Sequence record: NC_048792.1
DNA: 64,000 nt
Strand: one strand, 5' to 3'
Shown here: positions 1 through 64,000 of the stretch, piece after piece
How the letters are laid out: every line of letters begins with the position of its first letter
How positions within the stretch are numbered: the stretch's first letter is position 1
The notes under the pieces: model-generated
The model's input: only the letters and a program-made list of their open reading frames with translations
What the model was told of the DNA's origin: nothing
The model's database searches: none
Made by a program: the position numbers and the translations under genes

Positions 1-179
1 AGCAGTTCGTTCACCCGATCGAATTCAAAGTGTTGTTCGTCCGTGGTTTCGAAACCCGTATCCGCGTGATGTACTCCAACTCCTCAGCCACTGATCCTAA
101 CATGTGCGTATTCCAGGGCATCGAATTCCTCGACCTGACCGACGCAAACTAATTCTACCAATCCGAAATAGCGGTCTTA

Positions 180-722
180 ATGGCCGCTAATAAATTTAAG
201 GAGCTTAACGTGACTAAACGATTTATTCTGCTGAAGGACATCTTTGGTGAAAGTTGGAAACGAGGTGGCGTAGTAGACTTAGCCGAAGTGACCATGATCG
301 CACCGGCTAATATCGCTGTACCGCGTACTCTCAACGATATCCGCATCATCACTCGTGGCGGTGCAGAAACTCGCATCATCGTTGAAGATTTAAATCAGTC
401 CTCTATCGTAGCCGCTAACGATAAGTTGGTACAGGCCTTCATGGATTACGTTACCGCTCAAGCAGAGGGGCCGGAACTTCCCCCGGAACAAATTAAACCA
501 ACACGGGAAGAAAAGCTGGCTCGGTTCAATGAAATGGTCATTGCTGAAATTTCAAAGTTAACTGACTATGGTCGGTTAAGCGCATTTCACCTGAGCATTA
601 CTGAAACAACGGAGTGGAATCAAAAAGATCTCAACGATCTTGATTCCTTCCTTAAGTATCGTCCGGGTGCGTGGACTAACCAATATCGTAAAATCATGGA
701 GTGCGAAGATGATCTTTGGTAA
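180..722 (+). CDS. hypothetical protein
   Basis: 180-aa ORF with phage-like codon usage. Its stop overlaps the start of the next gene. Confidence 0.75.
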   Translation: MAANKFKELNVTKRFILLKDIFGESWKRGGVVDLAEVTMIAPANIAVPRTLNDIRIITRGGAETRIIVEDLNQSSIVAANDKLVQAFMDYVTAQAEGPELPPEQIKPTREEKLARFNEMVIAEISKLTDYGRLSAFHLSITETTEWNQKDLNDLDSFLKYRPGAWTNQYRKIMECEDDLW

Positions 723-1011
723 CTACAAATCAGCCACGATCCAACGTTCAGACGTACCTGATCTGAGATCGCTGTACATCATGGTACTGCTCAACTCCCA
801 CGCTGTCGACCATCTGGCTGAATACGCTATGGTGCGCGATGAGACAACCGTCGGCGTATTCGCTGTTAAACCAACTGGCGAGACTGTAGAAGACTCGCTC
901 ACCATTATTCGTTTAACCGGCGGGGCTGTTAAGTTCATCCTTTCCGAATCCATGATTGAGTTTACCGTCGATCAATCCTTCCTCAAACGTTTTATCTCAG
1001 GAATTCAATAA
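709..1011 (+). CDS. hypothetical protein (about 100 aa)
   Basis: The ORF track starts at 640, but the ATG at 709 has a GGAG SD upstream. Its TAA overlaps the next ATG (TAATG). Confidence 0.7.
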   Translation: MIFGNYKSATIQRSDVPDLRSLYIMVLLNSHAVDHLAEYAMVRDETTVGVFAVKPTGETVEDSLTIIRLTGGAVKFILSESMIEFTVDQSFLKRFISGIQ

Positions 1012-1487
1012 TGGCCAGAAAAGTAGAAGTTACTTCCCTTACCGATGATGCCGGTGAACTAGCCTTAACGCTGACCTACGAAGGCCACTCGGAAACTGCG
1101 CGTTTTACCACCGAAGAGTTGAAACCTCTCGATGGATTAAAGTACGCGCTCTGCCTTTTATTTGCAGACGATTGGAAAGAAGAAGGTTTCATTCGCCGGA
1201 TGCATATTACTGAGATAGTAATCAAGTACGATATTACTATCTCTAAAGAAGCGGAGCTTGCGGCGATCCAGTTGAACAATGGTTTCAAAGAACTCTTCCG
1301 TGAATTCCCAGGCTCCGTCGGCAGCAAAGAAGACCGCGTTGACGCACTGATCCAGGCTCTGGTGGCGGACATCAACACTCGCGCCCTGCACAATCATCAA
1401 CACGGCGATCCTTGGACTCTGGAAGACTGTAAGAAAGGTGCCGACCTGGGCCGCAAAGTAGCATTTCAGTTGAAAGAACTATTGTAA
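1011..1487 (+). CDS. hypothetical protein
   Basis: 158-aa ORF, translationally coupled to the previous gene and followed by a hairpin terminator. Confidence 0.75.
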   Translation: MARKVEVTSLTDDAGELALTLTYEGHSETARFTTEELKPLDGLKYALCLLFADDWKEEGFIRRMHITEIVIKYDITISKEAELAAIQLNNGFKELFREFPGSVGSKEDRVDALIQALVADINTRALHNHQHGDPWTLEDCKKGADLGRKVAFQLKELL

Positions 1488-1494
1488 CATAATC

Positions 1495-1520
1495 GCAGAG
1501 TACCCTTAGGGGTACTCTGC
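1495..1520 (+). terminator. hairpin terminator
   Basis: GCAGAGTACCC-TTAG-GGGTACTCTGC perfect 11-bp stem just after the stop codon. Confidence 0.75.
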
Positions 1521-1558
1521 TTCATCTAAAGTAACTATTTCTTTTTTTGGAGAATTCA

Positions 1559-2203
1559 ATGAAAACTAAAGTCGAACGTATAAAGGCTGTGTGCGATAAA
1601 CTGAATCCCGAAAAAGAATACTTCTTTACTGGGATCGGTTCAACCGAAGTAACCGAAGACGAGTTCTCTTTAATGAAAATGCTCGCCTCAGTAATCTCAG
1701 TTACTTTCAGAATCGGAGTTCGTTCAGGCCGTGCTCCTGGATCGGACCAAGCCTTCCAAGCTGGCGTGGAGTATTCCAACCATAAATGTAGTTTGAACAA
1801 TCTCCCCTTAGCTCCATTGGAGATTTATTTACCCTGGAAAAAGTTTGAGCTTGATAACCCGAATACCTCTAAGGATAATTCAATTTGGGAAATGGATCAC
1901 TACGACAAAGCCTCAGAGATCTGCTCAACTATTCACCCTATCTTCGACAGACTCACGGATGCCCAACGTAAGTTCCATGTACGTAACGTTTATCAGACCT
2001 TAGGTAAAGACCTAAACTCTCCGTCCCTCTTTGTGCTCTATTGTGCAGATGAGGATAAACACGGATTACCTAAGGGAGGAACTCGCACGGCTACTAAGTT
2101 AGCAGTAGATAGAAACATTCCTGTTTTGAACATCCGTGGTAAAACGCTAACGTTTATAATGGACTGGGTTCTAGAGATACTGGAGAGTCGGTTGTTATGT
2201 TAA
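1559..2203 (+). CDS. SLOG/DprA-like nucleotide-binding protein
   Basis: Motifs FTGIGS..., SGRAPGSDQAFQAG, LEIYLPW and KGGTRTATKLAVDRNIPVLNI match the SLOG (DprA/YpsA-like) pattern. GGAG SD precedes the ATG at 1559. Confidence 0.65.
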   Translation: MKTKVERIKAVCDKLNPEKEYFFTGIGSTEVTEDEFSLMKMLASVISVTFRIGVRSGRAPGSDQAFQAGVEYSNHKCSLNNLPLAPLEIYLPWKKFELDNPNTSKDNSIWEMDHYDKASEICSTIHPIFDRLTDAQRKFHVRNVYQTLGKDLNSPSLFVLYCADEDKHGLPKGGTRTATKLAVDRNIPVLNIRGKTLTFIMDWVLEILESRLLC

Positions 2204-2234
2204 TTCGACAACCATGTGAAAAGGAATAACCAAA

Positions 2235-3104
2235 ATGTTAAGATCAAAAATCTTAGCGCGCTCTGCAGTCAGCAACGAAAGTTTCCTCGACTCCTTGAGA
2301 GCCAAAAAAGAACCAGAAACTAAAACGTTGCTGACGATCCCAGAGAAGACGATCGAAGCTACCGGGTATCTGGAAAAACACAAGAACGATGTCGAGAATA
2401 AACTCGGCTCCGCTGAGTGGGTAGCTGAGCATTCCGACATCTCAACGATCAATCCGCTCTGGAGCCTGGTTCTCCTTAATGGGGAACTCCCAGAGAACAT
2501 CGGTAAAGCGCTGACCGATAACTTCAAAGAAGCCATCGACTACGCCAAAGAAGGCGCGAAGGTACTCGAAGCTCGCAGTAAAGAGATCCGTGGTATCGAG
2601 AAGAAACTGGACGAAGACTACCAGGCCGATAAAATCGAGAACGCTTCTGCCGCTATCCAAAGCGCCTACTCGGACATCAAATGTCCACTGGAAGGCCTTA
2701 AGTTCGACAAACCGATGCTCGGCGGTTTCGAAGTAGAGATGGACGGCACCAAACGCAAATACAAATTCCATGACGGTAAAGTCACCCTGGAAGAACTGCC
2801 TGCTACCCAAGATATCGCCAAAGCGGTTAAAGTCGCTTTCGGTATTGTAGAAGAAGGTATGAAGTTCCTGAACGAATGGGACGACTACAAACTCTTCGAC
2901 GTTCCCGGTATCGATACTTCCGAAGGTATCTGGCGTGACCAATCCGTCAAGCACAACAACAAAAAGATCCGCGAGATCTCCGACTTCATCGATTCTGAAT
3001 GCCATGTAGAAATCGCTGAGCTGTTCTACGTATCTCCTCTGCGTGCTGCGATTGATTCTGCGGTTGCCTTTATCCGCCTGGTCAACGACTCGAGCAAGAA
3101 GTAA
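2235..3104 (+). CDS. putative processed head (virion) protein
   Basis: N-terminal AVSNE/SF resembles the [A/S]-x-E prohead-protease site of phiKZ-like head proteins. Strongly biased codons. Confidence 0.55.
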   Translation: MLRSKILARSAVSNESFLDSLRAKKEPETKTLLTIPEKTIEATGYLEKHKNDVENKLGSAEWVAEHSDISTINPLWSLVLLNGELPENIGKALTDNFKEAIDYAKEGAKVLEARSKEIRGIEKKLDEDYQADKIENASAAIQSAYSDIKCPLEGLKFDKPMLGGFEVEMDGTKRKYKFHDGKVTLEELPATQDIAKAVKVAFGIVEEGMKFLNEWDDYKLFDVPGIDTSEGIWRDQSVKHNNKKIREISDFIDSECHVEIAELFYVSPLRAAIDSAVAFIRLVNDSSKK

Positions 3105-3133
3105 ACCCTAATTACGGGTGGAATCCAAGTCAC

Positions 3134-3145
3134 GTATATATTACT
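3134..3145 (+). promoter_or_regulatory. putative early (virion RNAP) promoter, TATATTAC
   Basis: GTATATATTACT, identical to the 12-mer at 44098, lying upstream of a gene in an AT-rich spacer. It resembles the phiKZ early TATTAC motif. Confidence 0.55.
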
Positions 3146-3224
3146 CTAATGTAGGGGATTAGCTACCCTCTATTAAAAAATCTTAACCTTGGCTTTCTTA
3201 GCCTCCTTTGCAAAGGATTTTTAA

Positions 3225-4571
3225 ATGAGTAAAGTAATACTGGCGGAAGATTCCACCTTAATCAATAAAAGTAGTTTACTCCTGGGCCAACCAAGCCCAG
3301 GGGTTTATGACCTTCTGATGACGATTGCGATCAACGCACTTCGTAAGCCTGAGGTCTTATTACCTGGCGCCCTGAAGGACGTCACCGAGCTGTTCAATAC
3401 CGAGCGATGGGGTAAGGAGGGGTCTATTCCTCTTGCCTCCCTGCCGCCTTCTATAACGTCTGTATCGGGAGCTGAATTCTCAATCAACACCAAAGAAACG
3501 ATTTTCGAGGATGGTGATTACGAGAAGATCGTGGATATAATTCCGATTGACGACCTGATGGGAGATTTCGGATTCAACCGATCTGAGGGCGCTTTCGCTG
3601 GCGTCTATATCTTGTCGTTCTCGAATAAACCGATCTCCTATATTGGATCGAGTGTAAACGTATACAAACGGTTAAAAGAGCACCTTAACGATTTGGCAAG
3701 TAATCGCCATTGTAACGGTAAGCTTCAGACCTTCTACAATCTACACAAAGACGACCCAGTAGTTAGGATCAAGGCACAGGTTATTCGTACCACTGAAACC
3801 CTGACTCCTTTCTGGTTAGAGAATGAGGCTTTGAATTACGTTAAACGTAAACAAGCCGTGTTCAATATCGGAGATACCGCCGAACTTCCTAAACTAGGCG
3901 TAAAAGCTTCTGACGAAACCCGCCGTAAACAATCTCTAGCTAAGATGGGTAAGGTGGCTTCTGATGAAACCAAACGTAAGATGTCTGAAGTACGGAAAGG
4001 TAGACCTAACTCCGAGGAACATATTCGGAATACAGCGACTGCCATTTCCAAAGCAATCATGGGTGACGGGATTAAGTATCCGTCCGCTTCAGAGTGCGCC
4101 CGTATTCTCGGCATCAATCAGTCTAGTGTCACCCGTAGGTTAGTTAATAAAAACTATCCAGGATGGTACATGATCGGCTCTGAACATGATCCTGATGTTA
4201 AATCAGGTAAGAAAGTAGAAACGGTATCTATTAACTCGGATAAGACTGGTTATCGGGTGGATGGTAAAATATACTTTACATCAACCGAAGTTGGAGAGGT
4301 TTACAACGTATCCTCGTCTACTGTAATCAGAAGGGCTCAGGATGATAGATTCCCTAACTGGGAAAAGATAGAAATCGATGACCCTGCTAAATTAGTCAGA
4401 TCAACTTCGAAAGCTGTTGTAGTAGATGGAGTCCATTACCCGTCTCTACGAATTGCCGCAGATACTTTAGGTAAACACTACAGTACTCTGTCAGCCAAGA
4501 TGGATCATCCGACTAATCACCCCAACACGTATTATGTTGGATCAGATAAAGACCCTTTAATTAAGAAGTAG
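3225..4571 (+). CDS. free-standing GIY-YIG homing endonuclease with NUMOD3 and HTH (NUMOD1/IENR1-like) repeats
   Basis: GVYIL...SYIGSS.NVYKRLKEH...HCNGKLQ catalytic domain, ASDETRRKQS/ASDETKRKMS NUMOD3 repeats, and three C-terminal DG..Y.S....A..LG HTH-like units. Confidence 0.85.
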   Translation: MSKVILAEDSTLINKSSLLLGQPSPGVYDLLMTIAINALRKPEVLLPGALKDVTELFNTERWGKEGSIPLASLPPSITSVSGAEFSINTKETIFEDGDYEKIVDIIPIDDLMGDFGFNRSEGAFAGVYILSFSNKPISYIGSSVNVYKRLKEHLNDLASNRHCNGKLQTFYNLHKDDPVVRIKAQVIRTTETLTPFWLENEALNYVKRKQAVFNIGDTAELPKLGVKASDETRRKQSLAKMGKVASDETKRKMSEVRKGRPNSEEHIRNTATAISKAIMGDGIKYPSASECARILGINQSSVTRRLVNKNYPGWYMIGSEHDPDVKSGKKVETVSINSDKTGYRVDGKIYFTSTEVGEVYNVSSSTVIRRAQDDRFPNWEKIEIDDPAKLVRSTSKAVVVDGVHYPSLRIAADTLGKHYSTLSAKMDHPTNHPNTYYVGSDKDPLIKK

Positions 4572-4574
4572 AAC

Positions 4575-4609
4575 ATAGCCAGAGTACCCTTCGGGGTACT
4601 CTGGACTAT
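4575..4609. terminator. bidirectional hairpin terminator
   Basis: CCAGAGTACCC-TTCG-GGGTACTCTGG between convergent genes, with a T-run downstream. Confidence 0.8.
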
Positions 4610-4646
4610 TCTTCACGGTTACTTATTTTTTTTTGGCTAGGCGGAC

Positions 4647-6035
4647 CTAGAATAGGTCACGTTGCCAATTCCATTTTTCTGTCTTAACTGCCTTTCCATG
4701 CATGGACTGCATGAAGATATTCATTAGTACGTTACCGACCTCGGTCGCTAATGAGCTCATAGCCTGCTTAGAATCGACGTAGCGCTCACCAAGGCACTTC
4801 ACGCAGAAGTTACCATCAACTGTATTGCAGAACTGCGGAGAACGCATTACAGTAGGTTTTCCGTAAAACTCACTTACGTTATCTGGCGTAATCTGAACCA
4901 TCTTGCCATTAACTAGAGCGTATGCCCAGTAGAACCCTTCTGCGCTATCCCTATCGATAACGTGAAGTTTACCTAACACACTGCCGCAATCATCTTCTGA
5001 AACGTTGGTGTTCAGGAAGAAGCGAGACAAGAACTTCGCTGCCTCGCCACCTAGCGCTGTCAAGAAGCCACGGTTAAAGGAACCATCGATTAGGGAGTTA
5101 GCCATCTGCGGTAAACGTTTGATGTCCCATTGCTCTGCCAGGGAACGATCGATAACCGTGATCTTGTTGGGATCGTTAAAGTCACGTTCTATACCGTGCA
5201 TTACGTAGGACTTCATGCGCGTGATGTCAAAGTCTTTACCGTTCTTCAAGAACCCTTTCTCCGGGTCTTGATCCTGGAAGGCTTTATCCATATCCTTCAG
5301 CTCACCCATGATCTTAGCTACGACAGTTGCATCGTGGAGTTGATCCTTGTATTGCTCCAAGAGCTCGTTACGACGCTTGATGATATTTTTATCGGTCAAG
5401 ATCGTGTAAGGAGTAGCAGCAGGGGCAGCCAATTGACACCAGCCAGTTACCGAGTAGGCAGCTTGGTAATATTTCTTTTCCAGATCGTCGGTGTAGATCT
5501 TGGTAGCGTCACGCTCTTCCCCTTGTTCAGGAGTAGAAGTAAGCAACTCGGCGATTTTAGATTCGATAGCACCGATCTTGATTTGACCAGCCATGAAAGG
5601 AATCGTAGCACCGAAGCTGTGGCAGAGTATAGTTTGGTTCACTACCACGTTGCCATACCAGGTAGTCAGTTCCCGATCTACGTTTACTAGGTCGCCTTTG
5701 TTCAGCGTGATTTCATCTTTGAACCGGAAGAACGGATAGTTTAACCGGACTTCTTGGAGAGGTTCCCAGGCTTGCGTATCACGATCGAAGAAGACCACGC
5801 GGTCATCGTCTTTGAAGAGTTGATAAGGATAGCGTTCGAACGCATAGCGATCAGGTTCGTTGTCGTAGACAATCTTTCCGTAAGGATCCTGAATCATTAG
5901 CTCTTTAGCCGTGATGAGGTTTTCTACCTCAGGACGATTAGGGAGCGCAACCATGGCGAAACATTCTACCATCCATTCCTTGTATTGGTAGGCACCCGCA
6001 CGGAGCGCCTTAAGGAAGTAATCTCGCTTAAGCAT
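4647..6035 (-). CDS. virion RNA polymerase beta' C-terminal subunit (phiKZ gp80-like)
   Basis: EDDCGS, MRSPQFC...FCVKCLG Zn-binding motif and trigger-loop-like LMNIFMQSMH. The ATG at 6035 is coupled to the upstream stop. Confidence 0.85.
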   Translation of the reverse strand: MLKRDYFLKALRAGAYQYKEWMVECFAMVALPNRPEVENLITAKELMIQDPYGKIVYDNEPDRYAFERYPYQLFKDDDRVVFFDRDTQAWEPLQEVRLNYPFFRFKDEITLNKGDLVNVDRELTTWYGNVVVNQTILCHSFGATIPFMAGQIKIGAIESKIAELLTSTPEQGEERDATKIYTDDLEKKYYQAAYSVTGWCQLAAPAATPYTILTDKNIIKRRNELLEQYKDQLHDATVVAKIMGELKDMDKAFQDQDPEKGFLKNGKDFDITRMKSYVMHGIERDFNDPNKITVIDRSLAEQWDIKRLPQMANSLIDGSFNRGFLTALGGEAAKFLSRFFLNTNVSEDDCGSVLGKLHVIDRDSAEGFYWAYALVNGKMVQITPDNVSEFYGKPTVMRSPQFCNTVDGNFCVKCLGERYVDSKQAMSSLATEVGNVLMNIFMQSMHGKAVKTEKWNWQRDLF

Positions 6036-6870
6036 AGACAAACTCCGGGAGAGGCAGGGAAGCAATTTTACGGGTGACGGCTAACAGCTCAGCACCGTTA
6101 TAGTAGAACTCCATCTTAGAAGCCACGTTGGTTCTGACTTCATCTGGAGGAGTATCTGAAGCAATTGCTGAGAACAGAGCGTACTTAGCAATCAGTTCGC
6201 TATCGGTCGGTTTGAGATAACCCAGGAAATAATCCAGGTAGTTATCCATAGGCTCGCCGATAATACCGCCTTCAGTAAAGTAGGTACGGGCAGATTCGAT
6301 TTGGAGTTCCTGAAGAGCCAAACGAACACGCTCAACCAGCAGAGCATCGGCGCTAGGGATTTGTTCATCGAATTGATAAGCGAGGTCAGCAAAGGCATCT
6401 TTCCATTGACGAACCAAGGTAGTTGATACGTCTTCGATGAAATCGAGCAAGCGCTCTTGCTGAATCTCAGGACTCACCGTACCGAGGATACTGACTACCG
6501 TTTCTTTGGCTGTCAGACCTTCATCAAGGAGATTACTGAGCGTAGCCATGTCTTCGTATTGGTCAACGCGGTAAAGTGCTTTAAGCGTATCGCCAAGCAG
6601 GAATAACGCATCGCGATAATCCATGTCATCAGCCAGGTAAACGCCAAAGTCTTCGATACCTTCAGTAACAACCTGAATAAGGAAGTTATCCAACTGTTCA
6701 CGGTTGTTGGTGGTGTCGTAACTGTCCATGAACCCGACGAACTGACTGAGGTTCATTTCCATCAATGAGGGGTCTAATTGCATCAAGAAAGGGAGCAACC
6801 CTTTATATGCCGATACCCTTTCAGGCGAGTTAGTCTTTTCGACGTAACTCATTAAGTCTTCTAAGATCAC
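6028..6870 (-). CDS. hypothetical protein (acidic, helical)
   Basis: 280-aa ORF with GAGG SD before a GTG start. It overlaps the RNAP gene start. Confidence 0.75.
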   Translation of the reverse strand: MILEDLMSYVEKTNSPERVSAYKGLLPFLMQLDPSLMEMNLSQFVGFMDSYDTTNNREQLDNFLIQVVTEGIEDFGVYLADDMDYRDALFLLGDTLKALYRVDQYEDMATLSNLLDEGLTAKETVVSILGTVSPEIQQERLLDFIEDVSTTLVRQWKDAFADLAYQFDEQIPSADALLVERVRLALQELQIESARTYFTEGGIIGEPMDNYLDYFLGYLKPTDSELIAKYALFSAIASDTPPDEVRTNVASKMEFYYNGAELLAVTRKIASLPLPEFVYA

Positions 6871-6904
6871 GTGATGACCCTCAACGTTATTGAATAAATA
6901 TTTA

Positions 6905-6919
6905 CATAGGTACCGTATG
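6905..6919. promoter_or_regulatory. putative back-to-back late promoters (CATA...TATG)
   Basis: A TATG on each strand points toward the divergent genes at 6870(-) and 6963(+). TATG is the phiKZ late-promoter motif. Confidence 0.4.
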
Positions 6920-6962
6920 AGATGTAGTCTTTTATATCAAAATTCTGATAAAGGAAAATAAG

Positions 6963-7376
6963 ATGCCAGTAAGCCGAAAACCTCGTAAGAAAACGAAGGT
7001 GGTGAAAGCTACATCTCGCCCCGAAGTAACCAGGGAAAAAGTCCTGGAACAAATCGAAGTAATCCGCCAGAAGCTGATTGAAATTTATCAACTTCTCGCT
7101 TATTACACCAAGCTGAAAGAAGCCGGGACCGTACCGGAAGACCAGCTGGAGTTATTCTCCGAAAAGATTCATACGATTGGCCAAGAGTTCAACACTTATG
7201 CGACCAGTCTGGCTAAGTTTAAGAAAGAAGTGGAAGCTTTGGAAATAGGCTCAGACTGCTACCACTTGCGCGAAGTACTTAGTGAGTACCTTGTCAGGAT
7301 GTCCGCTTTCCTGGTGCCAATGGCAGAGTGTACTGATATTATCCTTAAAGTAGAAGGAAAGAAAGATGTCAACTGA
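6963..7376 (+). CDS. hypothetical protein with basic N-terminus
   Basis: MPVSRKPRKKTK followed by a helical region. AAGGA SD upstream. Confidence 0.75.
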   Translation: MPVSRKPRKKTKVVKATSRPEVTREKVLEQIEVIRQKLIEIYQLLAYYTKLKEAGTVPEDQLELFSEKIHTIGQEFNTYATSLAKFKKEVEALEIGSDCYHLREVLSEYLVRMSAFLVPMAECTDIILKVEGKKDVN

Positions 7377-9111
7377 TTTAACTCCAGGCATGGATGTAAC
7401 CCCGCCTATCGACAACGAACAACCGGCAGCAGAACAAGTTATTGCTCCGGGGGTGGAAGTAGAAAAGAAGAACATCTTTGACGACTACGAAGTCGAAACT
7501 GATGAACTTCCACCAACTATGCAGGTTGAACAACCAGCGCCGGTTGAGAAAGAAGTTCCGGTAGAAATCCCGGAAGCAGATGTACCGGTAAAAGAACCGG
7601 AGCCTATTGAGGATCCTATCTATCCGGTAGAAGACGGTACCCTGAAGATTCAAGGTGACGTCTATAAACTGATCGACTCCAAAACCGGCGTGCAGTCCGG
7701 CATGGTATTGTTGAACACCACGCGTGAAGACTTCAACAACAAAACCGAACGCATGAGCGAAGAAGAAAGTAACAACATGGAAATTCTTCCGTTCCTGCTG
7801 ACTGGTACCAGTGCCCAAGACACCGCTTACCCAGGAGAAGGTCTGATCAAAGCTACAACTCGTATCGGTAGCCGCTGGCGTCAATACCTGACCCAGGCTA
7901 ACGACTCAACGCAACTGGGCCCTCGTCGTCATCGCTTTGCGCTGACTAAAGAACAAGGTGCAGTAGTAAGTGGCCACGGTGCAGTAGACCTCTTCATGGC
8001 AGGTACTAACCTGGGCCGCTCCGTACAGATTCCTCTGTGGCATTCTGGCTTCTGGGTAACCCTGCGTGCACCGACGGGTGCCTACCTGGCAGAGATCGAC
8101 CGTGCTCTGGCTTTCTCTCGTGAAGAGATCGGCCTGGATACTAACGGTGCTGTTGGTTCTAACGATGCGTTGGTATTCGACGAAGTTCTGTTGGACTCCG
8201 CATTGAAGTTGGTAACCAGCTCTACTCTGCCATTCTCCAAGAACCCATTGGAGCTGAAAGAGTTCATCGCTAAGAATGATATCCCGGTACTCATCTGGGG
8301 TATGGCAATGGCTGCATTCCCTGACGGTACTCCGATTGCAATTCCATGCGCCGAGTGCCACGATGTACAAACTGTTCATGCAAACCCGCTGCGCATGTTC
8401 TGGGTTGATGAGTCTCGCTTCACTGCGAAACAACTGGCTCACATGGGCCGCACCAATAAAGTCCAAACGAAAGTTGAAGACTTGGTTAAGTACCATGAAG
8501 AGTTCGAAATCCTGAACACCGCTAACTGGGAATACAACGGTCGTGTGTTCTACTTCAACGATCCGTCTGCAGATGAGTACCTGGTACGTGGGCGCGAGTG
8601 GATCAGTTCGATTAACCGCGCACTGTCAGAATCTCTGCGTTCTCAATACGATGATGCTGAGCACCGTGCCGCAGCAGTTCAGTCGGCGCTGTCTACCGAA
8701 GACCTGTGCCGCTTTGCACATTACATCAAAGAGATCAAGGTTCCGTCCCAGGATCACGAAGGTGGTTACTACCTGATTCAGGACATGCCTACTATCATTG
8801 ATGTCCTCCGTCAACTGGCCGCAGACGCGAAAGGTTCCATGGAACTGATGGGCGCTATCAACGACTTCGTCAATGACTCCATTGGTGCGTTGGTTGGGTT
8901 CCCTAACGTCGCTTGTCCAAGCTGTGGTAAATACCACTTGAACAAGAAAGGAGAAAGCACGGTTATCGTTCCGTTTAACCCTGCCACCGGTTTTTTTACC
9001 CTTGCACAACACAGGATCCGCGTCTCGGGTGGAATACCACTGACAAACCTACAGACATTAGGAGTGAGCGCTTTGGTAACCAGGGTCTCGGAGAGCGGGC
9101 TGCCGGTATAA
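7366..9111 (+). CDS. putative tail/baseplate assembly chaperone (T4 gp26-like or G-like), two CxxC motifs
   Basis: Contains CAEC and CPSCG, has a P/E/V-rich N-terminus, and a late GFF encoded by T_TTT_TTT. It is paired with a short downstream ORF, as in gp26/gp51-type pairs. Confidence 0.5.
   Translation: MSTDLTPGMDVTPPIDNEQPAAEQVIAPGVEVEKKNIFDDYEVETDELPPTMQVEQPAPVEKEVPVEIPEADVPVKEPEPIEDPIYPVEDGTLKIQGDVYKLIDSKTGVQSGMVLLNTTREDFNNKTERMSEEESNNMEILPFLLTGTSAQDTAYPGEGLIKATTRIGSRWRQYLTQANDSTQLGPRRHRFALTKEQGAVVSGHGAVDLFMAGTNLGRSVQIPLWHSGFWVTLRAPTGAYLAEIDRALAFSREEIGLDTNGAVGSNDALVFDEVLLDSALKLVTSSTLPFSKNPLELKEFIAKNDIPVLIWGMAMAAFPDGTPIAIPCAECHDVQTVHANPLRMFWVDESRFTAKQLAHMGRTNKVQTKVEDLVKYHEEFEILNTANWEYNGRVFYFNDPSADEYLVRGREWISSINRALSESLRSQYDDAEHRAAAVQSALSTEDLCRFAHYIKEIKVPSQDHEGGYYLIQDMPTIIDVLRQLAADAKGSMELMGAINDFVNDSIGALVGFPNVACPSCGKYHLNKKGESTVIVPFNPATGFFTLAQHRIRVSGGIPLTNLQTLGVSALVTRVSESGLPV
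8991..8997 (+). other. putative programmed -1 frameshift slippery site T_TTT_TTT
   Basis: The heptamer is in correct X_XXY_YYZ register. The -1 frame is closed by TAA at 8976 and open from 8979 through the 9153-9482 ORF. Confidence 0.7.
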
Positions 9112-9152
9112 TCGAAACCTACCACGGCCTAGGGAGTCTTCAGAGTAAGATA

Positions 9153-9482
9153 ATGTTACGGCGTGCGTACGATCTGGATAACGGGATTTATTCAGAAGCC
9201 TACGACAAAGCAACACCTTACTCTATTATTGAGATGAACCAAGTGGAGGCAGCAGCTAACAAAGGTAAGTTCGTAGAGCTACTGGAGTTCTTCCGTCTTC
9301 ATGAAGTAGGTAAGGAGCTAAATATGTCCTTTACTGAATTCATCAATCTCGATAACGACATAATCGAAACCATTAAGTTATGTTGCACGCGTTGGCGTTC
9401 AGAGGATGATAGTGCCACCCGTGAAGCATTGCAGAAAAGTGGGATCGACCCTAGGACGGGTAACCCTATTAAACCCGCGTAG
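9153..9482 (+). CDS. T-like / gp51-like chaperone domain, probably expressed as a frameshift fusion with 7366
   Basis: LNMSFTEFINLD resembles tail-chaperone C-terminal domains. The SD is poorly spaced, and the frame is open 174 nt upstream of the ATG. Confidence 0.6.
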   Translation: MLRRAYDLDNGIYSEAYDKATPYSIIEMNQVEAAANKGKFVELLEFFRLHEVGKELNMSFTEFINLDNDIIETIKLCCTRWRSEDDSATREALQKSGIDPRTGNPIKPA

Positions 9483-9489
9483 CGATAAT

Positions 9490-9509
9490 GCCGCTTGGAA
9501 ACAGGCGGC
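9490..9509 (+). terminator. hairpin (GAAA loop), followed by TATG at 9516
   Basis: GCCGCTTG-GAAA-CAGGCGGC. Confidence 0.55.
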
Positions 9510-9546
9510 TAATCCTATGTAATAAACATACCTCAAGGAATTTGCC

Positions 9547-10209
9547 ATGAGCAAAAACAGACAAGACCGTATGCGTAGCCGTATGGCTGAAGCAAACGAA
9601 CTTTCGGATCAAGCCTCCAAAGTAGAGCAAGACCGAGTCAATACCCGCGAAGTACCGGAAGGCACCGACAGCGCTGCCAGCGTTGCTCAGGACTCTCCGA
9701 TTGGTGTATCTGTACAAACAGCTGCCCCTGAGCAAACAGCTCAGGTTAAGACTGTTGCTGACGTTTACGCCGGTAAGAGCGACACTGTTCGTTCTATCAT
9801 TATCCATCTGGAAACCTACACGCAGGAAATGGCGCCGGGTCGTTACATGACTCCTGACCAAATCCTGAGCAATCAGAAAATGCTGTTCCGCAATCTGCAG
9901 CAACTGGTTAACCTGCCAGACGCCGGCGAGTTCGCTATCTGCTTCAGCCGCCTGCTGAAACTGGTAAACGAAAACCGCAACAAAGCATTCGCTATCAACA
10001 TGGTGATGCGTAACATGTCTGCGATGCCTCAGGGCGATAACCAGCTGAACAACTACCGTTTCTTCCTGGACACGGTAATCGCGTTCTCTGATCCGGCACA
10101 TCGCCGTCTGAACATCAAAAAATGGAACCTGCAACAAGCGTCTCTGTTTGCCCTGCCGGCATTCCGTGATCGCCTGGCCGGATTCATTCGTGAGATCTGC
10201 GGCGAGTAA
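9547..10209 (+). CDS. conserved-type jumbo phage hypothetical protein
   Basis: 220-aa ORF with AAGGA SD and strong codon bias. Confidence 0.8.
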   Translation: MSKNRQDRMRSRMAEANELSDQASKVEQDRVNTREVPEGTDSAASVAQDSPIGVSVQTAAPEQTAQVKTVADVYAGKSDTVRSIIIHLETYTQEMAPGRYMTPDQILSNQKMLFRNLQQLVNLPDAGEFAICFSRLLKLVNENRNKAFAINMVMRNMSAMPQGDNQLNNYRFFLDTVIAFSDPAHRRLNIKKWNLQQASLFALPAFRDRLAGFIREICGE

Positions 10210-10215
10210 TAACGT

Positions 10216-10260
10216 CATATCCCCTCCTACAGACTTCGCGGTCTGTAGGAGGGATTTATG
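10216..10260. terminator. bidirectional hairpin terminator
   Basis: CTCCTACAGAC-TTCGCG-GTCTGTAGGAG flanked by CATA and TATG, between convergent genes. Confidence 0.8.
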
Positions 10261-10771
10261 CGTTCGCTTTAACGAAGGTAGACTTTGCTGCGTAGAACCC
10301 TAACTTAGTCAGGAATCCCATTAGTGAGACTGAGGATAGGTACCCAGAGATTTCAACCATAGACCAATCTTCGGCGTGGATGAATCCATCGACCAGATAG
10401 CGTCCAGCTCCTTTGTTTCGATGCTCAGGTAGAACAAATACCCGATCAATAATAATTTTCTTAATACCTTCATCCGTTGTTTCCTTTCTTGCATTAATGA
10501 AGCCAATTGGTAGCTCATTGTCATAAACAAAGTAATTGCGTCTAGTGACATCGTCACCCCAGTAATGAAGAATGTGTTCTCGATTGCCACCTAGGCTAAA
10601 CGGTCGATAACCAACCGATTCCTCTATAGCGACTTGGTATTCCTTGTAGGCTTCCTTTGCCAGTCGTGCGTATTGCAACTCTCGACGAGAGCCAAGTATC
10701 TTTCCAGACACTTCACGAAAAACAAGTAGGGTGGAACCCACCCTACGTTGTGTTCTTAACAAAGTTCGCAT
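10256..10771 (-). CDS. GNAT family acetyltransferase
   Basis: IDRVFVLPEHRNKGAGRYLV acetyl-CoA motif A, and FLTKLGF motif B. Coupled to the polymerase gene (TAATG). Confidence 0.75.
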   Translation of the reverse strand: MRTLLRTQRRVGSTLLVFREVSGKILGSRRELQYARLAKEAYKEYQVAIEESVGYRPFSLGGNREHILHYWGDDVTRRNYFVYDNELPIGFINARKETTDEGIKKIIIDRVFVLPEHRNKGAGRYLVDGFIHAEDWSMVEISGYLSSVSLMGFLTKLGFYAAKSTFVKANA

Positions 10772-12516
10772 TAAGCGATACCTTTAGCTGCTTTGAATCG
10801 TTGCAGTAATTGCATAGCCGTCGGAGCGTTACAAACATTGACCATGATATCAACCGAGTTAACTTTACCAGAGACTAAGTTAAGACCTGCACGTCGTTGT
10901 TCTTCCATACTGACACCACGGATACGACACATTGCCCACTTGGTAGTTTCCTGAGACAAGTTCATCCAAACACCAGTAGACGGATAAGAAGACTTAACGT
11001 CGATATCCAGAACCCAACGAATGATCTTAGTGACCGAGTTAGGCATGTCTTCCAGTAGTTTGTTACCCATGTCAGGGTGAACCATGTGAGCCGATAGCGT
11101 AGAGATCCAACCGTCCAACGGAACGAGATGTTTATCCATCTCTTTTTCCATCTTATCGGAAACACCACTCAAGATATAACCACGATCCAGTAAGTCGAAG
11201 TAGAAGTCATCTGCTAACTTACGGCCTTGAGAACCATAAGAGTGCAAATCACTGTAACCACATTGAGCCGGGAAGGTGGAACGTAAGTCGAGTGTTACTT
11301 CGTCCAACAATTGTGCACCGATGTTATCGAACATGTTGTACACGCAATAAAAGATCTTGTTGTGACGTTGCATGTGTTTGTGCCAGTCCAGGCCTGTCGC
11401 GCGTAGATCGCCATCGCCTTTTAACTTACCAAACCCAAAGGTCTTCTCCAAGATTTTACCCAAGGCATAAGAGGACTCTTTGTTAAGGTGTTTACGTACA
11501 GCACGACGAACAGACATCTGGTCGACCCAGAAGAAGTTACTAGGGCAGTGAACTTTGTGCCAACGGTCACACGGGTCTTTTGACTCAGCAACACCGTTTG
11601 CATCAAATACCTTAGCCGCACCTTCAATCAATTTGAAGTAACGGAAGTCCTTAGGAACTTTAGGATCGCAGAAGATCTCTTCTGGAGTAAAACCACGACG
11701 CTCAATTGCCTGAATCATTTTACCGGTATCGTACGGTAAGTTCCAGATGGACAGCATATCAGGCTTAAGAACGTTGTGCAATTTATCGAAGATCGCTTGA
11801 ACTGCTTCGAACTCATCGTCGACAATCTCGACGTGGATATTAAAGTCGTGAACAATGCCACGTTTAGAGAAGAAGTCAAATCCTTCTTTACGATTATCGA
11901 TTTCATGTAGAATAGGTTTTACTTCACGCTCGTAACACGCCTTAACCTCTTCGACGAAGTTAGGGTTTGTTCCGGCGTAGTGTTTGGTAACGAATTGATA
12001 AACTTCATTACCGCATGACACAGAGATCATGTTGATCTTGTTAGTACCGTAAGTCACATCGAATTCGATATCGAGGTGAGCAACACGATACTCTGACTTT
12101 AAGTCAGGATACTTGTTCATGTAAGCGTGCTTAAGAAGAACCGTAGAGGTTACATCCGTACCATAAAGGTAAGGGTTACGGTTTAACATCTTAAGGCCGC
12201 CACGCATTTTCAATTTACGTTGAATGTCACCGACCATTTCAGCCTGAGTACATTCATAACGACGAACGTTATCCAGTTTCTCCCAGACACGTTTGTCTTT
12301 GTGACGACGTTGAGATTCCAGCGTAATGAAATAAGGACGCTGGTAGTTACGGATGAAGCGAAGGTTAGGTAACTTACGTCCATCCTTCAAGTGAACTACT
12401 TCTTTAATGACTACTAAGTCATCGGAATAACTATCTTGCTTTGGTGCGTAAGACGCGTGCTTGAACTCAAAACCAAGGATATCATCTTTGGTGAAAGCGG
12501 GTTTTACTTGAGACAT
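10771..12516 (-). CDS. split family-B DNA polymerase, 3'-5' exonuclease plus motif A half (phiKZ gp82-like)
   Basis: ExoI HLDIEFD, ExoII IWNLPYD, ExoIII YNMFD, and PolB motif A LDIDVKSSYPS. No motif B or C. Confidence 0.85.
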   Translation of the reverse strand: MSQVKPAFTKDDILGFEFKHASYAPKQDSYSDDLVVIKEVVHLKDGRKLPNLRFIRNYQRPYFITLESQRRHKDKRVWEKLDNVRRYECTQAEMVGDIQRKLKMRGGLKMLNRNPYLYGTDVTSTVLLKHAYMNKYPDLKSEYRVAHLDIEFDVTYGTNKINMISVSCGNEVYQFVTKHYAGTNPNFVEEVKACYEREVKPILHEIDNRKEGFDFFSKRGIVHDFNIHVEIVDDEFEAVQAIFDKLHNVLKPDMLSIWNLPYDTGKMIQAIERRGFTPEEIFCDPKVPKDFRYFKLIEGAAKVFDANGVAESKDPCDRWHKVHCPSNFFWVDQMSVRRAVRKHLNKESSYALGKILEKTFGFGKLKGDGDLRATGLDWHKHMQRHNKIFYCVYNMFDNIGAQLLDEVTLDLRSTFPAQCGYSDLHSYGSQGRKLADDFYFDLLDRGYILSGVSDKMEKEMDKHLVPLDGWISTLSAHMVHPDMGNKLLEDMPNSVTKIIRWVLDIDVKSSYPSTGVWMNLSQETTKWAMCRIRGVSMEEQRRAGLNLVSGKVNSVDIMVNVCNAPTAMQLLQRFKAAKGIA

Positions 12517-12653
12517 GTAAACCTCATCGAATAAAATAAAAATCTTCTACACCAATAGACCAAGACATTTTTTCCTACACCACCCCGCAAGACGGCCCTT
12601 TCTTGTGTAGCCCTATTTCCTTTATTGTACCTCAAAGAGGCGAGGAATTTGTA

Positions 12654-13976
12654 ATGAATAACCAGTGGTTTAAACCGGCTTCAGTCGTCTCTGTAGAGGC
12701 AATTGATTTCCAAACAGCTGATGTCTTGTGCCGTGAACTTGAAGTTCTCGTAGAGGAATATCGTTTCTCTAAAAGCAAAGACGTTCCAGCTGCCGAACGT
12801 AATAAAGTTTTCTCTGACCTGGCCGCGAAAGTAATCGGCAAACGTATTAAGGCTAAGAAAGTTACCGTCGAAGTTGTCAACACTGACTCGACTTATAACG
12901 CCTACGCCATGCCGCCAGATCTGGCTAAAAGCTCTGTTCTGATCAAAAGTTATTTCGGTCTGATGGAACAAGCATCTGCAGGTAAGAACGCAATCAAACG
13001 CGACGCTAACGCAATCGGTTGGGTTGATCTGCGCAAAGTAGAACTGGGCGGTATCTTCCAAGAGATCCCAATCCGTCTCGGCGTGTACAGCGCAGTCATC
13101 GGTAACGAGTACATGACTCCAGCCGAAGCTGTCGGCGTAATCATGCACGAAGTAGGTCACATCTTTACCTACTACGAAATGCTTTCTACTGCAATCTCCA
13201 CCGCGCTGGTATTGCAGGATTCTGTTAGTCGCCTGATGAAAACCAACAGCGACGAGCAGCGTGTTAAACTTGTCCACAAACTGGAAACTGATTACGACAT
13301 CCGTTTCGAAAATGCGAACGAGTTGGTAACGGCTGAGTCCACCGAAGTCATGACGGTTAACATCATGTCTGAGCTCAACGAGAAGATTCGTTCTGAGTTT
13401 GGTTCTACCATCTACGACAAACGTAGCTGGGAATCTATCTCTGACCAATTCGCCTCTCGCATGGGATGCACGGTAGCTCTAGCTACTGGCCTGGAGAAGA
13501 TCCTCCGTATGGGTGAAGCCTCCTCGTTCATGTCCGGATTCGCGTTCTATTCCCTGGAAGTAATTAAGACCATTCTGTTCCTGGGATCAATGGGTCTGGG
13601 TATTGCAGTTGGCCCTGCCGGCATCGCACTGAACGTCTTTATCCTTTCCTTGATGGCCATCGTCAACCCGCATGAGCGTCTTTACGACCGTCCGCGCGAA
13701 CGTATCATCCGTATGCGTAACGAAGTTGTCCTGAAGATGAAGAACAAAGATATCCCGGTTGAAATCCGTAAATCTCTGGCCGAAGACCTTCAGGTTATCG
13801 ACCACGTTCTGGAAGGTCTGACCGACCGTGAAACTTTCGTCGAGAAAGTATGGCTGCTGGTTTCGCCATCTACTCGCCGTCAGAAAAAGATTACCAAGGA
13901 ACTTCAGGAACTGGAGTCTCTGGTTAACAACAGCCTCTTTGCTCGTGCAAATTCATTAAAACTCCTGGAAGGGTAA
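12654..13976 (+). CDS. virion protein with M48-like zinc metallopeptidase motifs and a hydrophobic hairpin
   Basis: IMHEVGH (HExxH), ESISDQFASRMG...LATGLEKI, and a hydrophobic segment ILFLGSMGLGIAVGPAGIALNVFILSLMAIV. GAGG SD before the ATG at 12654. Confidence 0.6.
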   Translation: MNNQWFKPASVVSVEAIDFQTADVLCRELEVLVEEYRFSKSKDVPAAERNKVFSDLAAKVIGKRIKAKKVTVEVVNTDSTYNAYAMPPDLAKSSVLIKSYFGLMEQASAGKNAIKRDANAIGWVDLRKVELGGIFQEIPIRLGVYSAVIGNEYMTPAEAVGVIMHEVGHIFTYYEMLSTAISTALVLQDSVSRLMKTNSDEQRVKLVHKLETDYDIRFENANELVTAESTEVMTVNIMSELNEKIRSEFGSTIYDKRSWESISDQFASRMGCTVALATGLEKILRMGEASSFMSGFAFYSLEVIKTILFLGSMGLGIAVGPAGIALNVFILSLMAIVNPHERLYDRPRERIIRMRNEVVLKMKNKDIPVEIRKSLAEDLQVIDHVLEGLTDRETFVEKVWLLVSPSTRRQKKITKELQELESLVNNSLFARANSLKLLEG

Positions 13977-13982
13977 TTAACG

Positions 13983-14423
13983 ATGAACCGCCAATTCGTT
14001 CAAGAAGTAACTGCTACACTGACTAAGCAGGTCGGTGTAAAACGCTCCGCAGTGAGCCAGGCTCTGCTGCTTACTCTGGCCTACGGTCTGCTGATCCCGC
14101 CACAGATCTCGGAAGACCCAGCTGCTTATTACCAAGAACATTACGAAGACAAAGTACGTCGCTTCGTAAACGAGTTCAATGAGCGCTACCTGATCGACGT
14201 GGGTATGGTTATCGAAGGTACTCGCCAAGTCTGGCTTGATCGTTACCGCGCCAACTATATCCACGACGAAGGTCAGATCACCGACTTCCTGGCAGGGAAT
14301 AACCCAGGTCGTAAATATCTGATGAGCATGGATCAGACTCTGGAAGAATCTGCATCTATCGCCAAAGCGGCCGCTGTTCTTTACCCACAGATCTCCGCGT
14401 ATCTGATGGGTATCGATAAATAA
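13983..14423 (+). CDS. putative virion protein
   Basis: 146-aa ORF in the structural operon. Confidence 0.7.
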   Translation: MNRQFVQEVTATLTKQVGVKRSAVSQALLLTLAYGLLIPPQISEDPAAYYQEHYEDKVRRFVNEFNERYLIDVGMVIEGTRQVWLDRYRANYIHDEGQITDFLAGNNPGRKYLMSMDQTLEESASIAKAAAVLYPQISAYLMGIDK

Positions 14424-14438
14424 TAGAAGGATGAAATC

Positions 14439-15449
14439 ATGTCCTCAGCCTATCGTGCGTTGGATTCTAAAAGACCGCGCCTTTCTGGTCAGACTTTAGT
14501 TGACCTGAGTGACCTGGTAAAACGACGTCAACACACGGCCGTAGGAGAGGGTGATTCCTTCGGTAATAACGTAGGGTCGGTGTTAACTTCACTGACCTAT
14601 ATCGTTGACGGCCTGATGATATTCAGGAAAGTCGCCCCAGTCCTCTCAAAGCAGCGAGTGTTACTTTCTGAACTAACTGAGCTTTTACAGTTTGTCAGAA
14701 CCACTCGCCGCTTAACTGGAATTGAGTCTAACCCAGAACTACGGTCTTTAATCGATTCGCTGAATGTACATCGCACTTACTTCTTTGAAGGCATCTGCGA
14801 TAACTCAGCGACAGTTAAACCCTACCTTGATGCAGTTCTCTCAATGACCCGGTTAATCCCGGTTCTGAGCGATTGCAATAATTCGCTCTCAGCAGCCCTC
14901 ATTTATCCTTTCATCGATGACTCAGATGAAGTTCTAGGTAATGCCTTAGAGACGCTTAAAAACGTTTCTGAGAACGCCTACAACGTTAATTACGAGTCGA
15001 GTGGCCCTAACCTATTCAAACTAGGTAAGACCCTTCCTGAGTTATGGGAAGAGGAACTGGTCAATACTCCATCGATCGAAATCTCGTGGGCTAACGAGAA
15101 ACCCAACTTAGGGATCGTTGATCAACTCTTTAACCAGATCGGATCAGCTCCGCTGGAATCTGCGATCAGATCACTAAGTCAAGTCAGATCCCTCTACACG
15201 GTTCGCCCTGTGAACGAGGAGATTAAAAACGTGCTCTCTAAAGAGTACGGTAAACTGGCTTTGTCATGGGAAGCGATTGCAGATCGCGTACAGATTCTCT
15301 TGTACGTGGTATTGGGGATGTCTAACATCCTGGAGAAATCGGTAGAAGTGTCTGGCGTTTATTTGTTCCAGCAGTTTGAAGAAGACGAGCCCATGTTAAA
15401 CCTGGTTACTGCAAGGTGCGAACACCTTTTAGGAAACAAGAATGGATGA
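14439..15449 (+). CDS. hypothetical / putative virion protein
   Basis: 336-aa ORF with AGGA SD. It overlaps the next gene. Confidence 0.7.
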   Translation: MSSAYRALDSKRPRLSGQTLVDLSDLVKRRQHTAVGEGDSFGNNVGSVLTSLTYIVDGLMIFRKVAPVLSKQRVLLSELTELLQFVRTTRRLTGIESNPELRSLIDSLNVHRTYFFEGICDNSATVKPYLDAVLSMTRLIPVLSDCNNSLSAALIYPFIDDSDEVLGNALETLKNVSENAYNVNYESSGPNLFKLGKTLPELWEEELVNTPSIEISWANEKPNLGIVDQLFNQIGSAPLESAIRSLSQVRSLYTVRPVNEEIKNVLSKEYGKLALSWEAIADRVQILLYVVLGMSNILEKSVEVSGVYLFQQFEEDEPMLNLVTARCEHLLGNKNG

Positions 15450-16659
15450 GATAGTAAAGTCCGTTCCGGGTATCTTTAGCTTCATCGGTAGCGACGGTCG
15501 TGATTTGCGCGATCTCGCTATGGAACTCAATGACTCCTGGTCGATGTACATCGTTAAACGTAACGGTGACAACGCTCGGTTGTCTGAGTTAGAAAAGACC
15601 CTGGAAAAAATTAAACGTGAAGGTGCCGACCGCCAGAGCATGACCGCCCTTGAGTCCATGTCTGACTTTGGCCCACTGAACCCGCGTTACCCGCTCTCTA
15701 GTTACACGCTGAAACCGTCTATGACTAACTCCAACGTTGCAGTTGAAGAAGTCACTAGCCGTATCGTGGATGTCGTTAAGTCCATGATTAAGAACTTAGT
15801 GGAGTTTATCCGCAAAGCGCTTAAGATGATTAAAGAGCACCTGCCTAAGTTCATGAACCGCCGTAAGCAGCAAGCTGAGAAAGTGACTGAACGCATGGCG
15901 GAAGAAAAGCCAACTGACTTCGTGGCTAAAAACGAAGGCGAAGAAAACGATCAGCTCAAAGAGTTGGCTGGTAAGGTAGAAGGTGAGTTTAATCAGTTAC
16001 TGAATCACTTAACTGATTCTGCGGATCGGATGGTTGTTGAGTATAAACGTACTACCGATTCGTTCCACGGCTACCTGGTTGATGCAATTGATGAACTGAG
16101 TGACATTACCCAGATCATCGAATCACTGCAAGCCAACCGCAATGTTACTGAAAAGCAAATTGCCGACGTCCCTGAAAAGAGCGCGTACCAGATCAATGAG
16201 ATCAACCGCTTCTCTTCTTACCTCGGTACCAAAGTCGAAGATAACCGCGAAGCGATGCGCGCTATCCGCGACTGGATCAGTACAGCAGAAGAAAAGAGTG
16301 AACGTCTTGACGCTTACGACTTCGATCGTATCAAGCGAATGATGCATCACTTGGAAGAACTGCTGACTAACGATAAAGGCGCACTGTTCTACAGCGACCG
16401 TACCGTTAGTGCGTTGAAAGAACTTGGCGATCGTCTCGAAGATTCCGCTAGCAAGATGAACGATGCAGCTGACCGGATGCATCCTGATGCCAACAGCGAT
16501 TGGCCGGATGTCCGTAAGCTGATCAACAGCGTTGCCGGGATTAACGAACTGCACACTCGTGTTATTCGTTTCTTCGAGTTCGGCGATACCTTCTACAACC
16601 AAGGCTATCGTTTCTACGTTACCTTGGATGGCTGGTTGGCAAAAGCTGAGAAGAAATAA
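15442..16659 (+). CDS. putative inner-head protein (processed)
   Basis: TALE/S and VAVE/E sites followed by an amphipathic helix (IVDVVKSMIKNLVEFIRKALKMIKEHL), like the head paralogs at 23-31 kb. Confidence 0.6.
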   Translation: MDEIVKSVPGIFSFIGSDGRDLRDLAMELNDSWSMYIVKRNGDNARLSELEKTLEKIKREGADRQSMTALESMSDFGPLNPRYPLSSYTLKPSMTNSNVAVEEVTSRIVDVVKSMIKNLVEFIRKALKMIKEHLPKFMNRRKQQAEKVTERMAEEKPTDFVAKNEGEENDQLKELAGKVEGEFNQLLNHLTDSADRMVVEYKRTTDSFHGYLVDAIDELSDITQIIESLQANRNVTEKQIADVPEKSAYQINEINRFSSYLGTKVEDNREAMRAIRDWISTAEEKSERLDAYDFDRIKRMMHHLEELLTNDKGALFYSDRTVSALKELGDRLEDSASKMNDAADRMHPDANSDWPDVRKLINSVAGINELHTRVIRFFEFGDTFYNQGYRFYVTLDGWLAKAEKK

Positions 16660-16660
16660 A

Positions 16661-16695
16661 CATAGGCCAGAGGACCAAACGGTCCTCTGGCTATG
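16661..16695. terminator. bidirectional hairpin terminator
   Basis: CATAG-G-CCAGAGGACC-AAAC-GGTCCTCTGG-CTATG between convergent genes. Confidence 0.8.
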
Positions 16696-16699
16696 CTGT

Positions 16700-19597
16700 T
16701 TAGTTGTAACGACGACCAGTGTGGTCACGCCAGTCAATCGCGATATCTTCACGAACCTGATAAGTACCGTCACCTGCGTATTCCAGCAAACGACGAACTG
16801 TAGGCTGTACCGATTGGTCTACTGCAGTGAAGGTGTTAACCTCACGACCATTGCTCATGATGGACATCTCAAAGCCACGAACGTTCTCATCACGTTGATC
16901 CTTAAACGCAGAGATGATATTCATGGTAGAGACAGTCTCTTTACGAAGCTCGGTGTTGATGATACGACTGATCGACTTACGTAACTCTTCACGATACTTG
17001 GTATCACGCCAAGCAATATCGGTAAGGAGTACCTTGGTTTTGAACGACAGAGAACCAGAGATGAATTGGCTCTGACCATCATCCACGATAACTTCCACTG
17101 AACCCAAACTCTGTTTAGGGAAGAACGAGATGTTGGTTTGTTCCAGACGACCACGAGCAACTTCATCCAACCGAGGTAGGATGTCGTTAACTACGCTATT
17201 AGGTAAGAATGCAGCATCCGATTTCTCAGAGGCACCGTCAGCGTAGTAGTAGTTACCGTCCATGACAAAGATATCGATAAGACGAATAGTCGGACGAGCA
17301 GAAACCGGAACAGGCTGACCATTAGCATCCAGGACTGGGTCCCCTGCTTTGAACTTGATGACTTGTTGGCCATCTTTATCCAATACAGGATCACCAGCTT
17401 TGTGCTGCAGGATCAGTTTGAATTCACCGTTAACGATTTCGTACTTAGCCGTACCGTCAGGATTCATTTCAGGAACGTCTTCATCGTAGAACTGATAAAC
17501 GTTAGTGGCGTAGGTTTGATAAACGTAGCTACCTGCCAGAACACGGGAACCAGCCCAGAGGTTATCCAGGGATTTACCCAGCTCCAGAGTAACACGTTCT
17601 TCCATCAACCCAACCGGATCCTTACCTACCAGGAACTTACCTACAATCAGATCAATAGCGGTCTGCTGTAAACCAGGAGGAGAGTAATCCGTCACCACGT
17701 TAATCAGCGTGAACTCCTGCTCCAGCGGAAGTGGGAACTCACGAGGCGTTGCTTCGTACATCGCAAAGTTAGTAACAATGAGACGATCTTCACGGTCAAT
17801 GTCGAAGTCAGTTTTGATCTCGAATGTCCAGATGACGTCTTTGTTAATAACCCCAGCGTAAGTACCGTTCAGATAAGCGTAGTCGGACTCACCTGGTGGA
17901 ACGAATGCCAACTGCAGATAACGGTTAGCTGGATCGATAGCCAAGTATTTATCATCGACTGTAGTTTTCACAGTCAGACGATAACCGCCATCGAAACGAG
18001 CGATAGCGAACTCTTTCGTCGTGAGACTAATACCCGCACTCGCATTATCACGAATAAAGCTACGGCGAATGATAGACGGATTAGCCAAATAATACGGACG
18101 CAAAGCGAAGTTGTTGTTCGTTGCATCCAGAACGTAGTGGAACGGGGAGTAAACGTAACTACCACCATTCACTGCGTTGATCAGCGACTCTGGAGTTTTG
18201 TTAATAACTTCAGGCCGTGCATTATCGGCTACAGTTTTCAGCACGCCATTCTCGAAGGAATAAAGAACCATCGGAGACAACGTTATGCGATCACCGTTAT
18301 CGTAGACACCCTGCAAACCAGCCAGCTCAGTCATTGAGGTCTGAAGCGTACTGATCGCAGTTGCAATACCGGAAGAGAACGGAGAGTTATCTGGAACAGC
18401 CATGGAGGACGTTGCCAGGTACAGACGTTCGGTGATGTCATCGCGAGACTTCAGAATATCGAAGCCTGCCCGGTTCAGTTTAGCCTCAATCTGCGCAGGA
18501 GTGATTGGGATACTGATCTTCGTTGCGTTATTGATAACACGCTCACGTTGCTCTTCAAACGTCAATCCGTTCATACCGCCACGGATGGTATCATCAGAGA
18601 CAAAGACGTAAGAGAGGTTAGGTACCGCCGCAGAATAACCGTTGAGGGACGGGACATCCATATCGTCCCCCCAAACCACACCGAATGTCTCAGAAGCAAA
18701 GTTACTGAGATCCTGAACGATGTCGCCTTTGGTACTGTAAACGTCAACGCGCAACGTACCGGTGATTGAACGGTTAGTCAGATAGATCGGAGGGATAGTC
18801 AAGTTAATGAAACCTTCCGCTACCTGGAGAATTGCCGTCGGGTTGTTTTCATCGTAGACTTGCAGGGAATGAGTAGTAGACATTTCTGTCCAGTTACCTT
18901 CCTGGCCGAAGAAACAACGGGTGTAAAAGTATTGGTCGTTGAACGGAATAGCAAAGCGAGTCCGAACATCCATTACTTGTTCCAGCGTCACCGAACGCTC
19001 CAGCTGATAAACCGGAATGTAGATCAACATGTACTTCGTACCCTGAGGGTCGTTGATCATTTCCCACTTCAGCATGTTATCGGTCAGCGTCTGAATCGGG
19101 GAAGTTGCATCGGTGTTGTAGGATACCTGAATACCACCGTGCGGCAACTGACGAATCTCTAATGGGTAGAGTAAAGTCAGCGGAGTTCCGCTTGGGGTGA
19201 TCTGAGTATAACGAGGAATGATCACTCGCTTAACTTCAGTATTCGGAATAACCTTCATCGCACGAATAACTTCGTCGTATGCAACGTAGTACATCAGAGT
19301 TACTTTACCAGGACTACCGAAACGCTCCAGGTAATCTGCATCTGACATATGGCCGTACAAGTCAGCAAAGTTGTTGGCGAGTAAAGGATAGTGCCGGCGG
19401 TCGTTAGCCAAAGAAACGTTGATGTGCTCAACTGCTTGCGTGGCACTGACTTCAAGTAAGTGGACAACCGGAGAGTTAACGTCAGTCAAGACGTCCCCGT
19501 CCAACTTACTGGCTAAGAACTCCAAGCCAACTCGTTGAAAGGAAGCTGGGTTCCAGGGCGCTGCCCGGAGCTTAGCTTCTAAATCGTAATCAGCCAT
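16700..19597 (-). CDS. baseplate wedge protein (baseplate J / T4 gp6-like; phiKZ gp87-like)
   Basis: IRGGMNGLTFEEQRERVINNA...ITPAQIE resembles the baseplate-J GG.D.E..E..R.R...AIT motif. 965 aa, in the expected syntenic position. Confidence 0.65.
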   Translation of the reverse strand: MADYDLEAKLRAAPWNPASFQRVGLEFLASKLDGDVLTDVNSPVVHLLEVSATQAVEHINVSLANDRRHYPLLANNFADLYGHMSDADYLERFGSPGKVTLMYYVAYDEVIRAMKVIPNTEVKRVIIPRYTQITPSGTPLTLLYPLEIRQLPHGGIQVSYNTDATSPIQTLTDNMLKWEMINDPQGTKYMLIYIPVYQLERSVTLEQVMDVRTRFAIPFNDQYFYTRCFFGQEGNWTEMSTTHSLQVYDENNPTAILQVAEGFINLTIPPIYLTNRSITGTLRVDVYSTKGDIVQDLSNFASETFGVVWGDDMDVPSLNGYSAAVPNLSYVFVSDDTIRGGMNGLTFEEQRERVINNATKISIPITPAQIEAKLNRAGFDILKSRDDITERLYLATSSMAVPDNSPFSSGIATAISTLQTSMTELAGLQGVYDNGDRITLSPMVLYSFENGVLKTVADNARPEVINKTPESLINAVNGGSYVYSPFHYVLDATNNNFALRPYYLANPSIIRRSFIRDNASAGISLTTKEFAIARFDGGYRLTVKTTVDDKYLAIDPANRYLQLAFVPPGESDYAYLNGTYAGVINKDVIWTFEIKTDFDIDREDRLIVTNFAMYEATPREFPLPLEQEFTLINVVTDYSPPGLQQTAIDLIVGKFLVGKDPVGLMEERVTLELGKSLDNLWAGSRVLAGSYVYQTYATNVYQFYDEDVPEMNPDGTAKYEIVNGEFKLILQHKAGDPVLDKDGQQVIKFKAGDPVLDANGQPVPVSARPTIRLIDIFVMDGNYYYADGASEKSDAAFLPNSVVNDILPRLDEVARGRLEQTNISFFPKQSLGSVEVIVDDGQSQFISGSLSFKTKVLLTDIAWRDTKYREELRKSISRIINTELRKETVSTMNIISAFKDQRDENVRGFEMSIMSNGREVNTFTAVDQSVQPTVRRLLEYAGDGTYQVREDIAIDWRDHTGRRYN

Positions 19598-20750
19598 TAT
19601 TTTTTCCTAAGTCGATAATAGATTGATCGTAACCAAAACCTGCCAGTGGATCAGGTGGCATTTCTTCGTAGTGGTACAGAGGAACTGCAGACCCTACTCC
19701 ACGTAGACGCTCGTAAACATCCTTCTCAATGAACCAGCATAATTCGTAAGTACAAGGGTGAATCAGTGGATACGAGTAGAAGTTACAGAGGTCACGTTGT
19801 TCTGGAGTAACACGATAATAGTTGTTACTCTTAACCCGAATCTCTTCACGCGTTAACCGTGTTTTGTTAACGATTTCCAAGTCCGGATTAAATAGAGCAG
19901 TCGTTGTGTTGAATGCTTCAATCAACAACGGGTCATTATAGATAGCCCCGACGCTGTTAAATTGTACGGTCACTGTATCATTGCTGCGATCGTAGTTATC
20001 GTCGTTATCGAAGTTGAATGTACCGCCCTGAGGGTTAGTACTAGGGAACGAATAACCAGTCCCGGCTATCTGCTGAACAAATCGACGAGTTGGGTCGAGG
20101 ATTAAGCGATAAACTCGGCAAGTATAATCGATACAGTTACGATAACGATTTCGTGGCCATGGAACCATTTTCTTAGTACGGATGTTTTCCATGTAAGATT
20201 CCCAAACATCGAATAAACGAATGAATGGGTTACCGTCCATGTTAGTAAACGATGCCGTTAACTGAAAAGCTCCGCGAATACGATACGGGCCATCTGCCAT
20301 AGTCCACTGCTCACCCAAAATACCTTCTGGTGACGTATAAGTACCAACGGCGTTATCAGGGAAACCAGACAGTGATTTCAGGCCGTTAGTCAGGATACTA
20401 ATAAATGCAGCCTTAGGATTGACGAGAGGAGTCGAATAACCAAAAGCCGGGTCGACACTACCATTAGGGTCTAAATACGCTCTAATGGCCGACGGGATCG
20501 TAATTGGGTCACTACTGATCAACGGAGTCAGGTGTCTATCTTGTGTAACATTATCGCGATGTAGGTTAAGGTCAGGCTTTGTAAAGAATGTCAGACCAAC
20601 CTGGTCTTTATTCGCCGCAACTACCGCACCGCGAGCACGATAATTATAACCAAAAAAGTTTTCGTAGACCTGACCGTACTTGGAACCAAGCCCGCCAGCC
20701 CTGAAAACCATATCTAGATTTTTACGAAGCGTATCGTCGTAAGACGCCAT
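19590..20750 (-). CDS. virion structural (tail/baseplate) protein, phiKZ gp88-like
   Basis: GLTFFTKPDLNL motif. Overlaps the baseplate gene. Confidence 0.55.
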   Translation of the reverse strand: MASYDDTLRKNLDMVFRAGGLGSKYGQVYENFFGYNYRARGAVVAANKDQVGLTFFTKPDLNLHRDNVTQDRHLTPLISSDPITIPSAIRAYLDPNGSVDPAFGYSTPLVNPKAAFISILTNGLKSLSGFPDNAVGTYTSPEGILGEQWTMADGPYRIRGAFQLTASFTNMDGNPFIRLFDVWESYMENIRTKKMVPWPRNRYRNCIDYTCRVYRLILDPTRRFVQQIAGTGYSFPSTNPQGGTFNFDNDDNYDRSNDTVTVQFNSVGAIYNDPLLIEAFNTTTALFNPDLEIVNKTRLTREEIRVKSNNYYRVTPEQRDLCNFYSYPLIHPCTYELCWFIEKDVYERLRGVGSAVPLYHYEEMPPDPLAGFGYDQSIIDLGKNNG

Positions 20751-20778
20751 TTTAAAAAACTCCTATAGAGGAAGCGAA

Positions 20779-21996
20779 ATGAAATTATCACTGAACTTGC
20801 CGTTGACGCCTATGGATGTTGTAGGCGGGTTGAAGACAGGCGTAATCCCAGAAGCGATAGCATTGTCTACTGCTGCCAAAGTTGGCGCAAAGGTCGGCGG
20901 TGCAATCGTAGATAACTTTAAGGGTTCTGCTAGCGATATTTCGCAAGCTCGCGCACTGATGGCGGACTCCCTGATCGATTACGCTCAACCTACCCGTGTC
21001 GAACCACTGACCTTGGTAGATGCTGCTCTCTACCAGCAACCGTACATGGAAGATATTCTGCAATCTCTGCTGAACGTCTTCGCAGGCTACTACACTCAAG
21101 CTATTGCGCTGAGCGCAGAAGTCGCTGGCGTTACTGTACTGAAACGCCTGGAACAATTTAACCCGCGCCGTGATCCGCGCAACTCTCTGGCTGAATATGC
21201 GTTCGGTGCAATCACCAGCGTGTCAACTGAATCGGCTCCGGCTGTTTCCAACGAAGCTTTCCGTTTCGGTCTGCCTGCACTGGAAAGTGAAGGTGGTCCA
21301 GGTAAGAAACCTTCTACCGTTGAACTGGCCAACCGTGAGACGCTGAACTCCCTGCGGGAAAACAGCAACCTGGCTGTTGGTAAGATGATCGAAGTTTCGG
21401 TCATTGTTGACGATAAGACCTTTAAGGTACCTGTCAACGTTCGGTTACATACCATCCCGGTTCCTTCGGTCGCTATGACCAACATTCTGACCGCCGGCGC
21501 ACAAAACCGCAGCACCAAAGAACGTTACTACGAGATGAAAGCAGGCAACTTGCGTTTCCTGAAAGATTTCATCGGCGTGGGCGATCTGCTGGACGCGCAC
21601 CGTAAGAAGATCCTGAAAGATCCTACCGGTCTGTACCTGAAGTCTCTGAACGACAAGCGCAACAACACCATTTCCGGTTTCCTGTCTGGTCGTCCGTCTG
21701 TAGCCCAGGCGTCCCAGATTAACGTGATCACTGAAGAGACGGCAATCGCCATCGAACGTGAATTGGGTATCAAACTGAATACCTCTCGCGGCCGCAGTAT
21801 CATGGAAGACAACAGTTCTCAGATGCTCCTGGTCGTAGTTGATCGTGACTACAATCAAGTAACCATCTACCACCGCGGCGTTCCTGGCGCTACTGTTATG
21901 TCAGTGGATTCCATGAAAAACGCCGGTAAAGGTAATGGCCCTGACGTCATGAAGCTGTTTGAAATGTACAAGCAGACTAAAGCCCCTACTTTCTAA
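20779..21996 (+). CDS. head protein (phiKZ gp89-like)
   Basis: Clustered STE, SNE and ALE cleavage-like sites at aa ~150-170. Syntenic position. Confidence 0.6.
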   Translation: MKLSLNLPLTPMDVVGGLKTGVIPEAIALSTAAKVGAKVGGAIVDNFKGSASDISQARALMADSLIDYAQPTRVEPLTLVDAALYQQPYMEDILQSLLNVFAGYYTQAIALSAEVAGVTVLKRLEQFNPRRDPRNSLAEYAFGAITSVSTESAPAVSNEAFRFGLPALESEGGPGKKPSTVELANRETLNSLRENSNLAVGKMIEVSVIVDDKTFKVPVNVRLHTIPVPSVAMTNILTAGAQNRSTKERYYEMKAGNLRFLKDFIGVGDLLDAHRKKILKDPTGLYLKSLNDKRNNTISGFLSGRPSVAQASQINVITEETAIAIERELGIKLNTSRGRSIMEDNSSQMLLVVVDRDYNQVTIYHRGVPGATVMSVDSMKNAGKGNGPDVMKLFEMYKQTKAPTF

Positions 21997-22007
21997 AGGA
22001 ACCGAAA

Positions 22008-22922
22008 ATGAAATTAAGTGGATTCTTCAAATCGTTGGTTCCTAACTTCGAGCGCTCTCGTGTACTCGATGAACTGGAACTGGCTCGTCGTCAACTGATA
22101 GAGGAAACTCTGCCGGTATTCAAAGACACTGCTGAACAGAAAGTCTTCCCAGGCCCGAACCCATTCAAGTCTGCCCAGGTTAAGCGCATCAACTCCGTAT
22201 TCATGCGCGAAGCAAACACGCGCATCAACATGGTCGAAGCGTTGGCTCGCATCCTGAGCTCAATGGCTGAAGGGATGCCTGAACTGGAAACTTACGTTGA
22301 GAACTCTTTCAAGAGCAACAGCGTAGTTAAAGCCGGCCTGACTTACAACAAGATCACCCTGATCCGTTTGATTGGTCTGACCGAGTTCTTCTGCCAATAT
22401 AGCCGCCGTGTACTCCTGTACATCTACGGTAAAGAAATCCCTGCCGCTTCTCGCGATCAAGCAGGTATGCCAGAACCCTTCACTAAAGGTGAAGTGAAAT
22501 GGCTGGAAGATAACCTGGTTAACTTCTCTCGTTGTGCGAAAGTATTCGCTCAGCCAATGCGTCAGATCCTGAACACCCTGGATGCCGTTCCGGATATCGT
22601 TTACGACCCGGATAAAGAAGCTGATGTTGAAGCTACTATCGGCCAAGCCAAAGTCGACCCGCTGCGTCTGCAGACTGGTTGGGTTCCGGTTGTTTCCGAT
22701 CTGATCTGGTGGATTGGTTCTGGTATCGTAGAATACCAGGCTAACCGTTACAATGCAGCCAAAGAAGAAAAGACTGCACTGGAACTCCGTCTGGCTCAGT
22801 TGCGCGGTGCACGTAACGGTAACAACGATGCGGCACAAGACCGTACTATCGAAGTTACCGAGAAACGTCTGCGCGACCTGAACTATAAACTGGTTAAGTG
22901 GGAAAAGGAATACGGCATCTGA
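22008..22922 (+). CDS. head protein (phiKZ gp90-like)
   Basis: 304 aa, strong codon bias, C-terminal coiled coil, AAGGA SD. Confidence 0.6.
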   Translation: MKLSGFFKSLVPNFERSRVLDELELARRQLIEETLPVFKDTAEQKVFPGPNPFKSAQVKRINSVFMREANTRINMVEALARILSSMAEGMPELETYVENSFKSNSVVKAGLTYNKITLIRLIGLTEFFCQYSRRVLLYIYGKEIPAASRDQAGMPEPFTKGEVKWLEDNLVNFSRCAKVFAQPMRQILNTLDAVPDIVYDPDKEADVEATIGQAKVDPLRLQTGWVPVVSDLIWWIGSGIVEYQANRYNAAKEEKTALELRLAQLRGARNGNNDAAQDRTIEVTEKRLRDLNYKLVKWEKEYGI

Positions 22923-22923
22923 T

Positions 22924-23463
22924 ATGAAGCTGCAATCTTTCCAATATACGCCGATGGGCTTTCGTAGCCCATTATACGGCGAGCAAAAAACTGAGCCTGT
23001 TCCAGACCAACTGATCATGGAGTCTTGGCAACAGATGCTCACGGATCGGGGTGAAGCTACGAACGTTTGGGCTTTTCGCCGTAAAGTCATTAACCGCGCA
23101 TTAGACCGTCTGCGTTATTTCCCGGACTGGTTGGCTGCTCAGGATAACAACACCAAGTTGTCCAAGCAGATGCGTGCGTTTCTCGAAGATACCGTAACTT
23201 ACATCAACACGGGCAAACGCCCGATGTCTCTTACGGTTCGGATAGCCTGCTTGGCTACTGAGCGATCGATGGATAACATACCCACGTTTATCCCGTCGCG
23301 CCACACGCCGTCACTGCGTAAAATGCTGACCGTAAAGGCAGAGGATTACATGTGGCACTGGTTGAAGCACGATGGTGGCTTTAACGATATGGTATGTACG
23401 CTTAACGTACTCTTCGGCGATATCGACGCCGAGGCTTATAGTACACGAAATCTTAGTATCTGA
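22924..23463 (+). CDS. virion protein (phiKZ gp91-like)
   Basis: 179-aa ORF in the head operon. Confidence 0.55.
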   Translation: MKLQSFQYTPMGFRSPLYGEQKTEPVPDQLIMESWQQMLTDRGEATNVWAFRRKVINRALDRLRYFPDWLAAQDNNTKLSKQMRAFLEDTVTYINTGKRPMSLTVRIACLATERSMDNIPTFIPSRHTPSLRKMLTVKAEDYMWHWLKHDGGFNDMVCTLNVLFGDIDAEAYSTRNLSI

Positions 23464-23474
23464 GGAGTTAATCG

Positions 23475-25748
23475 ATGAAGTTTACAAAAAGTATTCTGGC
23501 TAAGCGCGCTTCCGCCCCGGCCGTAGAGTCTGAAGTAATTGATCAGGCTAAAATCGATCAGTTGGCTGAAAAGAACGCTGACATCGATGAAGTCGCTACC
23601 GGCGGCGAAGGTATCCAAACTGCAGAGCAGAAACCAGATACTACCAAAGACATCACTATGTCTGAAGTAGACCAGGTCGTCGCTGGCGAATCGGATCCTA
23701 AAAACGTAGTTGGCGAACAGTCCGACGAGAAAGCTCCAGTTGTCAAAGACGCTGGCGCAGATCTGCCGGGTGCTGTAGGTAAAGGTGACGAAGTTGCTGA
23801 TAATAAAGGTAACACCGAAGTTCCGGATACCGAGAACGAAGACGAAACCGGCACCGCCCCAACTGAAACCAAACCAGACCCAGAAGCAGACAGCAACGAA
23901 GCTGTTGCCACTGGCGAAGAAACTGCTCCGTCTAAAGAAGACGCGGCCGCTGCTGTTGCAGCTGACCTGGAAGCAGATCCGGTAGATTCCCCGGTAACTG
24001 AAGAAGAAGGCACCGAAGCCTCTGCTGACGATACTGCCGAAGCCGCCGAAGAAGAAGCTAACCTGGACAACGCCGAAGCCGGTACAGATACTGAAAGCGA
24101 TCCGGCCAACAGCGCTGAAGGCGAAGCTACCGAAGCCGAAGACCAACCAGGCGAAGAAGGCGCAGCTGAAGCTGCCGCTGAAGTTGCAGACGCTCCTGTA
24201 GAAGTGGCCGCTGTAGAAGTTGACCCAACCGAAGCAGGTGATACCGCCGCAGCTGACGAAGTCGACGCTATCGCAGTTGGCGACGACGTAGTTGTTCCGG
24301 TTGAAGTTAACGAACCAGGTGAACCTGTTGTTGCCGAAGTCCAGTTCGAAGAGCCTGTTGGCGAAACCGAAATCGTTGTTGCTACTGGCGCCGCGACTGA
24401 TGGTACTGCTGATACCACGGCTGCTATCGTAGCTGAACCTGAAGCCGCACCGGTTGCTGTAGTAGAAGGCCCGGAAGCTACCCCTGACTTCGTTGCTGTT
24501 GCTGACGCCACCGATGGCGTTGTTCCAGCGGCTACCGAAGTAGACGAAGCGTTCGAATCTGCCGACGTTATCGAAACCGATATCGTTGAGCAAGAGCCTA
24601 CCTACGAAATCCTGAGCGAAGCCGTACAGACCTACCCAGAAGTTGTAGCTGTACTGGACAACGCACTGGCTAACGGCGGGATCTCTGTAGAAGCTGCTGC
24701 CCTGCTGAACATCTTCACTCAACGTGACGGTATCCCGGCTGGCATGAACGTCGCTACTGAGTCCTACGGCGGTTACGCTCGTTCTCAGACCCGCATCGCG
24801 CTGGAGAGCATCAAAGAGTCTCTGCGTCAATGGTGGGCTGACCTGGTTAAGTGGGCTAAAGAGCAACGCGATCGTCTGGCTGCGTGGCTGAAGTCTCTGT
24901 TTGATGCAAGCGCTGCTATGCGTAAAGAAGCAGAAGCAATCATCAAAGATGCAGAAGGCCTGACCACCGACGCTACTGGCGACATCGAAGTTAAAGATCC
25001 TTCCGCTCTGGTTAAGGACGGCGCGATCTCTACCGATATCGCTCGTGACGTAACTGAGCTGGCTCAACTGATCGGACGCGTATACGTTCCACTGGGCAAC
25101 GCCTGCATGGAAGGTTGTGGCAAAGCTGCTACCGTAATCGCTGATCTGAAAGGCGACGAAGAGAAAGGCGCCGTTGCAACTGAAATCGCTCGTGCATTCG
25201 AATCGGCTGACGCTGCGTTCCGTTCTAAACTGAACGAACCAGGTGCGACTGACGGCTTCCGTCAATCCAAAGTTCAGATCGGTGAACGTGTACTGCGCGG
25301 TAAAGTTGGTGACCATAACTCCGACGTAACTCTGTCTGACTTCGCCACCGGCGACGAGTGCCTGGCATTCGTACCAGTAACCGAAGAAACTCCGGCTGAC
25401 CTGACTGTCAAAGCTCTGAAACTGGGCGATGCGGTTGATACTGCGAAAGCGGTACTGGCTCTGCTGGACGCTATCGAAGAAACCAAGAAGATGGAAGCAC
25501 CGTGCAAAACTGCAGCTGATAAAGTTGACGCTGCCGGCGAACATCTGGTTAAACTGGCCGAAGAAGACAGCACCAACAGCGAGCTGGTAAGCGAACTGCG
25601 TTCTGTCGTGATGTCTCTGCAAAAAGAGATGTCTACTCCGTTCTCTCGCTCCATGAAGTACTTCGCGGCTGTTGCTCGCGCTGCACTGAGTGCTGCTCGT
25701 CAGTCTCTGCCTAAAGCAGGTGCTGCTGAACAAAGCGAAGAAGCGTAA
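23475..25748 (+). CDS. inner-head/ejection protein with very long acidic propeptide (phiKZ gp93-97 / SPN3US gp53-54 type)
   Basis: About 400 aa rich in A, E, D and P, then SVE, ATE and IALE/SIKESLRQWW, then a conserved paralog domain. Confidence 0.7.
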   Translation: MKFTKSILAKRASAPAVESEVIDQAKIDQLAEKNADIDEVATGGEGIQTAEQKPDTTKDITMSEVDQVVAGESDPKNVVGEQSDEKAPVVKDAGADLPGAVGKGDEVADNKGNTEVPDTENEDETGTAPTETKPDPEADSNEAVATGEETAPSKEDAAAAVAADLEADPVDSPVTEEEGTEASADDTAEAAEEEANLDNAEAGTDTESDPANSAEGEATEAEDQPGEEGAAEAAAEVADAPVEVAAVEVDPTEAGDTAAADEVDAIAVGDDVVVPVEVNEPGEPVVAEVQFEEPVGETEIVVATGAATDGTADTTAAIVAEPEAAPVAVVEGPEATPDFVAVADATDGVVPAATEVDEAFESADVIETDIVEQEPTYEILSEAVQTYPEVVAVLDNALANGGISVEAAALLNIFTQRDGIPAGMNVATESYGGYARSQTRIALESIKESLRQWWADLVKWAKEQRDRLAAWLKSLFDASAAMRKEAEAIIKDAEGLTTDATGDIEVKDPSALVKDGAISTDIARDVTELAQLIGRVYVPLGNACMEGCGKAATVIADLKGDEEKGAVATEIARAFESADAAFRSKLNEPGATDGFRQSKVQIGERVLRGKVGDHNSDVTLSDFATGDECLAFVPVTEETPADLTVKALKLGDAVDTAKAVLALLDAIEETKKMEAPCKTAADKVDAAGEHLVKLAEEDSTNSELVSELRSVVMSLQKEMSTPFSRSMKYFAAVARAALSAARQSLPKAGAAEQSEEA

Positions 25749-25777
25749 TAGTACCTCGACCATCACGTAGTAAAGAT

Positions 25778-25803
25778 CAGGGAGGGAGGTTTCTCCCTCC
25801 CTG
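25778..25803 (+). terminator. hairpin terminator, followed by TATG (25810)
   Basis: CAGGGAGGGAG-GTTT-CTCCCTCCCTG followed by GTTTT. Confidence 0.75.
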
Positions 25804-25843
25804 GTTTTCTATGTTCATCCTCCTCCTCTAGGGCAGAGAAATC

Positions 25844-27298
25844 ATGAAGATTAATCGCTATCGTCAGACATTGGCAAGTCGTCCAAGTGTGTCTGTCGAA
25901 TCAGATTCACAAGACGTCCACATCATCGATCATCAAGGCGAGCTAGTTCCAAAAGACACTGGCCCGGTTAAAATCCCAGATGGTACATTCGCACCACAGC
26001 ACATTGCTAATCTGGACATTCCGAAAGATATGGACTTCTCCTCTATCGTTGAAGAAACCGATTTCAACGACAAGATCAAAACCTACGAAGGCGTCGTCAA
26101 CACTATCGAGAAAAACATGCCGCGCGGTGTGTCACTCGAAGCCGCTACATTCCTTAATCTCTTCGCAGAGAAAGAAGGTATCCCGGTGCAGATGTATGTT
26201 TCTAACGAATCGTACGATGCTTTGGGTAGTAGCCAAAGTTCCGTTGCGCTGGAAGGCTTTAAAGAAGCTATCCGTGAGTGGTGGGCTCGTTTCCGCGAAT
26301 GGCTGAAGAACATGGGTCAGCACCTGGAACAATGGGCGCAGCGTGTACTTACTGGTGCAGACCGTCTGGTAAGTCGTGCCCAGATCATTCTGGATAATGC
26401 TGATGACCGTACTCCAGGGGACGATCGCATTAAGTCCAACCGTATCGGTAAACTGGCAATTGACGGACAAGTCACCGACGTACCGCGTCATCTGCGTGAC
26501 CTGGCTAATATCTGCCGTGCTTCCTTCATCGATATTCAGAAAGCTGCTATCGACAACGGGAAAACTATCGCCAGCCTGGTTGCTTCTGTAGATCCAGCCA
26601 ACGCTGACTCTGTAGGTAACACTGCAGATAAGATCAACAAAACCATTGAGCCGCCAATTAACTCAATGTCTTCATTCATGAAGAAGTCGGAAGATCCTAG
26701 CATCGCCGAAATATTACTGCGTGGTAACGAAGGTATCTTTGCTGAGACTTACATTTCAGACAAGCTGCTGGGTAACTGCACTATCGCTGCTGTACACGTT
26801 AAAGCGAATGAGTCGGCTCAGCCGGTAGAGTACATGCGCAACGTGGCTAACGCAGTCCGTAACTGGCGCATTGAGTTCCTGGACGATACGGAAGAGTCTA
26901 AGAAATGGAACATGGGTACTTCCGGTGTAAACGAAGAAGAAGAGAACGAATTTAATCGTCTCTCTGCTGCTGATTGTCGTGCAGTTGCCGAGTCTGTTAA
27001 GAACATCGGTGAAGTTCTCCGTGGCCTGGAAGGTTTGGTATCCGATCGTCAGAGTACGCTGAATGAATTGAACCGTGCTGGTTCTCATCTTCAGAACGTG
27101 AATGGTGACGACGAAGACCAGAACGTAGGTTCCGTTGTTTCGTCTCTTCGTACCATCACCAGCTCCGTTGCTTCCCGTCTGTCTGGCCCAAGTACCAAAC
27201 TGGCTTCTTACTTCGGTAACATGGCACGTATCTCTCTGGAGTATGCCGAGAAGTCCCTGAAAGCCAAGTCGACAGATCTGTCTGGCGTTGCTGAATAA
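25844..27298 (+). CDS. inner-head paralog
   Basis: SVE, SLE, SNE and VALE/GFKEAIREWWARFREW, then GKLAIDG shared with its neighbours. Confidence 0.7.
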   Translation: MKINRYRQTLASRPSVSVESDSQDVHIIDHQGELVPKDTGPVKIPDGTFAPQHIANLDIPKDMDFSSIVEETDFNDKIKTYEGVVNTIEKNMPRGVSLEAATFLNLFAEKEGIPVQMYVSNESYDALGSSQSSVALEGFKEAIREWWARFREWLKNMGQHLEQWAQRVLTGADRLVSRAQIILDNADDRTPGDDRIKSNRIGKLAIDGQVTDVPRHLRDLANICRASFIDIQKAAIDNGKTIASLVASVDPANADSVGNTADKINKTIEPPINSMSSFMKKSEDPSIAEILLRGNEGIFAETYISDKLLGNCTIAAVHVKANESAQPVEYMRNVANAVRNWRIEFLDDTEESKKWNMGTSGVNEEEENEFNRLSAADCRAVAESVKNIGEVLRGLEGLVSDRQSTLNELNRAGSHLQNVNGDDEDQNVGSVVSSLRTITSSVASRLSGPSTKLASYFGNMARISLEYAEKSLKAKSTDLSGVAE

Positions 27299-27305
27299 AA
27301 ACAAA

Positions 27306-27329
27306 TAGGGCGAGGATTAACTCGCCCTA
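27306..27329 (+). terminator. hairpin
   Basis: TAGGGCGAG-GATTAA-CTCGCCCTA. Confidence 0.6.
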
Positions 27330-27356
27330 AGATCAACTTTAAGATGGTAAGAAGAA

Positions 27357-28559
27357 ATGATCGATAAAATTGCAAGTGATGCAGACAACCTGAACGAGAT
27401 GCGAATCGCGTTGGAATCATTCGGTGAAACTATTCCGGAAGATGCCAAAGAGATTGCCAACCTTTACTTGGGTAATCCAACAGGTACTGAGGTATCGGTT
27501 GAGTCTGTCAAGGACAAAGCTAAAGAGCTCATCAAACGTCTGATCAAATGGCTGCAGGAAATGTACGCCAAGGCAAAAGACTGGATGCGCCAATACAACC
27601 CTTCGATATTGAAACTGAAGCATCGTTTGGAGAAAGCGAAGACTGCCGTTTCAGAAGGAGAGTTCCGCCACGGTGAAGTGAAGTTCCGCTCAGCTAATCG
27701 TTTAGCAGTAGACGGTACTTTGGGTGATGGTATTGCATTCCGCCTGAACCAGGCCGTTGACATGATCAACAGTTTCTACATCGACTCTCGTAAAGACTCT
27801 GTGGCAACTGTTAAGAAGTTGATTGCCATGGCCGAAGACTTCATTACTGATCACCCTGGCCATAGCGAAGGGCTTCGTGACGATACTGTCGAGTTCCGTA
27901 AGGAAATGATAGAGACTCTCAAACCTCTTGCTAATCGCATCGAGAATACTTTCAAAGGATATCGTCAATCTAATGAAGTAGTTCGTCGTCTTGGTTTACC
28001 GAGTTCCTTTAACGTTAAGTTCGATGATGCTCACATGGTTTCATCCGAGCTTATGCCGGGTAACTACGCTATCTTTACGCTGATGGTTAACCATACTCCG
28101 ATCATCCGGTTTAATGATGAAGGCGTCACCGAAACTCAAGCCATTGGCCGTCTTAGCGACGCATTGAAATATCTATACCCACATCTCGCTCATGTAGCGG
28201 ATCAGGGTAAAGATATTCGTGCAGCTGAAGCCTTGGATAAGAAAGGTGCGGAAGATGTATTGAAGGAAGTCGAGAAGATCATTCAGATTAAAGAGTCCTT
28301 CTCTAAATTCCCGGCAGCCGAACTTATTCGTGGCGTGACCAGAATGGCGGAGAAAGCACTTAAGAGCGACTACTACGTCTACGAGGCGATTAATATCTCT
28401 CGCGGCCTGATTGCTCTGATTAACTTCGACTCTGGTAAAGTCATGAGCTACCTGACGTCTTTAGCCAACGCCGCACTGGACTACGTAAACGCATCGCTGG
28501 GTCAGGTCACGGAAGAGGAAGACGTACCAAACTACCCAGCACTAACTCATAAGGCTTAA
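27357..28559 (+). CDS. inner-head paralog
   Basis: IALE/S, VSVE/SVKDKAKELIKRLIKW, NRLAVDG. Confidence 0.7.
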   Translation: MIDKIASDADNLNEMRIALESFGETIPEDAKEIANLYLGNPTGTEVSVESVKDKAKELIKRLIKWLQEMYAKAKDWMRQYNPSILKLKHRLEKAKTAVSEGEFRHGEVKFRSANRLAVDGTLGDGIAFRLNQAVDMINSFYIDSRKDSVATVKKLIAMAEDFITDHPGHSEGLRDDTVEFRKEMIETLKPLANRIENTFKGYRQSNEVVRRLGLPSSFNVKFDDAHMVSSELMPGNYAIFTLMVNHTPIIRFNDEGVTETQAIGRLSDALKYLYPHLAHVADQGKDIRAAEALDKKGAEDVLKEVEKIIQIKESFSKFPAAELIRGVTRMAEKALKSDYYVYEAINISRGLIALINFDSGKVMSYLTSLANAALDYVNASLGQVTEEEDVPNYPALTHKA

Positions 28560-28561
28560 CA

Positions 28562-29743
28562 ATGAGCATCCTGGAAGATAAAACGGGGATTGTCCCTCCG
28601 CATATGCAGAAGCGGTTAAATGAACTGCACTCTCTGGAAGTGGCCTGTGAAGATTGCGATTGCGAATCGGGTATGTCTCCGGACGCGTATGAGATCTTAG
28701 CAGAGATGGCTCCAAGTTACGATATGGTTCTTCCACCTGCGCCAGAAGGCGACGGCCTGGGTATGAAACAAATCGCACTGGAATCCATCCGTTCCACCCT
28801 GAAACAATGGTGGGAACAACTCAAGGCTTGGGTTATCAAAATGCGCCGTACTATCATGTCCTGGGTACGTACTACCCTGCAAGGCATTGACGGTTTGGTT
28901 AAGCACGCTGATATCCTTCGTAAGTCGGTAGAAGCCAACAGTAACTTTGGCGGTAGCGATGTTGAAATCAAACACGCCAATCTATTGGCCATTGACGGTC
29001 AGCCGGTCAACGACTTGGCTCGTCAGTTGGAAGAGCTGCGTAAGATCAACGAAGTCGGGATGGAACGTTTCACTAAGCAAGGCCAGACCTCTGCGCGTGA
29101 TTTGACTAACGACTTGACCAAGTTGGATTTCCGTCAGGCGAGTAAAGCGGTAGAAGGTTACGTAGATGCATTCCCAATCATCTGCAAGACCAAAGTAAAC
29201 CCGAATGTATCAGAAGATCTTTTCGGCATGGATCTCCGTGAAGTAGACGAGCTGCGTATGTCGGATACTTTCCTGGGTAACTACTGCTTCGTGTCGGTGA
29301 AAGCTAAACGCGATACTCACTACACGAACTCCGAGATCGAGAACCTCCAAGCGGTAGTCGATTACGCTAAGCGTTCTAAAATCCGTTTCTATCAGGACGG
29401 TAATAAAGAAACTTACGAAGGCTCCCTGCCATCCGTAGATCAGCGCACAGCGGTTTCAATCATCGACGCAGCTGTGAACCTGGCTAAGTCTGTAAAAGCC
29501 TCTAACAGCCAACGTCAGGCCGAAGAACGACTGGAAAACGAATTCCTCAAGAAGGCCGACGCAGCAGCTAAAGTCTATCTGGAAGAAGACGCTGACGCGG
29601 CTCAGGCTCGTGCAGTACGTTCCCTGTTCTCCGTTGTGCTGACCATGATCAACGGTTTAGGTTTCCACTTCAGCGATTACCTGATCTCTACGGCCAAGTC
29701 TTCTTTGGCTTACGTAAACGAACTGAACAACGCAGAGGCTTAA
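28562..29743 (+). CDS. inner-head paralog
   Basis: IALE/SIRSTLKQWWEQLKAW, NLLAIDG. Confidence 0.7.
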   Translation: MSILEDKTGIVPPHMQKRLNELHSLEVACEDCDCESGMSPDAYEILAEMAPSYDMVLPPAPEGDGLGMKQIALESIRSTLKQWWEQLKAWVIKMRRTIMSWVRTTLQGIDGLVKHADILRKSVEANSNFGGSDVEIKHANLLAIDGQPVNDLARQLEELRKINEVGMERFTKQGQTSARDLTNDLTKLDFRQASKAVEGYVDAFPIICKTKVNPNVSEDLFGMDLREVDELRMSDTFLGNYCFVSVKAKRDTHYTNSEIENLQAVVDYAKRSKIRFYQDGNKETYEGSLPSVDQRTAVSIIDAAVNLAKSVKASNSQRQAEERLENEFLKKADAAAKVYLEEDADAAQARAVRSLFSVVLTMINGLGFHFSDYLISTAKSSLAYVNELNNAEA

Positions 29744-29744
29744 G

Positions 29745-30980
29745 ATGGACGAGGGTTTTGAGATTAACGTCTCCCCTTACGATCTTCTGTTAGCTGAATC
29801 TGAATCTGAACGAATCAGTTTGGAGTCGGAAGCTATTGATGATGAAATCCAAGAGATCGGTCGTCGCACCGATCTTTACGATGAAGTCGAAGAAGGCGTA
29901 GATCACGAAGGGGACGTGACGCAACACGAGCTAGCACTCATCAGCCAAGCTACTGCTGCGTTGTTTGGCGATATCAACAACGGCGGAATGCCGTCGATGG
30001 AATCGGCAGATGGTACTATCTCCATGGAAGCGTTTGCTGACCTAGCGCGTAACATGAAAGTTTCTGCTCGCGACCTGTTGGTTCGTCTGTGGAGACTGAT
30101 TACCGATTTCTGGGAAAACATGGGTACGCGTGTCTCTGGCGTTTCTGCTGGCGCTAATGCAACTCGTGAACGTGCTAAAGATATCATCGGTACTCAACCG
30201 AAGGTATCCAAGTTCGACTCAGGTATCACCGCTGCACGTTACCTTAACTTCCGCGGTAAGAAGACTGATAAGTTCTCTAGCATCTACGAGAGCTTAAAAG
30301 AACTCGAGCACACAGTGGAGTCATTGCTGAGCACTTGGGCGATCGACGTTGTTAAGTCCGGCGATGAAGTACTCCGTATCCTGAACAAAACTCTGAGTTC
30401 AACCAACCCAGAGAATGCACAAGAGATCGAGACTAGCCTGCTTAGCGCTAACGACATCACTAGCCAGCTAATGGCGAGTGTTCACCCTAACCTGCGTAAG
30501 GAAGTCCAATTACCCGCTAACGGTACACTGGTCTTCAATCTGATCGACTCCAAAGATGTACGCTCCCAAGTTAATAAAGCTCGCGCACTTCAACGCTCAG
30601 GCTTTACCTTTAACTCAGGTGTTGTTGAAACCGAAGGGGCAACTGAAGTAGATGTCTTTACGGTAGATCAGATTCGCGAACTCATGGATGTCAGCCTGCG
30701 CATTACTGAGATCATCCGTCGTTACCGCGAACGTAACAAATTGAACAAACTGGCAGAGGATACTCTGACGTTAGTGCGTTCAGCTAAAGTCATGTCCGGT
30801 AACCTGGAAAACGATATCTCAGACAACCGTCAGGGAGCAGCTAAGAATGCATTGTACAACTACGGTAATGCTTACGCTTCATGGAGCCGCCAGCCTACCT
30901 TACCGATTATCTCGTTGACAATCACTTACCTGCGCATCGTACAGTCCATGTGCAACCGTTCGATTAACGCTTACTTGTAA
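29745..30980 (+). CDS. inner-head paralog
   Basis: SLE, SME and ISME/AF sites followed by RLWRLITDFW. Confidence 0.65.
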   Translation: MDEGFEINVSPYDLLLAESESERISLESEAIDDEIQEIGRRTDLYDEVEEGVDHEGDVTQHELALISQATAALFGDINNGGMPSMESADGTISMEAFADLARNMKVSARDLLVRLWRLITDFWENMGTRVSGVSAGANATRERAKDIIGTQPKVSKFDSGITAARYLNFRGKKTDKFSSIYESLKELEHTVESLLSTWAIDVVKSGDEVLRILNKTLSSTNPENAQEIETSLLSANDITSQLMASVHPNLRKEVQLPANGTLVFNLIDSKDVRSQVNKARALQRSGFTFNSGVVETEGATEVDVFTVDQIRELMDVSLRITEIIRRYRERNKLNKLAEDTLTLVRSAKVMSGNLENDISDNRQGAAKNALYNYGNAYASWSRQPTLPIISLTITYLRIVQSMCNRSINAYL

Positions 30981-30987
30981 AGCATAG

Positions 30988-31011
30988 AGGAGAGGGTTAA
31001 TTCCCTCTCCT
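30988..31011 (+). terminator. rho-independent terminator
   Basis: AGGAGAGGG-TTAATT-CCCTCTCCT followed by TTTTATTTT. Confidence 0.8.
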
Positions 31012-31068
31012 TTTTATTTTACGTATCGGAGGCTTTCTTTGAAGTTAACTTCTTTTAAGGAATCTAGT

Positions 31069-32145
31069 ATGAACGTAGCTGTAGTGCTGTCCCTGAACAA
31101 TGGACCGATGTCTATTAGTTTCATCGCACCTAACAATGCACCGACCATTGAAGATATTTTCAAAGGTAAAGGTCAATTCGCCGAAGTAGGCTCAACAGAC
31201 GTAGGCTTCAGTTATCTGACCCCTACCGATAATTTCCTGACCATGATGGATCTCTACGGTAACCATTGTGGTACCAAACTGACGGAGCAAGAGATCGATC
31301 AGCATTTCGTTGCTACCGTAACCAAAAAACTCACCAGCGCCGGTTATATCCTGTATCCCGAAACTCCAGATACCCTGGCAGCTCCGTCTACCGATCCGCG
31401 TATCCTGCGTGGCGTATTTAACGACTTCGTCATTGAGTCCAGTAAACTCGAAGACGATAAAATCGAATACCGCGTATCGGCCGGGGAAACAACGTTCTTC
31501 ATCGTCGGTATCAATAGTCAAGAAGGTGCCCGTGGCGTTTCTGCAATGATCGATGACTACGTCGAATCTCTGCGTTTCCTGCAAACCAACCTGGACGAAA
31601 CCGCGGACATGTTCCCTAGCGAAACCGCTGTTGCAGAAGTTGCAGCACCTAAAGTGGAAGAGCAAGTCCCCGTTCAACAGGAAGAAAACTACCTGACCAG
31701 CCTGGTCAGCGAGCTGGGTGCCGACGAACCTAAAAGTAACACCAAATCTTTCGTTGACTCTCTGGTAGAAAAAGTTGCAGAGCCGGCTAAACCAGTAAAG
31801 CAGGAAAGTCCCGCCGAAGTAAACGAAAACGTCGTTAACCGCGCCGTTCTTCTGGTGGCACGTCGGGGCGAACCATGTTCTCTGGAAGTTATCTTCACCG
31901 GGAACGATGCTGCCGCAATGAAGGACATGAACTTCCTAGGCTACGTCACCGACGCCATCAAAGGCCATGGTCAAGCCGTCTACGTCGCGTCAGATGATCG
32001 CCACATCCTGATCTTGGACGATAAGCTGGCTAAGAACTACCTGCTGCTGTTGACCAACGCCGTTAAAGACATGAAGCTGAATGTCCAAATCGACCGCCGT
32101 TCTCCAGAACAGGAACCGCTGCGTACCGACACCGTTTACCTGTAA
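31069..32145 (+). CDS. hypothetical protein
   Basis: AAGGA SD before the ATG at 31069. Two globular regions joined by a P/E/K/A linker. Confidence 0.75.
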   Translation: MNVAVVLSLNNGPMSISFIAPNNAPTIEDIFKGKGQFAEVGSTDVGFSYLTPTDNFLTMMDLYGNHCGTKLTEQEIDQHFVATVTKKLTSAGYILYPETPDTLAAPSTDPRILRGVFNDFVIESSKLEDDKIEYRVSAGETTFFIVGINSQEGARGVSAMIDDYVESLRFLQTNLDETADMFPSETAVAEVAAPKVEEQVPVQQEENYLTSLVSELGADEPKSNTKSFVDSLVEKVAEPAKPVKQESPAEVNENVVNRAVLLVARRGEPCSLEVIFTGNDAAAMKDMNFLGYVTDAIKGHGQAVYVASDDRHILILDDKLAKNYLLLLTNAVKDMKLNVQIDRRSPEQEPLRTDTVYL

Positions 32146-32152
32146 TATATTG

Positions 32153-32182
32153 AGAATGCGGGCCCTTAGGGGTTCGCATTCT
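32153..32182 (+). terminator. hairpin terminator, followed by TATG (32183)
   Basis: AGAATGCGGGCCC-TTAG-GGGTTCGCATTCT. Confidence 0.7.
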
Positions 32183-32233
32183 TATGACATCCCGCCCAAT
32201 ACGGCGCGAGCCCGGCGAACAGGAAATGAATTT

Positions 32234-33784
32234 ATGCCCCAGTTAGCGCTTCCTATCCCTGACGTCTATGCGTCCGTAACAAGACGAGTTAACGTCAGTA
32301 TCATTCGTGCTATCATGAATGTGACGGGTATCAAAGACGATACCTTTATTGAATTCGCAGGTGAGAATGAAGCAGTACCGACTTGGTTGACTACGTTGGA
32401 TCAAAAGGTCTATAACGAGAACAACACCGCCAAGTTCCCATTCTACCAAAAAATAAAAGTCGATTACCAAGAAGAGGTGAACGACGATCCGATTCTCTCT
32501 ACCGCCTATCACTACAACGATTTGATGCTGGCATGGAACGACCCTAAGAGAAAGATTAACGTCTCTCCGTTCCGTGAGCAAGTGAAGGCCACGCTTAACT
32601 TTACTTATCGTACTATCGATAAGAACGCTGCCCAAAACTGGCGTAGCATGATGCGTCGTAAGATCATGCGTCACTTCATTGACGAAACATTCAACGCTGC
32701 ATTCTACTACGTTATGCCAGTACAGGTAGTTGCCATGCTAGCTATCTTCCATGAAATGAAAGAGAAGATTGCAGGTGACGGCGATACGTTTGAAGATTAC
32801 CTGAAGAATAACGCTGTAGGTGATCTCGCCACAATGGTGGATAACGCAGGTCGAAATGCGACTTACGTTTTCCGTGAGCAGCAGCTGGATATTTTGGGTA
32901 ACTTCGAATTCTCTGCGCCGCCTATCGAAGAGAAACTACCCGACGGCAACTGCTACGATATTACCTTTACGTATCGTTTCAGTTATGACCGGCCAATCGG
33001 CATGATCGTGAAGTATCCTTTGGTCATCCACAATCAGTTGATTCCACCCGGACTTCGTAAAGACCGTGGGTTGTATTCTCCTGCTGACCAACGTGGTTTG
33101 AGCAGTGGTTCTACTCGTCGTTATTACGAGCTGTTCAAGAACTTCACTTGGTCTGCAGCTGACCCAATCTTTAACATCATCCCGTTCTACGATGATTGGA
33201 TGCCTACGCAAGTTGTGGCGGATACCTCGCCAATTGCGCAGTTCCTAATTCGTGTCGATCAGGATAACCCCAAAAAGGTTATTAACCTGAGAGAGCTCGG
33301 GAAGAACAAGTTTAACGAACAGTTCCTCGAATATATCCGTGATCAACGACTCATGGTTCCTCGAGCAACTGCGTGCGCAGCTCATATCTCGGTCTATGAA
33401 AATGACAGACCAATTGATCAACGGGATATCTTCATTGATGAAGACCTGAATATTTTCTGTCAGTACGACCTTGACGTTAAGTCGGTCTACCATGTCCGAG
33501 TGAACGTTTTCACTCAGCTACTCAACCTACAGCCATTTGCAGTTCGGTATCTCCAGGAACACCCAGATACCCTGAACATGATTGTGGATGCATTGGATCC
33601 ATTCTTCCTTAAGAACGGCGGAGTGTACCCTAAAGCTCTGAATGGTAAGTTTGTTACCATGGATGAATATTTCCGGGTAGCCAGAGAGTTGCGTGTAACC
33701 GCAGAACGGTTCTACTCATTAACGTATAAGTCGATTATCCTGCCAACTGTGCTAGGGTATCACTTCCAGGTTGTCAAGGAGTAA
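32234..33784 (+). CDS. virion structural protein (phiKZ gp98-like)
   Basis: AGGA SD before MPQLALPIPDV at 32234. Syntenic position. Confidence 0.6.
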   Translation: MPQLALPIPDVYASVTRRVNVSIIRAIMNVTGIKDDTFIEFAGENEAVPTWLTTLDQKVYNENNTAKFPFYQKIKVDYQEEVNDDPILSTAYHYNDLMLAWNDPKRKINVSPFREQVKATLNFTYRTIDKNAAQNWRSMMRRKIMRHFIDETFNAAFYYVMPVQVVAMLAIFHEMKEKIAGDGDTFEDYLKNNAVGDLATMVDNAGRNATYVFREQQLDILGNFEFSAPPIEEKLPDGNCYDITFTYRFSYDRPIGMIVKYPLVIHNQLIPPGLRKDRGLYSPADQRGLSSGSTRRYYELFKNFTWSAADPIFNIIPFYDDWMPTQVVADTSPIAQFLIRVDQDNPKKVINLRELGKNKFNEQFLEYIRDQRLMVPRATACAAHISVYENDRPIDQRDIFIDEDLNIFCQYDLDVKSVYHVRVNVFTQLLNLQPFAVRYLQEHPDTLNMIVDALDPFFLKNGGVYPKALNGKFVTMDEYFRVARELRVTAERFYSLTYKSIILPTVLGYHFQVVKE

Positions 33785-33789
33785 TTGAC

Positions 33790-35142
33790 ATGTCCTTGTT
33801 CGATGAAGATGAAAAAGCTTCCAGTATCAATCCCCCGCAGGTGCTTCCTAACGAAACGCCCTTTAAGGGGATCTCGATCGATACGCAATACACTCCGGTA
33901 TCTACGATGCTCACTGCTATCGAAGGCCGTAGTTGGATTGTCGATTACTTCTCTCAGGTACTTAATGGTGACGATGAGACTTCTAGTCACCAGATGACCC
34001 GCTTGGGGATTCACCAGCAATACAACCTGATTCAGAACCTGGAATTGATGGTAACCGATCCATTACCGGCTAACCCAACTTACGATACGACCAATAACGA
34101 GTTTACTGGCCGTGGCGTAGCTAACATGTACCCAGGCGTTCGCCCTAACGTAGGTGACATGTTTACTGCCTCTCTTCTGGATGGCAAGTTAGGGTTGTTC
34201 CAAGTCACTGAGAACATTCAGCAGAGAACCATCTACCGGCAAACGACATTCACGATTGAATACGTATTGAAATCAATACTGTCTCGTCGTGAGTTCGAAG
34301 TGATGATGAGTAAGGTTCAACGTACTTACCATTTCCACAAGTCGTTCCTGGATAGCGGGATTAACCCAATCCTAACCGATGAAGCCCATAACGCCGTAGA
34401 GGAGTTTGAGTCGATTCGTAAACGCTTACCTCGCCAGTACATGACGCAGTACTTCAATAAGGAGTACGGTACTCTCCTGGTTCCCGATCAAGGTCAACGT
34501 CCGGTCTACGATCCGTTCTTGACTAAGTTCGTTACTAACCTCTGGTCACGTTTGGAAGTGGGTACGTTTAACGGGATGAACAACCTGAACGTAATGGACG
34601 GGATTATCCGTGAGTTCAGGACGATCTACGATGCATTGCTCCACAACGATCCGTATTTGATCGATGTAGTAGAAGCGAAGATCCCTATCGTCGATACATC
34701 AACGTTCTTCCGTAACCCGTATTACGGCCCTGCCTGGTATGTAGGTATTCCTTTTGTCTTCTATCCGAAGAGCAATCCGGATGACTACATGTACAGCATG
34801 AGTGAAGCAGTACCGAAAGCCAAGGTATTGCAGCCAGGTAAAATTCCTGAACGTAACGGCCCTCCGCGTGACCCTGATGCGAAGCCTTCTATTGAGAATG
34901 GCATCAAGTTAGTTAACGCTGACGAGTACTACGTATTCAGTGCTGACTTCTACAGCAAGTCAGAAAGTCAATCGGCATTAGAAACGCTGGTATGGCAAAC
35001 TCTGGATAACGGATCCATTGATGCCAAGACATTAATCGGTCTGTTCAAAGACTCCAGGGATTGGTCTAATCTGGAAAGGTTCTATTACCTCCCGATCATG
35101 TTTGCAATCATACCGGCCGCATTACGAGGTCTTCCATCATGA
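33790..35142 (+). CDS. virion structural protein (phiKZ gp99-like)
   Basis: IEGRSWIVDYFSQ...PNVGDMF motifs. Syntenic position. Confidence 0.6.
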   Translation: MSLFDEDEKASSINPPQVLPNETPFKGISIDTQYTPVSTMLTAIEGRSWIVDYFSQVLNGDDETSSHQMTRLGIHQQYNLIQNLELMVTDPLPANPTYDTTNNEFTGRGVANMYPGVRPNVGDMFTASLLDGKLGLFQVTENIQQRTIYRQTTFTIEYVLKSILSRREFEVMMSKVQRTYHFHKSFLDSGINPILTDEAHNAVEEFESIRKRLPRQYMTQYFNKEYGTLLVPDQGQRPVYDPFLTKFVTNLWSRLEVGTFNGMNNLNVMDGIIREFRTIYDALLHNDPYLIDVVEAKIPIVDTSTFFRNPYYGPAWYVGIPFVFYPKSNPDDYMYSMSEAVPKAKVLQPGKIPERNGPPRDPDAKPSIENGIKLVNADEYYVFSADFYSKSESQSALETLVWQTLDNGSIDAKTLIGLFKDSRDWSNLERFYYLPIMFAIIPAALRGLPS

Positions 35143-35708
35143 CGAAATCTGCAGGCGAACTTATCTTCAGCAAATACTTCAACGTAGAGATGTACGAATA
35201 CGATGCAGTAGATGAAACGATGATAGGTCGGCGCGGTAGTTTCACGACAGGTTCCCCTTACCTGGATCAGATGGCATCTAAACGCCGTACTCGCGTATGG
35301 CGTACCATCAACCAGCTTCTGGATCTTTATCAGGCAGGTTCTGAGTTCACCATGGTCGATGGCATGAAAGCTATCACCCAGATGCACGAGATCATCCAGG
35401 AGCACATCCACGACGTTGAGATGTACATGAAGTCCATGGCAAGTAGCATGTACTCAGAAGACCCCGAGGTTACTCAGGAGCGCCTGCGTGACCTCCAGTC
35501 ATTGGACGAACTGGGTCGGCACATCTACAACAAAGTTCGTACCTCTAAGATGCCTGAGGTTCATAGCGTCTTCCGCGGTTACATTGACTTTAGCCCAACG
35601 TTGATCAAGCCGGCCTCGTCGATTGAGATTAAACGCGCAGCTGACTACATCCCTGTTACTGAGCGTATCAAGTACGCTCCTGTACGTAAAAGGAACTTCT
35701 ATAAATGA
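35139..35708 (+). CDS. conserved hypothetical protein (phiKZ gp100-like)
   Basis: ATGA-coupled 189-aa ORF. Confidence 0.6.
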   Translation: MTKSAGELIFSKYFNVEMYEYDAVDETMIGRRGSFTTGSPYLDQMASKRRTRVWRTINQLLDLYQAGSEFTMVDGMKAITQMHEIIQEHIHDVEMYMKSMASSMYSEDPEVTQERLRDLQSLDELGRHIYNKVRTSKMPEVHSVFRGYIDFSPTLIKPASSIEIKRAADYIPVTERIKYAPVRKRNFYK

Positions 35709-37039
35709 ACTCCGCCCTGTTGAGAAAACAGGCAATGGAAATAACCGGGTCGGGGAGTTATCCCCGATTCCGATTCCGTCTTATTTTCACATTGCCTAGA
35801 CGTAAGTTGGAAGTAACTCGGGTTATTGAAAAGTACACAGAAGCAGATTACGTATCTAGCTTTACCCACGATACGGAAATGCGTATTGCGGTTATCACAT
35901 CGGATTACAATCTGTTGTACGCTAACCGTGACAACCTGAATGCAGTGCTCATTCAGGAACAAGTAGACCCGGTTTCCAGCACACCGATCACCTCTGGCCT
36001 TCGTTACAATACGCAGTTTAAAGTTATCCTTAAAGATAACACTGTGGCTCAGATGTCTTCTGACTCATCGTTAACGACTGCACCGTATTCTGACGGTAAA
36101 GATGAACTGAGGATGGTAAGGATTCAATTAGTGGATCCCATCGCCGTCTCAATGAATACAAAGTACGCCCAGGGCATTTTCCGTTATGCTAAACCATCGG
36201 ACGTACTTAAAGGGATGATCCTCTCCCAAACTAAGATCGACTCAGATCAAGGATTACCGCCGTTATTATCGCTAGACATGGTTGATCCAGAGAACGACGG
36301 TCAAAGCGATATCGTTGGTGATGTTATCATCGAGAACGGAACTCGTATGGTAGGGTTGGCTGCATTTATCCAGGATCAGATCACGGGTATCTACAACCAC
36401 GGTATTGGGTCATTCATCCAGAACCAACGTTGGTACATCTACCCGATCTTTAACACGAGACGGTACACGAAGACTACCCGACGTTTGACTATCATTCAGA
36501 GTACTTCTCTAATGATCCCTGCGTCAGATCGTTCGTTTAAAATGGTAGGGAATGACATTACGGTAGTTTGCGCTGGTGCAGTTAAGATGCAGGACTTGTC
36601 CGTATCAAACAGCATAAACGGTGAAACCGCCATGCACTTCACTCGTGCAAGCGGCTTCTTGGATAACCCTACTATTAACGACAACAACCAGTCCGTCTAC
36701 AACCGTCAAGAGATCAGTGCCGACATTACCGCTGAACCTCGTAAGGATAAACGGACAATGGCTAACGTTAAAGGCGTGACCGATAACTTGGCTAGAGTCC
36801 AATCTGAACTTGCCTCTAAACGAGGTATGGTTATGGTAACGACTTGGCAACGTTCCGATATCCGGTTACTTACCCCTGGGATGCCCGTAAGAGTTTATTA
36901 CGACAACGGCGGTAATGTGACCACGTTAGAAGGTGTACTCATCCAAGCTAACGAACAATGGACTGGGGAACAACCTGGACTGCTGGCCAATACGATGAAA
37001 AGTGCCGCTGCACTATTCCTCTACCTCGAGAAGGTTTGA
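35705..37039 (+). CDS. baseplate hub-like protein (T4 gp27-type; phiKZ gp101-like)
   Basis: Beta-rich, with C-terminal WQRSDIRLLTPGMPVRVYY typical of hub proteins. ATGA-coupled. Confidence 0.5.
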   Translation: MNSALLRKQAMEITGSGSYPRFRFRLIFTLPRRKLEVTRVIEKYTEADYVSSFTHDTEMRIAVITSDYNLLYANRDNLNAVLIQEQVDPVSSTPITSGLRYNTQFKVILKDNTVAQMSSDSSLTTAPYSDGKDELRMVRIQLVDPIAVSMNTKYAQGIFRYAKPSDVLKGMILSQTKIDSDQGLPPLLSLDMVDPENDGQSDIVGDVIIENGTRMVGLAAFIQDQITGIYNHGIGSFIQNQRWYIYPIFNTRRYTKTTRRLTIIQSTSLMIPASDRSFKMVGNDITVVCAGAVKMQDLSVSNSINGETAMHFTRASGFLDNPTINDNNQSVYNRQEISADITAEPRKDKRTMANVKGVTDNLARVQSELASKRGMVMVTTWQRSDIRLLTPGMPVRVYYDNGGNVTTLEGVLIQANEQWTGEQPGLLANTMKSAAALFLYLEKV

Positions 37040-37041
37040 GA

Positions 37042-37052
37042 TATATATCACT
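37042..37052 (+). promoter_or_regulatory. putative early promoter variant TATATATCACT
   Basis: One mismatch to the TATATATTACT seen at 3135 and 44099. Upstream of the GNAT gene. Confidence 0.4.
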
Positions 37053-37090
37053 CCTTTGAATATTAACTTTAGCAAATCAGTTTAACGAAT

Positions 37091-37645
37091 ATGTATACTT
37101 TGCGTCTTTTCGATAGTTCCGTCAACGAAGTGGAAATGTTAGAATTAATCACTTCTCACAAAACGTCACTCGATCGTTTGATTGGCACCCTGAACAAGTA
37201 CCACGAAAAGTTGAACGGTATTGTAGTCGACTCAGAATCATTCTACGACCACATGTCCGAGCTTAGTTCTACCACAGGTTCTTACCTTTTAGCAGTAGTT
37301 TTGTACAAGGAAATCCCAGTTGCTTTCTGCACGGCCTTGTACGAGAACGGAGAGCTCCTTATAGAGCGTTTGTTCGTCGATGAGGATCGTCGCCTAGGTG
37401 AGATAGGAAAAACGCTCTACGAGGCTTTGGTGGCGCTTTCTGAACCAACGTACATTAAGGCCTTCTGCGTTAACGGGAATAATAAAGGTGCTGCCTTCTT
37501 TGAATCCATCGGTTTCGTTATGAGTCCGACAGAAAGCTCTCGTCGCTGCAAGGTATTCGAGAAGAAACCTCAACAAGAGGATTTTATCCTAAATGAAATT
37601 CCCCGAGAACAAAGTCAACGTCAAGAAAGTAACCGACTTAATTAG
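37091..37645 (+). CDS. GNAT family acetyltransferase
   Basis: LIERLFVDEDRRLGEIGKTL motif A and NNKGAAFFESIGF motif B. Confidence 0.7.
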   Translation: MYTLRLFDSSVNEVEMLELITSHKTSLDRLIGTLNKYHEKLNGIVVDSESFYDHMSELSSTTGSYLLAVVLYKEIPVAFCTALYENGELLIERLFVDEDRRLGEIGKTLYEALVALSEPTYIKAFCVNGNNKGAAFFESIGFVMSPTESSRRCKVFEKKPQQEDFILNEIPREQSQRQESNRLN

Positions 37646-38432
37646 TGCTTCCCTTGCGCGTGCAAAGTCCCAACTCCAACCAGGTCGTGTTGAAGTCATC
37701 AGTGAAGTTACTCCCTTCGAACGCGATCCCTGGAAGCTGATTAGTTCACGCTTCGTTGGATTCGAATTACCCGATGGCTATATCGTGCCACGGATGGTTC
37801 AAGGGACTAAGACTTATCAACCCGATCCCGATCGTATCTCAATGGCTCGAGAGGGTCTTAAGGAAATGAAACTGGCCTTGTTAGGTTTAGGTATTCAGTT
37901 CCATGAGAACGATTCGGAAACCAACCACGAAGTATTCTGGGAAAACGTTTATACTTGGACAAGTGAAATTGTCTGGGTAGATAAAGTCGTACCTGAAGAC
38001 ATCGTTTGTAAAGTCCTGTTCGACAAAGCTCCTCCTGTTATCGCTAACCGCATCTCAGGAACCGCTATCGGCGACGTAAGTAAATTATTACGCGGGATGG
38101 TATTTTATGACAAAGCTACATTAGTTGCAAAGTTCCCAGATTATCTCGAGTTGCCTACGAACATGTTTATGGTCGATGGGTTAAAGGTTTCAGTATTCCG
38201 TACGGGCAATGGTTACGCAAACGGCACAACGCCTGTTGCGATTAATAACTTAGCTGCAGCGGAATCCGTGTCGCGTTCTGTAGTTGGATATTTAAACCTC
38301 CAGCTTACGGAAACAGAACGTGGCACTTACCTACAACAGAGTTGGTTTGCGAGAATTTCCGCCTTGGCGCAATCGTCGGTGTTCGGGAATCTCTACTGGA
38401 GCTATGTACTACGTGGCCTTGGTAAACAGTAA
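37593..38432 (+). CDS. hypothetical protein
   Basis: 279-aa ORF followed by a terminator. Confidence 0.7.
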   Translation: MKFPENKVNVKKVTDLISASLARAKSQLQPGRVEVISEVTPFERDPWKLISSRFVGFELPDGYIVPRMVQGTKTYQPDPDRISMAREGLKEMKLALLGLGIQFHENDSETNHEVFWENVYTWTSEIVWVDKVVPEDIVCKVLFDKAPPVIANRISGTAIGDVSKLLRGMVFYDKATLVAKFPDYLELPTNMFMVDGLKVSVFRTGNGYANGTTPVAINNLAAAESVSRSVVGYLNLQLTETERGTYLQQSWFARISALAQSSVFGNLYWSYVLRGLGKQ

Positions 38433-38444
38433 GACTTAAGATTT

Positions 38445-38470
38445 TGGAGGAGGGGTAAAACCTTCCTCCA
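38445..38470 (+). terminator. rho-independent terminator
   Basis: TGGAGGAGGG-GTAAAA-CCTTCCTCCA followed by CCTTTTTT. Confidence 0.7.
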
Positions 38471-38498
38471 CCTTTTTTACTGAGCGAGTATGTAAAAA

Positions 38499-38681
38499 AT
38501 GAGCACTCAATCGAACGGCGTAATTCTTTCTTTCCATGTGGATGCTTCCGGTGAAACAGAACTGGCTCCGCGTGCGTACCAAGAATCTATCCTCCATTAC
38601 CGTTTTAACATGGAATGGGATACGATCAACAAAATGTCCGACCAAGAAGTCGAGGCAATGTTCCTGAAGTTAACCGACTAA
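38499..38681 (+). CDS. small hypothetical protein (60 aa)
   Basis: Bounded by two terminators, with TATG 10 nt upstream of the ATG. Confidence 0.6.
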   Translation: MSTQSNGVILSFHVDASGETELAPRAYQESILHYRFNMEWDTINKMSDQEVEAMFLKLTD

Positions 38682-38683
38682 AG

Positions 38684-38703
38684 GCAGGGGTTAATTCCCC
38701 TGC
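38684..38703 (+). terminator. hairpin terminator
   Basis: GCAGGGG-TTAATT-CCCCTGC followed by TCTATTTT. Confidence 0.7.
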
Positions 38704-38738
38704 TCTATTTTGCACTTTTATTAATAGAGGAAAGAACC

Positions 38739-39308
38739 ATGTCCAACGTATTCAACATCAGCGATTTATTGAAGATCCATCAAGAAGAGGTTATTGCAGA
38801 TCCTAAAGTAGTAGAGATGGATCCGATGAAATCAATAGAGGCTCTCCTCGGCAATCTGGAGCGCGTGTGCGATGATATCCATACGTCGGTAAGGAAATTT
38901 GCAGAAGATAGCGTAGGGTCGGTTGTACGGCTTTCCAAGCGTGCTGGTACAGAAGACTATATTCGCAAGCAGTTAGTTCATCTGCAGATCCTTTCGATGA
39001 ACAAGGCTAAGAAGCTCTCTACTCGTCAACTGGCCGACTTCATCAAGAAGGCTTACTGGCGTATTGAACAAGCCGAACGTCGCATTGTACGTAACCTGGA
39101 TAAGATTGGTCAGGAATACGGATACGACGAACGTCAGTCTGCTGAAGCAAAAGCTTTGGCTGAAGTTGACCAAGGTAAAGTTGTCAATCTCCCCATCACC
39201 CAAGATACTAAGTTCAACATGAATACCTTATCTCCTTACGATCGCATTTATCGTAACAGCGTAGATAATCCTCAGAACGGCGAAGCTGGAACTGACTTCG
39301 GCGACTAA
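38739..39308 (+). CDS. hypothetical protein
   Basis: GAGG SD, 189 aa, helical. Confidence 0.75.
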   Translation: MSNVFNISDLLKIHQEEVIADPKVVEMDPMKSIEALLGNLERVCDDIHTSVRKFAEDSVGSVVRLSKRAGTEDYIRKQLVHLQILSMNKAKKLSTRQLADFIKKAYWRIEQAERRIVRNLDKIGQEYGYDERQSAEAKALAEVDQGKVVNLPITQDTKFNMNTLSPYDRIYRNSVDNPQNGEAGTDFGD

Positions 39309-39312
39309 CTAA

Positions 39313-39354
39313 CATAGCTCCCTCCTCTACCTTTACGGGTAGAGGAGGGCTGTG
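39313..39354. terminator. bidirectional hairpin terminator
   Basis: CCCTCCTCTACC-TTTACG-GGTAGAGGAGGG flanked by CATAG and CTGTG. Confidence 0.8.
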
Positions 39355-39376
39355 ACCGCAGTCACTCTTTTATTTT

Positions 39377-40936
39377 TTAGTGTGGTTGGAAGTCGTTGAT
39401 ATCTTCGAATGATTGGTGCCAACCTGCGCCACCGCCTTCACTGGCAGTTTGTGCTCCAGGTTTCTTCATGGAGAGATCTTCCCCATCGATATCATCAGGG
39501 ATACCGATTTCAGTAAAGCGATAAGTACAACGTTGATGCTCTAACGGAGTGTTATCCACACCACGGTGTTTACCACGACCAATGTTGAGGTAAGCTACAC
39601 CGTCAACGATTTGTTTCTGAATGTTGATCTCCATGTCAACTTCTTGCGCGATCGTCTTACATTCGTTGTAGTACGCACGGTTAAGAATTTCATTCAGGAA
39701 CTGGTTAGGACGGTCACGTTCAATCGCAAGTGCTTCGGTAGACAACTGGTGAGGAGTAATGAACAGAACGTTGTGCAGTACCATGAAGTTACGAGTACGC
39801 TTGAACAACGCTTGTTTATCACGGCCTGTAATCCCGCCGTTATCGAAACCCTTGGTTGACATCATCGCCAGGTAGTCGAACGTACAGACAATAATCTCGT
39901 AGTTGTCTGCTTCCAAACCCAACACCAAAGATTGCAGTGAATCGAAAGTGAACTCATCCGGGTTAATACGGAACATCAAGAAGTGCCAACCGTTCTCAGC
40001 AAACTTGTCGTGCATATACTGAGCAGCTTCATTCGGATCAATATCCTTCAAAGCGATCGGACGACCAATGGTCGGTTCGATACATTGCTTGTACATGGTA
40101 CGGATGTTGATCGGAAGGTCGTTCTCAGAAGAGATGAGTACGATAGCCGGTTTCTTATCCGGGTTCTGCAACTTAGGCTTGTTGTATAAAGCAGCCCCTT
40201 TGGTCATCATCATTGTCAGACCAGATTTAAAGTGGTGTTGTAAACCACCTACCAGGATTGCTTCACCACGACGACCACCACCCTGTTCACCGAACATTCG
40301 GTTAAGGCCTTGTAGACCGAACTTGATGATCTCTTCTTTAGATACCTGCTTCTTAGCTTTCTCAAACATGGCACGTACTGAGTCCACGTTTGTAAAGTCA
40401 ACGAAGTCCATTACACCCGGAGCGTTCTGTGGAGAGTCATTCTTCTCCATGGCGTAATGTTCAAACTGGTTAACCATCGAACGAGCAATTTCGTTCAGTT
40501 CGAAGTCACCTTCTCCGTAGAGAATCTTTTTGGTGTAATCTGCCAGCTTGAGTTTAAACTCTGACTTACGAGAAAACTCGTTCAAGTCCATGATCAATGT
40601 ACGGCAATGACGTTTGATTGCCTCTTCATCCATCTTGGCGTTCAGACCCTGCTCTATCATGTCTATGATAGAAGGTTCTTCGCTAGCCAGGATACGGACG
40701 TTCTGAGAGATCAACTCTTTGCTCTGAGCCAAAGAAGGGTTAGCTGACATTTTTAGAATCAAGGTCTTCAGTGAGTTGAAGATCTCGATGGTTTGTTCTG
40801 TGTCAGATAAACCTTTCTCTACCTTAACATCTTTGAGGACACGCTTTACTAAACTCTTACTATCGCTACCCGCCTTAGCTTGGGTTTCCCAGTACAACAA
40901 CATCAGAGCATTTACAATAAGCAGTCGGTAGTTCAT
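39377..40936 (-). CDS. dnaB: DnaB-like replicative helicase (phiKZ gp118-like)
   Basis: GGRRGEAILVGGLQHHFKSG Walker A variant, ISSEN, Walker B TFDYL, TPHQLS, and GRGKHRG arginine finger. GAGG SD before the ATG at 40936. Confidence 0.85.
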   Translation of the reverse strand: MNYRLLIVNALMLLYWETQAKAGSDSKSLVKRVLKDVKVEKGLSDTEQTIEIFNSLKTLILKMSANPSLAQSKELISQNVRILASEEPSIIDMIEQGLNAKMDEEAIKRHCRTLIMDLNEFSRKSEFKLKLADYTKKILYGEGDFELNEIARSMVNQFEHYAMEKNDSPQNAPGVMDFVDFTNVDSVRAMFEKAKKQVSKEEIIKFGLQGLNRMFGEQGGGRRGEAILVGGLQHHFKSGLTMMMTKGAALYNKPKLQNPDKKPAIVLISSENDLPINIRTMYKQCIEPTIGRPIALKDIDPNEAAQYMHDKFAENGWHFLMFRINPDEFTFDSLQSLVLGLEADNYEIIVCTFDYLAMMSTKGFDNGGITGRDKQALFKRTRNFMVLHNVLFITPHQLSTEALAIERDRPNQFLNEILNRAYYNECKTIAQEVDMEINIQKQIVDGVAYLNIGRGKHRGVDNTPLEHQRCTYRFTEIGIPDDIDGEDLSMKKPGAQTASEGGGAGWHQSFEDINDFQPH

Positions 40937-40990
40937 TCTGTCCTCTATAGTCTTACTATGTGCACGCATCCATTACCATCGGAGGAATTT

Positions 40991-41557
40991 ATGCGTATCG
41001 ATTCTGTGAGTCGGCTGCGAGTAGGTATTGTACCTTCGTGGCTCGCGGAAATAGTTTCCATGACACCAGACCTGGAGTTTTCCGATCTGTTGGTGTTCCA
41101 TGAATTAGCTGACACTAAAAGTTCTATATTATCAAAAGACGAAGTATTAATTTATGCGTTGACGCAACGCTATCTCAATACATTTGCCGAAGATGTTTTT
41201 TCTGACACCATTGCACTCAGTAATACTATGGAAAACAGTGCGTTCATTAATGATCACGCTGCCCGTATGTTGGCGTTGGAAAAAGAGACGCTGCTGAAAG
41301 ATCAAATGGCGCAGGGTAAAGATCAACTGGGTATCTCCGGTAACCAAGATCTTATCCTGGGCAAAGAGTTCTACGTCCCGCTGATGCAGGGAACCGAGAC
41401 TTTACTTCTTATAGGGAGTAAATCCGCCGTTTATGAAGATAAACGCGCTTTCCTGAATGCAGTAGTCGAAGCCATTGCCGGATCCGTCTCTTACCCAGAC
41501 TTCCGTCATTACAACTTCTTCAGAGAGTACTTGAAGTACGCGATCACTAAATACTGA
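40991..41557 (+). CDS. head protein (phiKZ gp119-like)
   Basis: GGAGG SD before the ATG at 40991. Lies between the helicase and the capsid gene, as in phiKZ. Confidence 0.6.
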   Translation: MRIDSVSRLRVGIVPSWLAEIVSMTPDLEFSDLLVFHELADTKSSILSKDEVLIYALTQRYLNTFAEDVFSDTIALSNTMENSAFINDHAARMLALEKETLLKDQMAQGKDQLGISGNQDLILGKEFYVPLMQGTETLLLIGSKSAVYEDKRAFLNAVVEAIAGSVSYPDFRHYNFFREYLKYAITKY

Positions 41558-41576
41558 TCCGCACATTCCCAAATAG

Positions 41577-41605
41577 TATGTAACTGCTATTACAGCATTG
41601 TTATG
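41577..41605 (+). promoter_or_regulatory. putative late promoters (2x TATGTAA) for the capsid gene
   Basis: TATG at 41577 and 41602 in the AT-rich spacer upstream of the capsid gene. Confidence 0.45.
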
Positions 41606-41676
41606 TAAAAAGTGCATATACTGTGCTGTTAATCAATTCAGTTCCTAAATAACGTTATTTAAAGGAAAGAACCACA

Positions 41677-43971
41677 ATGGCAAGACCATCGAAAAGCGCA
41701 CTGCGCGGCAACCTGACCAAAAATCTGGTTGAGAAAATCCACAATGCGGTAATGCGCAACGTAAACAGCCTGGGCGAAGGCTCTGCCGCTGGCGTGATGT
41801 CCGTATCTCTGGAAAGCTACAACGACCTGGGTGTTAACGCTGCTGACGTTGACAGCACCCTGGATAACCTGACCCAGGATCTGGCCGAAGCGCAAAGCGA
41901 TGCGGTTGGTGCAGTAAACGCAATCGAGCAAGGTCAGTCTGACGGCGCCATCGTTCATGGCGGCGAGTTCATCGAAGAGAACGGTAACAAAGTAGCTGTT
42001 GAAGCTGCCGCTGTTCTGGCGATGTCCTTCAAAAACCCAGGCGCTTACTACAAGGACGGTTATTCTAACCCGGCCTTCGAAAGCGGCGTTATCGTCCACA
42101 ACATGGTTTCCTCCGGTGCCAACGGCGCCATCGCGACTCTGCCGGAAAGCAGCCGTCCGTCGTTCGAATCCTTCGACGAAAAAGAAACCGAAAAATGGCG
42201 TGAACACAGCTACGCTATCAACATGATGGCCGCTAAACAGCACCCATTCGCTGAACTGTTCTACCGCACTCAGATCATCACTCCTGACCAAGCCGGCTTC
42301 GTAATGTCGATCCGCCGTAACATGGTCTGGGAAACCTACCAGGGTACTGGTCTGAAAGGCGACGCCGTTAAATTCCAAAAACGTAACATCCTGCAAGGTC
42401 TGCTGGACTACACCGTTCTGGAAAGCAACAGCACCGAACTGATCCCGTGCATCCACACCGGCGAGAACGATGACCAGTTCATCGACCCGACCCTGGTTGC
42501 GCCGCGCAAAGTTGTTCAGTCCAACGAAGAGTTCGAAACCAACTACCTGAAATTCGGTGTTGGCTTCAACCTGCCAATGCTGGCACAGACTCCTTCTCGT
42601 CTGCAGAAAGGTTCTCCAACCTTCTCCGACTCCCTGGACAGCCGTATCGCGCTGAAAGATCTGCTGGTAACCGTTTCCAAAGGCGGCACCAAAGAAAACG
42701 TGAACTTCTTCGTGAACCGCGACCAGTACGCCGCGTACACCGCAACTCGCGAATACAACTTCCGTCAAATGCAGCTGAAATTCCTGTCGACCGTTTCTGT
42801 TAACGCAGAAACCAAAACCGTTGAAGGCGCGGAATCCGCTAACCTGAAAGGTCTGATCGACGCTGGCTACAGCATGGAACTGGCTGTTGGTATCGACGGC
42901 GAAGTAAACGTTGAAACCGGCTCCGGCGAAACCTACGCACGTCCTCTGAAAATCGCTAAGATCTTCGACAAAGACGGCGTTGAAATCGCACTGTCCGACG
43001 CGCGTGTTGCCGCTCTGATCGCTGGCCTGACTTTCGAAGCTGCGGGTTACACCCTGGAAGCTCGTCTGACCAACATCAACCAACTGGAACTGGGCCTGGC
43101 AATCGACTCCGACGTGATGAAACACGGCTTCATGATCCCAACTCTGCCGCCGCTGGTTATCATCAAGCCGGCTCTGCAAGACGAAGAGAAAGTGTATCCG
43201 CGCATCGAAGCGCTGACCACTGCTTACCGTGTGCAGATGCGTAACAACGCAGTAACCACCCTGCTGAACCGCCGCGATACTCTGAAAGCCTACCTGGGCG
43301 TTGGCGTACCGCACCCGATCGAATCTAACCAAGGCCTGGAAGGTGTCGGCCAATACTACGTGCGTCCGTACTACATGGAAGCCGAAGTAGACATCCTGAA
43401 AGATCTGAACAACCTGACCTCGGCTGCTAAGCAGACTGACATTCAGGGTCTGTTGGTTAGCAAGATCAACGAAATGGTTTACACCGCTGACCAGCTGACT
43501 GGTTACACCGCTGCTCTGGAAGCTGCCTTCCCAGGCCGTACTCCTAAGCCGCACGTAGCTATCGGTACCGACATGCGTCTGCCGCAGTACCTGCAGATTC
43601 CTGGCGACGACCGTACCGTTGGTATTGGTTACGACTACACCATCGCTCGTATCTCCGACCTGCGCATGAAAGATCAGATCATCATGACCTTCGTGCTGCC
43701 GAACGTTGACGAGCCGCACCCGCTGCAGCACGGCGTACTGGGCCTGATTCCGGAATACCTGGTTAACTTCCAGATGATCCGTAACCAGCGCATCGGTAAC
43801 GAAATCCGTCTGACTCCGCGCTACCGTTACTTCAACTTCCTGCCGATCATGCTGTCTATCACCGTGAAAAACCTGGAAGAAGCAATTGCGGCGCGTACCG
43901 CTCAGGCTAACGATGTTAAAGTCGTTAACGCCGACGAGTTTGGTAAAGGCGGCGAAGCTCCGAAACCTTGA
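41677..43971 (+). CDS. major capsid protein (phiKZ gp120-like)
   Basis: 764 aa, strongest codon bias in the window, propeptide with SLE/AVE/AFE/PSFE sites, and QHPFAELFY...PDQAG motif. Located between DnaB and nvRNAP. Confidence 0.85.
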   Translation: MARPSKSALRGNLTKNLVEKIHNAVMRNVNSLGEGSAAGVMSVSLESYNDLGVNAADVDSTLDNLTQDLAEAQSDAVGAVNAIEQGQSDGAIVHGGEFIEENGNKVAVEAAAVLAMSFKNPGAYYKDGYSNPAFESGVIVHNMVSSGANGAIATLPESSRPSFESFDEKETEKWREHSYAINMMAAKQHPFAELFYRTQIITPDQAGFVMSIRRNMVWETYQGTGLKGDAVKFQKRNILQGLLDYTVLESNSTELIPCIHTGENDDQFIDPTLVAPRKVVQSNEEFETNYLKFGVGFNLPMLAQTPSRLQKGSPTFSDSLDSRIALKDLLVTVSKGGTKENVNFFVNRDQYAAYTATREYNFRQMQLKFLSTVSVNAETKTVEGAESANLKGLIDAGYSMELAVGIDGEVNVETGSGETYARPLKIAKIFDKDGVEIALSDARVAALIAGLTFEAAGYTLEARLTNINQLELGLAIDSDVMKHGFMIPTLPPLVIIKPALQDEEKVYPRIEALTTAYRVQMRNNAVTTLLNRRDTLKAYLGVGVPHPIESNQGLEGVGQYYVRPYYMEAEVDILKDLNNLTSAAKQTDIQGLLVSKINEMVYTADQLTGYTAALEAAFPGRTPKPHVAIGTDMRLPQYLQIPGDDRTVGIGYDYTIARISDLRMKDQIIMTFVLPNVDEPHPLQHGVLGLIPEYLVNFQMIRNQRIGNEIRLTPRYRYFNFLPIMLSITVKNLEEAIAARTAQANDVKVVNADEFGKGGEAPKP

Positions 43972-44022
43972 ACTCTCGGAGAGGCGTTTGAGAACCCTCT
44001 TAGCGGGTTCGATCCTGCCTAG
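43969..44022 (+). other. putative UGA read-through extension of the capsid (X-TLGEAFENPLSGFDPA)
   Basis: 16 in-frame codons after TGA-A, ending at TAG 44020-44022, before the terminator. The peptide matches a motif repeated in tail proteins. Confidence 0.6.
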
Positions 44023-44038
44023 GCCACAAGCCAGTAAT

Positions 44039-44060
44039 CCAGGGACCTTCGGGTCCCTGG
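44039..44060 (+). terminator. rho-independent terminator of the capsid gene
   Basis: CCAGGGACC-TTCG-GGTCCCTGG followed by TTTATTTT. Confidence 0.85.
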
Positions 44061-44097
44061 TTTATTTTGCCCTATTTCCATATCGACTTAAGTTCAT

Positions 44098-44109
44098 GTA
44101 TATATTACT
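44098..44109 (+). promoter_or_regulatory. putative early promoter GTATATATTACT
   Basis: Identical to the 12-mer at 3134. It precedes the operon containing the nvRNAP subunit, as expected for an early transcript. Confidence 0.6.
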
Positions 44110-44193
44110 ACCTTGGAGTTGTGATGGAGTCGCGATCCATTACTAAGTTCTAACAGATCTGTTTCAACAAATTCTATTGGGGGTAGCATTACC

Positions 44194-45231
44194 GTGACAC
44201 TTAAGAAGAGCACATGGAGAACAAACAGTACTATCCTGAACCCTAAACGGTTGGATGTACTGAATAAGGAACTGGAGGCATCTCAAGTAACAATCGAAGT
44301 ACGAGTTGTTAACTTGTTGAACCATCCGGTTATGGTTAAAGAAAACACTGGCAATCGCCATGTAGTAAATCCAAAGAACGTACCTGCCGCTGGTCGCTGT
44401 ATTGCGATCAGTGTTGTATTTTCTTACGCCAACAGCTTAGTTAAAATTAACGCTGACCACGATTACTCTGAGGAGTACATTCATGATGTGCTCGAACGGT
44501 ATAAGGGATTTGCTAGCGTCCATGTCGATGACACGGATGTTTTCAATCGCTTTAATCGTAACTATTCTCGTCTGGTAATGGCTTTCGACGAGCGTAATCT
44601 GAAGTCCTTAGGTAATCTGCTGGAGATTGCAGAATGGGGTATTAGTATCGACTGTAGCAGAGATGCGGCGACTAGAACCCTTGAGTCTGAATTTATCGAG
44701 GCTCATTTACCGAATGTGAAACCCGATAATGATTGTCGTTATAGTGGCGTATGTGTCACTTTAAACGATCCTGATAATCGGCTACCAAGAGCATTCTATC
44801 GGATTGGCAGTGAGGTATTCGAGATAGACCTAGATCGAACAGCCGGTTGTGAACCGGGTGTCGAGCTGGCTGCTTGGAACATCATGATGCCGTCGATGGT
44901 GCCGATGGAAGAAACTCGAATGAAGTTCTCTATCGACGAAGCATTGTCAGGGGAAAATCCATTGGGGTTGAAAGTATTCACATCTTTGGAAGAGGCTTAT
45001 GCTTCTCCAGAAAACGAACTCAAACGAGTTAAGGACGAAGTAGCGAAAGAGAAAGTCAAACAGCGAGATGATAAGCGTACCAGTGTTCGAGAAGAAAAGC
45101 TGAAATTCGGTCATGGTATCCTTAAGATCTTTAATGAGGCCGTGAAGACTACGTTACCGATATTAGTGAGTTGGGGAGCCAAGTTGTTTGGTATCTTTAA
45201 ACGTTCTTCTTCAATAATGGCTTTAATCTAA
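44194..45231 (+). CDS. conserved hypothetical protein (phiKZ gp122-like position)
   Basis: 345-aa ORF immediately upstream of the nvRNAP subunit. Start codon uncertain. Confidence 0.65.
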   Translation: MTLKKSTWRTNSTILNPKRLDVLNKELEASQVTIEVRVVNLLNHPVMVKENTGNRHVVNPKNVPAAGRCIAISVVFSYANSLVKINADHDYSEEYIHDVLERYKGFASVHVDDTDVFNRFNRNYSRLVMAFDERNLKSLGNLLEIAEWGISIDCSRDAATRTLESEFIEAHLPNVKPDNDCRYSGVCVTLNDPDNRLPRAFYRIGSEVFEIDLDRTAGCEPGVELAAWNIMMPSMVPMEETRMKFSIDEALSGENPLGLKVFTSLEEAYASPENELKRVKDEVAKEKVKQRDDKRTSVREEKLKFGHGILKIFNEAVKTTLPILVSWGAKLFGIFKRSSSIMALI

Positions 45232-45248
45232 CTGTGGAGTAATCGATT

Positions 45249-46862
45249 GTGGATAATCGCTTGTATCAAGAAATCATAGCAGACCTTCCTCAGTTTAACC
45301 CAGATATCGCAAAGGGTTATTCTGTAAAGGACATGGAAGACGCGGAGGAGTATATCCATCGTATCTTCGAATGTGCTTCTGCTGACTTCCCGCCTATCTT
45401 CAAATTTGTGGGACTCCGTAGACTAACGCCTGAAGAGGAACAGCGTGAAATCGAACGGACTAGCGAGCGAATCCCGGAACGTGATGTCTCTCAGACAGAC
45501 GTTTACATGTGTGAGGCTATCTTCGACTTCGACGGTCAGAAGGTAACTCGTAATATCAACCTGCCGTATATGCGTGAAGCTGGCACGATCTTCCTGCGCG
45601 GAAGTCGTAGCACAATTCACCCGATCCTAGCCGACCTGGTGTTCAGCGTCTCCGACCTCGGTTTGTTTACGATGTTGTTGAGAGCTAAGTTTACCCTTAC
45701 CCGCACCAACTATGGTGTCCTGAAGGATGGTGAGTCTATTACTCACTTCGTGGTAGCTGGGAACATTTACCAGAGCAAAGAGAGTGTTGCGGATTCCCGC
45801 AAGGCCAACAAAGTCGAATCGACTATTGGCCATTACCTGTTTTGCAAGTATGGCGTTACCGAGACATTCAAACGGTATTATGACACTGATGTCATTATCG
45901 AAGAGAAGCGTCCGGGACTATCGGAGATCTATCCGGTAGAGGACTATGTAATGTTTACGACTATGGGTTTGCCGCCTCTCGAAAAACGACGCCGCGAACA
46001 GTCGGATTGGACTCCGACTAATCTCGTACTCATTATCCCTCGGGACAAATGTGAGGAACATCCAGGGGTATCTCTTCTGGCCACTCACTTCTTCTACGTA
46101 ATCGATCAGTTCCCAAGCCGTTTCACTTTGGAACACATCGATCAAGATGGCACCTGGCGCATCGCAATGGGGTATATTTTACACCGCGCCAAAGAGAACG
46201 AAGGTAAGCTACTTAACGAAATCGATAAGCACTTAAACTCGCTCGACCGTTACGTCGACTATGAAACAAAACGTCACCTGGAAATGGAAGGTATTCAGGT
46301 AGACAATCTGTACGATCTGTTCGTTCATGTACTTGACACGATTACAAGTCGTATTGTTAACGATAACTCTGGCCGTATGTGGGGTAAGCATTTATTAGTT
46401 AAACGTTATGCACTGTCCGGTATTACTGAAGCGATCTTTAACTTCACCTGGCAGCTGGAAAAAGAACGTGATTCTCTGACGTTCCGTAGACTGCGCTGGA
46501 CATTGTCCCGCATGATTACTCCAGATGCATTCCTGGGTATCCAAAGTAAACACGGGGAATTGGGTTCCGTCCAATATCCTGGTGATTGCATGATCTTCAA
46601 ACACACCTGCGTCTCTATTCGTCAGATGAACGCGGTGACGGGCAAAGGTAAAACGAAGAGCTTCAAACCTAACGAGCTCGCCTATCAACTCGACGGCTCT
46701 ATTGCCGAAGCGGGTTCTGCCTGTAACTTTGCGAAAGGTTCTCCTGATGGCCGTAGTCGTCTTAACATGTTCCTCCACATCGACAAAAATGGACGTATCG
46801 TCCGTAACCCAGATCTGGTGGAACTTATCGACCAAGCCCAGAAAGAAATTTCGAAATACTAA
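45249..46862 (+). CDS. non-virion RNA polymerase beta N-terminal subunit (phiKZ gp123-like)
   Basis: LPQFNPDIAKG N-terminus, INLPYMREAG...GSRSTIHPILAD (beta region A), and late GRSRLNMF. Size and synteny fit. Confidence 0.8.
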   Translation: MDNRLYQEIIADLPQFNPDIAKGYSVKDMEDAEEYIHRIFECASADFPPIFKFVGLRRLTPEEEQREIERTSERIPERDVSQTDVYMCEAIFDFDGQKVTRNINLPYMREAGTIFLRGSRSTIHPILADLVFSVSDLGLFTMLLRAKFTLTRTNYGVLKDGESITHFVVAGNIYQSKESVADSRKANKVESTIGHYLFCKYGVTETFKRYYDTDVIIEEKRPGLSEIYPVEDYVMFTTMGLPPLEKRRREQSDWTPTNLVLIIPRDKCEEHPGVSLLATHFFYVIDQFPSRFTLEHIDQDGTWRIAMGYILHRAKENEGKLLNEIDKHLNSLDRYVDYETKRHLEMEGIQVDNLYDLFVHVLDTITSRIVNDNSGRMWGKHLLVKRYALSGITEAIFNFTWQLEKERDSLTFRRLRWTLSRMITPDAFLGIQSKHGELGSVQYPGDCMIFKHTCVSIRQMNAVTGKGKTKSFKPNELAYQLDGSIAEAGSACNFAKGSPDGRSRLNMFLHIDKNGRIVRNPDLVELIDQAQKEISKY

Positions 46863-46894
46863 TTTAAATCTTAAGTCTTGCTAGGAGTAGTAAA

Positions 46895-49078
46895 ATGAGT
46901 GACTATAAATTTTCCGATCGTGACGTTGCTAATTTCGTTAAAGAAATCCTCGACACTGAATCTCGCCGTAATGAACTGATCGGCTATCTGGACGATCTGA
47001 CTCGTGATCGTCGTTCAGATGTTGGCGAGAAGCTGATGCGTTATGCAATCAGCGCTTATGCTCTGGAATATAACCGTACTAAGAAGTCTTCCGAAGACAT
47101 CGTGTACGATCTGGTTCTGTGGTATGCAGCTGCCCGTGCAGCAGACGACCGTGGGTTCACTCGTAACCTGAGCAATGCTGAAATGGATGACCTGGCCGAT
47201 ATGGGTCGCATGGCTCTGGAGATCATCGATGAGCTGGCAGAGATGAACGAATCTCGTGGCCGTGGTTATGGTCGTGATGATCGTCGTGGTGGTGGCCGTG
47301 AAAGTTCCTTCGGTCGCGCAGCACGCGAACAAGATCGTCGCGGTTATTCTGCCGGTGGTTCTCGTGGTTATGGCGGCGGTCGTCAGGAAGGTTATCGTTC
47401 CGACTATAGCTCTGCTGCAGCCCGTGGTGTAGATCAACGTGCTCCGCAGCGTCCAGTCTATGGCGAACGTGCCCATGCTCGGGAAGAGGCTCAGCCACGC
47501 GTCAAAACTGCATTGGATGTTATGGCAGAGATGCACCTGAAACGCCGCCAAGCTGAAGCTGGCATTCAGGAACCAGAACCTCAACCACGTCGTCAGGAAC
47601 GTCGTGTAGAGGAACCAACTCGCCGTGAACTTGCAACTCGTAACCCAGTAGACGCGGTTCGTCGTAACCATGCGCCTGCTTACGAGCGTGTAACTCCTGA
47701 AACCATCACCAGCAAACCAGAGTGGACTGCTGACCCGAATGGCCCAGTAGCAGGTAACGCTGACTTCATCCCAGATGACATCGGTCAGTGGGGCACTACT
47801 GAAAGCGGTAAAGTTCTGCCAAGTCCTGAGCGTCCTATCACTCAGTACGAAATCCTGAACAACTGCTATGACCTGAACGATATCGAAGTTGTGGAAGCAA
47901 TTCCAGAACGTCCACGTTTCAGTTGCAACGGTGCAGCCCCTTCCTGGGAAGCTGATGAAGTAGCGCCACAATGGAGCATCAACAAAGACGGTTATCGTGT
48001 ACTGGCTTTCCGTAAACTGTCTGAAGAGGAAAAAGAGAAAGTGCGTAAAGAAATCCACACTATGCCGGAAATCATCGGCGTACGTAATGGCCCAGGTAAA
48101 TCTCATCCACAACGCGAAGCTATTCTGCTGGCAGCTGGTAAAACCACCCGCTTCAATCTGGAAGAAGCACGTCGTCGTGAAGAAGAAGCTCGTAAAGAGT
48201 GGGAAGACGTTGTAGCTGTTCTGAAAGCAGAAAACGAAACTCTGCCAGAAGAAGAGCAAAAACCAATCCCGGATCTGGATCTGAGCGATTACAAACCGAC
48301 TATCGACGAAACTGTGAAAGTAGGTAAAGTGATCAAGGCATTCGGCCACGATGCGCTGGAAGTTAAGATCATGGATCTGCGTACTGAGCTGGATACCGAA
48401 TCCTCTCTGGATCTGCGTACTGAAAACTATCGTCCTCTGCACGATGCCGGTTCCGCTGAAGCAGCGCGTGAAATGATCGAAGGTCTGCGTGGTCTGGTGA
48501 TCACTGGTTCTCCGGTCTCTAACGTAACTCTGCCGCAGATGCTGCGTAGCTTCGAAAATCGCGTAGATGGTCTGCCAGGTCATCTGATCGTGTTCATCAA
48601 GCGCCACATCGTGAATGTCATCAACGATATCCTGGGCATGGAAATGGGCAGTACTCTGACCATCGACGACGTTAACGATCTGCGTACTATCGAAGCAGAT
48701 ATGGTTAAAATCGCCGGTGAAGAGTTCGCTGCTAAGTTCTCCGAAACGGTTAACGAAAACATCCGTCGTTTCGAGTTCCTGACTACTGGTGAAGATATGG
48801 GTAAACCAACCTATATCGTTAGCAAGAAATCTTCCGGCGTTCTGACCCTGCCGATGACTATTGCTGACATCAGCATGAAGAAACGTCCTGGTATCAAACT
48901 GATGTCTACCACGGTAAACCGTGATAGTGCACCAAAACTGTATCAAGCCCTGAACATGATGAACATGGCTCACGGTGGTTTCAACAAAGAGCTGTATCTG
49001 GCCGACGGCACCTGGGTTACTGTAACCAAAGATGCTATGGCTAAAGGTCAGTTCGTACTGGCTTACAAAACCGCATAA
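46895..49078 (+). CDS. large hypothetical protein with RG/RGG-rich disordered segment
   Basis: GRGYGRDDRRGGGR...SRGYGGGR low-complexity block. AGGAG SD and strong codon bias. Confidence 0.8.
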   Translation: MSDYKFSDRDVANFVKEILDTESRRNELIGYLDDLTRDRRSDVGEKLMRYAISAYALEYNRTKKSSEDIVYDLVLWYAAARAADDRGFTRNLSNAEMDDLADMGRMALEIIDELAEMNESRGRGYGRDDRRGGGRESSFGRAAREQDRRGYSAGGSRGYGGGRQEGYRSDYSSAAARGVDQRAPQRPVYGERAHAREEAQPRVKTALDVMAEMHLKRRQAEAGIQEPEPQPRRQERRVEEPTRRELATRNPVDAVRRNHAPAYERVTPETITSKPEWTADPNGPVAGNADFIPDDIGQWGTTESGKVLPSPERPITQYEILNNCYDLNDIEVVEAIPERPRFSCNGAAPSWEADEVAPQWSINKDGYRVLAFRKLSEEEKEKVRKEIHTMPEIIGVRNGPGKSHPQREAILLAAGKTTRFNLEEARRREEEARKEWEDVVAVLKAENETLPEEEQKPIPDLDLSDYKPTIDETVKVGKVIKAFGHDALEVKIMDLRTELDTESSLDLRTENYRPLHDAGSAEAAREMIEGLRGLVITGSPVSNVTLPQMLRSFENRVDGLPGHLIVFIKRHIVNVINDILGMEMGSTLTIDDVNDLRTIEADMVKIAGEEFAAKFSETVNENIRRFEFLTTGEDMGKPTYIVSKKSSGVLTLPMTIADISMKKRPGIKLMSTTVNRDSAPKLYQALNMMNMAHGGFNKELYLADGTWVTVTKDAMAKGQFVLAYKTA

Positions 49079-49160
49079 TCCACTTAATATGTAGCGTGTG
49101 CTCTCGTCGGTGATCCGGCGGGGGCTTCACGTCAACTATGAGAGACCCAAGGAGGTCCAA

Positions 49161-49526
49161 ATGAACGCCAATTATACTACCGCCAGTAACGTCCTTTCTT
49201 TCGTTCAAAACCTGTATGCGGACGAAGCACGCCGCTACGGCATTAAGGTAGCGCGTCACTCTGACGTAGAACTGAACCAGTTCTTTAAAGTAATGGATCT
49301 TAACGGTCTGTTGAAAGATGCACTGGACAGCGTTGTGAAATACATCCAGACTTACGAGTCTGTTCACAATGCCGGTGAGAAGTACAAATCCATCCTTCTG
49401 CCTGATGCTGTAGGTTCCGCTTACCGCACCATGCTGTTGATCACTCGTCTGACTAAAGAAGGTTACAACGTTAACTTTGCTGTAGAAGACGAAAACGGTT
49501 TCAGTTCCCTGCTGAAGACTAAATGA
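49161..49526 (+). CDS. hypothetical protein
   Basis: AAGGAGG SD before the ATG at 49161. Confidence 0.75.
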   Translation: MNANYTTASNVLSFVQNLYADEARRYGIKVARHSDVELNQFFKVMDLNGLLKDALDSVVKYIQTYESVHNAGEKYKSILLPDAVGSAYRTMLLITRLTKEGYNVNFAVEDENGFSSLLKTK

Positions 49527-49532
49527 CAAAAT

Positions 49533-49560
49533 AGAGTAGAGGCCATTTGGCCTCTACTCT
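49533..49560. terminator. bidirectional hairpin terminator
   Basis: AGAGTAGAGGCC-ATTT-GGCCTCTACTCT between convergent genes. Confidence 0.8.
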
Positions 49561-49590
49561 GTGTCAGCTATTCAGCTTTTCTTTTTTTGC

Positions 49591-52389
49591 TCAGGGTGGT
49601 GCCAGGTTGTCGTCTTCAGCGGCTTGGAACGGATCTTCGTTTGCACGGTCACCGCCAAATTCATCTTCACGACTACCAAAGTCATTACCACTCAGGTCAC
49701 CCTCGCCGAAGTCTTCGAACTCGTCTGAACCCGTATCGAATTCTGAGTCACTGGAGCTATTGTCGCTACCCCAATCACTACCGCCTCCGAAACCGCCTTG
49801 GTTAGCATTTTCAATTGCTTGACTCAAGTCAGGGTTAGTTTCCTTCGTAACTTCCAAACGGTTCTCACGGAGCTGACGAATAACTGCAGCGGTGTCACCC
49901 AGGTTATGTACCAGGTTAGCCATGTGCGCATTCAGCTCTTTAGAGAAGTCAATCGCAGGGTTATCTTCGCTACCTACACGAGTCAGTTCACTCAGACCAA
50001 AGTCCATCCCCGTCTTAGCCAGGTACTCACGTTTGAAGTAAGCGGCCACGTTAGCTTTGAGGTGATTGATCTTATCTTGGTCTTCGTCGCCCAGAGAAGG
50101 CCCGATGAGTTCTGGCGAGATGTAGTTCTCAACCATGTCATCAATCCATTGAGAGACTTTGTCGTATTCTTCTTTCTGGTTCTCGATCCGGTTAGATTCA
50201 GGACGAGGAAGTTCCAGATAAAGGACGCGGAAGAACTCTTCAATGGCATCGGTATATTGCAGTGAGTATGGGTTACCCATATCGTTGCAACGGTACTCTT
50301 CTGGGAGCTGGTCGTTGTGTTCACGGAAGATCTCTTGGATACGGCCAACCAACGTACCGTCAGACAAGGTATAGGACTTAACAAACTTCTTACCGTGTTT
50401 GCAAGTGTCATCCTGAATCATCATGATACGTTTTGCATAAAGCTGGTTGGTTGTCCAGCGGGAGATAGCAAAGTCTGCCTGGGTAGTCATGTCCACCATT
50501 TCTGGTGTTACGAACAGACCCATGTATTGCTGACGTTGCAACTCACGAGAGAACTCTGGATCGATTTGTTGACGTTGAGATTGGAACTCAGAAACATCGA
50601 CAGTCGTGTTAGGCATACGCGGGTTACCTTGGACTTCAATAACCACACCCATGGAACGAATAACACGGAACATCTCAGCAGCAGACGTTACGTCTGTTGG
50701 AGTACCGCCAGCCTGTTGACGCATGAATTCATCGATCATGACGTGATACGCTTTGTCCGGATCAGGGTCACGAGGGTCAATGTTCATGGTAACTTTAGTA
50801 CGGCCAACTGCGTTCTTAACCCCAGCCATGAAGTTAGCAAAAGTTGTCATTGCACGCAGAGCGGATACTTGCTTGATGTCATCCATCAAGGATTTACCCA
50901 TGCCGTTCTTGTCGTAGTCGTATGCAAAGTACGCAACGTTCTCAACAGGTACGAATACCATATGGGTACGTTGGTTAGCAAACTTACGGAACAGGAACAG
51001 ACGCATGATATCTTCGTTCCAGCCCAACTTAACGTTACGGCCGAGCAAACCGTTTTTAATACGGTTAAGTACGTTCTCTTCCAGAACCTGGTCGAAGATA
51101 CGCACACGCTCAGCGGCGTTAGTTTTATCGGCATCGTAGCAAAGACCGGAACCCAACATCTTAGTCTGTTGAATAAGTGAAGAGGTCTGGTTCATCTGAC
51201 TGTCGCCGTTAAGACCATTGTTACCGTTCTTAACAGCACGAGCGATCTCGTCGGTTACATCCAACGGGTGACCAAGTTCATCCAGGAGAATAATGTAACC
51301 TAAGTGGTTGCGAGGCTCACCTTTAGGGAAGCACGGAATACAAGATTCACTTGGTACTTTAATAACCAGCGGGTGACCAATAGAAGAACGAGAAGCTTCA
51401 GCCGCCGTTGTCATTACCTTAACACGTTCCATCGCACTACCGTTGTCGCGATAGAGGCTGTTGGCAAGGGTGCGGATCTCCTTGATATGACCGTTACCGC
51501 TGCTAAAGGACTCGTTGGAAATACGAGTAGTCGAACGGAAAGAACGGTTCATTCGCTTCTGGTTGATCCGGTCACGAACCTTACCTAAACCGAGAACTGC
51601 AATGTTATCGGTAATGGTACATGCGTCGTTGATACGCGTAGGCGTTTCACGGTCACCGGCTGGGTTCCAGAAGAAGTTTTCCATGCTAGGAGTACTGACT
51701 TCACGTCGCTTCTCTTTCTTGGCTTCTTCTTCAGTAAGACCTGGGTCGCCCAAGATACCTTTACCGGTATGTTTCAACGTACCGTCTTTAAACTGTGATG
51801 CAATGTGGGCCGCGTACATTTCGTCGGTCATTGCAGCAGATTCGTTAGAGACGCCGTTATAGGTACGGTCGTTGATGATATCGTCGATTACTGCTTCAGG
51901 AACGATAACGCCAATCCAAGCACCGTAGTCGAACAATGCTTCACCGATGATCTCCGGCAGTTTATCGCGGAGAGGGTAATAACCACCATCACCGAAATGT
52001 TCGCGGATAACTTCCGTGATTTCATTCAGTATAGTAGGACGAATTTCTGAATCTTCTGTTTTAAAGACCAGCTCGCCGTCGAACATGTCTACAGGAGAAA
52101 GGGTGGTGGAAATGATCATTTGTTTGATCAGTTTCAAATCGCTACTCAGCTGCAGGATAGTTTCTGCATCCAAGTTCTTCTGAGCACGGTTTCCGACGAT
52201 GTGGTCGAAAATAGTCTCATTATGTACCTTAACACCTTCACCCTGGCTATGATCACCGGTTAAATGGTCACGTACCATCTTCGTCATGATAGACGTGGCA
52301 GCAGGCGTATTTTCTAACCATTTCGTGGGTTTACTCCGAACACTCGTATCGGGACCACTACTGGTAAGAGTAGGTTTCTTCATTATCAT
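49591..52389 (-). CDS. portal protein (phiKZ gp129 / SPN3US gp81-like)
   Basis: 932 aa with IISTTLSPVDM, ALFDYGAW.G...PE and GKSLMDD. Internal SNE/SME sites. Divergent from the baseplate gene, as in phiKZ. Confidence 0.7.
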   Translation of the reverse strand: MIMKKPTLTSSGPDTSVRSKPTKWLENTPAATSIMTKMVRDHLTGDHSQGEGVKVHNETIFDHIVGNRAQKNLDAETILQLSSDLKLIKQMIISTTLSPVDMFDGELVFKTEDSEIRPTILNEITEVIREHFGDGGYYPLRDKLPEIIGEALFDYGAWIGVIVPEAVIDDIINDRTYNGVSNESAAMTDEMYAAHIASQFKDGTLKHTGKGILGDPGLTEEEAKKEKRREVSTPSMENFFWNPAGDRETPTRINDACTITDNIAVLGLGKVRDRINQKRMNRSFRSTTRISNESFSSGNGHIKEIRTLANSLYRDNGSAMERVKVMTTAAEASRSSIGHPLVIKVPSESCIPCFPKGEPRNHLGYIILLDELGHPLDVTDEIARAVKNGNNGLNGDSQMNQTSSLIQQTKMLGSGLCYDADKTNAAERVRIFDQVLEENVLNRIKNGLLGRNVKLGWNEDIMRLFLFRKFANQRTHMVFVPVENVAYFAYDYDKNGMGKSLMDDIKQVSALRAMTTFANFMAGVKNAVGRTKVTMNIDPRDPDPDKAYHVMIDEFMRQQAGGTPTDVTSAAEMFRVIRSMGVVIEVQGNPRMPNTTVDVSEFQSQRQQIDPEFSRELQRQQYMGLFVTPEMVDMTTQADFAISRWTTNQLYAKRIMMIQDDTCKHGKKFVKSYTLSDGTLVGRIQEIFREHNDQLPEEYRCNDMGNPYSLQYTDAIEEFFRVLYLELPRPESNRIENQKEEYDKVSQWIDDMVENYISPELIGPSLGDEDQDKINHLKANVAAYFKREYLAKTGMDFGLSELTRVGSEDNPAIDFSKELNAHMANLVHNLGDTAAVIRQLRENRLEVTKETNPDLSQAIENANQGGFGGGSDWGSDNSSSDSEFDTGSDEFEDFGEGDLSGNDFGSREDEFGGDRANEDPFQAAEDDNLAPP

Positions 52390-52442
52390 GATTTACCAAA
52401 TCCTTATTTCTCTCATGTGTTCGCATAAAGACAGGAGGCCGC

Positions 52443-55013
52443 ATGGCGGATACCACGCAACGATTGTACGTTGATGGCGCAATGAGTCTAGCGCAGACGA
52501 TGACAATCAAGTTCAACGCCGGTGCGGTAGCGATCAACAATTATTTAACCGAAATAGGTTACACCGTTGACCCTAATGTTCCATCCACTTGGCGTTACTA
52601 CATGAACCTTGCTGGCAAGTATCATGTCAGTAATCAGCAAATGAAAGTGACCTCCTTGGACACCTTGGAGGAGATTGACTTCACATATGATAACCTCTTA
52701 ATCCACCGAGCTACTAAAGCAGCCTATAAGTACGGTTCCCGTTACTACAATGAACTTGTAGAACAATACCCAGAACAGGAATTGTTAATTCGGGGTGTTT
52801 TATGGCCAGTGGATATTGACAAGGCGATTGATGCCAAGGACTTCACTATCCTTTATTACGATAGTGACGAGGTTGATCCCAATGAAACGTATTTGATCCA
52901 GGATCTCCAAGAATGGATTTACCGGTTTACGTATCGTTGGTATCTAGTATTTGCTGCAGCTGTACAAAAATATTACCCGGCGACGTTTTTTGGGACTTTA
53001 TTTATTCACCTGGTTGGTGAGATAATCAGCATTCGTGAGAACTATTGCCGTACTCAATACGTGCATAGCTATCACCTTTGGGCGTACCTTGGTTCACACG
53101 GTCGTCTGAATGCGTACAAGGATTACGTCAACATTACCCAGGCGTTGTGGTTGTACCGTAATATTCGCTACATCGATAACCACGCCGGTAAAACGACTAC
53201 CTTTGATGATCTTATCCTTAATATCCTGACCGCCCGTAACATCCCGCTGACAGCTTATTTCCTGCGCCATAACTCGAAGGATGTTCCTGAGTCCATTCTC
53301 CCTGAAGGGGAAGTAGCTAAGGATCCTAAGAACTACCTGGCAGAGTCCGTTCAAGGTATCGAACGAATCTCAATTGGGGAGGCTCTGGATAACGAAGTTA
53401 ACTCGGCTAAGGATAACGATAAGTATCTGGCCAAGCAGAAAATCGATGTTCCTATTCGAGTCGCTAACGCCATTACCGGTGAGCTACCTACTAAGGTACT
53501 CGAGTCGGTCATGATTGACCGTTCAGATTCTGTACCGCACAAGTTTGTTGATACGTTAATGGGTGAGTGGATCTATCTGGCGACTGAAGGTCGTTACGTA
53601 GCGAACATCACTATCCCTAACCCGGCTACGCAAGAAGCCATGTCGATGACGGTAAGGGAAGCCTTGATCCTTTGGGTCTACTGTGCGATGCGTCAGTTTG
53701 AAATGGTACTGGAAGACGTCCCTGATCTGACAGCCTGGTTTGTGCAACGTCTAGCAGCTCCTGAGTTCTCTGAACTGCGTGGTGTGTGCGAACCTAAGTA
53801 TGTCAGTGAAGCGGCTATCCTGATGGCTCTGACTGAGCATACTCCGGTGTCTACTATTATCTCGACTGAAGCGTTCTACAACACTGTAGCTCAGATTCAA
53901 AGTAACATTAACGCCCATCGTGTCATGTACACGCGTCAGCAAGACTTCCGTGCTCGTGGCCAAATGGAAGTGATGACCAATCGCTTTTACATCAACAAGA
54001 AATGTCAGTTGTCAGCCACACCGATTAAATACGCAGACTGGTTCCACACCAAGAACTGGGATATGGAGTTGAGTTCTCCAGAAGCGTATTCCGATTTCTG
54101 TTTCCAGCTAATAGAAGTTGCAACGGGTGCTAACCTGCGCTCAACGATATCGGTGTCCGATGTACACAGCGCCATGATAGCGATCATGACTCAGCTGTCC
54201 AGTTACTCTGTACAGTACGTCCACAAAACTAACGCATCTCCAAACATCATTGTTGATAACTTGGCGATTCGTTTCGGTGGCATCGAGTCTCGTCCTAGCG
54301 CCGACTTTAAAATTGACCAACGCGTTGAAATCATTAACCAGTACCAACGTGGTAAACTCTCTCCTGACAAGTCTGCATTTGAAGGGATTGAGATTGGCTC
54401 GAAGTATATTCATGCACCGCACTTCTACCGTGTGTTCTCGTCCGTGAACTTCCTGCCAGATACCCATGTTGCTACTCGTCACCAGATTGAGATCGCTGAG
54501 GTTAGGTTCAAAGGTTCGCTTGCTAAAGATATCGGTCTTGAGATCAGTAAGCATGATCTTGATGGCCTGTGGCTTTATCTGGCAACCGCTCGTCCAATTA
54601 ACGAAGTCATCACTAACCCAAGGCTACCTGGGTTGTGGGTACGCGTACCTCGTGAAGATGAGTACTTACCTAACGAGATTACCAAAACCGATATTGAAGG
54701 GCTGTGGACGAATGTTATCCCTGGCCCAGAGAAATTGGTCATTGGCAATAAACCACTCCCAGGTCTGTGGTTAGAGCCTATCGTTCCTTACGAGTTGGAA
54801 GACTTTAAAGAACGTCTCGAAGGTTTCGATCCACCTGAACCATTTAAACCAACTACGTTGACTGATGGTTTCGATGAGAATCTGGGTGGCTTCGTTGGGT
54901 ACATTGAACCTGAGTTTGACCTCTTCAATATAGAGGAAGAACTTCCTGGCTTCGATTCGCCTGATAGCGAACCAAAAGCACCTTACGATTTCTCTGCTTT
55001 GTTTGGCGAGTAA
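52443..55013 (+). CDS. baseplate wedge protein (phiKZ gp130-like) with C-terminal LxG[LF] repeats
   Basis: WRYYMNLAGKYH and LWLYRNIRYIDNHAGK motifs. Seven C-terminal repeats. Confidence 0.65.
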   Translation: MADTTQRLYVDGAMSLAQTMTIKFNAGAVAINNYLTEIGYTVDPNVPSTWRYYMNLAGKYHVSNQQMKVTSLDTLEEIDFTYDNLLIHRATKAAYKYGSRYYNELVEQYPEQELLIRGVLWPVDIDKAIDAKDFTILYYDSDEVDPNETYLIQDLQEWIYRFTYRWYLVFAAAVQKYYPATFFGTLFIHLVGEIISIRENYCRTQYVHSYHLWAYLGSHGRLNAYKDYVNITQALWLYRNIRYIDNHAGKTTTFDDLILNILTARNIPLTAYFLRHNSKDVPESILPEGEVAKDPKNYLAESVQGIERISIGEALDNEVNSAKDNDKYLAKQKIDVPIRVANAITGELPTKVLESVMIDRSDSVPHKFVDTLMGEWIYLATEGRYVANITIPNPATQEAMSMTVREALILWVYCAMRQFEMVLEDVPDLTAWFVQRLAAPEFSELRGVCEPKYVSEAAILMALTEHTPVSTIISTEAFYNTVAQIQSNINAHRVMYTRQQDFRARGQMEVMTNRFYINKKCQLSATPIKYADWFHTKNWDMELSSPEAYSDFCFQLIEVATGANLRSTISVSDVHSAMIAIMTQLSSYSVQYVHKTNASPNIIVDNLAIRFGGIESRPSADFKIDQRVEIINQYQRGKLSPDKSAFEGIEIGSKYIHAPHFYRVFSSVNFLPDTHVATRHQIEIAEVRFKGSLAKDIGLEISKHDLDGLWLYLATARPINEVITNPRLPGLWVRVPREDEYLPNEITKTDIEGLWTNVIPGPEKLVIGNKPLPGLWLEPIVPYELEDFKERLEGFDPPEPFKPTTLTDGFDENLGGFVGYIEPEFDLFNIEEELPGFDSPDSEPKAPYDFSALFGE
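54510..54965 (+). repeat. 7 degenerate peptide repeats L-x-G-[LF]
   Basis: DLDGLW, RLPGLW, DIEGLW, PLPGLW, RLEGFDPP, NLGGFVG, ELPGFDSP. Confidence 0.8.
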
Positions 55014-55079
55014 TCTTAACGACCAAGGATGGTTGTTATGTTAATATTTCAGCTAATGTAACGCCTATCGGAGTCAACA

Positions 55080-55919
55080 ATGGCAAACGCGAATTACTAC
55101 AATAAGCCCACTAACCGATTAGTCTTTGACTTGATCAAAGAAGCTAACCCGGAAGCGGACTTCTCAGAAGATCAAGTAAGGTTAACGAACTTTACCCAGA
55201 ACACCAATGGCGACCCGTTACGTAACACCGCAGGTATTCTGAAAGCAATCCCTGGCATGGGCCGTGAAGGTCAAGAGAACCTGACCTGGAACCGTCCTGC
55301 ACTGAACGAGATCTTTAAAGAGATCAGCGTTTACTGTTCCCCTAACGGTAAGTTCAAGAAATCTGACTTACTGAAAGAAATCAACAGTAACTATAACTTC
55401 CAGCTGGACGCCGGCGATATTTACGACGGCGTGTTGAACCTGTCAACTCTACCGACCAAAACGGTTATCGTGGTTCGACCTACCTGTCCTGCTTTTACTG
55501 GTCAGTTAGAGATTACCATTGGTGATCCTAAGATCGCTCTGGAGACGGTTATTCGTAACCCTGACCTGGATGGCCTGGCTTACCCTACCAACCAGTCTGA
55601 GAAGATCCAAGGTCCTCTGTACATGTATGCCAATGACTACACGTACGATGCCACTGGTCTTCAGCAGTTTGGTTACGGCGATCCTATCCAAGGCGAACTC
55701 CTGGAAAGCCTCAACCGTAAATCGCCAGACACCTGGGTACTGAAACCTACCCCTGCTCCGTGGAACGCTAACGGTGCTGACGTATGGTACAATGGCCCGA
55801 CTGCTCAGGCTCCGGTATACGTGAACACTTCGTATCAGCGCTGCTTGGTTATCCACCTGGATAAAGAGTATTGCTCTAACGTCGCTGGTCACTTGATCCT
55901 GCATTACAACATGCCATAA
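55080..55919 (+). CDS. tail/baseplate-associated paralog-family protein
   Basis: N-terminal LVFDLIKEAN...RNT...G.....NR domain ending ETVIRNPDLDGLAYP, then a C-terminal domain like the phiKZ gp131 family. Confidence 0.6.
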   Translation: MANANYYNKPTNRLVFDLIKEANPEADFSEDQVRLTNFTQNTNGDPLRNTAGILKAIPGMGREGQENLTWNRPALNEIFKEISVYCSPNGKFKKSDLLKEINSNYNFQLDAGDIYDGVLNLSTLPTKTVIVVRPTCPAFTGQLEITIGDPKIALETVIRNPDLDGLAYPTNQSEKIQGPLYMYANDYTYDATGLQQFGYGDPIQGELLESLNRKSPDTWVLKPTPAPWNANGADVWYNGPTAQAPVYVNTSYQRCLVIHLDKEYCSNVAGHLILHYNMP

Positions 55920-55924
55920 TAGAA

Positions 55925-55947
55925 GCCTGCTGCAAAATGCAGCAGGC
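55925..55947 (+). terminator. hairpin terminator, followed by TATG
   Basis: GCCTGCTGC-AAAAT-GCAGCAGGC. Confidence 0.65.
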
Positions 55948-56055
55948 CTTATGCTTTATTGTTCGCTTAGTATGGAAGGCATGTTCTTCTTTAGAACGTT
56001 TTGCCACCATCCATTTCCCTGGATGTTTTAAAAAACCTGTTTAAGGATTTATCCG

Positions 56056-56589
56056 ATGGCACGTATCGCGTTTAACCCGGCAAACTCTGCCGATGATGAA
56101 TTCACTCGTCTCCTGGTAAATGGTACTATCATCCCAGAGCTGAAAGCAATTAAACTGACCACCGATTACACCGTCACCACCCCTGCCGCCGCTAACACCG
56201 GTGAGAAAGATGGTAACACCGTTATCGGCCTGACCCCTGCGGCTGGCAGTAAATTGTTGAAAGGCGACGCGCGTGAGTTCTACTACGATCGTCTGAGCAT
56301 CGCTTCTGAACTGACCCGTAAAGCAGTTAACCTGAAGTCTGCTGATGCACTGACCCCGGCTAACCGTGACGCGTTCGCCCTGACCTGCGTAAAAGCAGTT
56401 TGGGACAAATTCGTTGCTGCTGACGTCGTGTTCAAAGAAGACAAAACTGAAGGCGAAGTTGTAGCGTACGTCTACACTATCAAAGCCGACAACAAAGTCT
56501 TCAACGGCGAATTCACTATCACTTCCGGCGACCAGACTCTCCAGTCCTTCAGCGAGAACCTGGGCGGCTTTGACGCACCGGCTGCGTAA
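56056..56589 (+). CDS. abundant virion paralog-family protein
   Basis: GNTVIGL...GDAREFYYDRL single domain ending TLQSFSENLGGFDAPAA. Highly optimised codons. Confidence 0.6.
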   Translation: MARIAFNPANSADDEFTRLLVNGTIIPELKAIKLTTDYTVTTPAAANTGEKDGNTVIGLTPAAGSKLLKGDAREFYYDRLSIASELTRKAVNLKSADALTPANRDAFALTCVKAVWDKFVAADVVFKEDKTEGEVVAYVYTIKADNKVFNGEFTITSGDQTLQSFSENLGGFDAPAA

Positions 56590-56600
56590 TAGTTGACCGA

Positions 56601-56627
56601 AGAGTCGGAGGGATGACCTCCGGCTCT
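56601..56627 (+). terminator. hairpin terminator, followed by TATG
   Basis: AGAGTCGGAGG-GATGA-CCTCCGGCTCT followed by TATTTT. Confidence 0.75.
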
Positions 56628-56691
56628 TATTTTATGTCACCTTCCCCTCATTTAGCTTTCCACTAGAGAGCTATCGCTTTAAGGATTTAAA

Positions 56692-57630
56692 ATGAGCGCA
56701 AGTACTAATACCAACTTGATTACGCGCACTGTTCTTAGTGGGATGCTGCAAACGTGTTTGCTGGCAGGTATCCCGTTAACAGTTCTGGATTATACGACGC
56801 TCAACCAGCGTCTGGGTATTAACGAAGATGCTAAGCTGGCATCTAACGAAATGCCTACCTTCGGCTACTGGTGCATCGGTGACAAAGGTCACTGGGTTGT
56901 CCCTACTTCCGATGGCGAAGTTATTATCGAACCAGCTGAACATACCGCCGGTGACTTCGCCCCGTTCAACATGATTCCGTTTGTCATGCGTGAAGAGTCT
57001 AACGACCTGTCTGTAGAAGAGCGTAAGAAGTACGGCCTTCGTAAATCAGAGAACCGCAACGGGATCAACTATTTCTCTTACTACGCCAAGGCCATCGACC
57101 TGACTGGTAAGAAGCCGCGTATGGAACGTACTACCGTGAAAGACGGTGTTGCGACCACTACTGAATATACGCCGAACAACTCCAACCTGTACCCTGAGCG
57201 TAAAACTCTGACGACCAACGAAGCCGTCACTACCAACTCCGATACTCTGACCGTTTCGTTGACTACTGATGTACTGTTCGACGACAACGATGTTAAAGAG
57301 CTGAACAACGTATCTCGCATCCTGTACGGTAACGAGAAGCGTGCAATCATCTCTGAGATCGCATTGGTATCAGCATTCAAACGTGTTGTACAGGCGCCTG
57401 GCCCTGGCGGCGGTGCTATCTCTATCACTGAAGCTATCTGTGCCCAGGTACTGACCTTCTTGTCTACTTATCGTCAGATGTCCTTCGATAACCGCGGTTT
57501 CGTTATTACTCTGGAAATGGGTGCCAACGAACCGATGATGACATCCGACGCGGTAGGTACCAGCTCAGGCCGCGACGCCGTTCAAAACGCACGTCAGTTG
57601 TTCTCTGCGAATATCGCACCACGCGCTTAA
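56692..57630 (+). CDS. virion structural (baseplate/tail) protein
   Basis: TTLNQRLGI, YWCIGDKGH and IISEIALVSA motifs typical of the phiKZ-like gene after gp131. Confidence 0.55.
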   Translation: MSASTNTNLITRTVLSGMLQTCLLAGIPLTVLDYTTLNQRLGINEDAKLASNEMPTFGYWCIGDKGHWVVPTSDGEVIIEPAEHTAGDFAPFNMIPFVMREESNDLSVEERKKYGLRKSENRNGINYFSYYAKAIDLTGKKPRMERTTVKDGVATTTEYTPNNSNLYPERKTLTTNEAVTTNSDTLTVSLTTDVLFDDNDVKELNNVSRILYGNEKRAIISEIALVSAFKRVVQAPGPGGGAISITEAICAQVLTFLSTYRQMSFDNRGFVITLEMGANEPMMTSDAVGTSSGRDAVQNARQLFSANIAPRA

Positions 57631-57646
57631 AACGAAGGAGCGGTAA

Positions 57647-58795
57647 ATGAGTACTATCTTTGGCCACGATACCATCAAGGCTGAAGTTATCGATTTAATC
57701 AATAAGAAGAATGCTCAGTTTGGTGCAGACTTTACCGAGGACAACCTCGAAGTCACGTGGCTCAGCTACGATGCACTAGACCGTCGTCAAACGATGATGA
57801 CGAAAGATCTTTCTGGTCGATACTTTGGTTTACGTGATATCCGCTTCTTCAAACGCGATTACGATCTCCTCTTTAAAGGGATCGACGTAAAGATCCAGGT
57901 AGGTTCAGGCTACAACAACCGCGCGGTGCTCAAAGAGCTTTCTCGTGCATACGGGTTACCTCCATTCGAAGATTACGACTTTGCTCCAGGTCTACTGGAC
58001 ATGTCTATCGAAGTAGGTGACCACGAGCAATTGATCGAATGGCCATTTGCTGACTCCAGCTGGGGTTGGACAGGGACTTGTCGATTCAAGCTCCGTAACA
58101 TGAAGACCTCGCTGGAAACGCTTATTCCAGACGGTACATTGGATCGATTCCATCCAGAAGAGCTGAAAGGCGTCTTCTACGAATTGGTCAACGGTACGTT
58201 GAGTGGATTGGATTACCCAGAATACTTCGACCTTGGTAAGATCATTACGGTCACCGATCTCGAAGGTTTGGAATACCCAGACGATATCGACTTGGGTGTT
58301 ATTATCCATACCACAGATCTGGAAGGTCTGGAATATCCGCCGATGACTGATATCAGCAAGTTCCAAACTAGCGATCTCCAGGGCTTGGAATATCCTCCTG
58401 CTTACGACTTGACTAAACTCAATGTCTTTGCATTGGCCGGTCTGGATTATCCGAGCGGTACTGGCGCAGGTCAAACTTCTGCGTACAGCACGACCTACCC
58501 GCTGGACTTCTCTGATTACCAACGTGCAATCCGTACTTATCGTTTAGGCGATACGATCACGGACGTTAACTTGGTGAACGTCATTGTTAGCATGATCCAG
58601 TCTAACTGGACTAAGCTGCAGGGTGAGACTAACAAGTCTAACCTCTTTAACTCCTTCTTGAATGCGACCATCCAGAGCATTGAACAGAAACGTTCGATCC
58701 ATGGTTGGACTATTTCGGTTGGCGTTAAGTTGAGTTCTCAACGCGTACTTCGCGGCAATGCCGTGCTGCGTTACGACATCCAATCTGAATATTAA
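57647..58795 (+). CDS. tail paralog-family protein with tandem LEGLEYP repeats
   Basis: VIDLINKKN N-terminal domain followed by about six ~19-aa repeats. Confidence 0.65.
   Translation: MSTIFGHDTIKAEVIDLINKKNAQFGADFTEDNLEVTWLSYDALDRRQTMMTKDLSGRYFGLRDIRFFKRDYDLLFKGIDVKIQVGSGYNNRAVLKELSRAYGLPPFEDYDFAPGLLDMSIEVGDHEQLIEWPFADSSWGWTGTCRFKLRNMKTSLETLIPDGTLDRFHPEELKGVFYELVNGTLSGLDYPEYFDLGKIITVTDLEGLEYPDDIDLGVIIHTTDLEGLEYPPMTDISKFQTSDLQGLEYPPAYDLTKLNVFALAGLDYPSGTGAGQTSAYSTTYPLDFSDYQRAIRTYRLGDTITDVNLVNVIVSMIQSNWTKLQGETNKSNLFNSFLNATIQSIEQKRSIHGWTISVGVKLSSQRVLRGNAVLRYDIQSEY
58100..58455 (+). repeat. tandem ~57-nt peptide repeats (L..I..TDLEGLEYP)
   Basis: TLSGLDYP, DLEGLEYP twice, DLQGLEYP, ALAGLDYP, plus a degenerate TLDRFHP. 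Confidence 0.85.
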
Positions 58796-58809
58796 TGACG
58801 ATAATTAAA

Positions 58810-58831
58810 AGTAGGGGCTTCGGCCTCTACT
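58810..58831 (+). terminator. rho-independent terminator
   Basis: AGTAGGGGC-TTCG-GCCTCTACT followed by TTTTTATG. Confidence 0.8.
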
Positions 58832-58878
58832 TTTTTATGCTTACTTATTTTTTTATATTAAATCTTCCAGAGGGTCAT

Positions 58879-59523
58879 ATGGGTGATACAAAATTCAGGG
58901 TTATCGGCATCGACCCAGGGAGCCGTTGTTTCGGTTTGTCAGTAATTGAATACGACTTAATCAACATGACCGAAACGCTGGTTTACGCAACTACTTTCAA
59001 ACCAGACCCTATTCTTCATGAACGTCATCCGTACATGATCCTCGGGGAGCGCGGCGCACGTCACCGTCTTTGTGAGGACTTTGTCGTAGAGTCTCTCAAA
59101 ACGTTCAAGCCACATCTCGTCGTCTGCGAATCTGCCTTCCTTAAATTCAAAGCGGTTAATGCCTACCGTTCGCTGATCGAAGGTATTGTCACCATTCGCC
59201 GTGCCTTACAACGTTACGACGACACGATGCATTTACTTACCGTTGAACCAAGTGCTGCTAAGAAAGCGGTAGGTGCACGTAACTCGGATAGTCCGGATAA
59301 AAAGTTAATCGTTCGCTTGGCAATAGAGCGAATGAAAACCATGATCAAGAATGTTGCTATTTCTGATCTGGATGAGCACGCAGTCGATGCGGTTGCAATT
59401 GGCCACTGGGCTATGGATAAATGGCTTAGTGAAATGAAATGTATTATTGAAGGAGTGGATGCATGTTCTTCGTCTTCGAAGGAATGGATGGGGCAGGAAA
59501 AACGACTTGTCGGGATGGTGTAG
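58879..59523 (+). CDS. ruvC: RuvC-like Holliday junction resolvase
   Basis: VIGIDPGS, VVCESAF, EPSAAKKAVG and DEHAVDAVAIG catalytic motifs. GAGG SD before the ATG at 58879. Confidence 0.85.
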   Translation: MGDTKFRVIGIDPGSRCFGLSVIEYDLINMTETLVYATTFKPDPILHERHPYMILGERGARHRLCEDFVVESLKTFKPHLVVCESAFLKFKAVNAYRSLIEGIVTIRRALQRYDDTMHLLTVEPSAAKKAVGARNSDSPDKKLIVRLAIERMKTMIKNVAISDLDEHAVDAVAIGHWAMDKWLSEMKCIIEGVDACSSSSKEWMGQEKRLVGMV

Positions 59524-60113
59524 CTAAACGTCTCAGGGAAATGGGTTACGATGTAGTAGTTTGCCGTGAACCGGGAGGTACTCTCATTGGTGAGCAGATT
59601 CGAGACTTACTGCTCTTTGATGAATCTAAATACTATCAGAAACTCTCTGAATCGTCCCGTGTGCTGTTATTTAATGCTAGCCGTAGCGAACACCTGGAGC
59701 ATGTGATTAAACCTTCTGTAGAGGCTGGGAAGATCGTTCTCGTCGATCGTTGGGTTTATTCTACAATCGCTTATACGGAAAACGAATCAAATCGTTGGGC
59801 AGCTGCCAATATTCACAACGAAGTTATTGGCGATTACGAATGCGATCCAGATCATGTCTTCTTCTTGGATATCGATAAAGAGTCAGCTAAAGAACGTCTT
59901 ATGGAATGTAATGACGGTAAGTTGGACGATATCGAGAAACGTATCCTGGAAGACTTTGACACCCATCGTGAACGTTACGAATGGGCTTTCAAATGCCTTC
60001 CCGTTGACCACTCCGTATTAGATGGTACTGATACTATCGAGAATCTGCAGGATATTGTGTTAACCAAAATATTGCAGGTAATCGAAAATGAAGCTGGGCG
60101 AACTCCTCGATAG
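59463..60113 (+). CDS. tmk: thymidylate (dTMP) kinase
   Basis: FVFEGMDGAGKTT P-loop, REPGGT, LLFNASR, DRWVYSTIAY. Confidence 0.92.
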   Translation: MFFVFEGMDGAGKTTCRDGVAKRLREMGYDVVVCREPGGTLIGEQIRDLLLFDESKYYQKLSESSRVLLFNASRSEHLEHVIKPSVEAGKIVLVDRWVYSTIAYTENESNRWAAANIHNEVIGDYECDPDHVFFLDIDKESAKERLMECNDGKLDDIEKRILEDFDTHRERYEWAFKCLPVDHSVLDGTDTIENLQDIVLTKILQVIENEAGRTPR

Positions 60114-60663
60114 TAGTTATGGCTCGATCGGTATTGGTTATTTGGTTACGACGGACGGCAAGGCTCTCGATAAACTCTTGGGTAAAGCATTGAACCTCAC
60201 GGACTACCATGGTCCGATGACGGCAGATGCCCTCAAGAGAAAACTGGACACTGTCGACGAAACTATCCGCAACCAGATCCGTGACATTGAGATCAGTGAC
60301 ACGAAGATCAACAATGCGGGTGGTGTGAAGAAAGAGATACGTGACCTGACCGAACCAAGTCCTGGTGAAAGAATGGCACGTAACTGGATGGGTGTACTGA
60401 TGTGTCTGGTTATGGCGGGTTGTAACATTGCAATCACAGCCGCAACGGTTATCGTCTCTATCGCTCGGAAAGAATTCCCCAGCACCATGTTGGTCGCTAC
60501 GGTGATTATTCCTACCATGTGTATCGCTTGGTACTACATGGGCATCATCAACAAGGAACGACGAGATATCCTTTCTGCTGTATTCGGGGATAACCTGAAG
60601 AACGGTACGATTGGTGAAATAGTCAGCGTTGTACGTAACCGAAACAAAACTGATCAATCATAG
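60088..60663 (+). CDS. two-TM membrane protein (holin candidate)
   Basis: Two hydrophobic helices (WMGVLMCLVMAGCNIAITAATVIVSIA; MLVATVIIPTMCIAWYYMGII) and a charged C-terminus. Adjacent to the spanins. Confidence 0.45.
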   Translation: MKLGELLDSSYGSIGIGYLVTTDGKALDKLLGKALNLTDYHGPMTADALKRKLDTVDETIRNQIRDIEISDTKINNAGGVKKEIRDLTEPSPGERMARNWMGVLMCLVMAGCNIAITAATVIVSIARKEFPSTMLVATVIIPTMCIAWYYMGIINKERRDILSAVFGDNLKNGTIGEIVSVVRNRNKTDQS

Positions 60664-60689
60664 AGGAAAGGGGCGTTTGCCCCTTTCCT
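60664..60689. terminator. bidirectional hairpin terminator
   Basis: AGGAAAGGGGC-GTTT-GCCCCTTTCCT. Confidence 0.8.
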
Positions 60690-61297
60690 TATTTTGCATC
60701 GTGGGTTTTCTTTGCCTGATCTAAAGCTTCGCGAACGTATTGCTGATACTTCTCAAACGCTCCTTTATACTGCACCAGAGCTTCTTGAGCTGCACCTAGA
60801 TACACAGCGCATTGATCTGCTCGATAGGCTTCCCCTTTAAGAAATTGCACAGACGATTCTGGAAGTTTGGCGTAATAGGTTCCATTACTTCCGGCTGGAC
60901 TTCCGGTAACTTGACTTCCTTTACCTTTATCTCCAGCGTTTCCGTCGGCGCCTTTGGTGGCGTCAACGCGCAACCAGACATCGCCAATACTGTCAAGCTG
61001 AGTGCGCTGCTTATCAATATTCGTTTTAGCATCATTAAGGCCTTTATTGAGTTTATCGAAACCGTCATCCATTGACTTACTAAGACCATTCAGTTTATCG
61101 TCCAAACCGGCTTGAAGGCCTTTCTGCAATTCAGAGAGCATTGAGTTACGTGCATCAGTGAGTCGCTTCTCTACTTGTGCGTTGATGTATTGATTAACCT
61201 TAACTACAATGTAGGTAGAGGCAATCGCAATCAACGCAATGTAAATGTAGAGTTTATACTGGCCAAGGAATGCGGAGATCAACCCTTTAGGATTCAT
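60689..61297 (-). CDS. i-spanin (Rz-like)
   Basis: N-terminal TM, coiled coil, WLRVDA, and C-terminal EAYRADQC..L.AAQ..Y pattern typical of Rz. Confidence 0.75.
   Translation of the reverse strand: MNPKGLISAFLGQYKLYIYIALIAIASTYIVVKVNQYINAQVEKRLTDARNSMLSELQKGLQAGLDDKLNGLSKSMDDGFDKLNKGLNDAKTNIDKQRTQLDSIGDVWLRVDATKGADGNAGDKGKGSQVTGSPAGSNGTYYAKLPESSVQFLKGEAYRADQCAVYLGAAQEALVQYKGAFEKYQQYVREALDQAKKTHDAK
60796..61032 (-). CDS. o-spanin (Rz1-like lipoprotein), embedded in the i-spanin gene
   Basis: MLKRILISSALSLTVLAMSG/C lipobox, Pro-rich mature part, extra Cys residues, AAAGG SD. Alternate frame entirely within the i-spanin gene. Confidence 0.75.
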   Translation of the reverse strand: MLKRILISSALSLTVLAMSGCALTPPKAPTETLEIKVKEVKLPEVQPEVMEPITPNFQNRLCNFLKGKPIEQINALCI

Positions 61298-62544
61298 AGC
61301 ACGCTCACTCGTTTAATAAGTAAGAAACCAGCCCGAGAACGCCACGCACGTTTATAGCCATAACGCTGGTCACGGATAACCGTAGCATCGGTGACAGAAG
61401 TACTGTGGCGGATATAGTTGTAGTAGTCGTGACGAGGCACGCCGATCGCCCAGAAGCCATCACGTTCTTCTACGTTGTACTCAACCAAGAAACCACTGCC
61501 CAATTGAAGCGGTAGGTCAGGTAACTCTTGCCCAGGTGTCAAGTACATACCGGGCAATTCAGTTTCCTTAATCTTCAAGTTCTCAACCGTGATGTTATTG
61601 GTTTGGATAATGAAGAGGAATGACTGAGACAATTTCAGGAATGCTTTAATTGAATCGTCAGAGGTGAATTGACTGGTGACGAATTGATCTGGTGAGTTTG
61701 CATCTTTAGACAGAGGAATCGAACTCAAATCCAATGTACCATAAGTCGTATAGAAGATGTCAGGGAAATCCAACAACTGCGTGTTGAACTTAACGCGACG
61801 ATCGCCTACGATTGACAGAGTGCCGTTCAACAGATGCATTTGACCTGCTACAACGATACCTACCGTCTTACCGATGAGGTCTTCCGGAGTATCAATAAAG
61901 AAGCCACGGGACAGAGGTAAATCTTTACCGCCACCTCGGATCATTTCATCCGTGATGTTGTATGTCTTAATTTCGGCAATACTACTGAAGTCAAGGATAC
62001 CCACTCGGTTGTCGTTGTACTTCGCTGCTGCCGCGCCTGCCCCTAATAAGGCAATGCCGCCAGTAGGTAAAGTATCTGCCCGGAAAATCAAACCGTTAGT
62101 TGTAAACAAGGCGTTACGGACGATTCTTTCATAGTCGTCAATACCATCTTTTTTAAGCATGATATCGACACGCTGGTCGGGAAGAAGGTTTTCACTTTCA
62201 GCAAAGCTAAAGTTAATGCCAGTGGTTTTCATTTCAAAGGCATTAGCAAACATAGCTCTGACGTAGTGCTCACCTTTCATCCCCGTAGGATCATCTTCGT
62301 AGAGATTCAGTGGGGAAGTGATTTCCAACCAACGTTCTATTTCAGCCGGTGAAGTTCTTAATTGAATGGGAAGCTGGTACAAGTCCAACCAACCTGTAAT
62401 ATTTTTATCGGTGTCGAACAACTGTACCATGCAAAGGTGATACAGTTGGAAAATGTCATTCAAACGCATCCCTTTTAGGTTAACGTTCTGCCAGTCACCG
62501 TAATTCCCCTTAGGGATAGCTTGCGCGGTCACTATCTGGTACAT
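61294..62544 (-). CDS. virion structural protein (phiKZ gp139-like)
   Basis: 416 aa with LFTTNGLIF and LSQSFLFII motifs. AGGAG SD. ATGA-coupled to the spanin. Confidence 0.55.
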   Translation of the reverse strand: MYQIVTAQAIPKGNYGDWQNVNLKGMRLNDIFQLYHLCMVQLFDTDKNITGWLDLYQLPIQLRTSPAEIERWLEITSPLNLYEDDPTGMKGEHYVRAMFANAFEMKTTGINFSFAESENLLPDQRVDIMLKKDGIDDYERIVRNALFTTNGLIFRADTLPTGGIALLGAGAAAAKYNDNRVGILDFSSIAEIKTYNITDEMIRGGGKDLPLSRGFFIDTPEDLIGKTVGIVVAGQMHLLNGTLSIVGDRRVKFNTQLLDFPDIFYTTYGTLDLSSIPLSKDANSPDQFVTSQFTSDDSIKAFLKLSQSFLFIIQTNNITVENLKIKETELPGMYLTPGQELPDLPLQLGSGFLVEYNVEERDGFWAIGVPRHDYYNYIRHSTSVTDATVIRDQRYGYKRAWRSRAGFLLIKRVSVL

Positions 62545-62610
62545 ACTTTCTCCTGTTTAGGCGACGCATTTGTATGTTACCCATCGGCCGATGGATGAAC
62601 TGAGGCTAAT

Positions 62611-64000
62611 ATGAACAATACTAAGTATCAGTACGACTTTGATCCATACGGGACAAATCCCGAGAACAAGATCGTATCAGAACCACATACCATTACTGCC
62701 GTTAATGGTACAGATTTTAACTTTGTCGTCCCACGCTTTGCTCCTTTTTTCCGAAGAGACATCGTTGTTCGTAACTCCTCTACCGGTGCAAGATTGCGTC
62801 CTAACGTAGACTACTATTTCGGTTTCCGTTTCGACCAGATCCTGGTAAGTGGCAGTATGCAACCAGTCTATGGTGCGATCGTATTTAACGACCGTACTTT
62901 GTCGGGTAATATCGAGATCGATTACCAGACTCTCGGTGGTGAATTCGTTCTGAGTGAGTCTCAAGTTCTTGAGATCCTCGCTAACAAACAGATCGACCCG
63001 CGCACGGTCACTTGGGGGTCTATCGTAGACTTGCCAACTGAGTTCCCGCCGATCCCTCACCGTGTTAACGCTGAAGACATGGTAGGGATGTCAGAGGTTG
63101 TTGCTTCTAACTACAACATTGCTGATGCTATCCGTGAAGGTAACGTCAAAGCGATGGAAGCGTTGATGGAGCACATCCAGGACCACAACAACCCGCACCA
63201 CATTACCCTGGCAGATCTGGGTATTGACCAGCTGGGTAACTTGGTACCTGCATCTAAAGAGCAAGCGGAAGGTGGTACGGATAATACCTACTACATGACC
63301 GCTCTCCGTACGAAGCAATTTACTAACGCGAACGTTATCCCGGTTATCGATGCCCACAAAGCAGACGACAGTAACCCGCATAACGTAACTGCGGCTCAAG
63401 TTGGTTTGGGTCTGGTTAACAACTGGCGTGCTGCCAACCAAAACGAAGCAGCTGCTGGCGTAGCCGATAACCTTTACATGGTACCGAGTACAACCACTAC
63501 GTTGGTACAGACTCTGGTTCCAGTTCTGATGCGTTCGCACACCGATCGCCAGGACAACCCGCACAATGTTACTGCAACCCAGGTAGGTTTGGGTAACGTA
63601 CCTAACTTCCCAATGGCCACGGAAGAGCAAGCAATTGGTGGTGTGAACCGAAATACGTTCATGTCTCCGTACTTGGTCAACCTGGCGCTGAAGAACGGCT
63701 CCGAACAACCGCTGATCGAACACATCAACAACCACAACAACCCTCACGAAGTTACAGCTGCTCAAGTAGGCCTGGACTTGGTGAACAACTACGCAATGGC
63801 TAACGCATCTGATGCAAACGCCATGACTCGTTCTGACCTGTATCTGTCTCCTCAGAACCTGGGTAGTTGGTGGAGTGCTGTTGCTCGTGTATATATCGAC
63901 CAGCAGATTGCCAATGGTCTGAACATGACCAAAGACGACGTGGGTCTGGGTCTGGTAGTTAACGCCGGTTTCGCAACCGACGCCGAAGCTATCGATCCGA
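62611..64000 (+). CDS. tail fibre protein, truncated by the window edge (phiKZ gp145/146-like)
   Basis: Not in the ORF track. Starts MNNTKYQYDFDPYGTNPENKI with a GAGG SD, and stays open to the window end with repeated H..D..NPH.VTA.QVGLG.V.N units. Confidence 0.8.
   Translation, partial: MNNTKYQYDFDPYGTNPENKIVSEPHTITAVNGTDFNFVVPRFAPFFRRDIVVRNSSTGARLRPNVDYYFGFRFDQILVSGSMQPVYGAIVFNDRTLSGNIEIDYQTLGGEFVLSESQVLEILANKQIDPRTVTWGSIVDLPTEFPPIPHRVNAEDMVGMSEVVASNYNIADAIREGNVKAMEALMEHIQDHNNPHHITLADLGIDQLGNLVPASKEQAEGGTDNTYYMTALRTKQFTNANVIPVIDAHKADDSNPHNVTAAQVGLGLVNNWRAANQNEAAAGVADNLYMVPSTTTTLVQTLVPVLMRSHTDRQDNPHNVTATQVGLGNVPNFPMATEEQAIGGVNRNTFMSPYLVNLALKNGSEQPLIEHINNHNNPHEVTAAQVGLDLVNNYAMANASDANAMTRSDLYLSPQNLGSWWSAVARVYIDQQIANGLNMTKDDVGLGLVVNAGFATDAEAIDP

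Follow-up and report, generated by a model that had tools for sequence, protein, structure and literature searches.

A probable -1 frameshift at a conserved T-run in a gene of Serratia phage Moabite and its phiKZ-like relatives

Results

The 098/099 locus of phage Moabite

The window analyzed comprises 64,000 nucleotides of the genome of Serratia phage Moabite (NC_048792.1). The goal of this study was to examine a sequence-only reading, which had proposed that a T-run near the end of one gene directs a programmed -1 frameshift into the next open reading frame and that the pair is the phiKZ-like equivalent of the lambda G/GT tail chaperones. The features of the locus are the following:

7366..9111 (+), 0-frame gene CPT_Moabite_098, 581 aa, a member of phrog_4585
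8347..8358 (+), first CxxC pair (Cys328, Cys331) of a probable Cys4 metal site
8914..8925 (+), second CxxC pair (Cys517, Cys520), 23 residues before the Phe-Phe slip codons
8976..8978 (+), TAA closing the -1 frame, six codons before the -1-frame codon at which reading resumes (8997)
8991..8997 (+), slippery heptamer T_TTT_TTT, proposed site of the -1 slip
8991..9111 (+), dual-coding overlap of the 0-frame tail and the -1 frame
8997..9482 (+), -1-frame coding segment of 161 codons plus stop, containing the annotated gene CPT_Moabite_099 (9153-9482, phrog_12109)
9112..9152 (+), stretch annotated as intergenic that is open in the -1 frame

CPT_Moabite_098 is a homologue of phiKZ gp077, 201phi2-1 gp136, Goslar gp081, and SPN3US ACQ60_gp227. 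The observation made from the sequence alone was correct. The codons GGT TTT TTT ACC at 8989-9000, which encode Phe543-Phe544 at TTT TTT, place the heptamer in phase, and the -1 frame is open from 8979 to the stop at 9480-9482. In that frame no ATG, GTG, or TTG precedes the ATG at 9153; only ATT, ATA, and ATC occur. The nearest Shine-Dalgarno-like sequence that had been pointed out, GGGAG, lies at 9133-9137, 15 nt before this ATG. The predicted products are 581 aa for the 0 frame and 544 + 161 = 705 aa for the long form. Both strands of the window were scanned for an in-phase heptamer near an ORF end with a long -1 extension, and only this site was found. The window contains only five A/T runs of 7 or more. 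The site is more than a chance occurrence.

Conservation of the T-run and of the -1 frame

Conservation of the slippery site and of an open -1 frame in homologous gene pairs had been named beforehand as a test of the proposal, and its absence as grounds for rejection. We examined 87 homologous loci (82 distinct; 20-100% protein identity), including phiKZ, Goslar, SPN3US, 201phi2-1, and 80 IMG/VR contigs. All of them have a run of 5-9 T on the same Phe-Phe codons, 36-135 nt before the 0-frame stop. After the run, the -1 frame is open for 150-203 codons (median 163), the +1 frame for a median of 10, and the 0 frame for 11-44. In a survey of 85 loci (84 homologous loci and the window), T_TTT_TTY was found in 74, whereas the other 11 have non-canonical, although near-canonical, sites, namely G_TTT_TTY or a run of only 5-6 T with one slippery codon.

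Selection is visible at the nucleotide level. Phe codons at the site are 138 TTT to 22 TTC (86% TTT), and every TTC is the last codon, which keeps the heptamer slippery. Elsewhere in the same genes the count is 401 to 643 (38% TTT), and loci with 0-20% TTT elsewhere still have T_TTT_TTT at the site. Only one other T-run of 6 or more occurs in 96.6 kb of these genes.

No fused form was seen at the 87 loci. Of the 1,735 family clusters (50% identity), all of the top 150 end within about 16 residues of the profile end. In 173 representatives the protein ends 11-55 residues after the Phe-Phe, with Phe543 conserved in 100% and Phe544 in 97%. Free-standing or fused copies of the -1 domain, whose alignment holds no stretch conserved enough to seed such a survey, were not sought independently.

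Coding signatures of the -1 frame

The downstream frame has no conserved start of its own. The first ATG in the -1 frame lies 2-157 codons after the site and is absent in one locus, and the ATG at 9153 of Moabite is TTG in phage Totoro. In 50 of 79 distinct peptides, the first ATG/GTG/TTG lies downstream of a 91%-conserved Phe, and only 3 of 81 first ATGs have an SD-like 4-mer. The -1 peptide aligns from the slip site onward. The phrog_12109 match improves when the stretch before the ATG is included, and runs 17 residues upstream of ATG 9153. In phiKZ, the corresponding 218-nt gap is open and conserved in the -1 frame.

The overlap at 8991-9111 is the most conserved stretch between Moabite and Totoro. 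Nucleotide identity is 91.7% in the overlap against 76% and 73% in the flanking coding sequence, and third-position identity is 84% (0 frame) and 89% (-1 frame) against 49-54% outside.

Search for stimulatory elements

The two short hairpins pointed out downstream of the heptamer exist, but they are weak (-7.8 kcal/mol over 40 nt). They start 18 nt after the heptamer, and one stem pair of the first hairpin is broken without compensation in Totoro. Across the 82 distinct loci, the 70 nt downstream fold no better than control stretches (mean z -0.44 against -0.04 and -0.53). An SD-like 4-mer lies upstream of the site in 4 of 82 loci, against 8% in controls. Neither a conserved stimulatory hairpin, including the two proposed, nor an upstream SD-like element was found, so the efficiency of the slip may be low.

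Protein-level data

In the LC-MS/MS table of Goslar virions, gp081 is listed with 24 peptides (about 22 copies) and gp082, identified as a database entry of its own, with 1 peptide (about 3 copies), i.e. about 1/7 of gp081. This is compatible with a minor long form, but it is only indirect evidence: non-structural enzymes appear at similar levels in the same table, so the detection may be carry-over, and there is no direct protein or ribosome-footprint evidence for the stretch 8997-9152. The supplements of the Grad-seq paper on phiKZ hold no entry for gp077 or gp076.4. The "gp77" of the Goslar structure paper is a different protein, the capsid decorator of Goslar.

Predicted folds and remote similarities

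Pfam, NCBIfam, and PDB sequence searches with 098, with the -1 segment, and with their alignments gave nothing significant, and no Pfam, NCBIfam, or PHROG chaperone family was matched. In the structure model of 098 (pLDDT 75.7, pTM 0.75), residues 1-78 are predicted to be disordered and the rest to adopt an alpha/beta fold. The -1 segment is predicted as a 27-residue disordered linker followed by a helical domain; the confidence of this model is low (pLDDT 66.6). Foldseek against PDB gave no match for either model.

Against BFVD, Foldseek matched the 098 model to models named "Baseplate hub assembly protein, bacteriophage T4-like" (E 1.5e-4 with a TM of 0.55 on the target, and E 6e-3), which points to a shared predicted fold. 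It also matched phage G Gp181 (prob 0.98, E 0.1) and gave five weak "tail assembly chaperone" hits at E 0.26-3.2, of which the Gp181 match is the firmer; membership in a chaperone fold or sequence family is thereby left undecided.

The T4 gp26/gp51 family (PF12322, phrog_150) was examined further. The gathering score of PF12322 was not reached: the best hit was E 0.33, in 1 of 29 members, whereas T4 gp26 and gp51 themselves score 216 and 178 bits. Two of the 29 members matched phrog_150, the best (P0023 in our set) at E 1.6e-4 with residues 348-485 against profile positions 124-226, which leaves the match to phrog_150 undecided. Profile-profile comparison with hhalign, including a local run of 173 sequences against 12, was not significant (probabilities 4.6% and 13.6%). 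Only the CxxC stretch aligned, and the T4-side alignment was shallow.

Discussion

We conclude that gene 098 very probably carries a programmed -1 ribosomal frameshift. In this view, most ribosomes read through T_TTT_TTT in the 0 frame and finish at 9111, giving a 581-aa protein with a 37-residue C-terminal tail. A fraction would slip back one base while the two tRNA-Phe sit on TTT TTT and continue from 8997 to 9482, giving a 705-aa protein composed of the same 544 N-terminal residues, a flexible linker, and a roughly 130-residue helical domain. Gene 099 would therefore be the 3' part of the long isoform and not a gene of its own. The slippery run alone seems to be the signal, and the arrangement would fix the ratio of the two isoforms. 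The site, its phase, both frames, and their conservation and coding signatures across the family rest directly on the data presented here, whereas slippage by the ribosome rather than by the RNA polymerase, its efficiency, and the function are inferred.

The main alternative is transcriptional slippage, in which the phage or host RNA polymerase stutters on the T-run and adds one U to a fraction of the mRNAs, whose ordinary translation gives the same long form. As the outcome at the protein level would be identical, the conservation evidence fits equally well, and the sequence alone does not separate the two. The signal is a pure homopolymer of 7-9 T in 66 of 82 distinct loci, no ribosomal stimulator was found, and these phages use their own multisubunit RNA polymerases, the slippage behavior of which was not examined. 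However, 16 of the 82 loci have only 5-6 T, which is short for efficient polymerase slippage, while one or two tRNA-Phe can still re-pair. Where the run is interrupted, the interruption is a C at the wobble position of the last Phe codon, which preserves tRNA re-pairing. The run is always placed such that a 0-frame TTT codon can re-pair in the -1 frame, although Phe-Phe coding also enforces this placement. We regard polymerase slippage as unlikely on balance.

Two further readings appear considerably less likely. That 098 and 099 are separate genes, with 099 starting at ATG 9153 and the T-run kept only because the protein needs Phe-Phe, agrees with the annotation of Moabite and of every other record inspected, with the conservation of both Phe residues in the 0 frame, and with the separate database entry for Goslar gp082. 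It is very unlikely in view of the preference for TTT against the local codon bias, the wandering start codon, the conserved motifs upstream of any canonical start, the near absence of SD-like sequences, the open gap in phiKZ, and the dual-coding signature. A homopolymer sequencing error splitting one long ORF, or a decaying pseudogene, is the least probable. Homopolymers are error-prone on some sequencing platforms, but the same -1 relation is seen in 87 loci from independent projects and platforms with run lengths of 5 to 9, ten Moabite-like genomes agree at 98.9-100% identity, both frames are under purifying selection, and no in-frame version appears among the top 150 family clusters.

The interpretation offered by the sequence-only reading was only partly supported: the recoding claim is strongly supported, but the label of a G/GT-type tail chaperone pair only weakly. 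The codon-level, dual-coding, and start-codon evidence all indicate that the -1 stretch upstream of the annotated ATG is translated. As in the tail assembly chaperone frameshifts of lambda gpG/gpGT and P2 gpE/gpE+E' (Levin et al., 1993; Christie et al., 2002; Xu, Hendrix and Duda, 2004), a -1 slip would occur at a heptamer near the 3' end of the first ORF, the second ORF has no start of its own, and the short and long forms share the N-terminal part. In those systems, too, the frameshift is conserved while the sequences diverge beyond recognition, and no strong stimulatory structure is needed. The site is also T-rich, as had been stated for P2. The upstream protein, however, is about four times larger than such chaperones (about 100-150 aa for the short form and 250-300 aa for the long form); family members are 453-657 aa, and most have a Cys4 site. 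The locus is not placed between tail tube and tape-measure genes. Its neighbors are RNA polymerase subunit genes, hypothetical genes, a GNAT gene, and a DNA polymerase gene, with the same synteny in phiKZ, Goslar, SPN3US, and FBKp24. Neither binding to the tape measure protein nor absence from mature virions was tested; in the Goslar virion preparations gp081 is seen at about 22 copies, but cytoplasmic enzymes are seen at similar levels.

The T4 gp26 and gp51 proteins share with the family the remote fold and phrog_150 matches described above. A CxxC motif is invariant in T4 gp26/gp51, and T4 gene 26 also yields two products, 26 and 26'. The T4 proteins are smaller (208-249 aa), the second product of gene 26 stems from an in-frame internal part (annotated gene 26') and not from a frameshift, and the T4 genes lie beside hub genes 27-29, whereas no hub or tape-measure gene is next to 098. 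In T7 gene 10A/10B, a -1 slip on Phe codons near the end of a phage late gene likewise gives a minor, C-terminally extended form, but of a capsid protein with a short extension; here, a whole domain of about 160 aa would be added to a non-capsid protein. E. coli dnaX (tau/gamma) also makes a fixed-ratio pair of isoforms by -1 frameshift at a homopolymeric heptamer. There, the frameshift shortens the product and depends on an upstream SD-like element and a downstream hairpin, neither of which was found here.

Our best guess for the function, which is tentative and no better than an even chance, is a baseplate-hub or tail assembly factor remotely related to T4 gp26/gp51, with the long form bringing an extra binding domain as the T part does in lambda GT. 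A more far-reaching possibility, which we consider doubtful but which the data do not rule out, is that the gp77 family is the missing tail/baseplate-hub assembly chaperone of phiKZ-like jumbo phages, evolutionarily linked both to T4 gp26/gp51 and to the classical tail assembly chaperones. If so, the conserved tail-gene frameshift of Xu, Hendrix and Duda would extend, in a much enlarged and relocated form, to the largest contractile-tailed phages, and making two isoforms of this assembly factor would be a near-universal requirement of long-tailed phages. Independently of this, the slip might be made by the phage's own non-canonical RNA polymerase, which would make it a virus-polymerase-specific recoding signal.

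Public annotations do not mention the frameshift. Literature searches on frameshifting in phiKZ, SPN3US, Chimalliviridae, and jumbo phages in general, and on a phiKZ tail assembly chaperone, found no description of it, although prior mention is not excluded because most subscription journals were outside the search. If our interpretation is right, a conserved gene of phiKZ-like jumbo phages, with 219 GenBank phage records, is mis-annotated everywhere. In every one of the ten public annotations opened, and under every match listed for the rest, it is shown as two "hypothetical proteins"; in phiKZ it is shown as a gene, a 218-nt empty gap, and a small ORF. These phages are intensively studied for their nucleus-like compartment and for therapy. 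Correcting the annotation would add an isoform of about 700 aa to their proteomes, explain why the small downstream ORF has no conserved start, and remove spurious small ORFs called in the gap. The locus would also be a clean natural example of a frameshift kept by the slippery run alone across very deep divergence and across 27-62% G+C, and it would give a concrete lead to how the baseplate hub or tail of these phages is assembled, a part of the virion that recent cryo-EM work left partly unmodelled.

Sequence context of the slippery site

The region is 100% identical to Serratia phage Moabite (MK994515, 273,933 bp, genus Moabitevirus), with window position equal to record position minus 62,000. 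The features relevant to the proposed frameshift are as follows.

7366-9111: upstream ORF CPT_Moabite_098, annotated 'hypothetical protein'
9153-9482: downstream ORF CPT_Moabite_099, annotated 'hypothetical protein'
8989-9000: 0-frame codons GGT TTT TTT ACC
8991-8997: heptamer T_TTT_TTT, in phase with the 0-frame codons
8976: TAA in the -1 frame, which is then open to 9482
8991-9111: overlap of the 0 frame and the -1 frame
8347-8358 and 8914-8925: the two CxxC pairs of 098

All features that the sequence-only reading had described were found to be correct. No ATG, GTG, or TTG lies in the -1 frame before 9153, and GGGAG lies 15 nt before that ATG. The products would be 581 aa and 544+161 = 705 aa. 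The two short hairpins noted downstream of the site are real but weak (-7.8 kcal/mol) and begin 18 nt after the heptamer, and one stem pair is lost without compensation in the nearest distinct relative, Totoro. A scan of both strands of the whole window with the same criteria returned this site only. The only other A/T homopolymer runs of 7 or more in the 64-kb window, at 1542-1548, 4626-4634, 49582-49588, and 58848-58854, do not include an in-phase heptamer near an ORF end with a long -1 extension. The interpretation attached to the site, a programmed -1 frameshift in a G/GT-type tail chaperone pair, was supported in part, strongly for the recoding but only weakly for the chaperone label.

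Conservation of the slippery run

Homologues of 098 were found by tblastn in 219 phage records, including phiKZ (PHIKZ077), Goslar (gp081), SPN3US, 201phi2-1 (gp136, noted there as similar to phiKZ gp77 and EL gp47), and many Erwinia, Vibrio, Ralstonia, and Klebsiella jumbo phages. A profile search returned 1,735 clusters at 50% identity. Persistence of the slippery heptamer and of an open -1 frame in homologous gene pairs had been put forward in advance as a check, and we examined 87 loci, comprising Moabite, Totoro, FBKp24, SPLA10, phiKZ, Goslar, SPN3US, and 80 IMG/VR contigs. Every locus has a T-run of 5-9 on the codons that encode the conserved Phe-Phe, 36-135 nt before the 0-frame stop. 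After the run, the -1 frame stays open for 150-203 codons, whereas the +1 frame stays open for a median of 10. In a survey of 85 of these loci (the related loci L002-L085 and the window), 74 have a canonical in-phase T_TTT_TTY, and the other 11 have G_TTT_TTY or a 5-6-T run with one slippery Phe codon. The G+C content of these genes ranges from 27 to 62%.

The run is selected as nucleotides and not only as Phe-Phe. At the site, the Phe codons are 138 TTT to 22 TTC, and all 22 TTC are the last codon, which keeps the heptamer slippery. Elsewhere in the same genes the count is 401 TTT to 643 TTC, and several G+C-rich loci that use no TTT at all elsewhere still have T_TTT_TTT here. The base before the first Phe codon was counted as T in 51 of 82 distinct loci, against 24 expected. 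Only one other run of six or more T occurs in 96.6 kb of these genes.

Neither fused nor separate versions were encountered among the clusters and records examined. Among the top 150 of the family clusters, every protein ends within about 16 residues of the profile end, and in 173 representatives the protein ends 11-55 residues after the Phe-Phe. None of the records inspected annotates a joined CDS.

Coding potential of the -1 frame upstream of the annotated start

Five lines of evidence agree that the -1 stretch upstream of the annotated start is coding. The first ATG in the -1 frame lies anywhere from 2 to 157 codons after the site, and one locus has none. Moabite's annotated ATG start of gene 099 at 9153 is TTG in Totoro (position 4675 of L002, the Totoro locus), whose first in-frame ATG lies 79 codons after the slip site. 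The -1 peptides align from the slip site on, and a Phe conserved in 91% of sequences lies about 25 codons after the slip. In 50 of 79 distinct peptides, the first ATG/GTG/TTG lies downstream of this Phe. Only 3 of 81 first ATGs have an SD-like 4-mer in front. When the upstream stretch was included, the match of the Moabite sequence to phrog_12109 extended 17 residues beyond the ATG, and E improved from 1.6e-6 to 5.5e-8.

Between Moabite and Totoro, the overlap 8991-9111 is the best conserved stretch of the region, with 91.7% identity against 76% in the rest of 098 and 73% in 099. Third-position identity in the overlap is 84% (0 frame) and 89% (-1 frame), against 54% and 49% outside. This is what two overlapping translated frames produce.

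In phiKZ (AF399011), the -1 frame of gp077 runs open across the 218-nt stretch annotated as intergenic between PHIKZ077 and PHIKZ076.4 (positions 3695-3912 of L005, the phiKZ locus). This stretch is conserved at 99% or more in 46 phiKZ-type records, in which the 165-residue -1 peptide is at least 99% identical, and it is probably coding sequence of the long isoform. In some phiKZ-like records, small opposite-strand ORFs (32 and 37 codons) are annotated inside that same stretch, for example CDS0335 and CDS0336 of Pseudomonas phage KEN49 (positions 2000-2335 of L105, the KEN49 locus). These are probably spurious gene calls filling the apparent gap.

Probable mechanism of the proposed recoding

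The simplest reading is tandem -1 slippage of tRNA-Phe on T_TTT_TTT with no accessory element. The downstream 70 nt folds no better than controls, and no conserved SD-like motif precedes the run. The short form keeps a 37-residue tail, predicted to be partly helical, while the long form replaces this tail with a disordered linker of about 27 residues and a helical domain (pLDDT 66.6, no fold match). The two frames were searched and modelled separately and not as a joined sequence.

Polymerase slippage on the run would give the same proteins and is not excluded by the sequence. We rate it lower because 16 of the 82 distinct loci have only 5-6 T, and because, where the run is broken, it is broken by the one change that keeps tRNA re-pairing. 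Independent initiation of 099 and a sequencing artefact are both contradicted by the conservation and coding evidence. The one piece of protein data found is the Goslar virion LC-MS/MS table, which lists gp081 with 24 peptides (about 22 copies per virion by the authors' scale) and gp082 with one peptide (about 3 copies). This fits a minor long form. However, enzymes such as thymidylate synthase appear at similar levels, and the evidence is therefore weak. The mechanism itself is of a known kind. This instance appears to be undescribed, as no mention was found in the literature searched, from which subscription journals were absent, and all annotations seen call the two parts separate hypothetical proteins.

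Predicted structure and possible function of the 098 family

Searches with 098 gave no Pfam, NCBIfam, or PDB sequence match. An AlphaFold model built from 29 sequences (pLDDT 75.7, pTM 0.75; residues 1-78 disordered) has no PDB fold match. Against BFVD, the model matches, after the jumbo-phage homologues, models named 'Baseplate hub assembly protein, bacteriophage T4-like' (E 1.5e-4 and 6e-3) and Bacillus phage G Gp181 (prob 0.98), which we infer from the gene order in PMC12484599 to be a tail assembly chaperone. Several weak 'tail assembly chaperone' hits were also obtained.

T4 gp26 and gp51 both belong to PF12322 and phrog_150. They are paralogues (25% identity) with an invariant CxxC, and gene 26 also makes two products, annotated 26 and 26' (genes 26, 26', and 51 at positions 3803-5229 of L088, the phage T4 locus). 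Two of 29 members of the 098 family hit phrog_150, the best at E 1.6e-4, and one hits PF12322 at E 0.33, but profile-profile comparison is not significant. Four cysteines of 098 (328, 331, 517, 520), forming the two CxxC pairs, are all present in 140 of 173 representatives and all absent in the remaining 33. This points to a single Cys4 metal site and suggests that whole lineages have lost it as a unit.

The gene neighbourhood (RNA polymerase subunit genes, small hypothetical genes, GNAT, DNA polymerase) is conserved and holds no tube or tape-measure gene. The DNA polymerase ORF (10771-12516; phrog_3011, annotated in Moabite as 'ribonuclease H-like superfamily protein') lies 1.7 kb from 098 on the opposite strand and is likewise exactly 581 aa long, but the equal length is a coincidence and the proteins are unrelated. 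An I-TevI-like homing endonuclease gene (3225-4571) sits next to the phage RNA polymerase subunit gene, in the same arrangement as in Totoro; whether it marks an intron or a free-standing insertion was not examined. We do not assign the protein to the G/GT chaperone family; our best guess, held at a little under even odds, is an assembly factor remotely like T4 gp26/gp51.

Follow-up and report, generated by a model that had tools for sequence, protein, structure and literature searches.

Results

The capsid gene of phage Moabite ends in UGA, and its frame continues

The major capsid gene of Serratia phage Moabite, a tailed phage with a 274-kb dsDNA genome (annotated record MK994515), closes with a UGA codon beyond which the same reading frame stays open for a further 16 codons, raising the question of whether some ribosomes pass this stop and append a peptide to a minority of capsid subunits. 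The window analysed here is a 64,000-nt stretch of record NC_048792.1, and the features around the capsid stop are as follows.

41677-43968, plus strand: major capsid protein ORF of 764 codons; PhiKZ_MCP family, HK97 fold; annotated in MK994515 as major head protein
43924-43968, plus strand: last 15 capsid codons, variable and Gly/Pro-rich, with Pro as the final residue; indel-rich among relatives
43969-43971, plus strand: UGA stop, the proposed read-through site, next base A; TGA in 20 of 20 extension-bearing relatives
43972-44019, plus strand: in-frame extension of 16 codons, a copy of the DUF7941 tail/linker motif; supported by pN/pS, third-position bias and within-genome matches
44020-44022, plus strand: second stop, TAG, closing the extension; same position in 2050HW, BUCT660 and Totoro
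44039-44068, plus strand: intrinsic terminator of the capsid transcript; annotated in MK994515 and read directly from the sequence

The capsid ORF belongs to the PhiKZ_MCP family by its match to Pfam PF25620 (E = 5.5e-228; 758.7 bits against a cut-off of 27), and its relatives in the PDB include the capsid proteins of PhiKp24 (8bfl), Goslar (11bt) and phiKZ (8y6v). The alignment to 8bfl ends at residue 749, so that the last 15 codons have no aligned counterpart in the solved PhiKp24 capsid. The original prediction for this locus had read the capsid end as APKP-TGA followed by 16 in-frame codons up to a TAG, and the peptide we obtained is identical to that reading. As the extension lies in the zero frame of the capsid ORF, it is not a -1 or +1 frameshift extension of the T7 10B type.

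The terminator was also found where it had been placed, its hairpin lying 67 nt past the TGA and 16 nt past the TAG. The other annotated terminators of Moabite lie 1-17 nt past their stop codons; the capsid terminator is therefore at the usual distance from the TAG and not from the TGA, which we count in favour of read-through. Its stem pairing is kept in Totoro through compensatory changes. A second structural element, a CTCCGA/TCGGAG stem said to hold the stop in its loop, fared less well: both hexamers are present (43958-43963 and 43976-43981), but the minimum-energy fold does not contain the stem, and neither 2050HW nor Totoro preserves it.

The extension copies a motif of DUF7941 and wedge proteins

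Four Moabite genes downstream of the capsid gene carry the comparison with virion proteins.

52443-55013, plus strand: gp128-like baseplate wedge protein (PDB 9xqs_C, PHIKZ128, E = 2.7e-110; Goslar 11lx; phrog_3222)
55080-55919, plus strand: full-length DUF7941 protein, phiKZ gp127-like (Pfam PF25613, E = 8e-81, 271.9 bits; PDB 9xqd, PHIKZ127, E = 0.004)
56056-56589, plus strand: small DUF7941-like virion protein of 177 aa (phrog_1037, E = 2e-6; Pfam DUF7941 at 21.2 bits, below the cut-off of 27)
57647-58795, plus strand: DUF7941 N-domain protein with five spaced motif repeats at 58199-58453 (Pfam PF25613, E = 4e-22, 79.3 bits)

When 743 Moabite ORF segments were ranked by local-alignment score against the capsid peptide, ORFs 56056 and 52443 came first and third, in agreement with the likeness claimed at the outset to the C-terminus of the former and to three copies in the latter (54816-54962). 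The closest copy is formed by the last 17 residues of ORF 56056 (56536-56586): the capsid extension, TLGEAFENPLSGFDPA, and this tail, TLQSFSENLGGFDAPAA, are identical at 10 of 14 aligned residues, and seven of these 10 are encoded by different codons. Since the identical residues mostly differ in codon, the similarity is at the protein level, and we reject the idea that ORF 56056 and the 3' end of the capsid gene share this stretch through a recent duplication of DNA. Six copies of the motif occur in the C-terminal 150 residues of ORF 52443, with those at 54816-54836, 54855-54893 and 54942-54962 closest to the capsid peptide, and ORF 55080 carries the motif in its linker (55566-55586). The baseplate-wedge role of the gp128-like protein has been described previously (PMC13250141). 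The tail of ORF 56056 is kept in three homologues. In Goslar, Phabio and L075 the counterpart of this protein clearly belongs to DUF7941 (PF25613 scores of 72 bits for the 180-aa Goslar protein, 46.9 for the 179-aa L075 protein and 28.8 for Phabio_216), and the PCH45 counterpart is a match to phrog_2935 only. An AlphaFold model of ORF 56056 built from four sequences was unusable (mean pLDDT 37).

The same correspondence recurs outside Moabite. In each clade the capsid peptide copies the C-terminal tail or linker of that clade's own DUF7941 fibre proteins, and in the enterobacterial clades it also matches the tail of the gp128-like wedge protein. In Goslar, the extension core LDDNVADGFIAP corresponds to the core LADNVADGFVKP in the tail of the 180-aa DUF7941 protein; this pair was found by direct reading, since the match was too short for tblastn with the Goslar extension to recover it. 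In L076, the extension ends in GFTREQVN and the wedge tail in GFTPKDVR, while in the phiKZ clade three repeats of the Arg-x-Leu-Glu-x-Gly type occur in the extension and in gp143-like tails alike. For five more lineages, the best match to the extension within the fetched neighbourhood is a DUF7941/wedge-type tail. The motif was not found in the wedge protein tails of phiKZ and Goslar, where DUF7941 tails alone carry it. To judge by these matches, the capsid extension is a copy of the DUF7941 tail/linker motif and co-varies with it clade by clade.

The post-stop frame is conserved and under purifying selection

Alignment of the post-stop region in related jumbo phages, the check proposed with the original prediction, showed that 20 distinct relatives retain the TGA, the frame and the peptide, with synonymous-biased change. 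These belong to Moabite-, PCH45-, PhiEaH1-, SNUABM_54-, RP12-, Goslar-, phiKZ- and 201phi2-1-like clades, among which identity to Moabite in the compared capsid region falls as low as 24-37% and the extension ranges from 15 to 55 residues. All nine capsid lineages that lack the peptide end in TAA, whereas all 20 that bear it end in TGA, these counts reflecting shared ancestry and hence not independent events. A tblastn search with the phiKZ peptide returned matches in about 60 Pseudomonas phage records, including PhiPA3, all of them unannotated; few loci came from IMG/VR or metagenomes in searches with single proteins or small alignments. Several relatives with DUF7941 proteins have no extension, among them the FBKp24 group, in which the wedge tail still bears the motif, and phages of the RAY/Ea35-70 type, so it is dispensable in some lineages.

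The pattern of substitution is that of a coding sequence. Across the extension, pN/pS is 0.25-0.52 in eight of nine pairs and 0.77 for PCH45 versus L008, with pS at 0.5-0.8; for Moabite against 2050HW and Totoro it is 0.25-0.30. Third codon positions hold 125 of 252 differences, and 20 of 35 for the Moabite extension, and the three differing sites among Goslar relatives are all synonymous. Indels and length changes preserve the frame, and conservation begins at the first post-stop codon in every lineage. The nucleotides of the extension differ by up to about 30% between close relatives, with the peptide under purifying selection.

A proposed model of programmed read-through

The sequence evidence upholds both parts of the original prediction, translation past the UGA (TGA in 20 of 20 against TAA in nine of nine, purifying selection, third-position bias, no in-frame start codon and no suppressor tRNA) and a tail-type docking peptide (a copy of DUF7941 and gp128-like wedge tails that co-varies between clades). 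The best explanation, and one that we consider likely, would be programmed UGA read-through of the capsid gene to append a docking peptide for DUF7941 N-domains. Most ribosomes would stop at the UGA and release the normal 764-residue capsid protein, and a minority would insert an amino acid there, add 16 residues and stop at the TAG. The residue inserted at UGA is most likely Trp, delivered by a host near-cognate tRNA. A poor termination context, with Pro as the last residue and A after the stop, may favour the leak. In the 20 extension-bearing relatives the base after the capsid TGA is A in eight, C in seven, G in five and U in none, while U is the commonest fourth base at ordinary Moabite TGA stops (31 of 78); the residue before the capsid TGA is Pro in six relatives, Gly in four, Ala in four, Glu in three and others in three, so that Pro or Gly precedes the stop in 10 of 20.

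Because the peptide copies the DUF7941/wedge motif, each extended capsid subunit would display one putative docking site for a DUF7941 N-domain. This site would lie at the capsomer centre, since the capsid C-termini meet there in solved relatives: each hexamer has a central bundle made of the C-terminal arms, which in pentamers contact an external decoration protein (PMC11297242). In addition to those on the baseplate, a few fibre filaments could then have their anchor on the head, in a number set by the rate at which ribosomes leak. From these patterns we infer production of the extended protein, its amount, its exposure on the capsid and its binding to DUF7941 N-domains. In Moabite, and in relatives such as phiKZ and Goslar, a small number of capsid subunits are thus likely to bear a fibre anchor. 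Against the model stand the published cryo-EM capsid models of phiKZ and Goslar, which stop at the annotated end, and a sequence search of PDB chains that gave no match to the extension peptides of these two phages.

Work on the filaments themselves provides the context for this model. According to a recent preprint (10.64898/2026.04.21.720040), purified Goslar gp22 forms filaments that can be seen by EM, DUF7941 proteins dock head-to-tail, and the linker/tail region is predicted by AlphaFold 3 to dock onto the N-domain of the next protomer. The same preprint reports that a Goslar capsid protein with a C-terminal GFP fusion acts like capsids in infected cells, places DUF7941 filaments on the peripheral baseplate only, and mentions neither the capsid gene and its stop codon nor the tails of the wedge protein.

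More speculatively, and with rather less than an even chance of being right, the leaky capsid UGA may act throughout the nucleus-forming jumbo phages (Chimalliviridae) as a dosing device that places a handful of docking peptides on a head of 1615 subunits, so that host-searching filaments extend from both capsid and baseplate. The wedge-protein peptide would then be the filaments' long-sought baseplate anchor, and the capsid gene the first instance among tailed dsDNA phages of programmed stop-codon read-through that serves the structure of the virion.

Alternative explanations

It is possible, though unlikely, that the extension is translated by read-through and serves a role other than anchoring DUF7941 filaments. 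During assembly it could act as a competitor or a cap for DUF7941 polymerisation. Within the cell it could link capsids to baseplates or to a different shared partner, or else it could arise incidentally from slow termination that serves to regulate capsid synthesis. Pro-stop contexts are known to stall termination. Such a role gains some weight from the predicted status of the docking, which draws on AlphaFold models in a preprint, and of its binding partner, and from the published capsid maps of phiKZ and Goslar, for which neither structure paper mentions filaments on capsids. Against this, a stall of termination by itself could do without a peptide that varies in step with DUF7941 and wedge tails, as seen in six lineages, and capping or tethering would use the same docking interaction as anchoring.

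We consider it very unlikely that most subunits are extended through efficient decoding of the UGA by some dedicated means, such as selenocysteine insertion, a phage suppressor tRNA or a phage factor blocking release factor 2. The UGA is strictly conserved, some Proteobacteria, to which the hosts belong, have selenocysteine machinery, and the sequence is compatible with some protein factor. However, ARAGORN found only tRNA-Tyr(gta) and tRNA-Ser(gct) in 262 of the 274 kb of Moabite, with no suppressor or selenocysteine tRNA, and the genome paper gives two tRNAs in total. No RNA structure common to 13 phages was found after the capsid stop; folds vary from phage to phage and most z-scores exceed -2, so a SECIS-type hairpin directly after the UGA is not conserved and selenocysteine recoding finds no support. 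The solved capsids, moreover, are modelled to the annotated end.

Stop usage points the same way. Nearly all other highly biased genes had been expected to end in TAA, which proved to be merely the commonest stop: an approximate set of 295 Moabite genes holds 183 TAA, 78 TGA and 34 TAG, and the portal gene is among those that end in TGA. Given that TGA closes about 26% of Moabite genes, it is a functional stop codon and no peculiarity of the capsid gene, which, together with the two tRNAs, speaks against stop reassignment through a suppressor tRNA. No conserved post-stop frame was found in other TGA-ending genes (the portal gene and the gp127-like genes of phiKZ and Goslar), leaving the capsid gene as the sole TGA site with a conserved in-frame continuation among those checked. 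As neither a suppressor tRNA nor a conserved hairpin was found and the extension has no in-frame start codon, the best mechanism would be decoding of the UGA by a near-cognate tRNA of the host, and since no conserved stimulator was found, its rate could be very low.

Less probable again is that the 48 nt are untranslated and owe their conservation to an element in the 3' untranslated region that acts as RNA or DNA, or to the slow decay of a relic from a once longer capsid gene. The downstream intergenic DNA is also highly conserved in the closest relatives, and 16 open codons past a stop are not unusual by chance. Between Moabite and 2050HW, however, no part of the region has diverged more than these 48 nt, which contain 15 differences between nearly identical flanks, and yet the peptide is retained; the change is biased to third positions, and no conserved structure was found. 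Nor would a relic retain the TGA, its frame and a likeness to the DUF7941 tails of its own clade in capsids that are only 24-37% identical in the compared region.

Termination-reinitiation is known in compact genomes, but a separate micro-protein made by re-initiation after the capsid stop is scarcely conceivable here, since the Moabite extension has no in-frame ATG, GTG or TTG and conservation starts directly after the stop in every lineage.

Discussion

The shared, co-varying peptide links two questions that the virion structures of 2026 raised, namely where the very abundant DUF7941 filaments are anchored and what purpose the variable capsid C-terminus serves, and it offers both a concrete and testable answer. 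The read-through feature appears conserved across the family that contains the main jumbo-phage laboratory models, and it is unannotated in every record that we examined. If the model is correct, phiKZ, PhiPA3, 201phi2-1, Goslar and PCH45 would each have an unannotated read-through, and on this reading the proteomic databases and structural models of these phages omit one virion protein species. The original prediction knew of no description of the feature for phiKZ-like capsids, and our literature search likewise found no publication on capsid UGA read-through with a docking peptide in these phages.

Small RNA phages and some plant viruses offer textbook examples of a coat-gene stop codon that is read through. 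To our knowledge, such read-through lies outside the known repertoire of tailed dsDNA phages, in which the known capsid extensions are frameshifts. A close parallel is the A1 protein of Qbeta: the coat gene closes with a leaky UGA, and the small fraction of coat protein that read-through extends at the C-terminus enters each particle in a few copies and takes part in host interaction. The likeness lies in a UGA that closes a coat or capsid gene and that would be leaky in Moabite too. The two systems otherwise differ, and no sequence relation is expected between them. Qbeta has a small ssRNA genome, a coat of unrelated fold and an extension that spans about 200 residues and forms a folded domain, whereas Moabite is a tailed phage with 274 kb of dsDNA and about 1600 capsid subunits of HK97 fold, and the extension in this group is a linear motif of just 15-55 residues that copies a putative docking peptide of other virion proteins.

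The dsDNA phages T7 (gene 10A/10B), Listeria phage PSA and Lactobacillus phage A2 also make a longer, minor form of their major capsid protein at a fixed ratio, through programmed frameshifting close to where the gene ends. In these phages, ribosomes shift by -1 or +1 at a slippery site, whereas in Moabite the frame is unchanged and the signal would be the stop codon itself. Some phages reassign TAG or TGA genome-wide with suppressor tRNAs, so that the stop is read as sense in late structural genes; Moabite differs in having no suppressor tRNA and in ending about a quarter of its genes with TGA. A further likeness, within these virions, is to the head-to-tail polymerisation of DUF7941 proteins (Goslar gp22 and gp23; phiKZ gp126, gp127 and gp143), whose linker/tail motif recurs in the capsid extension. 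Unlike the DUF7941 proteins, the capsid protein has no DUF7941 domain and would offer only the peptide.

An in-frame extension behind the capsid stop codon

The window is 100% identical to MK994515, the record of Serratia phage Moabite (window position = record position minus 62000), a phiKZ-like jumbo phage of 274 kb that also encodes a PhuZ-type tubulin. ORF 41677..43971 encodes the major capsid protein (Pfam PhiKZ_MCP, E 5.5e-228), whose solved relatives are the PhiKp24, Goslar and phiKZ capsids. Its alignment to the PhiKp24 model ends 15 residues short of the stop codon, and these last 15 residues are Gly/Pro-rich and variable. The gene ends as follows:

43969-43971, capsid stop codon TGA, preceded by ...APKP
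43972-44019, in-frame extension of 16 codons, followed by TAG
44039-44068, annotated terminator hairpin, starting 67 nt past the TGA and 16 nt past the TAG

The original prediction, that the frame stays open from TGA to TAG and that the terminator has its usual spacing from the TAG, agrees with the sequence and with the other annotated terminators of the genome, which lie 1-17 nt from their stop codons. The Moabite extension contains no in-frame ATG, GTG or TTG. A 690-codon ORF runs antisense to the capsid gene (41659-43731, minus strand) and a similar one of 652 codons antisense to ORF 46895..49078; neither shows any sign of being a gene, and codon bias most likely accounts for both.

Conservation and coding-type selection

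The closest relatives, 2050HW, BUCT660 and Totoro, all retain the TGA, the TAG and the 16-codon length. Moabite and 2050HW differ at 15 of the 48 extension nucleotides, their capsid proteins being 99.5% identical and the intergenic DNA 3' of the capsid gene almost unchanged. PhiEaH1 and PCH45 (C-terminal 199 capsid residues ~63% identical), SPLA10 and four metagenomic contigs likewise have TGA, with a related peptide of 18-55 codons in frame behind it. TGA and an in-frame peptide also occur in pEa_SNUABM_54, RP12, Goslar, phiKZ, 201phi2-1 and six IMG/VR contigs of the phiKZ/201phi2-1 clade, where the compared capsid regions are 24-37% identical. This comparison of post-stop sequence, proposed as a check with the original prediction, yielded 20 distinct extension peptides, every one preceded by TGA. 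In nine capsid lineages nothing conserved follows the stop, which is TAA in each (the FBKp24 and KpLz groups, one IMG/VR contig, Eowyn, SPN3US-type SEGD1, Ea35-70, RSL2, DT01 and a Bacillus phage). By tblastn, the phiKZ peptide is present, and never annotated, in ~60 Pseudomonas phage records, including PhiPA3.

Among the extension codons, pN/pS (Nei-Gojobori) is 0.25-0.52 in eight of nine pairs and 0.77 in the ninth (PCH45 against locus L008), with synonymous divergence of 0.5-0.8 in most pairs. Third codon positions account for 20/35, 39/74 and 66/143 pairwise differences in three groups, the three variable sites among three Goslar-like genomes are all synonymous, and length changes keep the frame. 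The lineages share ancestry, so the selection and conservation counts are not independent; even so, the substitution pattern is, by these codon measures, that of translated sequence.

Several further features were observed around these genes. The baseplate genes of Moabite and 2050HW are also nearly identical, and, within 43924-44019, the last ~10 capsid codons together with the extension are ~30% different in nucleotides; this is a small mosaic patch, probably imported by recombination. In the PCH45/SPLA10 group (PCH45, L013 1201-1344; loci L014, L024 and L075), the extension is 45-55 codons in length and carries a second conserved block, Thr-Val-Asp-Thr-Glu ... Pro-Ile-x-Leu-Glu, behind the putative docking motif. 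The portal gene (49591-52389, minus strand), whose product has a long C-terminal tail of acidic character, also ends in TGA, after Pro-Pro. The portal genes of PCH45, phiKZ and Goslar stop at TAA, and the frame behind the Moabite portal stop is not conserved in them.

A peptide shared with fibre and baseplate proteins

The extension, TLGEAFENPLSGFDPA, had been said to resemble the C-terminus of ORF 56056 and parts of ORF 52443, and among 743 ORF segments of the genome ORF 52443..55013 indeed ranks first and ORF 56056..56589 third. Against the final residues of ORF 56056 (TLQSFSENLGGFDAPAA), 10 of 14 aligned residues are identical, with different codons at seven of the ten, which places the likeness at the protein level and excludes a fresh DNA copy as its source. 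ORF 52443 is a homologue of phiKZ gp128 (PDB 9xqs, E 2.7e-110), assigned to the baseplate wedge in the 2026 phiKZ atlas (PMC13250141). ORFs 55080 and 57647 are clear members of the DUF7941 fibre family and also carry the motif, once in the ORF 55080 linker and five times in ORF 57647. In the latter (57647..58795), a DUF7941 N-domain is followed at 58199-58453 by the five copies, Leu-x-Gly-Leu-Asp/Glu-Tyr-Pro, spaced at intervals of ~20 residues; were every copy to bind an N-domain, the protein could act as a hub at which filaments branch.

The pairing of extension and tail is present in every lineage in which both partners were read, and the motif changes jointly in both. The PCH45 extension resembles a DUF7941 linker and the tails of both the wedge protein and the small protein; for the SPLA10-like L075, the counterparts are the tails of the wedge protein and of a DUF7941 protein of 179 aa; in the SNUABM_54-like L076, the extension ends in GFTREQVN and the wedge tail in GFTPKDVR. 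The Goslar extension core, LDDNVADGFIAP, matches the tail core of a 180-aa DUF7941 protein, LADNVADGFVKP, with a score of 58, the next best segment scoring 35. The phiKZ clade has a quite different motif, three Arg-x-Leu-Glu-x-Gly-type repeats, again common to the capsid extension and the gp143-like DUF7941 tail (both partners read in phiKZ-like PA7, Phabio, 201phi2-1 and three IMG/VR contigs); the same repeats recur in the tails of eight other gp143-like proteins. Motif-type tails end most of 120 gp128-like proteins in public data. The Klebsiella FBKp24 group (L009-L011; proteins P0011-P0024) has lost the extension, with a TAA stop, and retains the motif on the wedge tail, so baseplate use looks ancestral, or independent of capsid use.

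How the UGA could be passed

TGA ends 78 of ~295 Moabite genes and hence functions as a stop codon. The phage carries tRNA genes for Tyr(gta) and Ser(gct) only, and ARAGORN found no suppressor or selenocysteine tRNA in 262 kb of the 274-kb genome. The CTCCGA/TCGGAG stem suggested around the stop is absent from the predicted fold and is not conserved; among 13 phages predicted structures differ, most z-scores are unremarkable and no fold is shared. What the extension-bearing phages appear to share is stop context: the base after TGA is A in 8, C in 7, G in 5 and never U among 20 sequences, U being the commonest fourth base at ordinary Moabite TGA stops, and 10 of the 20 capsid ORFs have Pro or Gly as their last residue. 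A following U gives the strongest UGA termination in E. coli. A C-terminal Pro or Gly weakens termination at this codon, which is usually misread by the near-cognate tRNA-Trp. Given this context, and with neither suppressor tRNA nor conserved fold, leaky termination read by a host tRNA would be the most economical mechanism.

Moabite also encodes an SspB-family protein and an HslV/ClpQ-like protease subunit outside the window (L039 29167-29652 and L040 29459-29986), which may be relevant if stalling at the Pro-stop causes tagging of nascent capsid chains.

A putative capsid anchor for DUF7941 filaments

According to the Goslar preprint (10.64898/2026.04.21.720040), DUF7941 proteins are restricted to chimalliviruses and reach very high abundance in virions; purified gp22 assembles into filaments, and a filament cloud on the peripheral baseplate is proposed there to serve host finding. 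Of the Pfam profile, the short DUF7941 proteins with extension-like tails span no more than the N-domain and linker, so the shared peptide is the region for which the preprint predicts docking onto the N-domain of the following protomer. At the centre of each phiKZ hexamer, six C-terminal subunit arms make up a bundle; in pentamers, the arms touch an external decoration protein, and the PhiKp24 capsid resembles that of phiKZ (PMC11297242). The Goslar capsid has 1615 subunits, and its protein behaves in a capsid-like manner in infected cells when carrying a C-terminal GFP (10.64898/2026.04.21.720040).

We envisage that read-through would extend a small fraction of capsid subunits, each displaying one DUF7941 N-domain docking site at a capsomer centre, and that on the baseplate the same site would be presented by the tails of the wedge protein. 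Translation of the extension is highly probable; the specific anchoring role is tentative, a little short of an even chance, with capping, tethering or another shared partner as alternatives. Several observations count against this mechanism: published capsid models stop at the annotated stop codon, the phiKZ and Goslar extension peptides occur in no PDB chain, phiKZ and Goslar structure papers mention no heads with filaments, several DUF7941-bearing relatives have lost the extension, and ORF 56056 is a candidate, weak DUF7941 member scoring under the Pfam cut-off.

We found no mention of capsid stop read-through in these phages in the openly readable literature, including the phiKZ capsid paper, the phiKZ atlas, the Goslar preprint, the phiKZ transposon study and the Moabite announcement. 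The proposed device would work like the Qbeta read-through protein and the capsid frameshift extensions of T7, PSA and A2, and would differ from them in its signal, in the type of phage and in what kind of part is added. Outside the window lies a run of roughly a dozen genes with tail fibre annotations (L038 49465 to L039 26437; record 175465-202437), as in the hyperbranched-fibre phage PhiKp24.

Follow-up and report, generated by a model that had tools for sequence, protein, structure and literature searches.

The outermost parts of the chimallivirus virion are poorly resolved in the maps of phiKZ and Goslar. A baseplate spoke of phiKZ is made of the wedge protein gp128, five gp139 dimers and gp127 (PMC13250141), and the dimers that build the spoke are formed by gp139 or its Goslar homologue gp32 (PMC13250141; bioRxiv 10.64898/2026.04.21.720040). 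In the Goslar preprint, phiKZ gp126-gp127 were placed in baseplate density, purified Goslar gp22 formed filaments, and AlphaFold 3 models, which are dimers of Goslar and phiKZ proteins, docked the disordered linker of a DUF7941 protein onto a second protomer, at its N-terminal domain (bioRxiv 10.64898/2026.04.21.720040).

Two other known systems resemble parts of what we describe here. In chaperone-usher pili, subunits polymerize by donor-strand complementation, in which a short segment is given to the domain of the next subunit. Minor capsid proteins can also be made by recoding: A1 of Qbeta arises by read-through of a leaky UGA, and 10B of T7 by a frameshift at the end of 10A.

We analyzed a window of 64,000 nucleotides (NC_048792.1) of Serratia phage Moabite, a nucleus-forming jumbo phage (chimallivirus) related to phiKZ. 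An initial annotation of this DNA had noticed a short motif in four tail or baseplate ORFs and behind the stop codon of the capsid gene, and had proposed that a common N-terminal domain binds the peptide of another subunit and, more speculatively, that the number of peptide copies might set how many fibers or adaptors dock. The core of this idea is not new, because the Goslar preprint already proposes docking of the linker on the N-domain of the next protomer; the idea therefore has independent support there. The motif corresponds to the linker of that preprint, and we found it in Goslar gp22, gp23, gp31, gp33, gp34 and the tail of the wedge gp35. Moabite and Goslar share the family, the gene neighborhood (portal, wedge, DUF7941 proteins and gp32/gp139 homologue), the proposed docking of the linker on the next N-domain and the association with the peripheral baseplate, and homologues of all three components of the phiKZ spoke lie side by side in the window. 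On the other hand, a text search of the preprint shows no sequence motif, wedge tail, multi-copy linkers or capsid read-through, and the Goslar model assumes six anchoring sites, to which the Moabite arrays and capsid extension would add many more. Moreover, although the architecture is the same in phiKZ, its gp128 and gp127 are without the L-x-G-[LF] motif and its capsid extension bears another repeat. In Moabite, a further ~240 residues, predicted to be disordered, are present as a tail on the wedge. Thus, the motif system is not universal in this form. We found no description of wedge-tail arrays in print.

A motif in disordered segments of baseplate proteins

The motif cluster and its divergent neighbor, the portal gene, are arranged as follows.

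49591..52389, minus strand: portal protein, homologue of phiKZ gp129 (by homology)
52443..55013, plus strand: baseplate wedge protein, homologue of phiKZ gp128 and Goslar gp35
54525..54965, plus strand: wedge-tail array with seven strict and one degenerate motif copies
55080..55919, plus strand: full-length DUF7941 protein, phiKZ gp127-like, with N-domain, single linker motif (55536-55586) and C-domain
56056..56589, plus strand: probable short DUF7941 protein, Goslar gp23-like, with N-domain and a tail whose C-terminus is the single motif copy (56536-56586)
56692..57630, plus strand: DUF7208 protein, homologue of phiKZ gp139 and Goslar gp32
57647..58795, plus strand: DUF7941 protein with expanded linker, with N-domain, five strict and one degenerate copies at a 20-residue period (58109-58456) and C-domain

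The ORF at 52443-55013 is homologous over its full length to solved wedge chains (9xqs_C, 2.7e-110; 11lx_Bh, 2.4e-117) and to PHROG 3222 (3.8e-244), and its role follows from phiKZ gp128 (PMC13250141), so that it had been labeled correctly as a baseplate protein. Residues 1 to ~615 are predicted to form a folded helical body (AlphaFold2 pLDDT ~90), while residues 620-856, a tail of 237 residues, are predicted to be disordered (pLDDT <50). Pro, Glu and Gly are abundant in the tail, the motif is irregularly spaced there, and the first four copies are of a G-L-W subtype and the later ones of a G-F subtype. The motif cores are invariant among relatives of 50-82% identity. Across 150 wedge representatives, the density of the strict motif in the tail exceeds that in the body 30-fold, and the copy number varies from 0 to about 12.

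The common N-terminal domain of ~150 residues proved real: it is Pfam DUF7941 (PF25613), is recovered by a local HMM and has the fold of the phiKZ gp127 NTD (9xqd_0). The curated PF25613 cut-off of 27 bits is exceeded by ORF 55080 (271.9 bits over the full length, with a further match to PDB 9xqd_0) and by ORF 57647 (79.3 bits in two stretches). The AlphaFold2 model of the latter has the DUF7941 N-domain fold, its only significant fold match being 9xqd_0 (probability 1.00, TM 0.62, 148 columns). ORF 56056 scores 21.2 bits, below the cut-off, and matches PHROG 1037 at 2e-6; it is found by the local HMM at 3.9e-34, though it was itself in the training set. Its tail is conserved in relatives and its N-domain-plus-tail layout is that of Goslar gp23, so that it is probably a divergent DUF7941 member with the N-domain only. 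The local HMM detected no further DUF7941 N-domain in the window. The ORF at 56692-57630 is identified by PF23838 (350 bits) and PDB 9xpg_A (1.1e-53) and has no motif copy.

The stable core of the motif consists of L-x-G-[LF], then an aromatic or acidic residue and Pro; ~7 positions upstream stands a hydrophobic residue. A strict scan for [LI]-x-G-[LF] combined with inspection confirmed the copy counts first reported, namely seven (plus one degenerate) in the wedge, one each in ORF 55080 and ORF 56056, five (plus one degenerate) in ORF 57647 and one behind the capsid stop; the capsid copy lies at 43972-44019, outside the coordinates 52443-58795 given with the initial annotation. The distribution over four tail or baseplate ORFs and the post-capsid stretch thus held, but the full regular expression as first written fits only two copies. 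When a position matrix was trained on the 14 strict copies, these 14 were the top 14 among 68,569 fifteen-mers in six frames, and the capsid extension, outside the training set, ranked 10 among the remaining fifteen-mers. Chance probably accounts for a motif-like fifteen-mer in ORF 2235-3104 and for two weak ones in the gp130 homologue. Tandem Repeats Finder reported no tandem repeat at the DNA level, so that recent DNA duplication was rejected as the origin of the repeats, which are therefore kept at the protein level.

The family of ORF 57647 keeps its motif copy number in 19 homologues, and the commonest residue of the repeat region has a mean share of 0.92 in the motif core versus 0.56 elsewhere. 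A fixed copy number in this family would also suit a structural repeat. In AlphaFold2 monomer models, the motif arrays have pLDDT of 31-48 without regular secondary structure, so that the arrays are not predicted to fold intramolecularly; such folding would have spoken against the initial proposal. Such a disordered monomer prediction is compatible with folding on oligomerization. The motif is thus present, conserved, located in predicted disorder and common to several protein families, and a conserved core within a poorly conserved, predicted disordered segment is the pattern of a short linear motif. Predicted disorder of both arrays, combined with near-invariant cores in relatives, is what one expects of a peptide that binds a partner.

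An improbable alternative, in our judgment, is that the repeats are structural units that fold only in an oligomer (fiber shaft or beta-solenoid) rather than ligands of a separate domain. The regular 20-residue period in ORF 57647 and the copy number fixed in 19 of 19 homologues would fit it, and oligomeric fiber shafts often come out disordered in monomer predictions. However, a repeat fold is impossible where the motif stands alone, as it does at the end of one protein and after the capsid stop. The copies of the wedge tail are irregularly spaced in Pro-rich sequence, the arrays are without secondary structure in AlphaFold2, and each heterotrimeric wedge contains only one molecule of the wedge protein (PMC13250141).

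The extension behind the capsid TGA

The capsid locus consists of three features.

41677..43971, plus strand: gene of the major capsid protein (764 codons); stop codon TGA, next base A
43972..44022, plus strand: in-frame extension of 16 sense codons, closed by TAG, that encodes one motif copy; the peptide is conserved in relatives
44039..44060, plus strand: predicted intrinsic terminator 3' of the extension, also annotated in the record

The capsid label of the first ORF was right, as the record annotates it as major head protein and its sequence matches PDB 8bfl, 11bt and 8y6v. There is no start codon inside the extension. The remaining structural genes in the cluster use TAA as stop, with T or A as the next base. 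A search identified 196 chimallivirus capsid genes, and we surveyed the capsid stop in 29 chimallivirus lineages, mainly from GenBank phage records because scans of viral and metagenome contigs yielded only few capsid loci. In all 16 lineages whose capsid gene ends in TGA, 15-50 conserved codons follow in frame, while in 13 of 13 lineages with TAA a stop follows within 10 codons and the extension is absent. Fisher's test gave 2e-7 at 14 versus 11 lineages, a value that overstates independence because the lineages are related. Between Moabite and 2050HW, the capsid frame of the extension has 6 synonymous and 4 non-synonymous codon changes versus 0-1 synonymous in the other frames, and for PCH45 and a metagenomic relative we counted 11 synonymous changes, with indels that preserve the frame. 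Even between genera whose DNA can no longer be aligned, the peptide has persisted. In two phages, the motif is the native capsid C-terminus; a motif-like C-terminus in Yong MS31 was not counted, as it aligns with the conserved last helix.

The stretch after the stop might not be usefully translated, its likeness to the motif being a relic or an RNA-level constraint. At least 16 open codons follow the stop by chance in 14 of 49 long ORFs of the window, and, taken by itself, the Moabite extension scores only modestly in the matrix. This reading is quite improbable, since the synonymous bias is confined to the capsid frame, the peptide outlives DNA alignability, TGA and extension are perfectly linked, and native C-terminal versions exist. 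Moabite carries two tRNAs. ARAGORN found none in the window, Rfam gave only a chance match at the extension and the local RNA fold was not unusual (z-score -0.88), so that a tRNA-like or other RNA element was also rejected. We found no report in print of the extension or of an extended capsid product.

Comparison among relatives thus indicates that the extension is under selection as a protein, which is the strongest result of our analysis. The locus combines a putatively leaky stop with an open in-frame extension conserved as protein, and we infer from it read-through of the capsid TGA and assembly of the extended subunit into capsids. The C-terminal arm of the phiKZ capsid protein contacts an outer-surface protein, and a Goslar capsid protein with C-terminal GFP fusion localizes as capsids do. 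In Goslar, the capsid extension and the gp23 tail agree at 10 of 16 residues, and a match of this kind occurs nowhere else in a 44 kb six-frame translation, while only 30 of 48 nucleotides are identical. This likeness supports the view that the capsid extension mimics a DUF7941 tail. As in Qbeta A1 and T7 10B, a fixed minority of coat subunits would gain a C-terminal extension by recoding at the end of the coat gene. Different from them, the proposed event concerns a jumbo phage with dsDNA, is deduced from sequence comparison, and would yield an extension of 15-50 residues that resembles a docking peptide rather than a folded domain.

The candidate receptor and possible assembly

The reading that we favor, and regard as probable though only just, is that the motif is a docking peptide (plug) and the DUF7941 N-domain its socket, including the wedge arrays and the capsid read-through plug. 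The proposed peptide binding by this domain is favored by the docking in the Goslar AlphaFold 3 models, the disordered arrays and the capsid mimicry; on the other hand, the wedge-tail subtype is unlike the neighboring DUF7941 linkers in two uncultured phages. Because the subtypes differ in both, matching of subtypes within genomes did not point to the receptor. Under the favored reading, the N-domain would be the receptor for every motif subtype.

Alternatively, the peptide may bind another baseplate component, best the gp139-like DUF7208 spoke dimer, with the wedge tail stapled along the spoke. The band of five gp139 dimers in phiKZ runs from the wedge gp128 to gp127 and so touches both types of motif carrier (PMC13250141). 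The DUF7208 gene lies inside the motif cluster, the difference of wedge-tail subtypes from the linkers would be accommodated, and the highest copy numbers, about 10-12, come close to the ten subunits per spoke. Nevertheless, we consider this unlikely: copy numbers of 0, 2, 3, 4 and 8 occur in phages that share the spoke proteins (the five-dimer spoke itself being from phiKZ and Goslar), phiKZ has the band without the motif, the capsid extension and its likeness to the gp23 tail are left unexplained, and in the published predictions it is the DUF7941 N-domain that receives the linker (bioRxiv 10.64898/2026.04.21.720040).

If the DUF7941 N-domain is the socket, the plug would be displayed on intrinsically disordered, flexible segments of virion proteins at the peripheral baseplate. 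A canonical DUF7941 protein, with one socket and one plug, would form head-to-tail chains; ORF 57647, with one socket and about six plugs, could be a branching hub; and the wedge protein, with about eight plugs on its 237-residue tail, could anchor chains at the six wedges. At the weak capsid TGA, a minority of ribosomes would read through and add the 16-residue plug, whose subtype would match the C-terminal copy of the gp23-like ORF 56056, so that some of the capsid subunits could bring these filaments to the head. The donor-strand mechanism for the DUF7941 N-domain, in which a strand of the next subunit would complete an unfinished fold, would be an analogy only: polymerization by a short segment given to the next subunit's domain is similar, but here there is no chaperone, and the motif is C-terminal to the domain, in arrays and on unrelated proteins.

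Moreover, we tentatively propose, with a little less than even confidence, that the conserved read-through of the capsid UGA gives a small share of about 1,600 subunits a docking peptide copying the tail of the most abundant filament protein (gp23 is the most abundant DUF7941 protein of Goslar). A cloud of fibers would then be anchored on the head and the wedges, and lineages would tune it by a leaky stop, by a tight stop without the peptide, or by a peptide always attached.

Implications for the virion periphery

The Goslar authors estimated about 2,500 DUF7941 subunits per virion with only six anchors (bioRxiv 10.64898/2026.04.21.720040), and the filaments would therefore be micrometers long. 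A defined docking peptide would provide a sequence-level wiring diagram for this poorly resolved periphery and multiply the possible anchor points, the candidate sites being the wedge arrays, the multi-plug hub protein and the capsid protein extended by read-through. If true, conserved read-through at the end of a capsid gene would be a kind of recoding rarely seen in tailed dsDNA phages. The motif could also help to find virion-periphery proteins in jumbo-phage genomes, whose genes are mostly unannotated. Its pattern points to a plug-and-socket system, which may also hang fibers on the head.

Motif copies in the structural gene cluster

The window matches Serratia phage Moabite, a phiKZ-like jumbo phage of the genus Moabitevirus (genome 273,933 bp), at 100% identity. 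The structural genes considered here are as follows.

41677-43971, major capsid gene, about 8 kb upstream of the cluster
49591-52389 (-), portal, phiKZ gp129-like
52443-55013, baseplate wedge protein of 856 residues, homologue of phiKZ gp128 and Goslar gp35 (PDB 9xqs_C, 11lx_Bh)
ORF 55080, full-length DUF7941 protein resembling phiKZ gp127
ORF 56056, short and divergent DUF7941 protein
ORF 56692, DUF7208 protein, homologue of phiKZ gp139 and Goslar gp32
ORF 57647, DUF7941 protein with a long middle region

The order of the cluster is identical in Goslar (gp36 to gp31). Dimers of the phiKZ gp139/Goslar gp32 type form the spoke joining the inner to the outer baseplate (PMC13250141 for phiKZ). 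The last 55 or so residues of the portal form a strongly acidic tail in which Gly, Phe, Asp and Glu are abundant (49591-49760, -). Behind the cluster, the longest version of a RuvC-like ORF begins with an ATG overlapping the ORF 57647 stop (58795-58879, +), and a strong terminator lies inside this 5' stretch (58807-58834); the record puts the gene start at 58879, and this shorter start is likely to be preferred over the ATG at 58795.

Our recount of the motif (core L-x-G-[LF]) agreed with the initial annotation, giving seven strict copies and one degenerate copy in the wedge tail, five and one in ORF 57647, and one each in ORF 55080, in ORF 56056 and after the capsid stop. With a position matrix, the 14 strict copies stood apart from all other 15-mers in the six-frame translation of the window, and the capsid extension, when left out of matrix training, ranked 10 of about 68,500. 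The arrays are not repeats at the DNA level. Beyond the five carriers, the 15-mer most like the motif (2694-2738, matrix score 15.8) lies in ORF 2235-3104 (+), another kind of gene distant from the structural cluster, and is probably due to chance. The homologue of phiKZ gp130 (61294-62544, -), a protein that in phiKZ joins the star lobes and bears fibre sites, contains two 15-mers with a weak likeness to the motif (scores 10.6 and 9.2).

The N-terminal domain reported directly ahead of the motif is indeed common to all three DUF7941 proteins, and the sole match of its AF2 model (from ORF 57647) was the N-domain of phiKZ gp127 in the outer baseplate structure. AF2 predicted the N- and C-domains of ORF 57647 confidently (19-sequence alignment), with the entire array (residues 154-274) at pLDDT 31-48 and without regular secondary structure. 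The helical body of the wedge (69 sequences) was confident to about residue 610, and its tail (620-856), which contains three times as much Pro and twice as much Glu and Gly as the body, fell below pLDDT 50. In the ORF 57647 family (46-82% identity), the commonest residue had a mean share of 0.92 at the motif core versus 0.56 elsewhere in the array, and the invariant columns of wedge tails are the motif cores. Such high conservation within predicted disorder is the look of a binding peptide.

Distribution and the published filament model

Goslar gp22, gp23, gp31, gp33 and gp34 all have the motif in their linkers, as do the paralogues in PCH45 and PhiEaH1, and the wedge tail carries three copies in Goslar, four in PCH45 and two in PhiEaH1. 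We also compared tail and body in 150 wedge proteins representing 1,364 relatives, and the tail had a 30-fold higher density of the strict motif. Two uncultured phages have longer and more regular wedge arrays, one with about 10-12 copies of G-F-D-Y type (L040, 9001-11838) and one with six of L-D-G-L-W type (L042, 4189-6651). Judging from these sequences, the motif is family-wide, and the observation is real and reaches well past the window. phiKZ differs from Moabite, since the motif is absent there and its capsid extension has another repeat.

According to AlphaFold 3 models in a Goslar preprint, the DUF7941 linker, plus the C-domain where present, docks on the N-domain of another protomer; moreover, purified gp22 makes filaments, a phiKZ gp126-gp127 dimer was fitted in the baseplate density, and a filament cloud on six anchor sites was proposed (bioRxiv 10.64898/2026.04.21.720040). 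Since this linker is the motif, the central proposal of the initial annotation, that the domain binds the peptide of another subunit, coincides with this model, and the core of the interpretation is published independently in 2026. Overall, the interpretation is partly supported; its weak points include the difference of phiKZ and wedge-tail subtypes that are sometimes unlike the adjacent DUF7941 linkers. Because of this mismatch, the partner of the wedge copies may be a different one, for example the DUF7208 spoke, whose phiKZ counterpart contacts both gp128 and gp127 (PMC13250141). Our literature search on DUF7941 in phages returned the Goslar preprint only, and its text mentions no motif, no wedge tail (gp35 is named three times) and no read-through.

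Extension of the capsid gene behind TGA

The Moabite capsid gene, whose product has a C-terminal proline, ends with TGA then A, followed by 16 in-frame sense codons, TAG and a terminator. The other structural-cluster genes in the window stop with TAA then T or A, and TGA ends 11 of 49 long ORFs. UGA is the leakiest enterobacterial stop, particularly when A or C follows and when the protein ends in proline. No internal start codon, known RNA family or unusual fold was found in the Moabite extension. Between Moabite and 2050HW, 15 of its 48 bases differ (31%), against 96% identity over the 78 bases that follow, and six of the ten codon changes are synonymous when read in the capsid frame versus zero or one in the other frames. 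PCH45 and a metagenomic relative keep an extension of 48-50 codons, with 11 synonymous changes and indels in frame. From these sequences we infer that the capsid extension is translated by read-through of TGA. The stretch 43930-44022, made up of the final capsid codons plus the extension, is a divergence hot spot against 2050HW, which suggests fast evolution or exchange of a short extension module.

We sampled capsid gene ends in 29 chimallivirus lineages, which are non-independent samples; 16 end with TGA, and all 16 are open in frame for 15-50 codons. The base 3' of TGA is A or C in 13/16 and T in 0/16. An L-x-G-[FL]-type motif occurs in 11 of the 16 extensions (three Moabitevirus species, PhiEaH1, PCH45 and two uncultured relatives, Goslar, pEa_SNUABM_54, FLC9 and, weakly, RP12), and the remaining five, all from Pseudomonas phages (phiKZ, PhiPA3, Phabio, Noxifer, Psa21), share another repeat. 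These five genera (14883-14960 of L018 in phiKZ; L037, L029, L027, L046) have 26-30 in-frame codons after TGA, with a conserved pattern of roughly basic-x-L-E-D-G two or three times; in 29 kb of phiKZ flanking the capsid gene, this pattern has no other occurrence. The other 13 lineages end with TAA, and another in-frame stop follows within 10 codons; in two of them, Xanthomonas phage RTH11 (L023) and Erwinia phage pEa_SNUABM_48 (L044), the motif follows a short linker and forms the normal capsid C-terminus.

In Goslar, the extension shares 10 of 16 residues with the C-terminal tail of gp23, the most abundant Goslar DUF7941 protein (about 2,140 copies per virion), and this is the sole match of at least seven residues in a 44 kb six-frame translation. 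The two agree at only 30 of 48 bases and are thus not a recent copy. In Moabite, too, both the extension and the tail of ORF 56056, which is gp23-like, belong to the G-F-D subtype. In phiKZ, the C-terminal arm of the capsid protein is resolved as far as the final residue and contacts the outer-surface protein gp244 at pentons, and Goslar capsid protein with C-terminal GFP showed capsid-like behaviour in infected cells, so an extension could be exposed.

Taken with the structure predictions, these sequences are consistent with a system in which the motif, as a plug on a flexible tether, would bind the DUF7941 N-domain as a socket. A single plug per subunit would give chains, the six plugs of ORF 57647 branching, and the eight plugs on each of six wedges anchoring. 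As a speculation, a specificity code could be made up of the three subtypes (G-L-W, G-L-x-Y-P and G-F-D) and the three N-domain paralogues present in Moabite. Apparently new are the arrays in the wedge tail, the hub with several plugs and, most notably, the capsid-gene extension conserved behind TGA. The leaky capsid stop would make the plug number on the head tunable, and in RTH11 and pEa_SNUABM_48 every capsid subunit would carry the motif.
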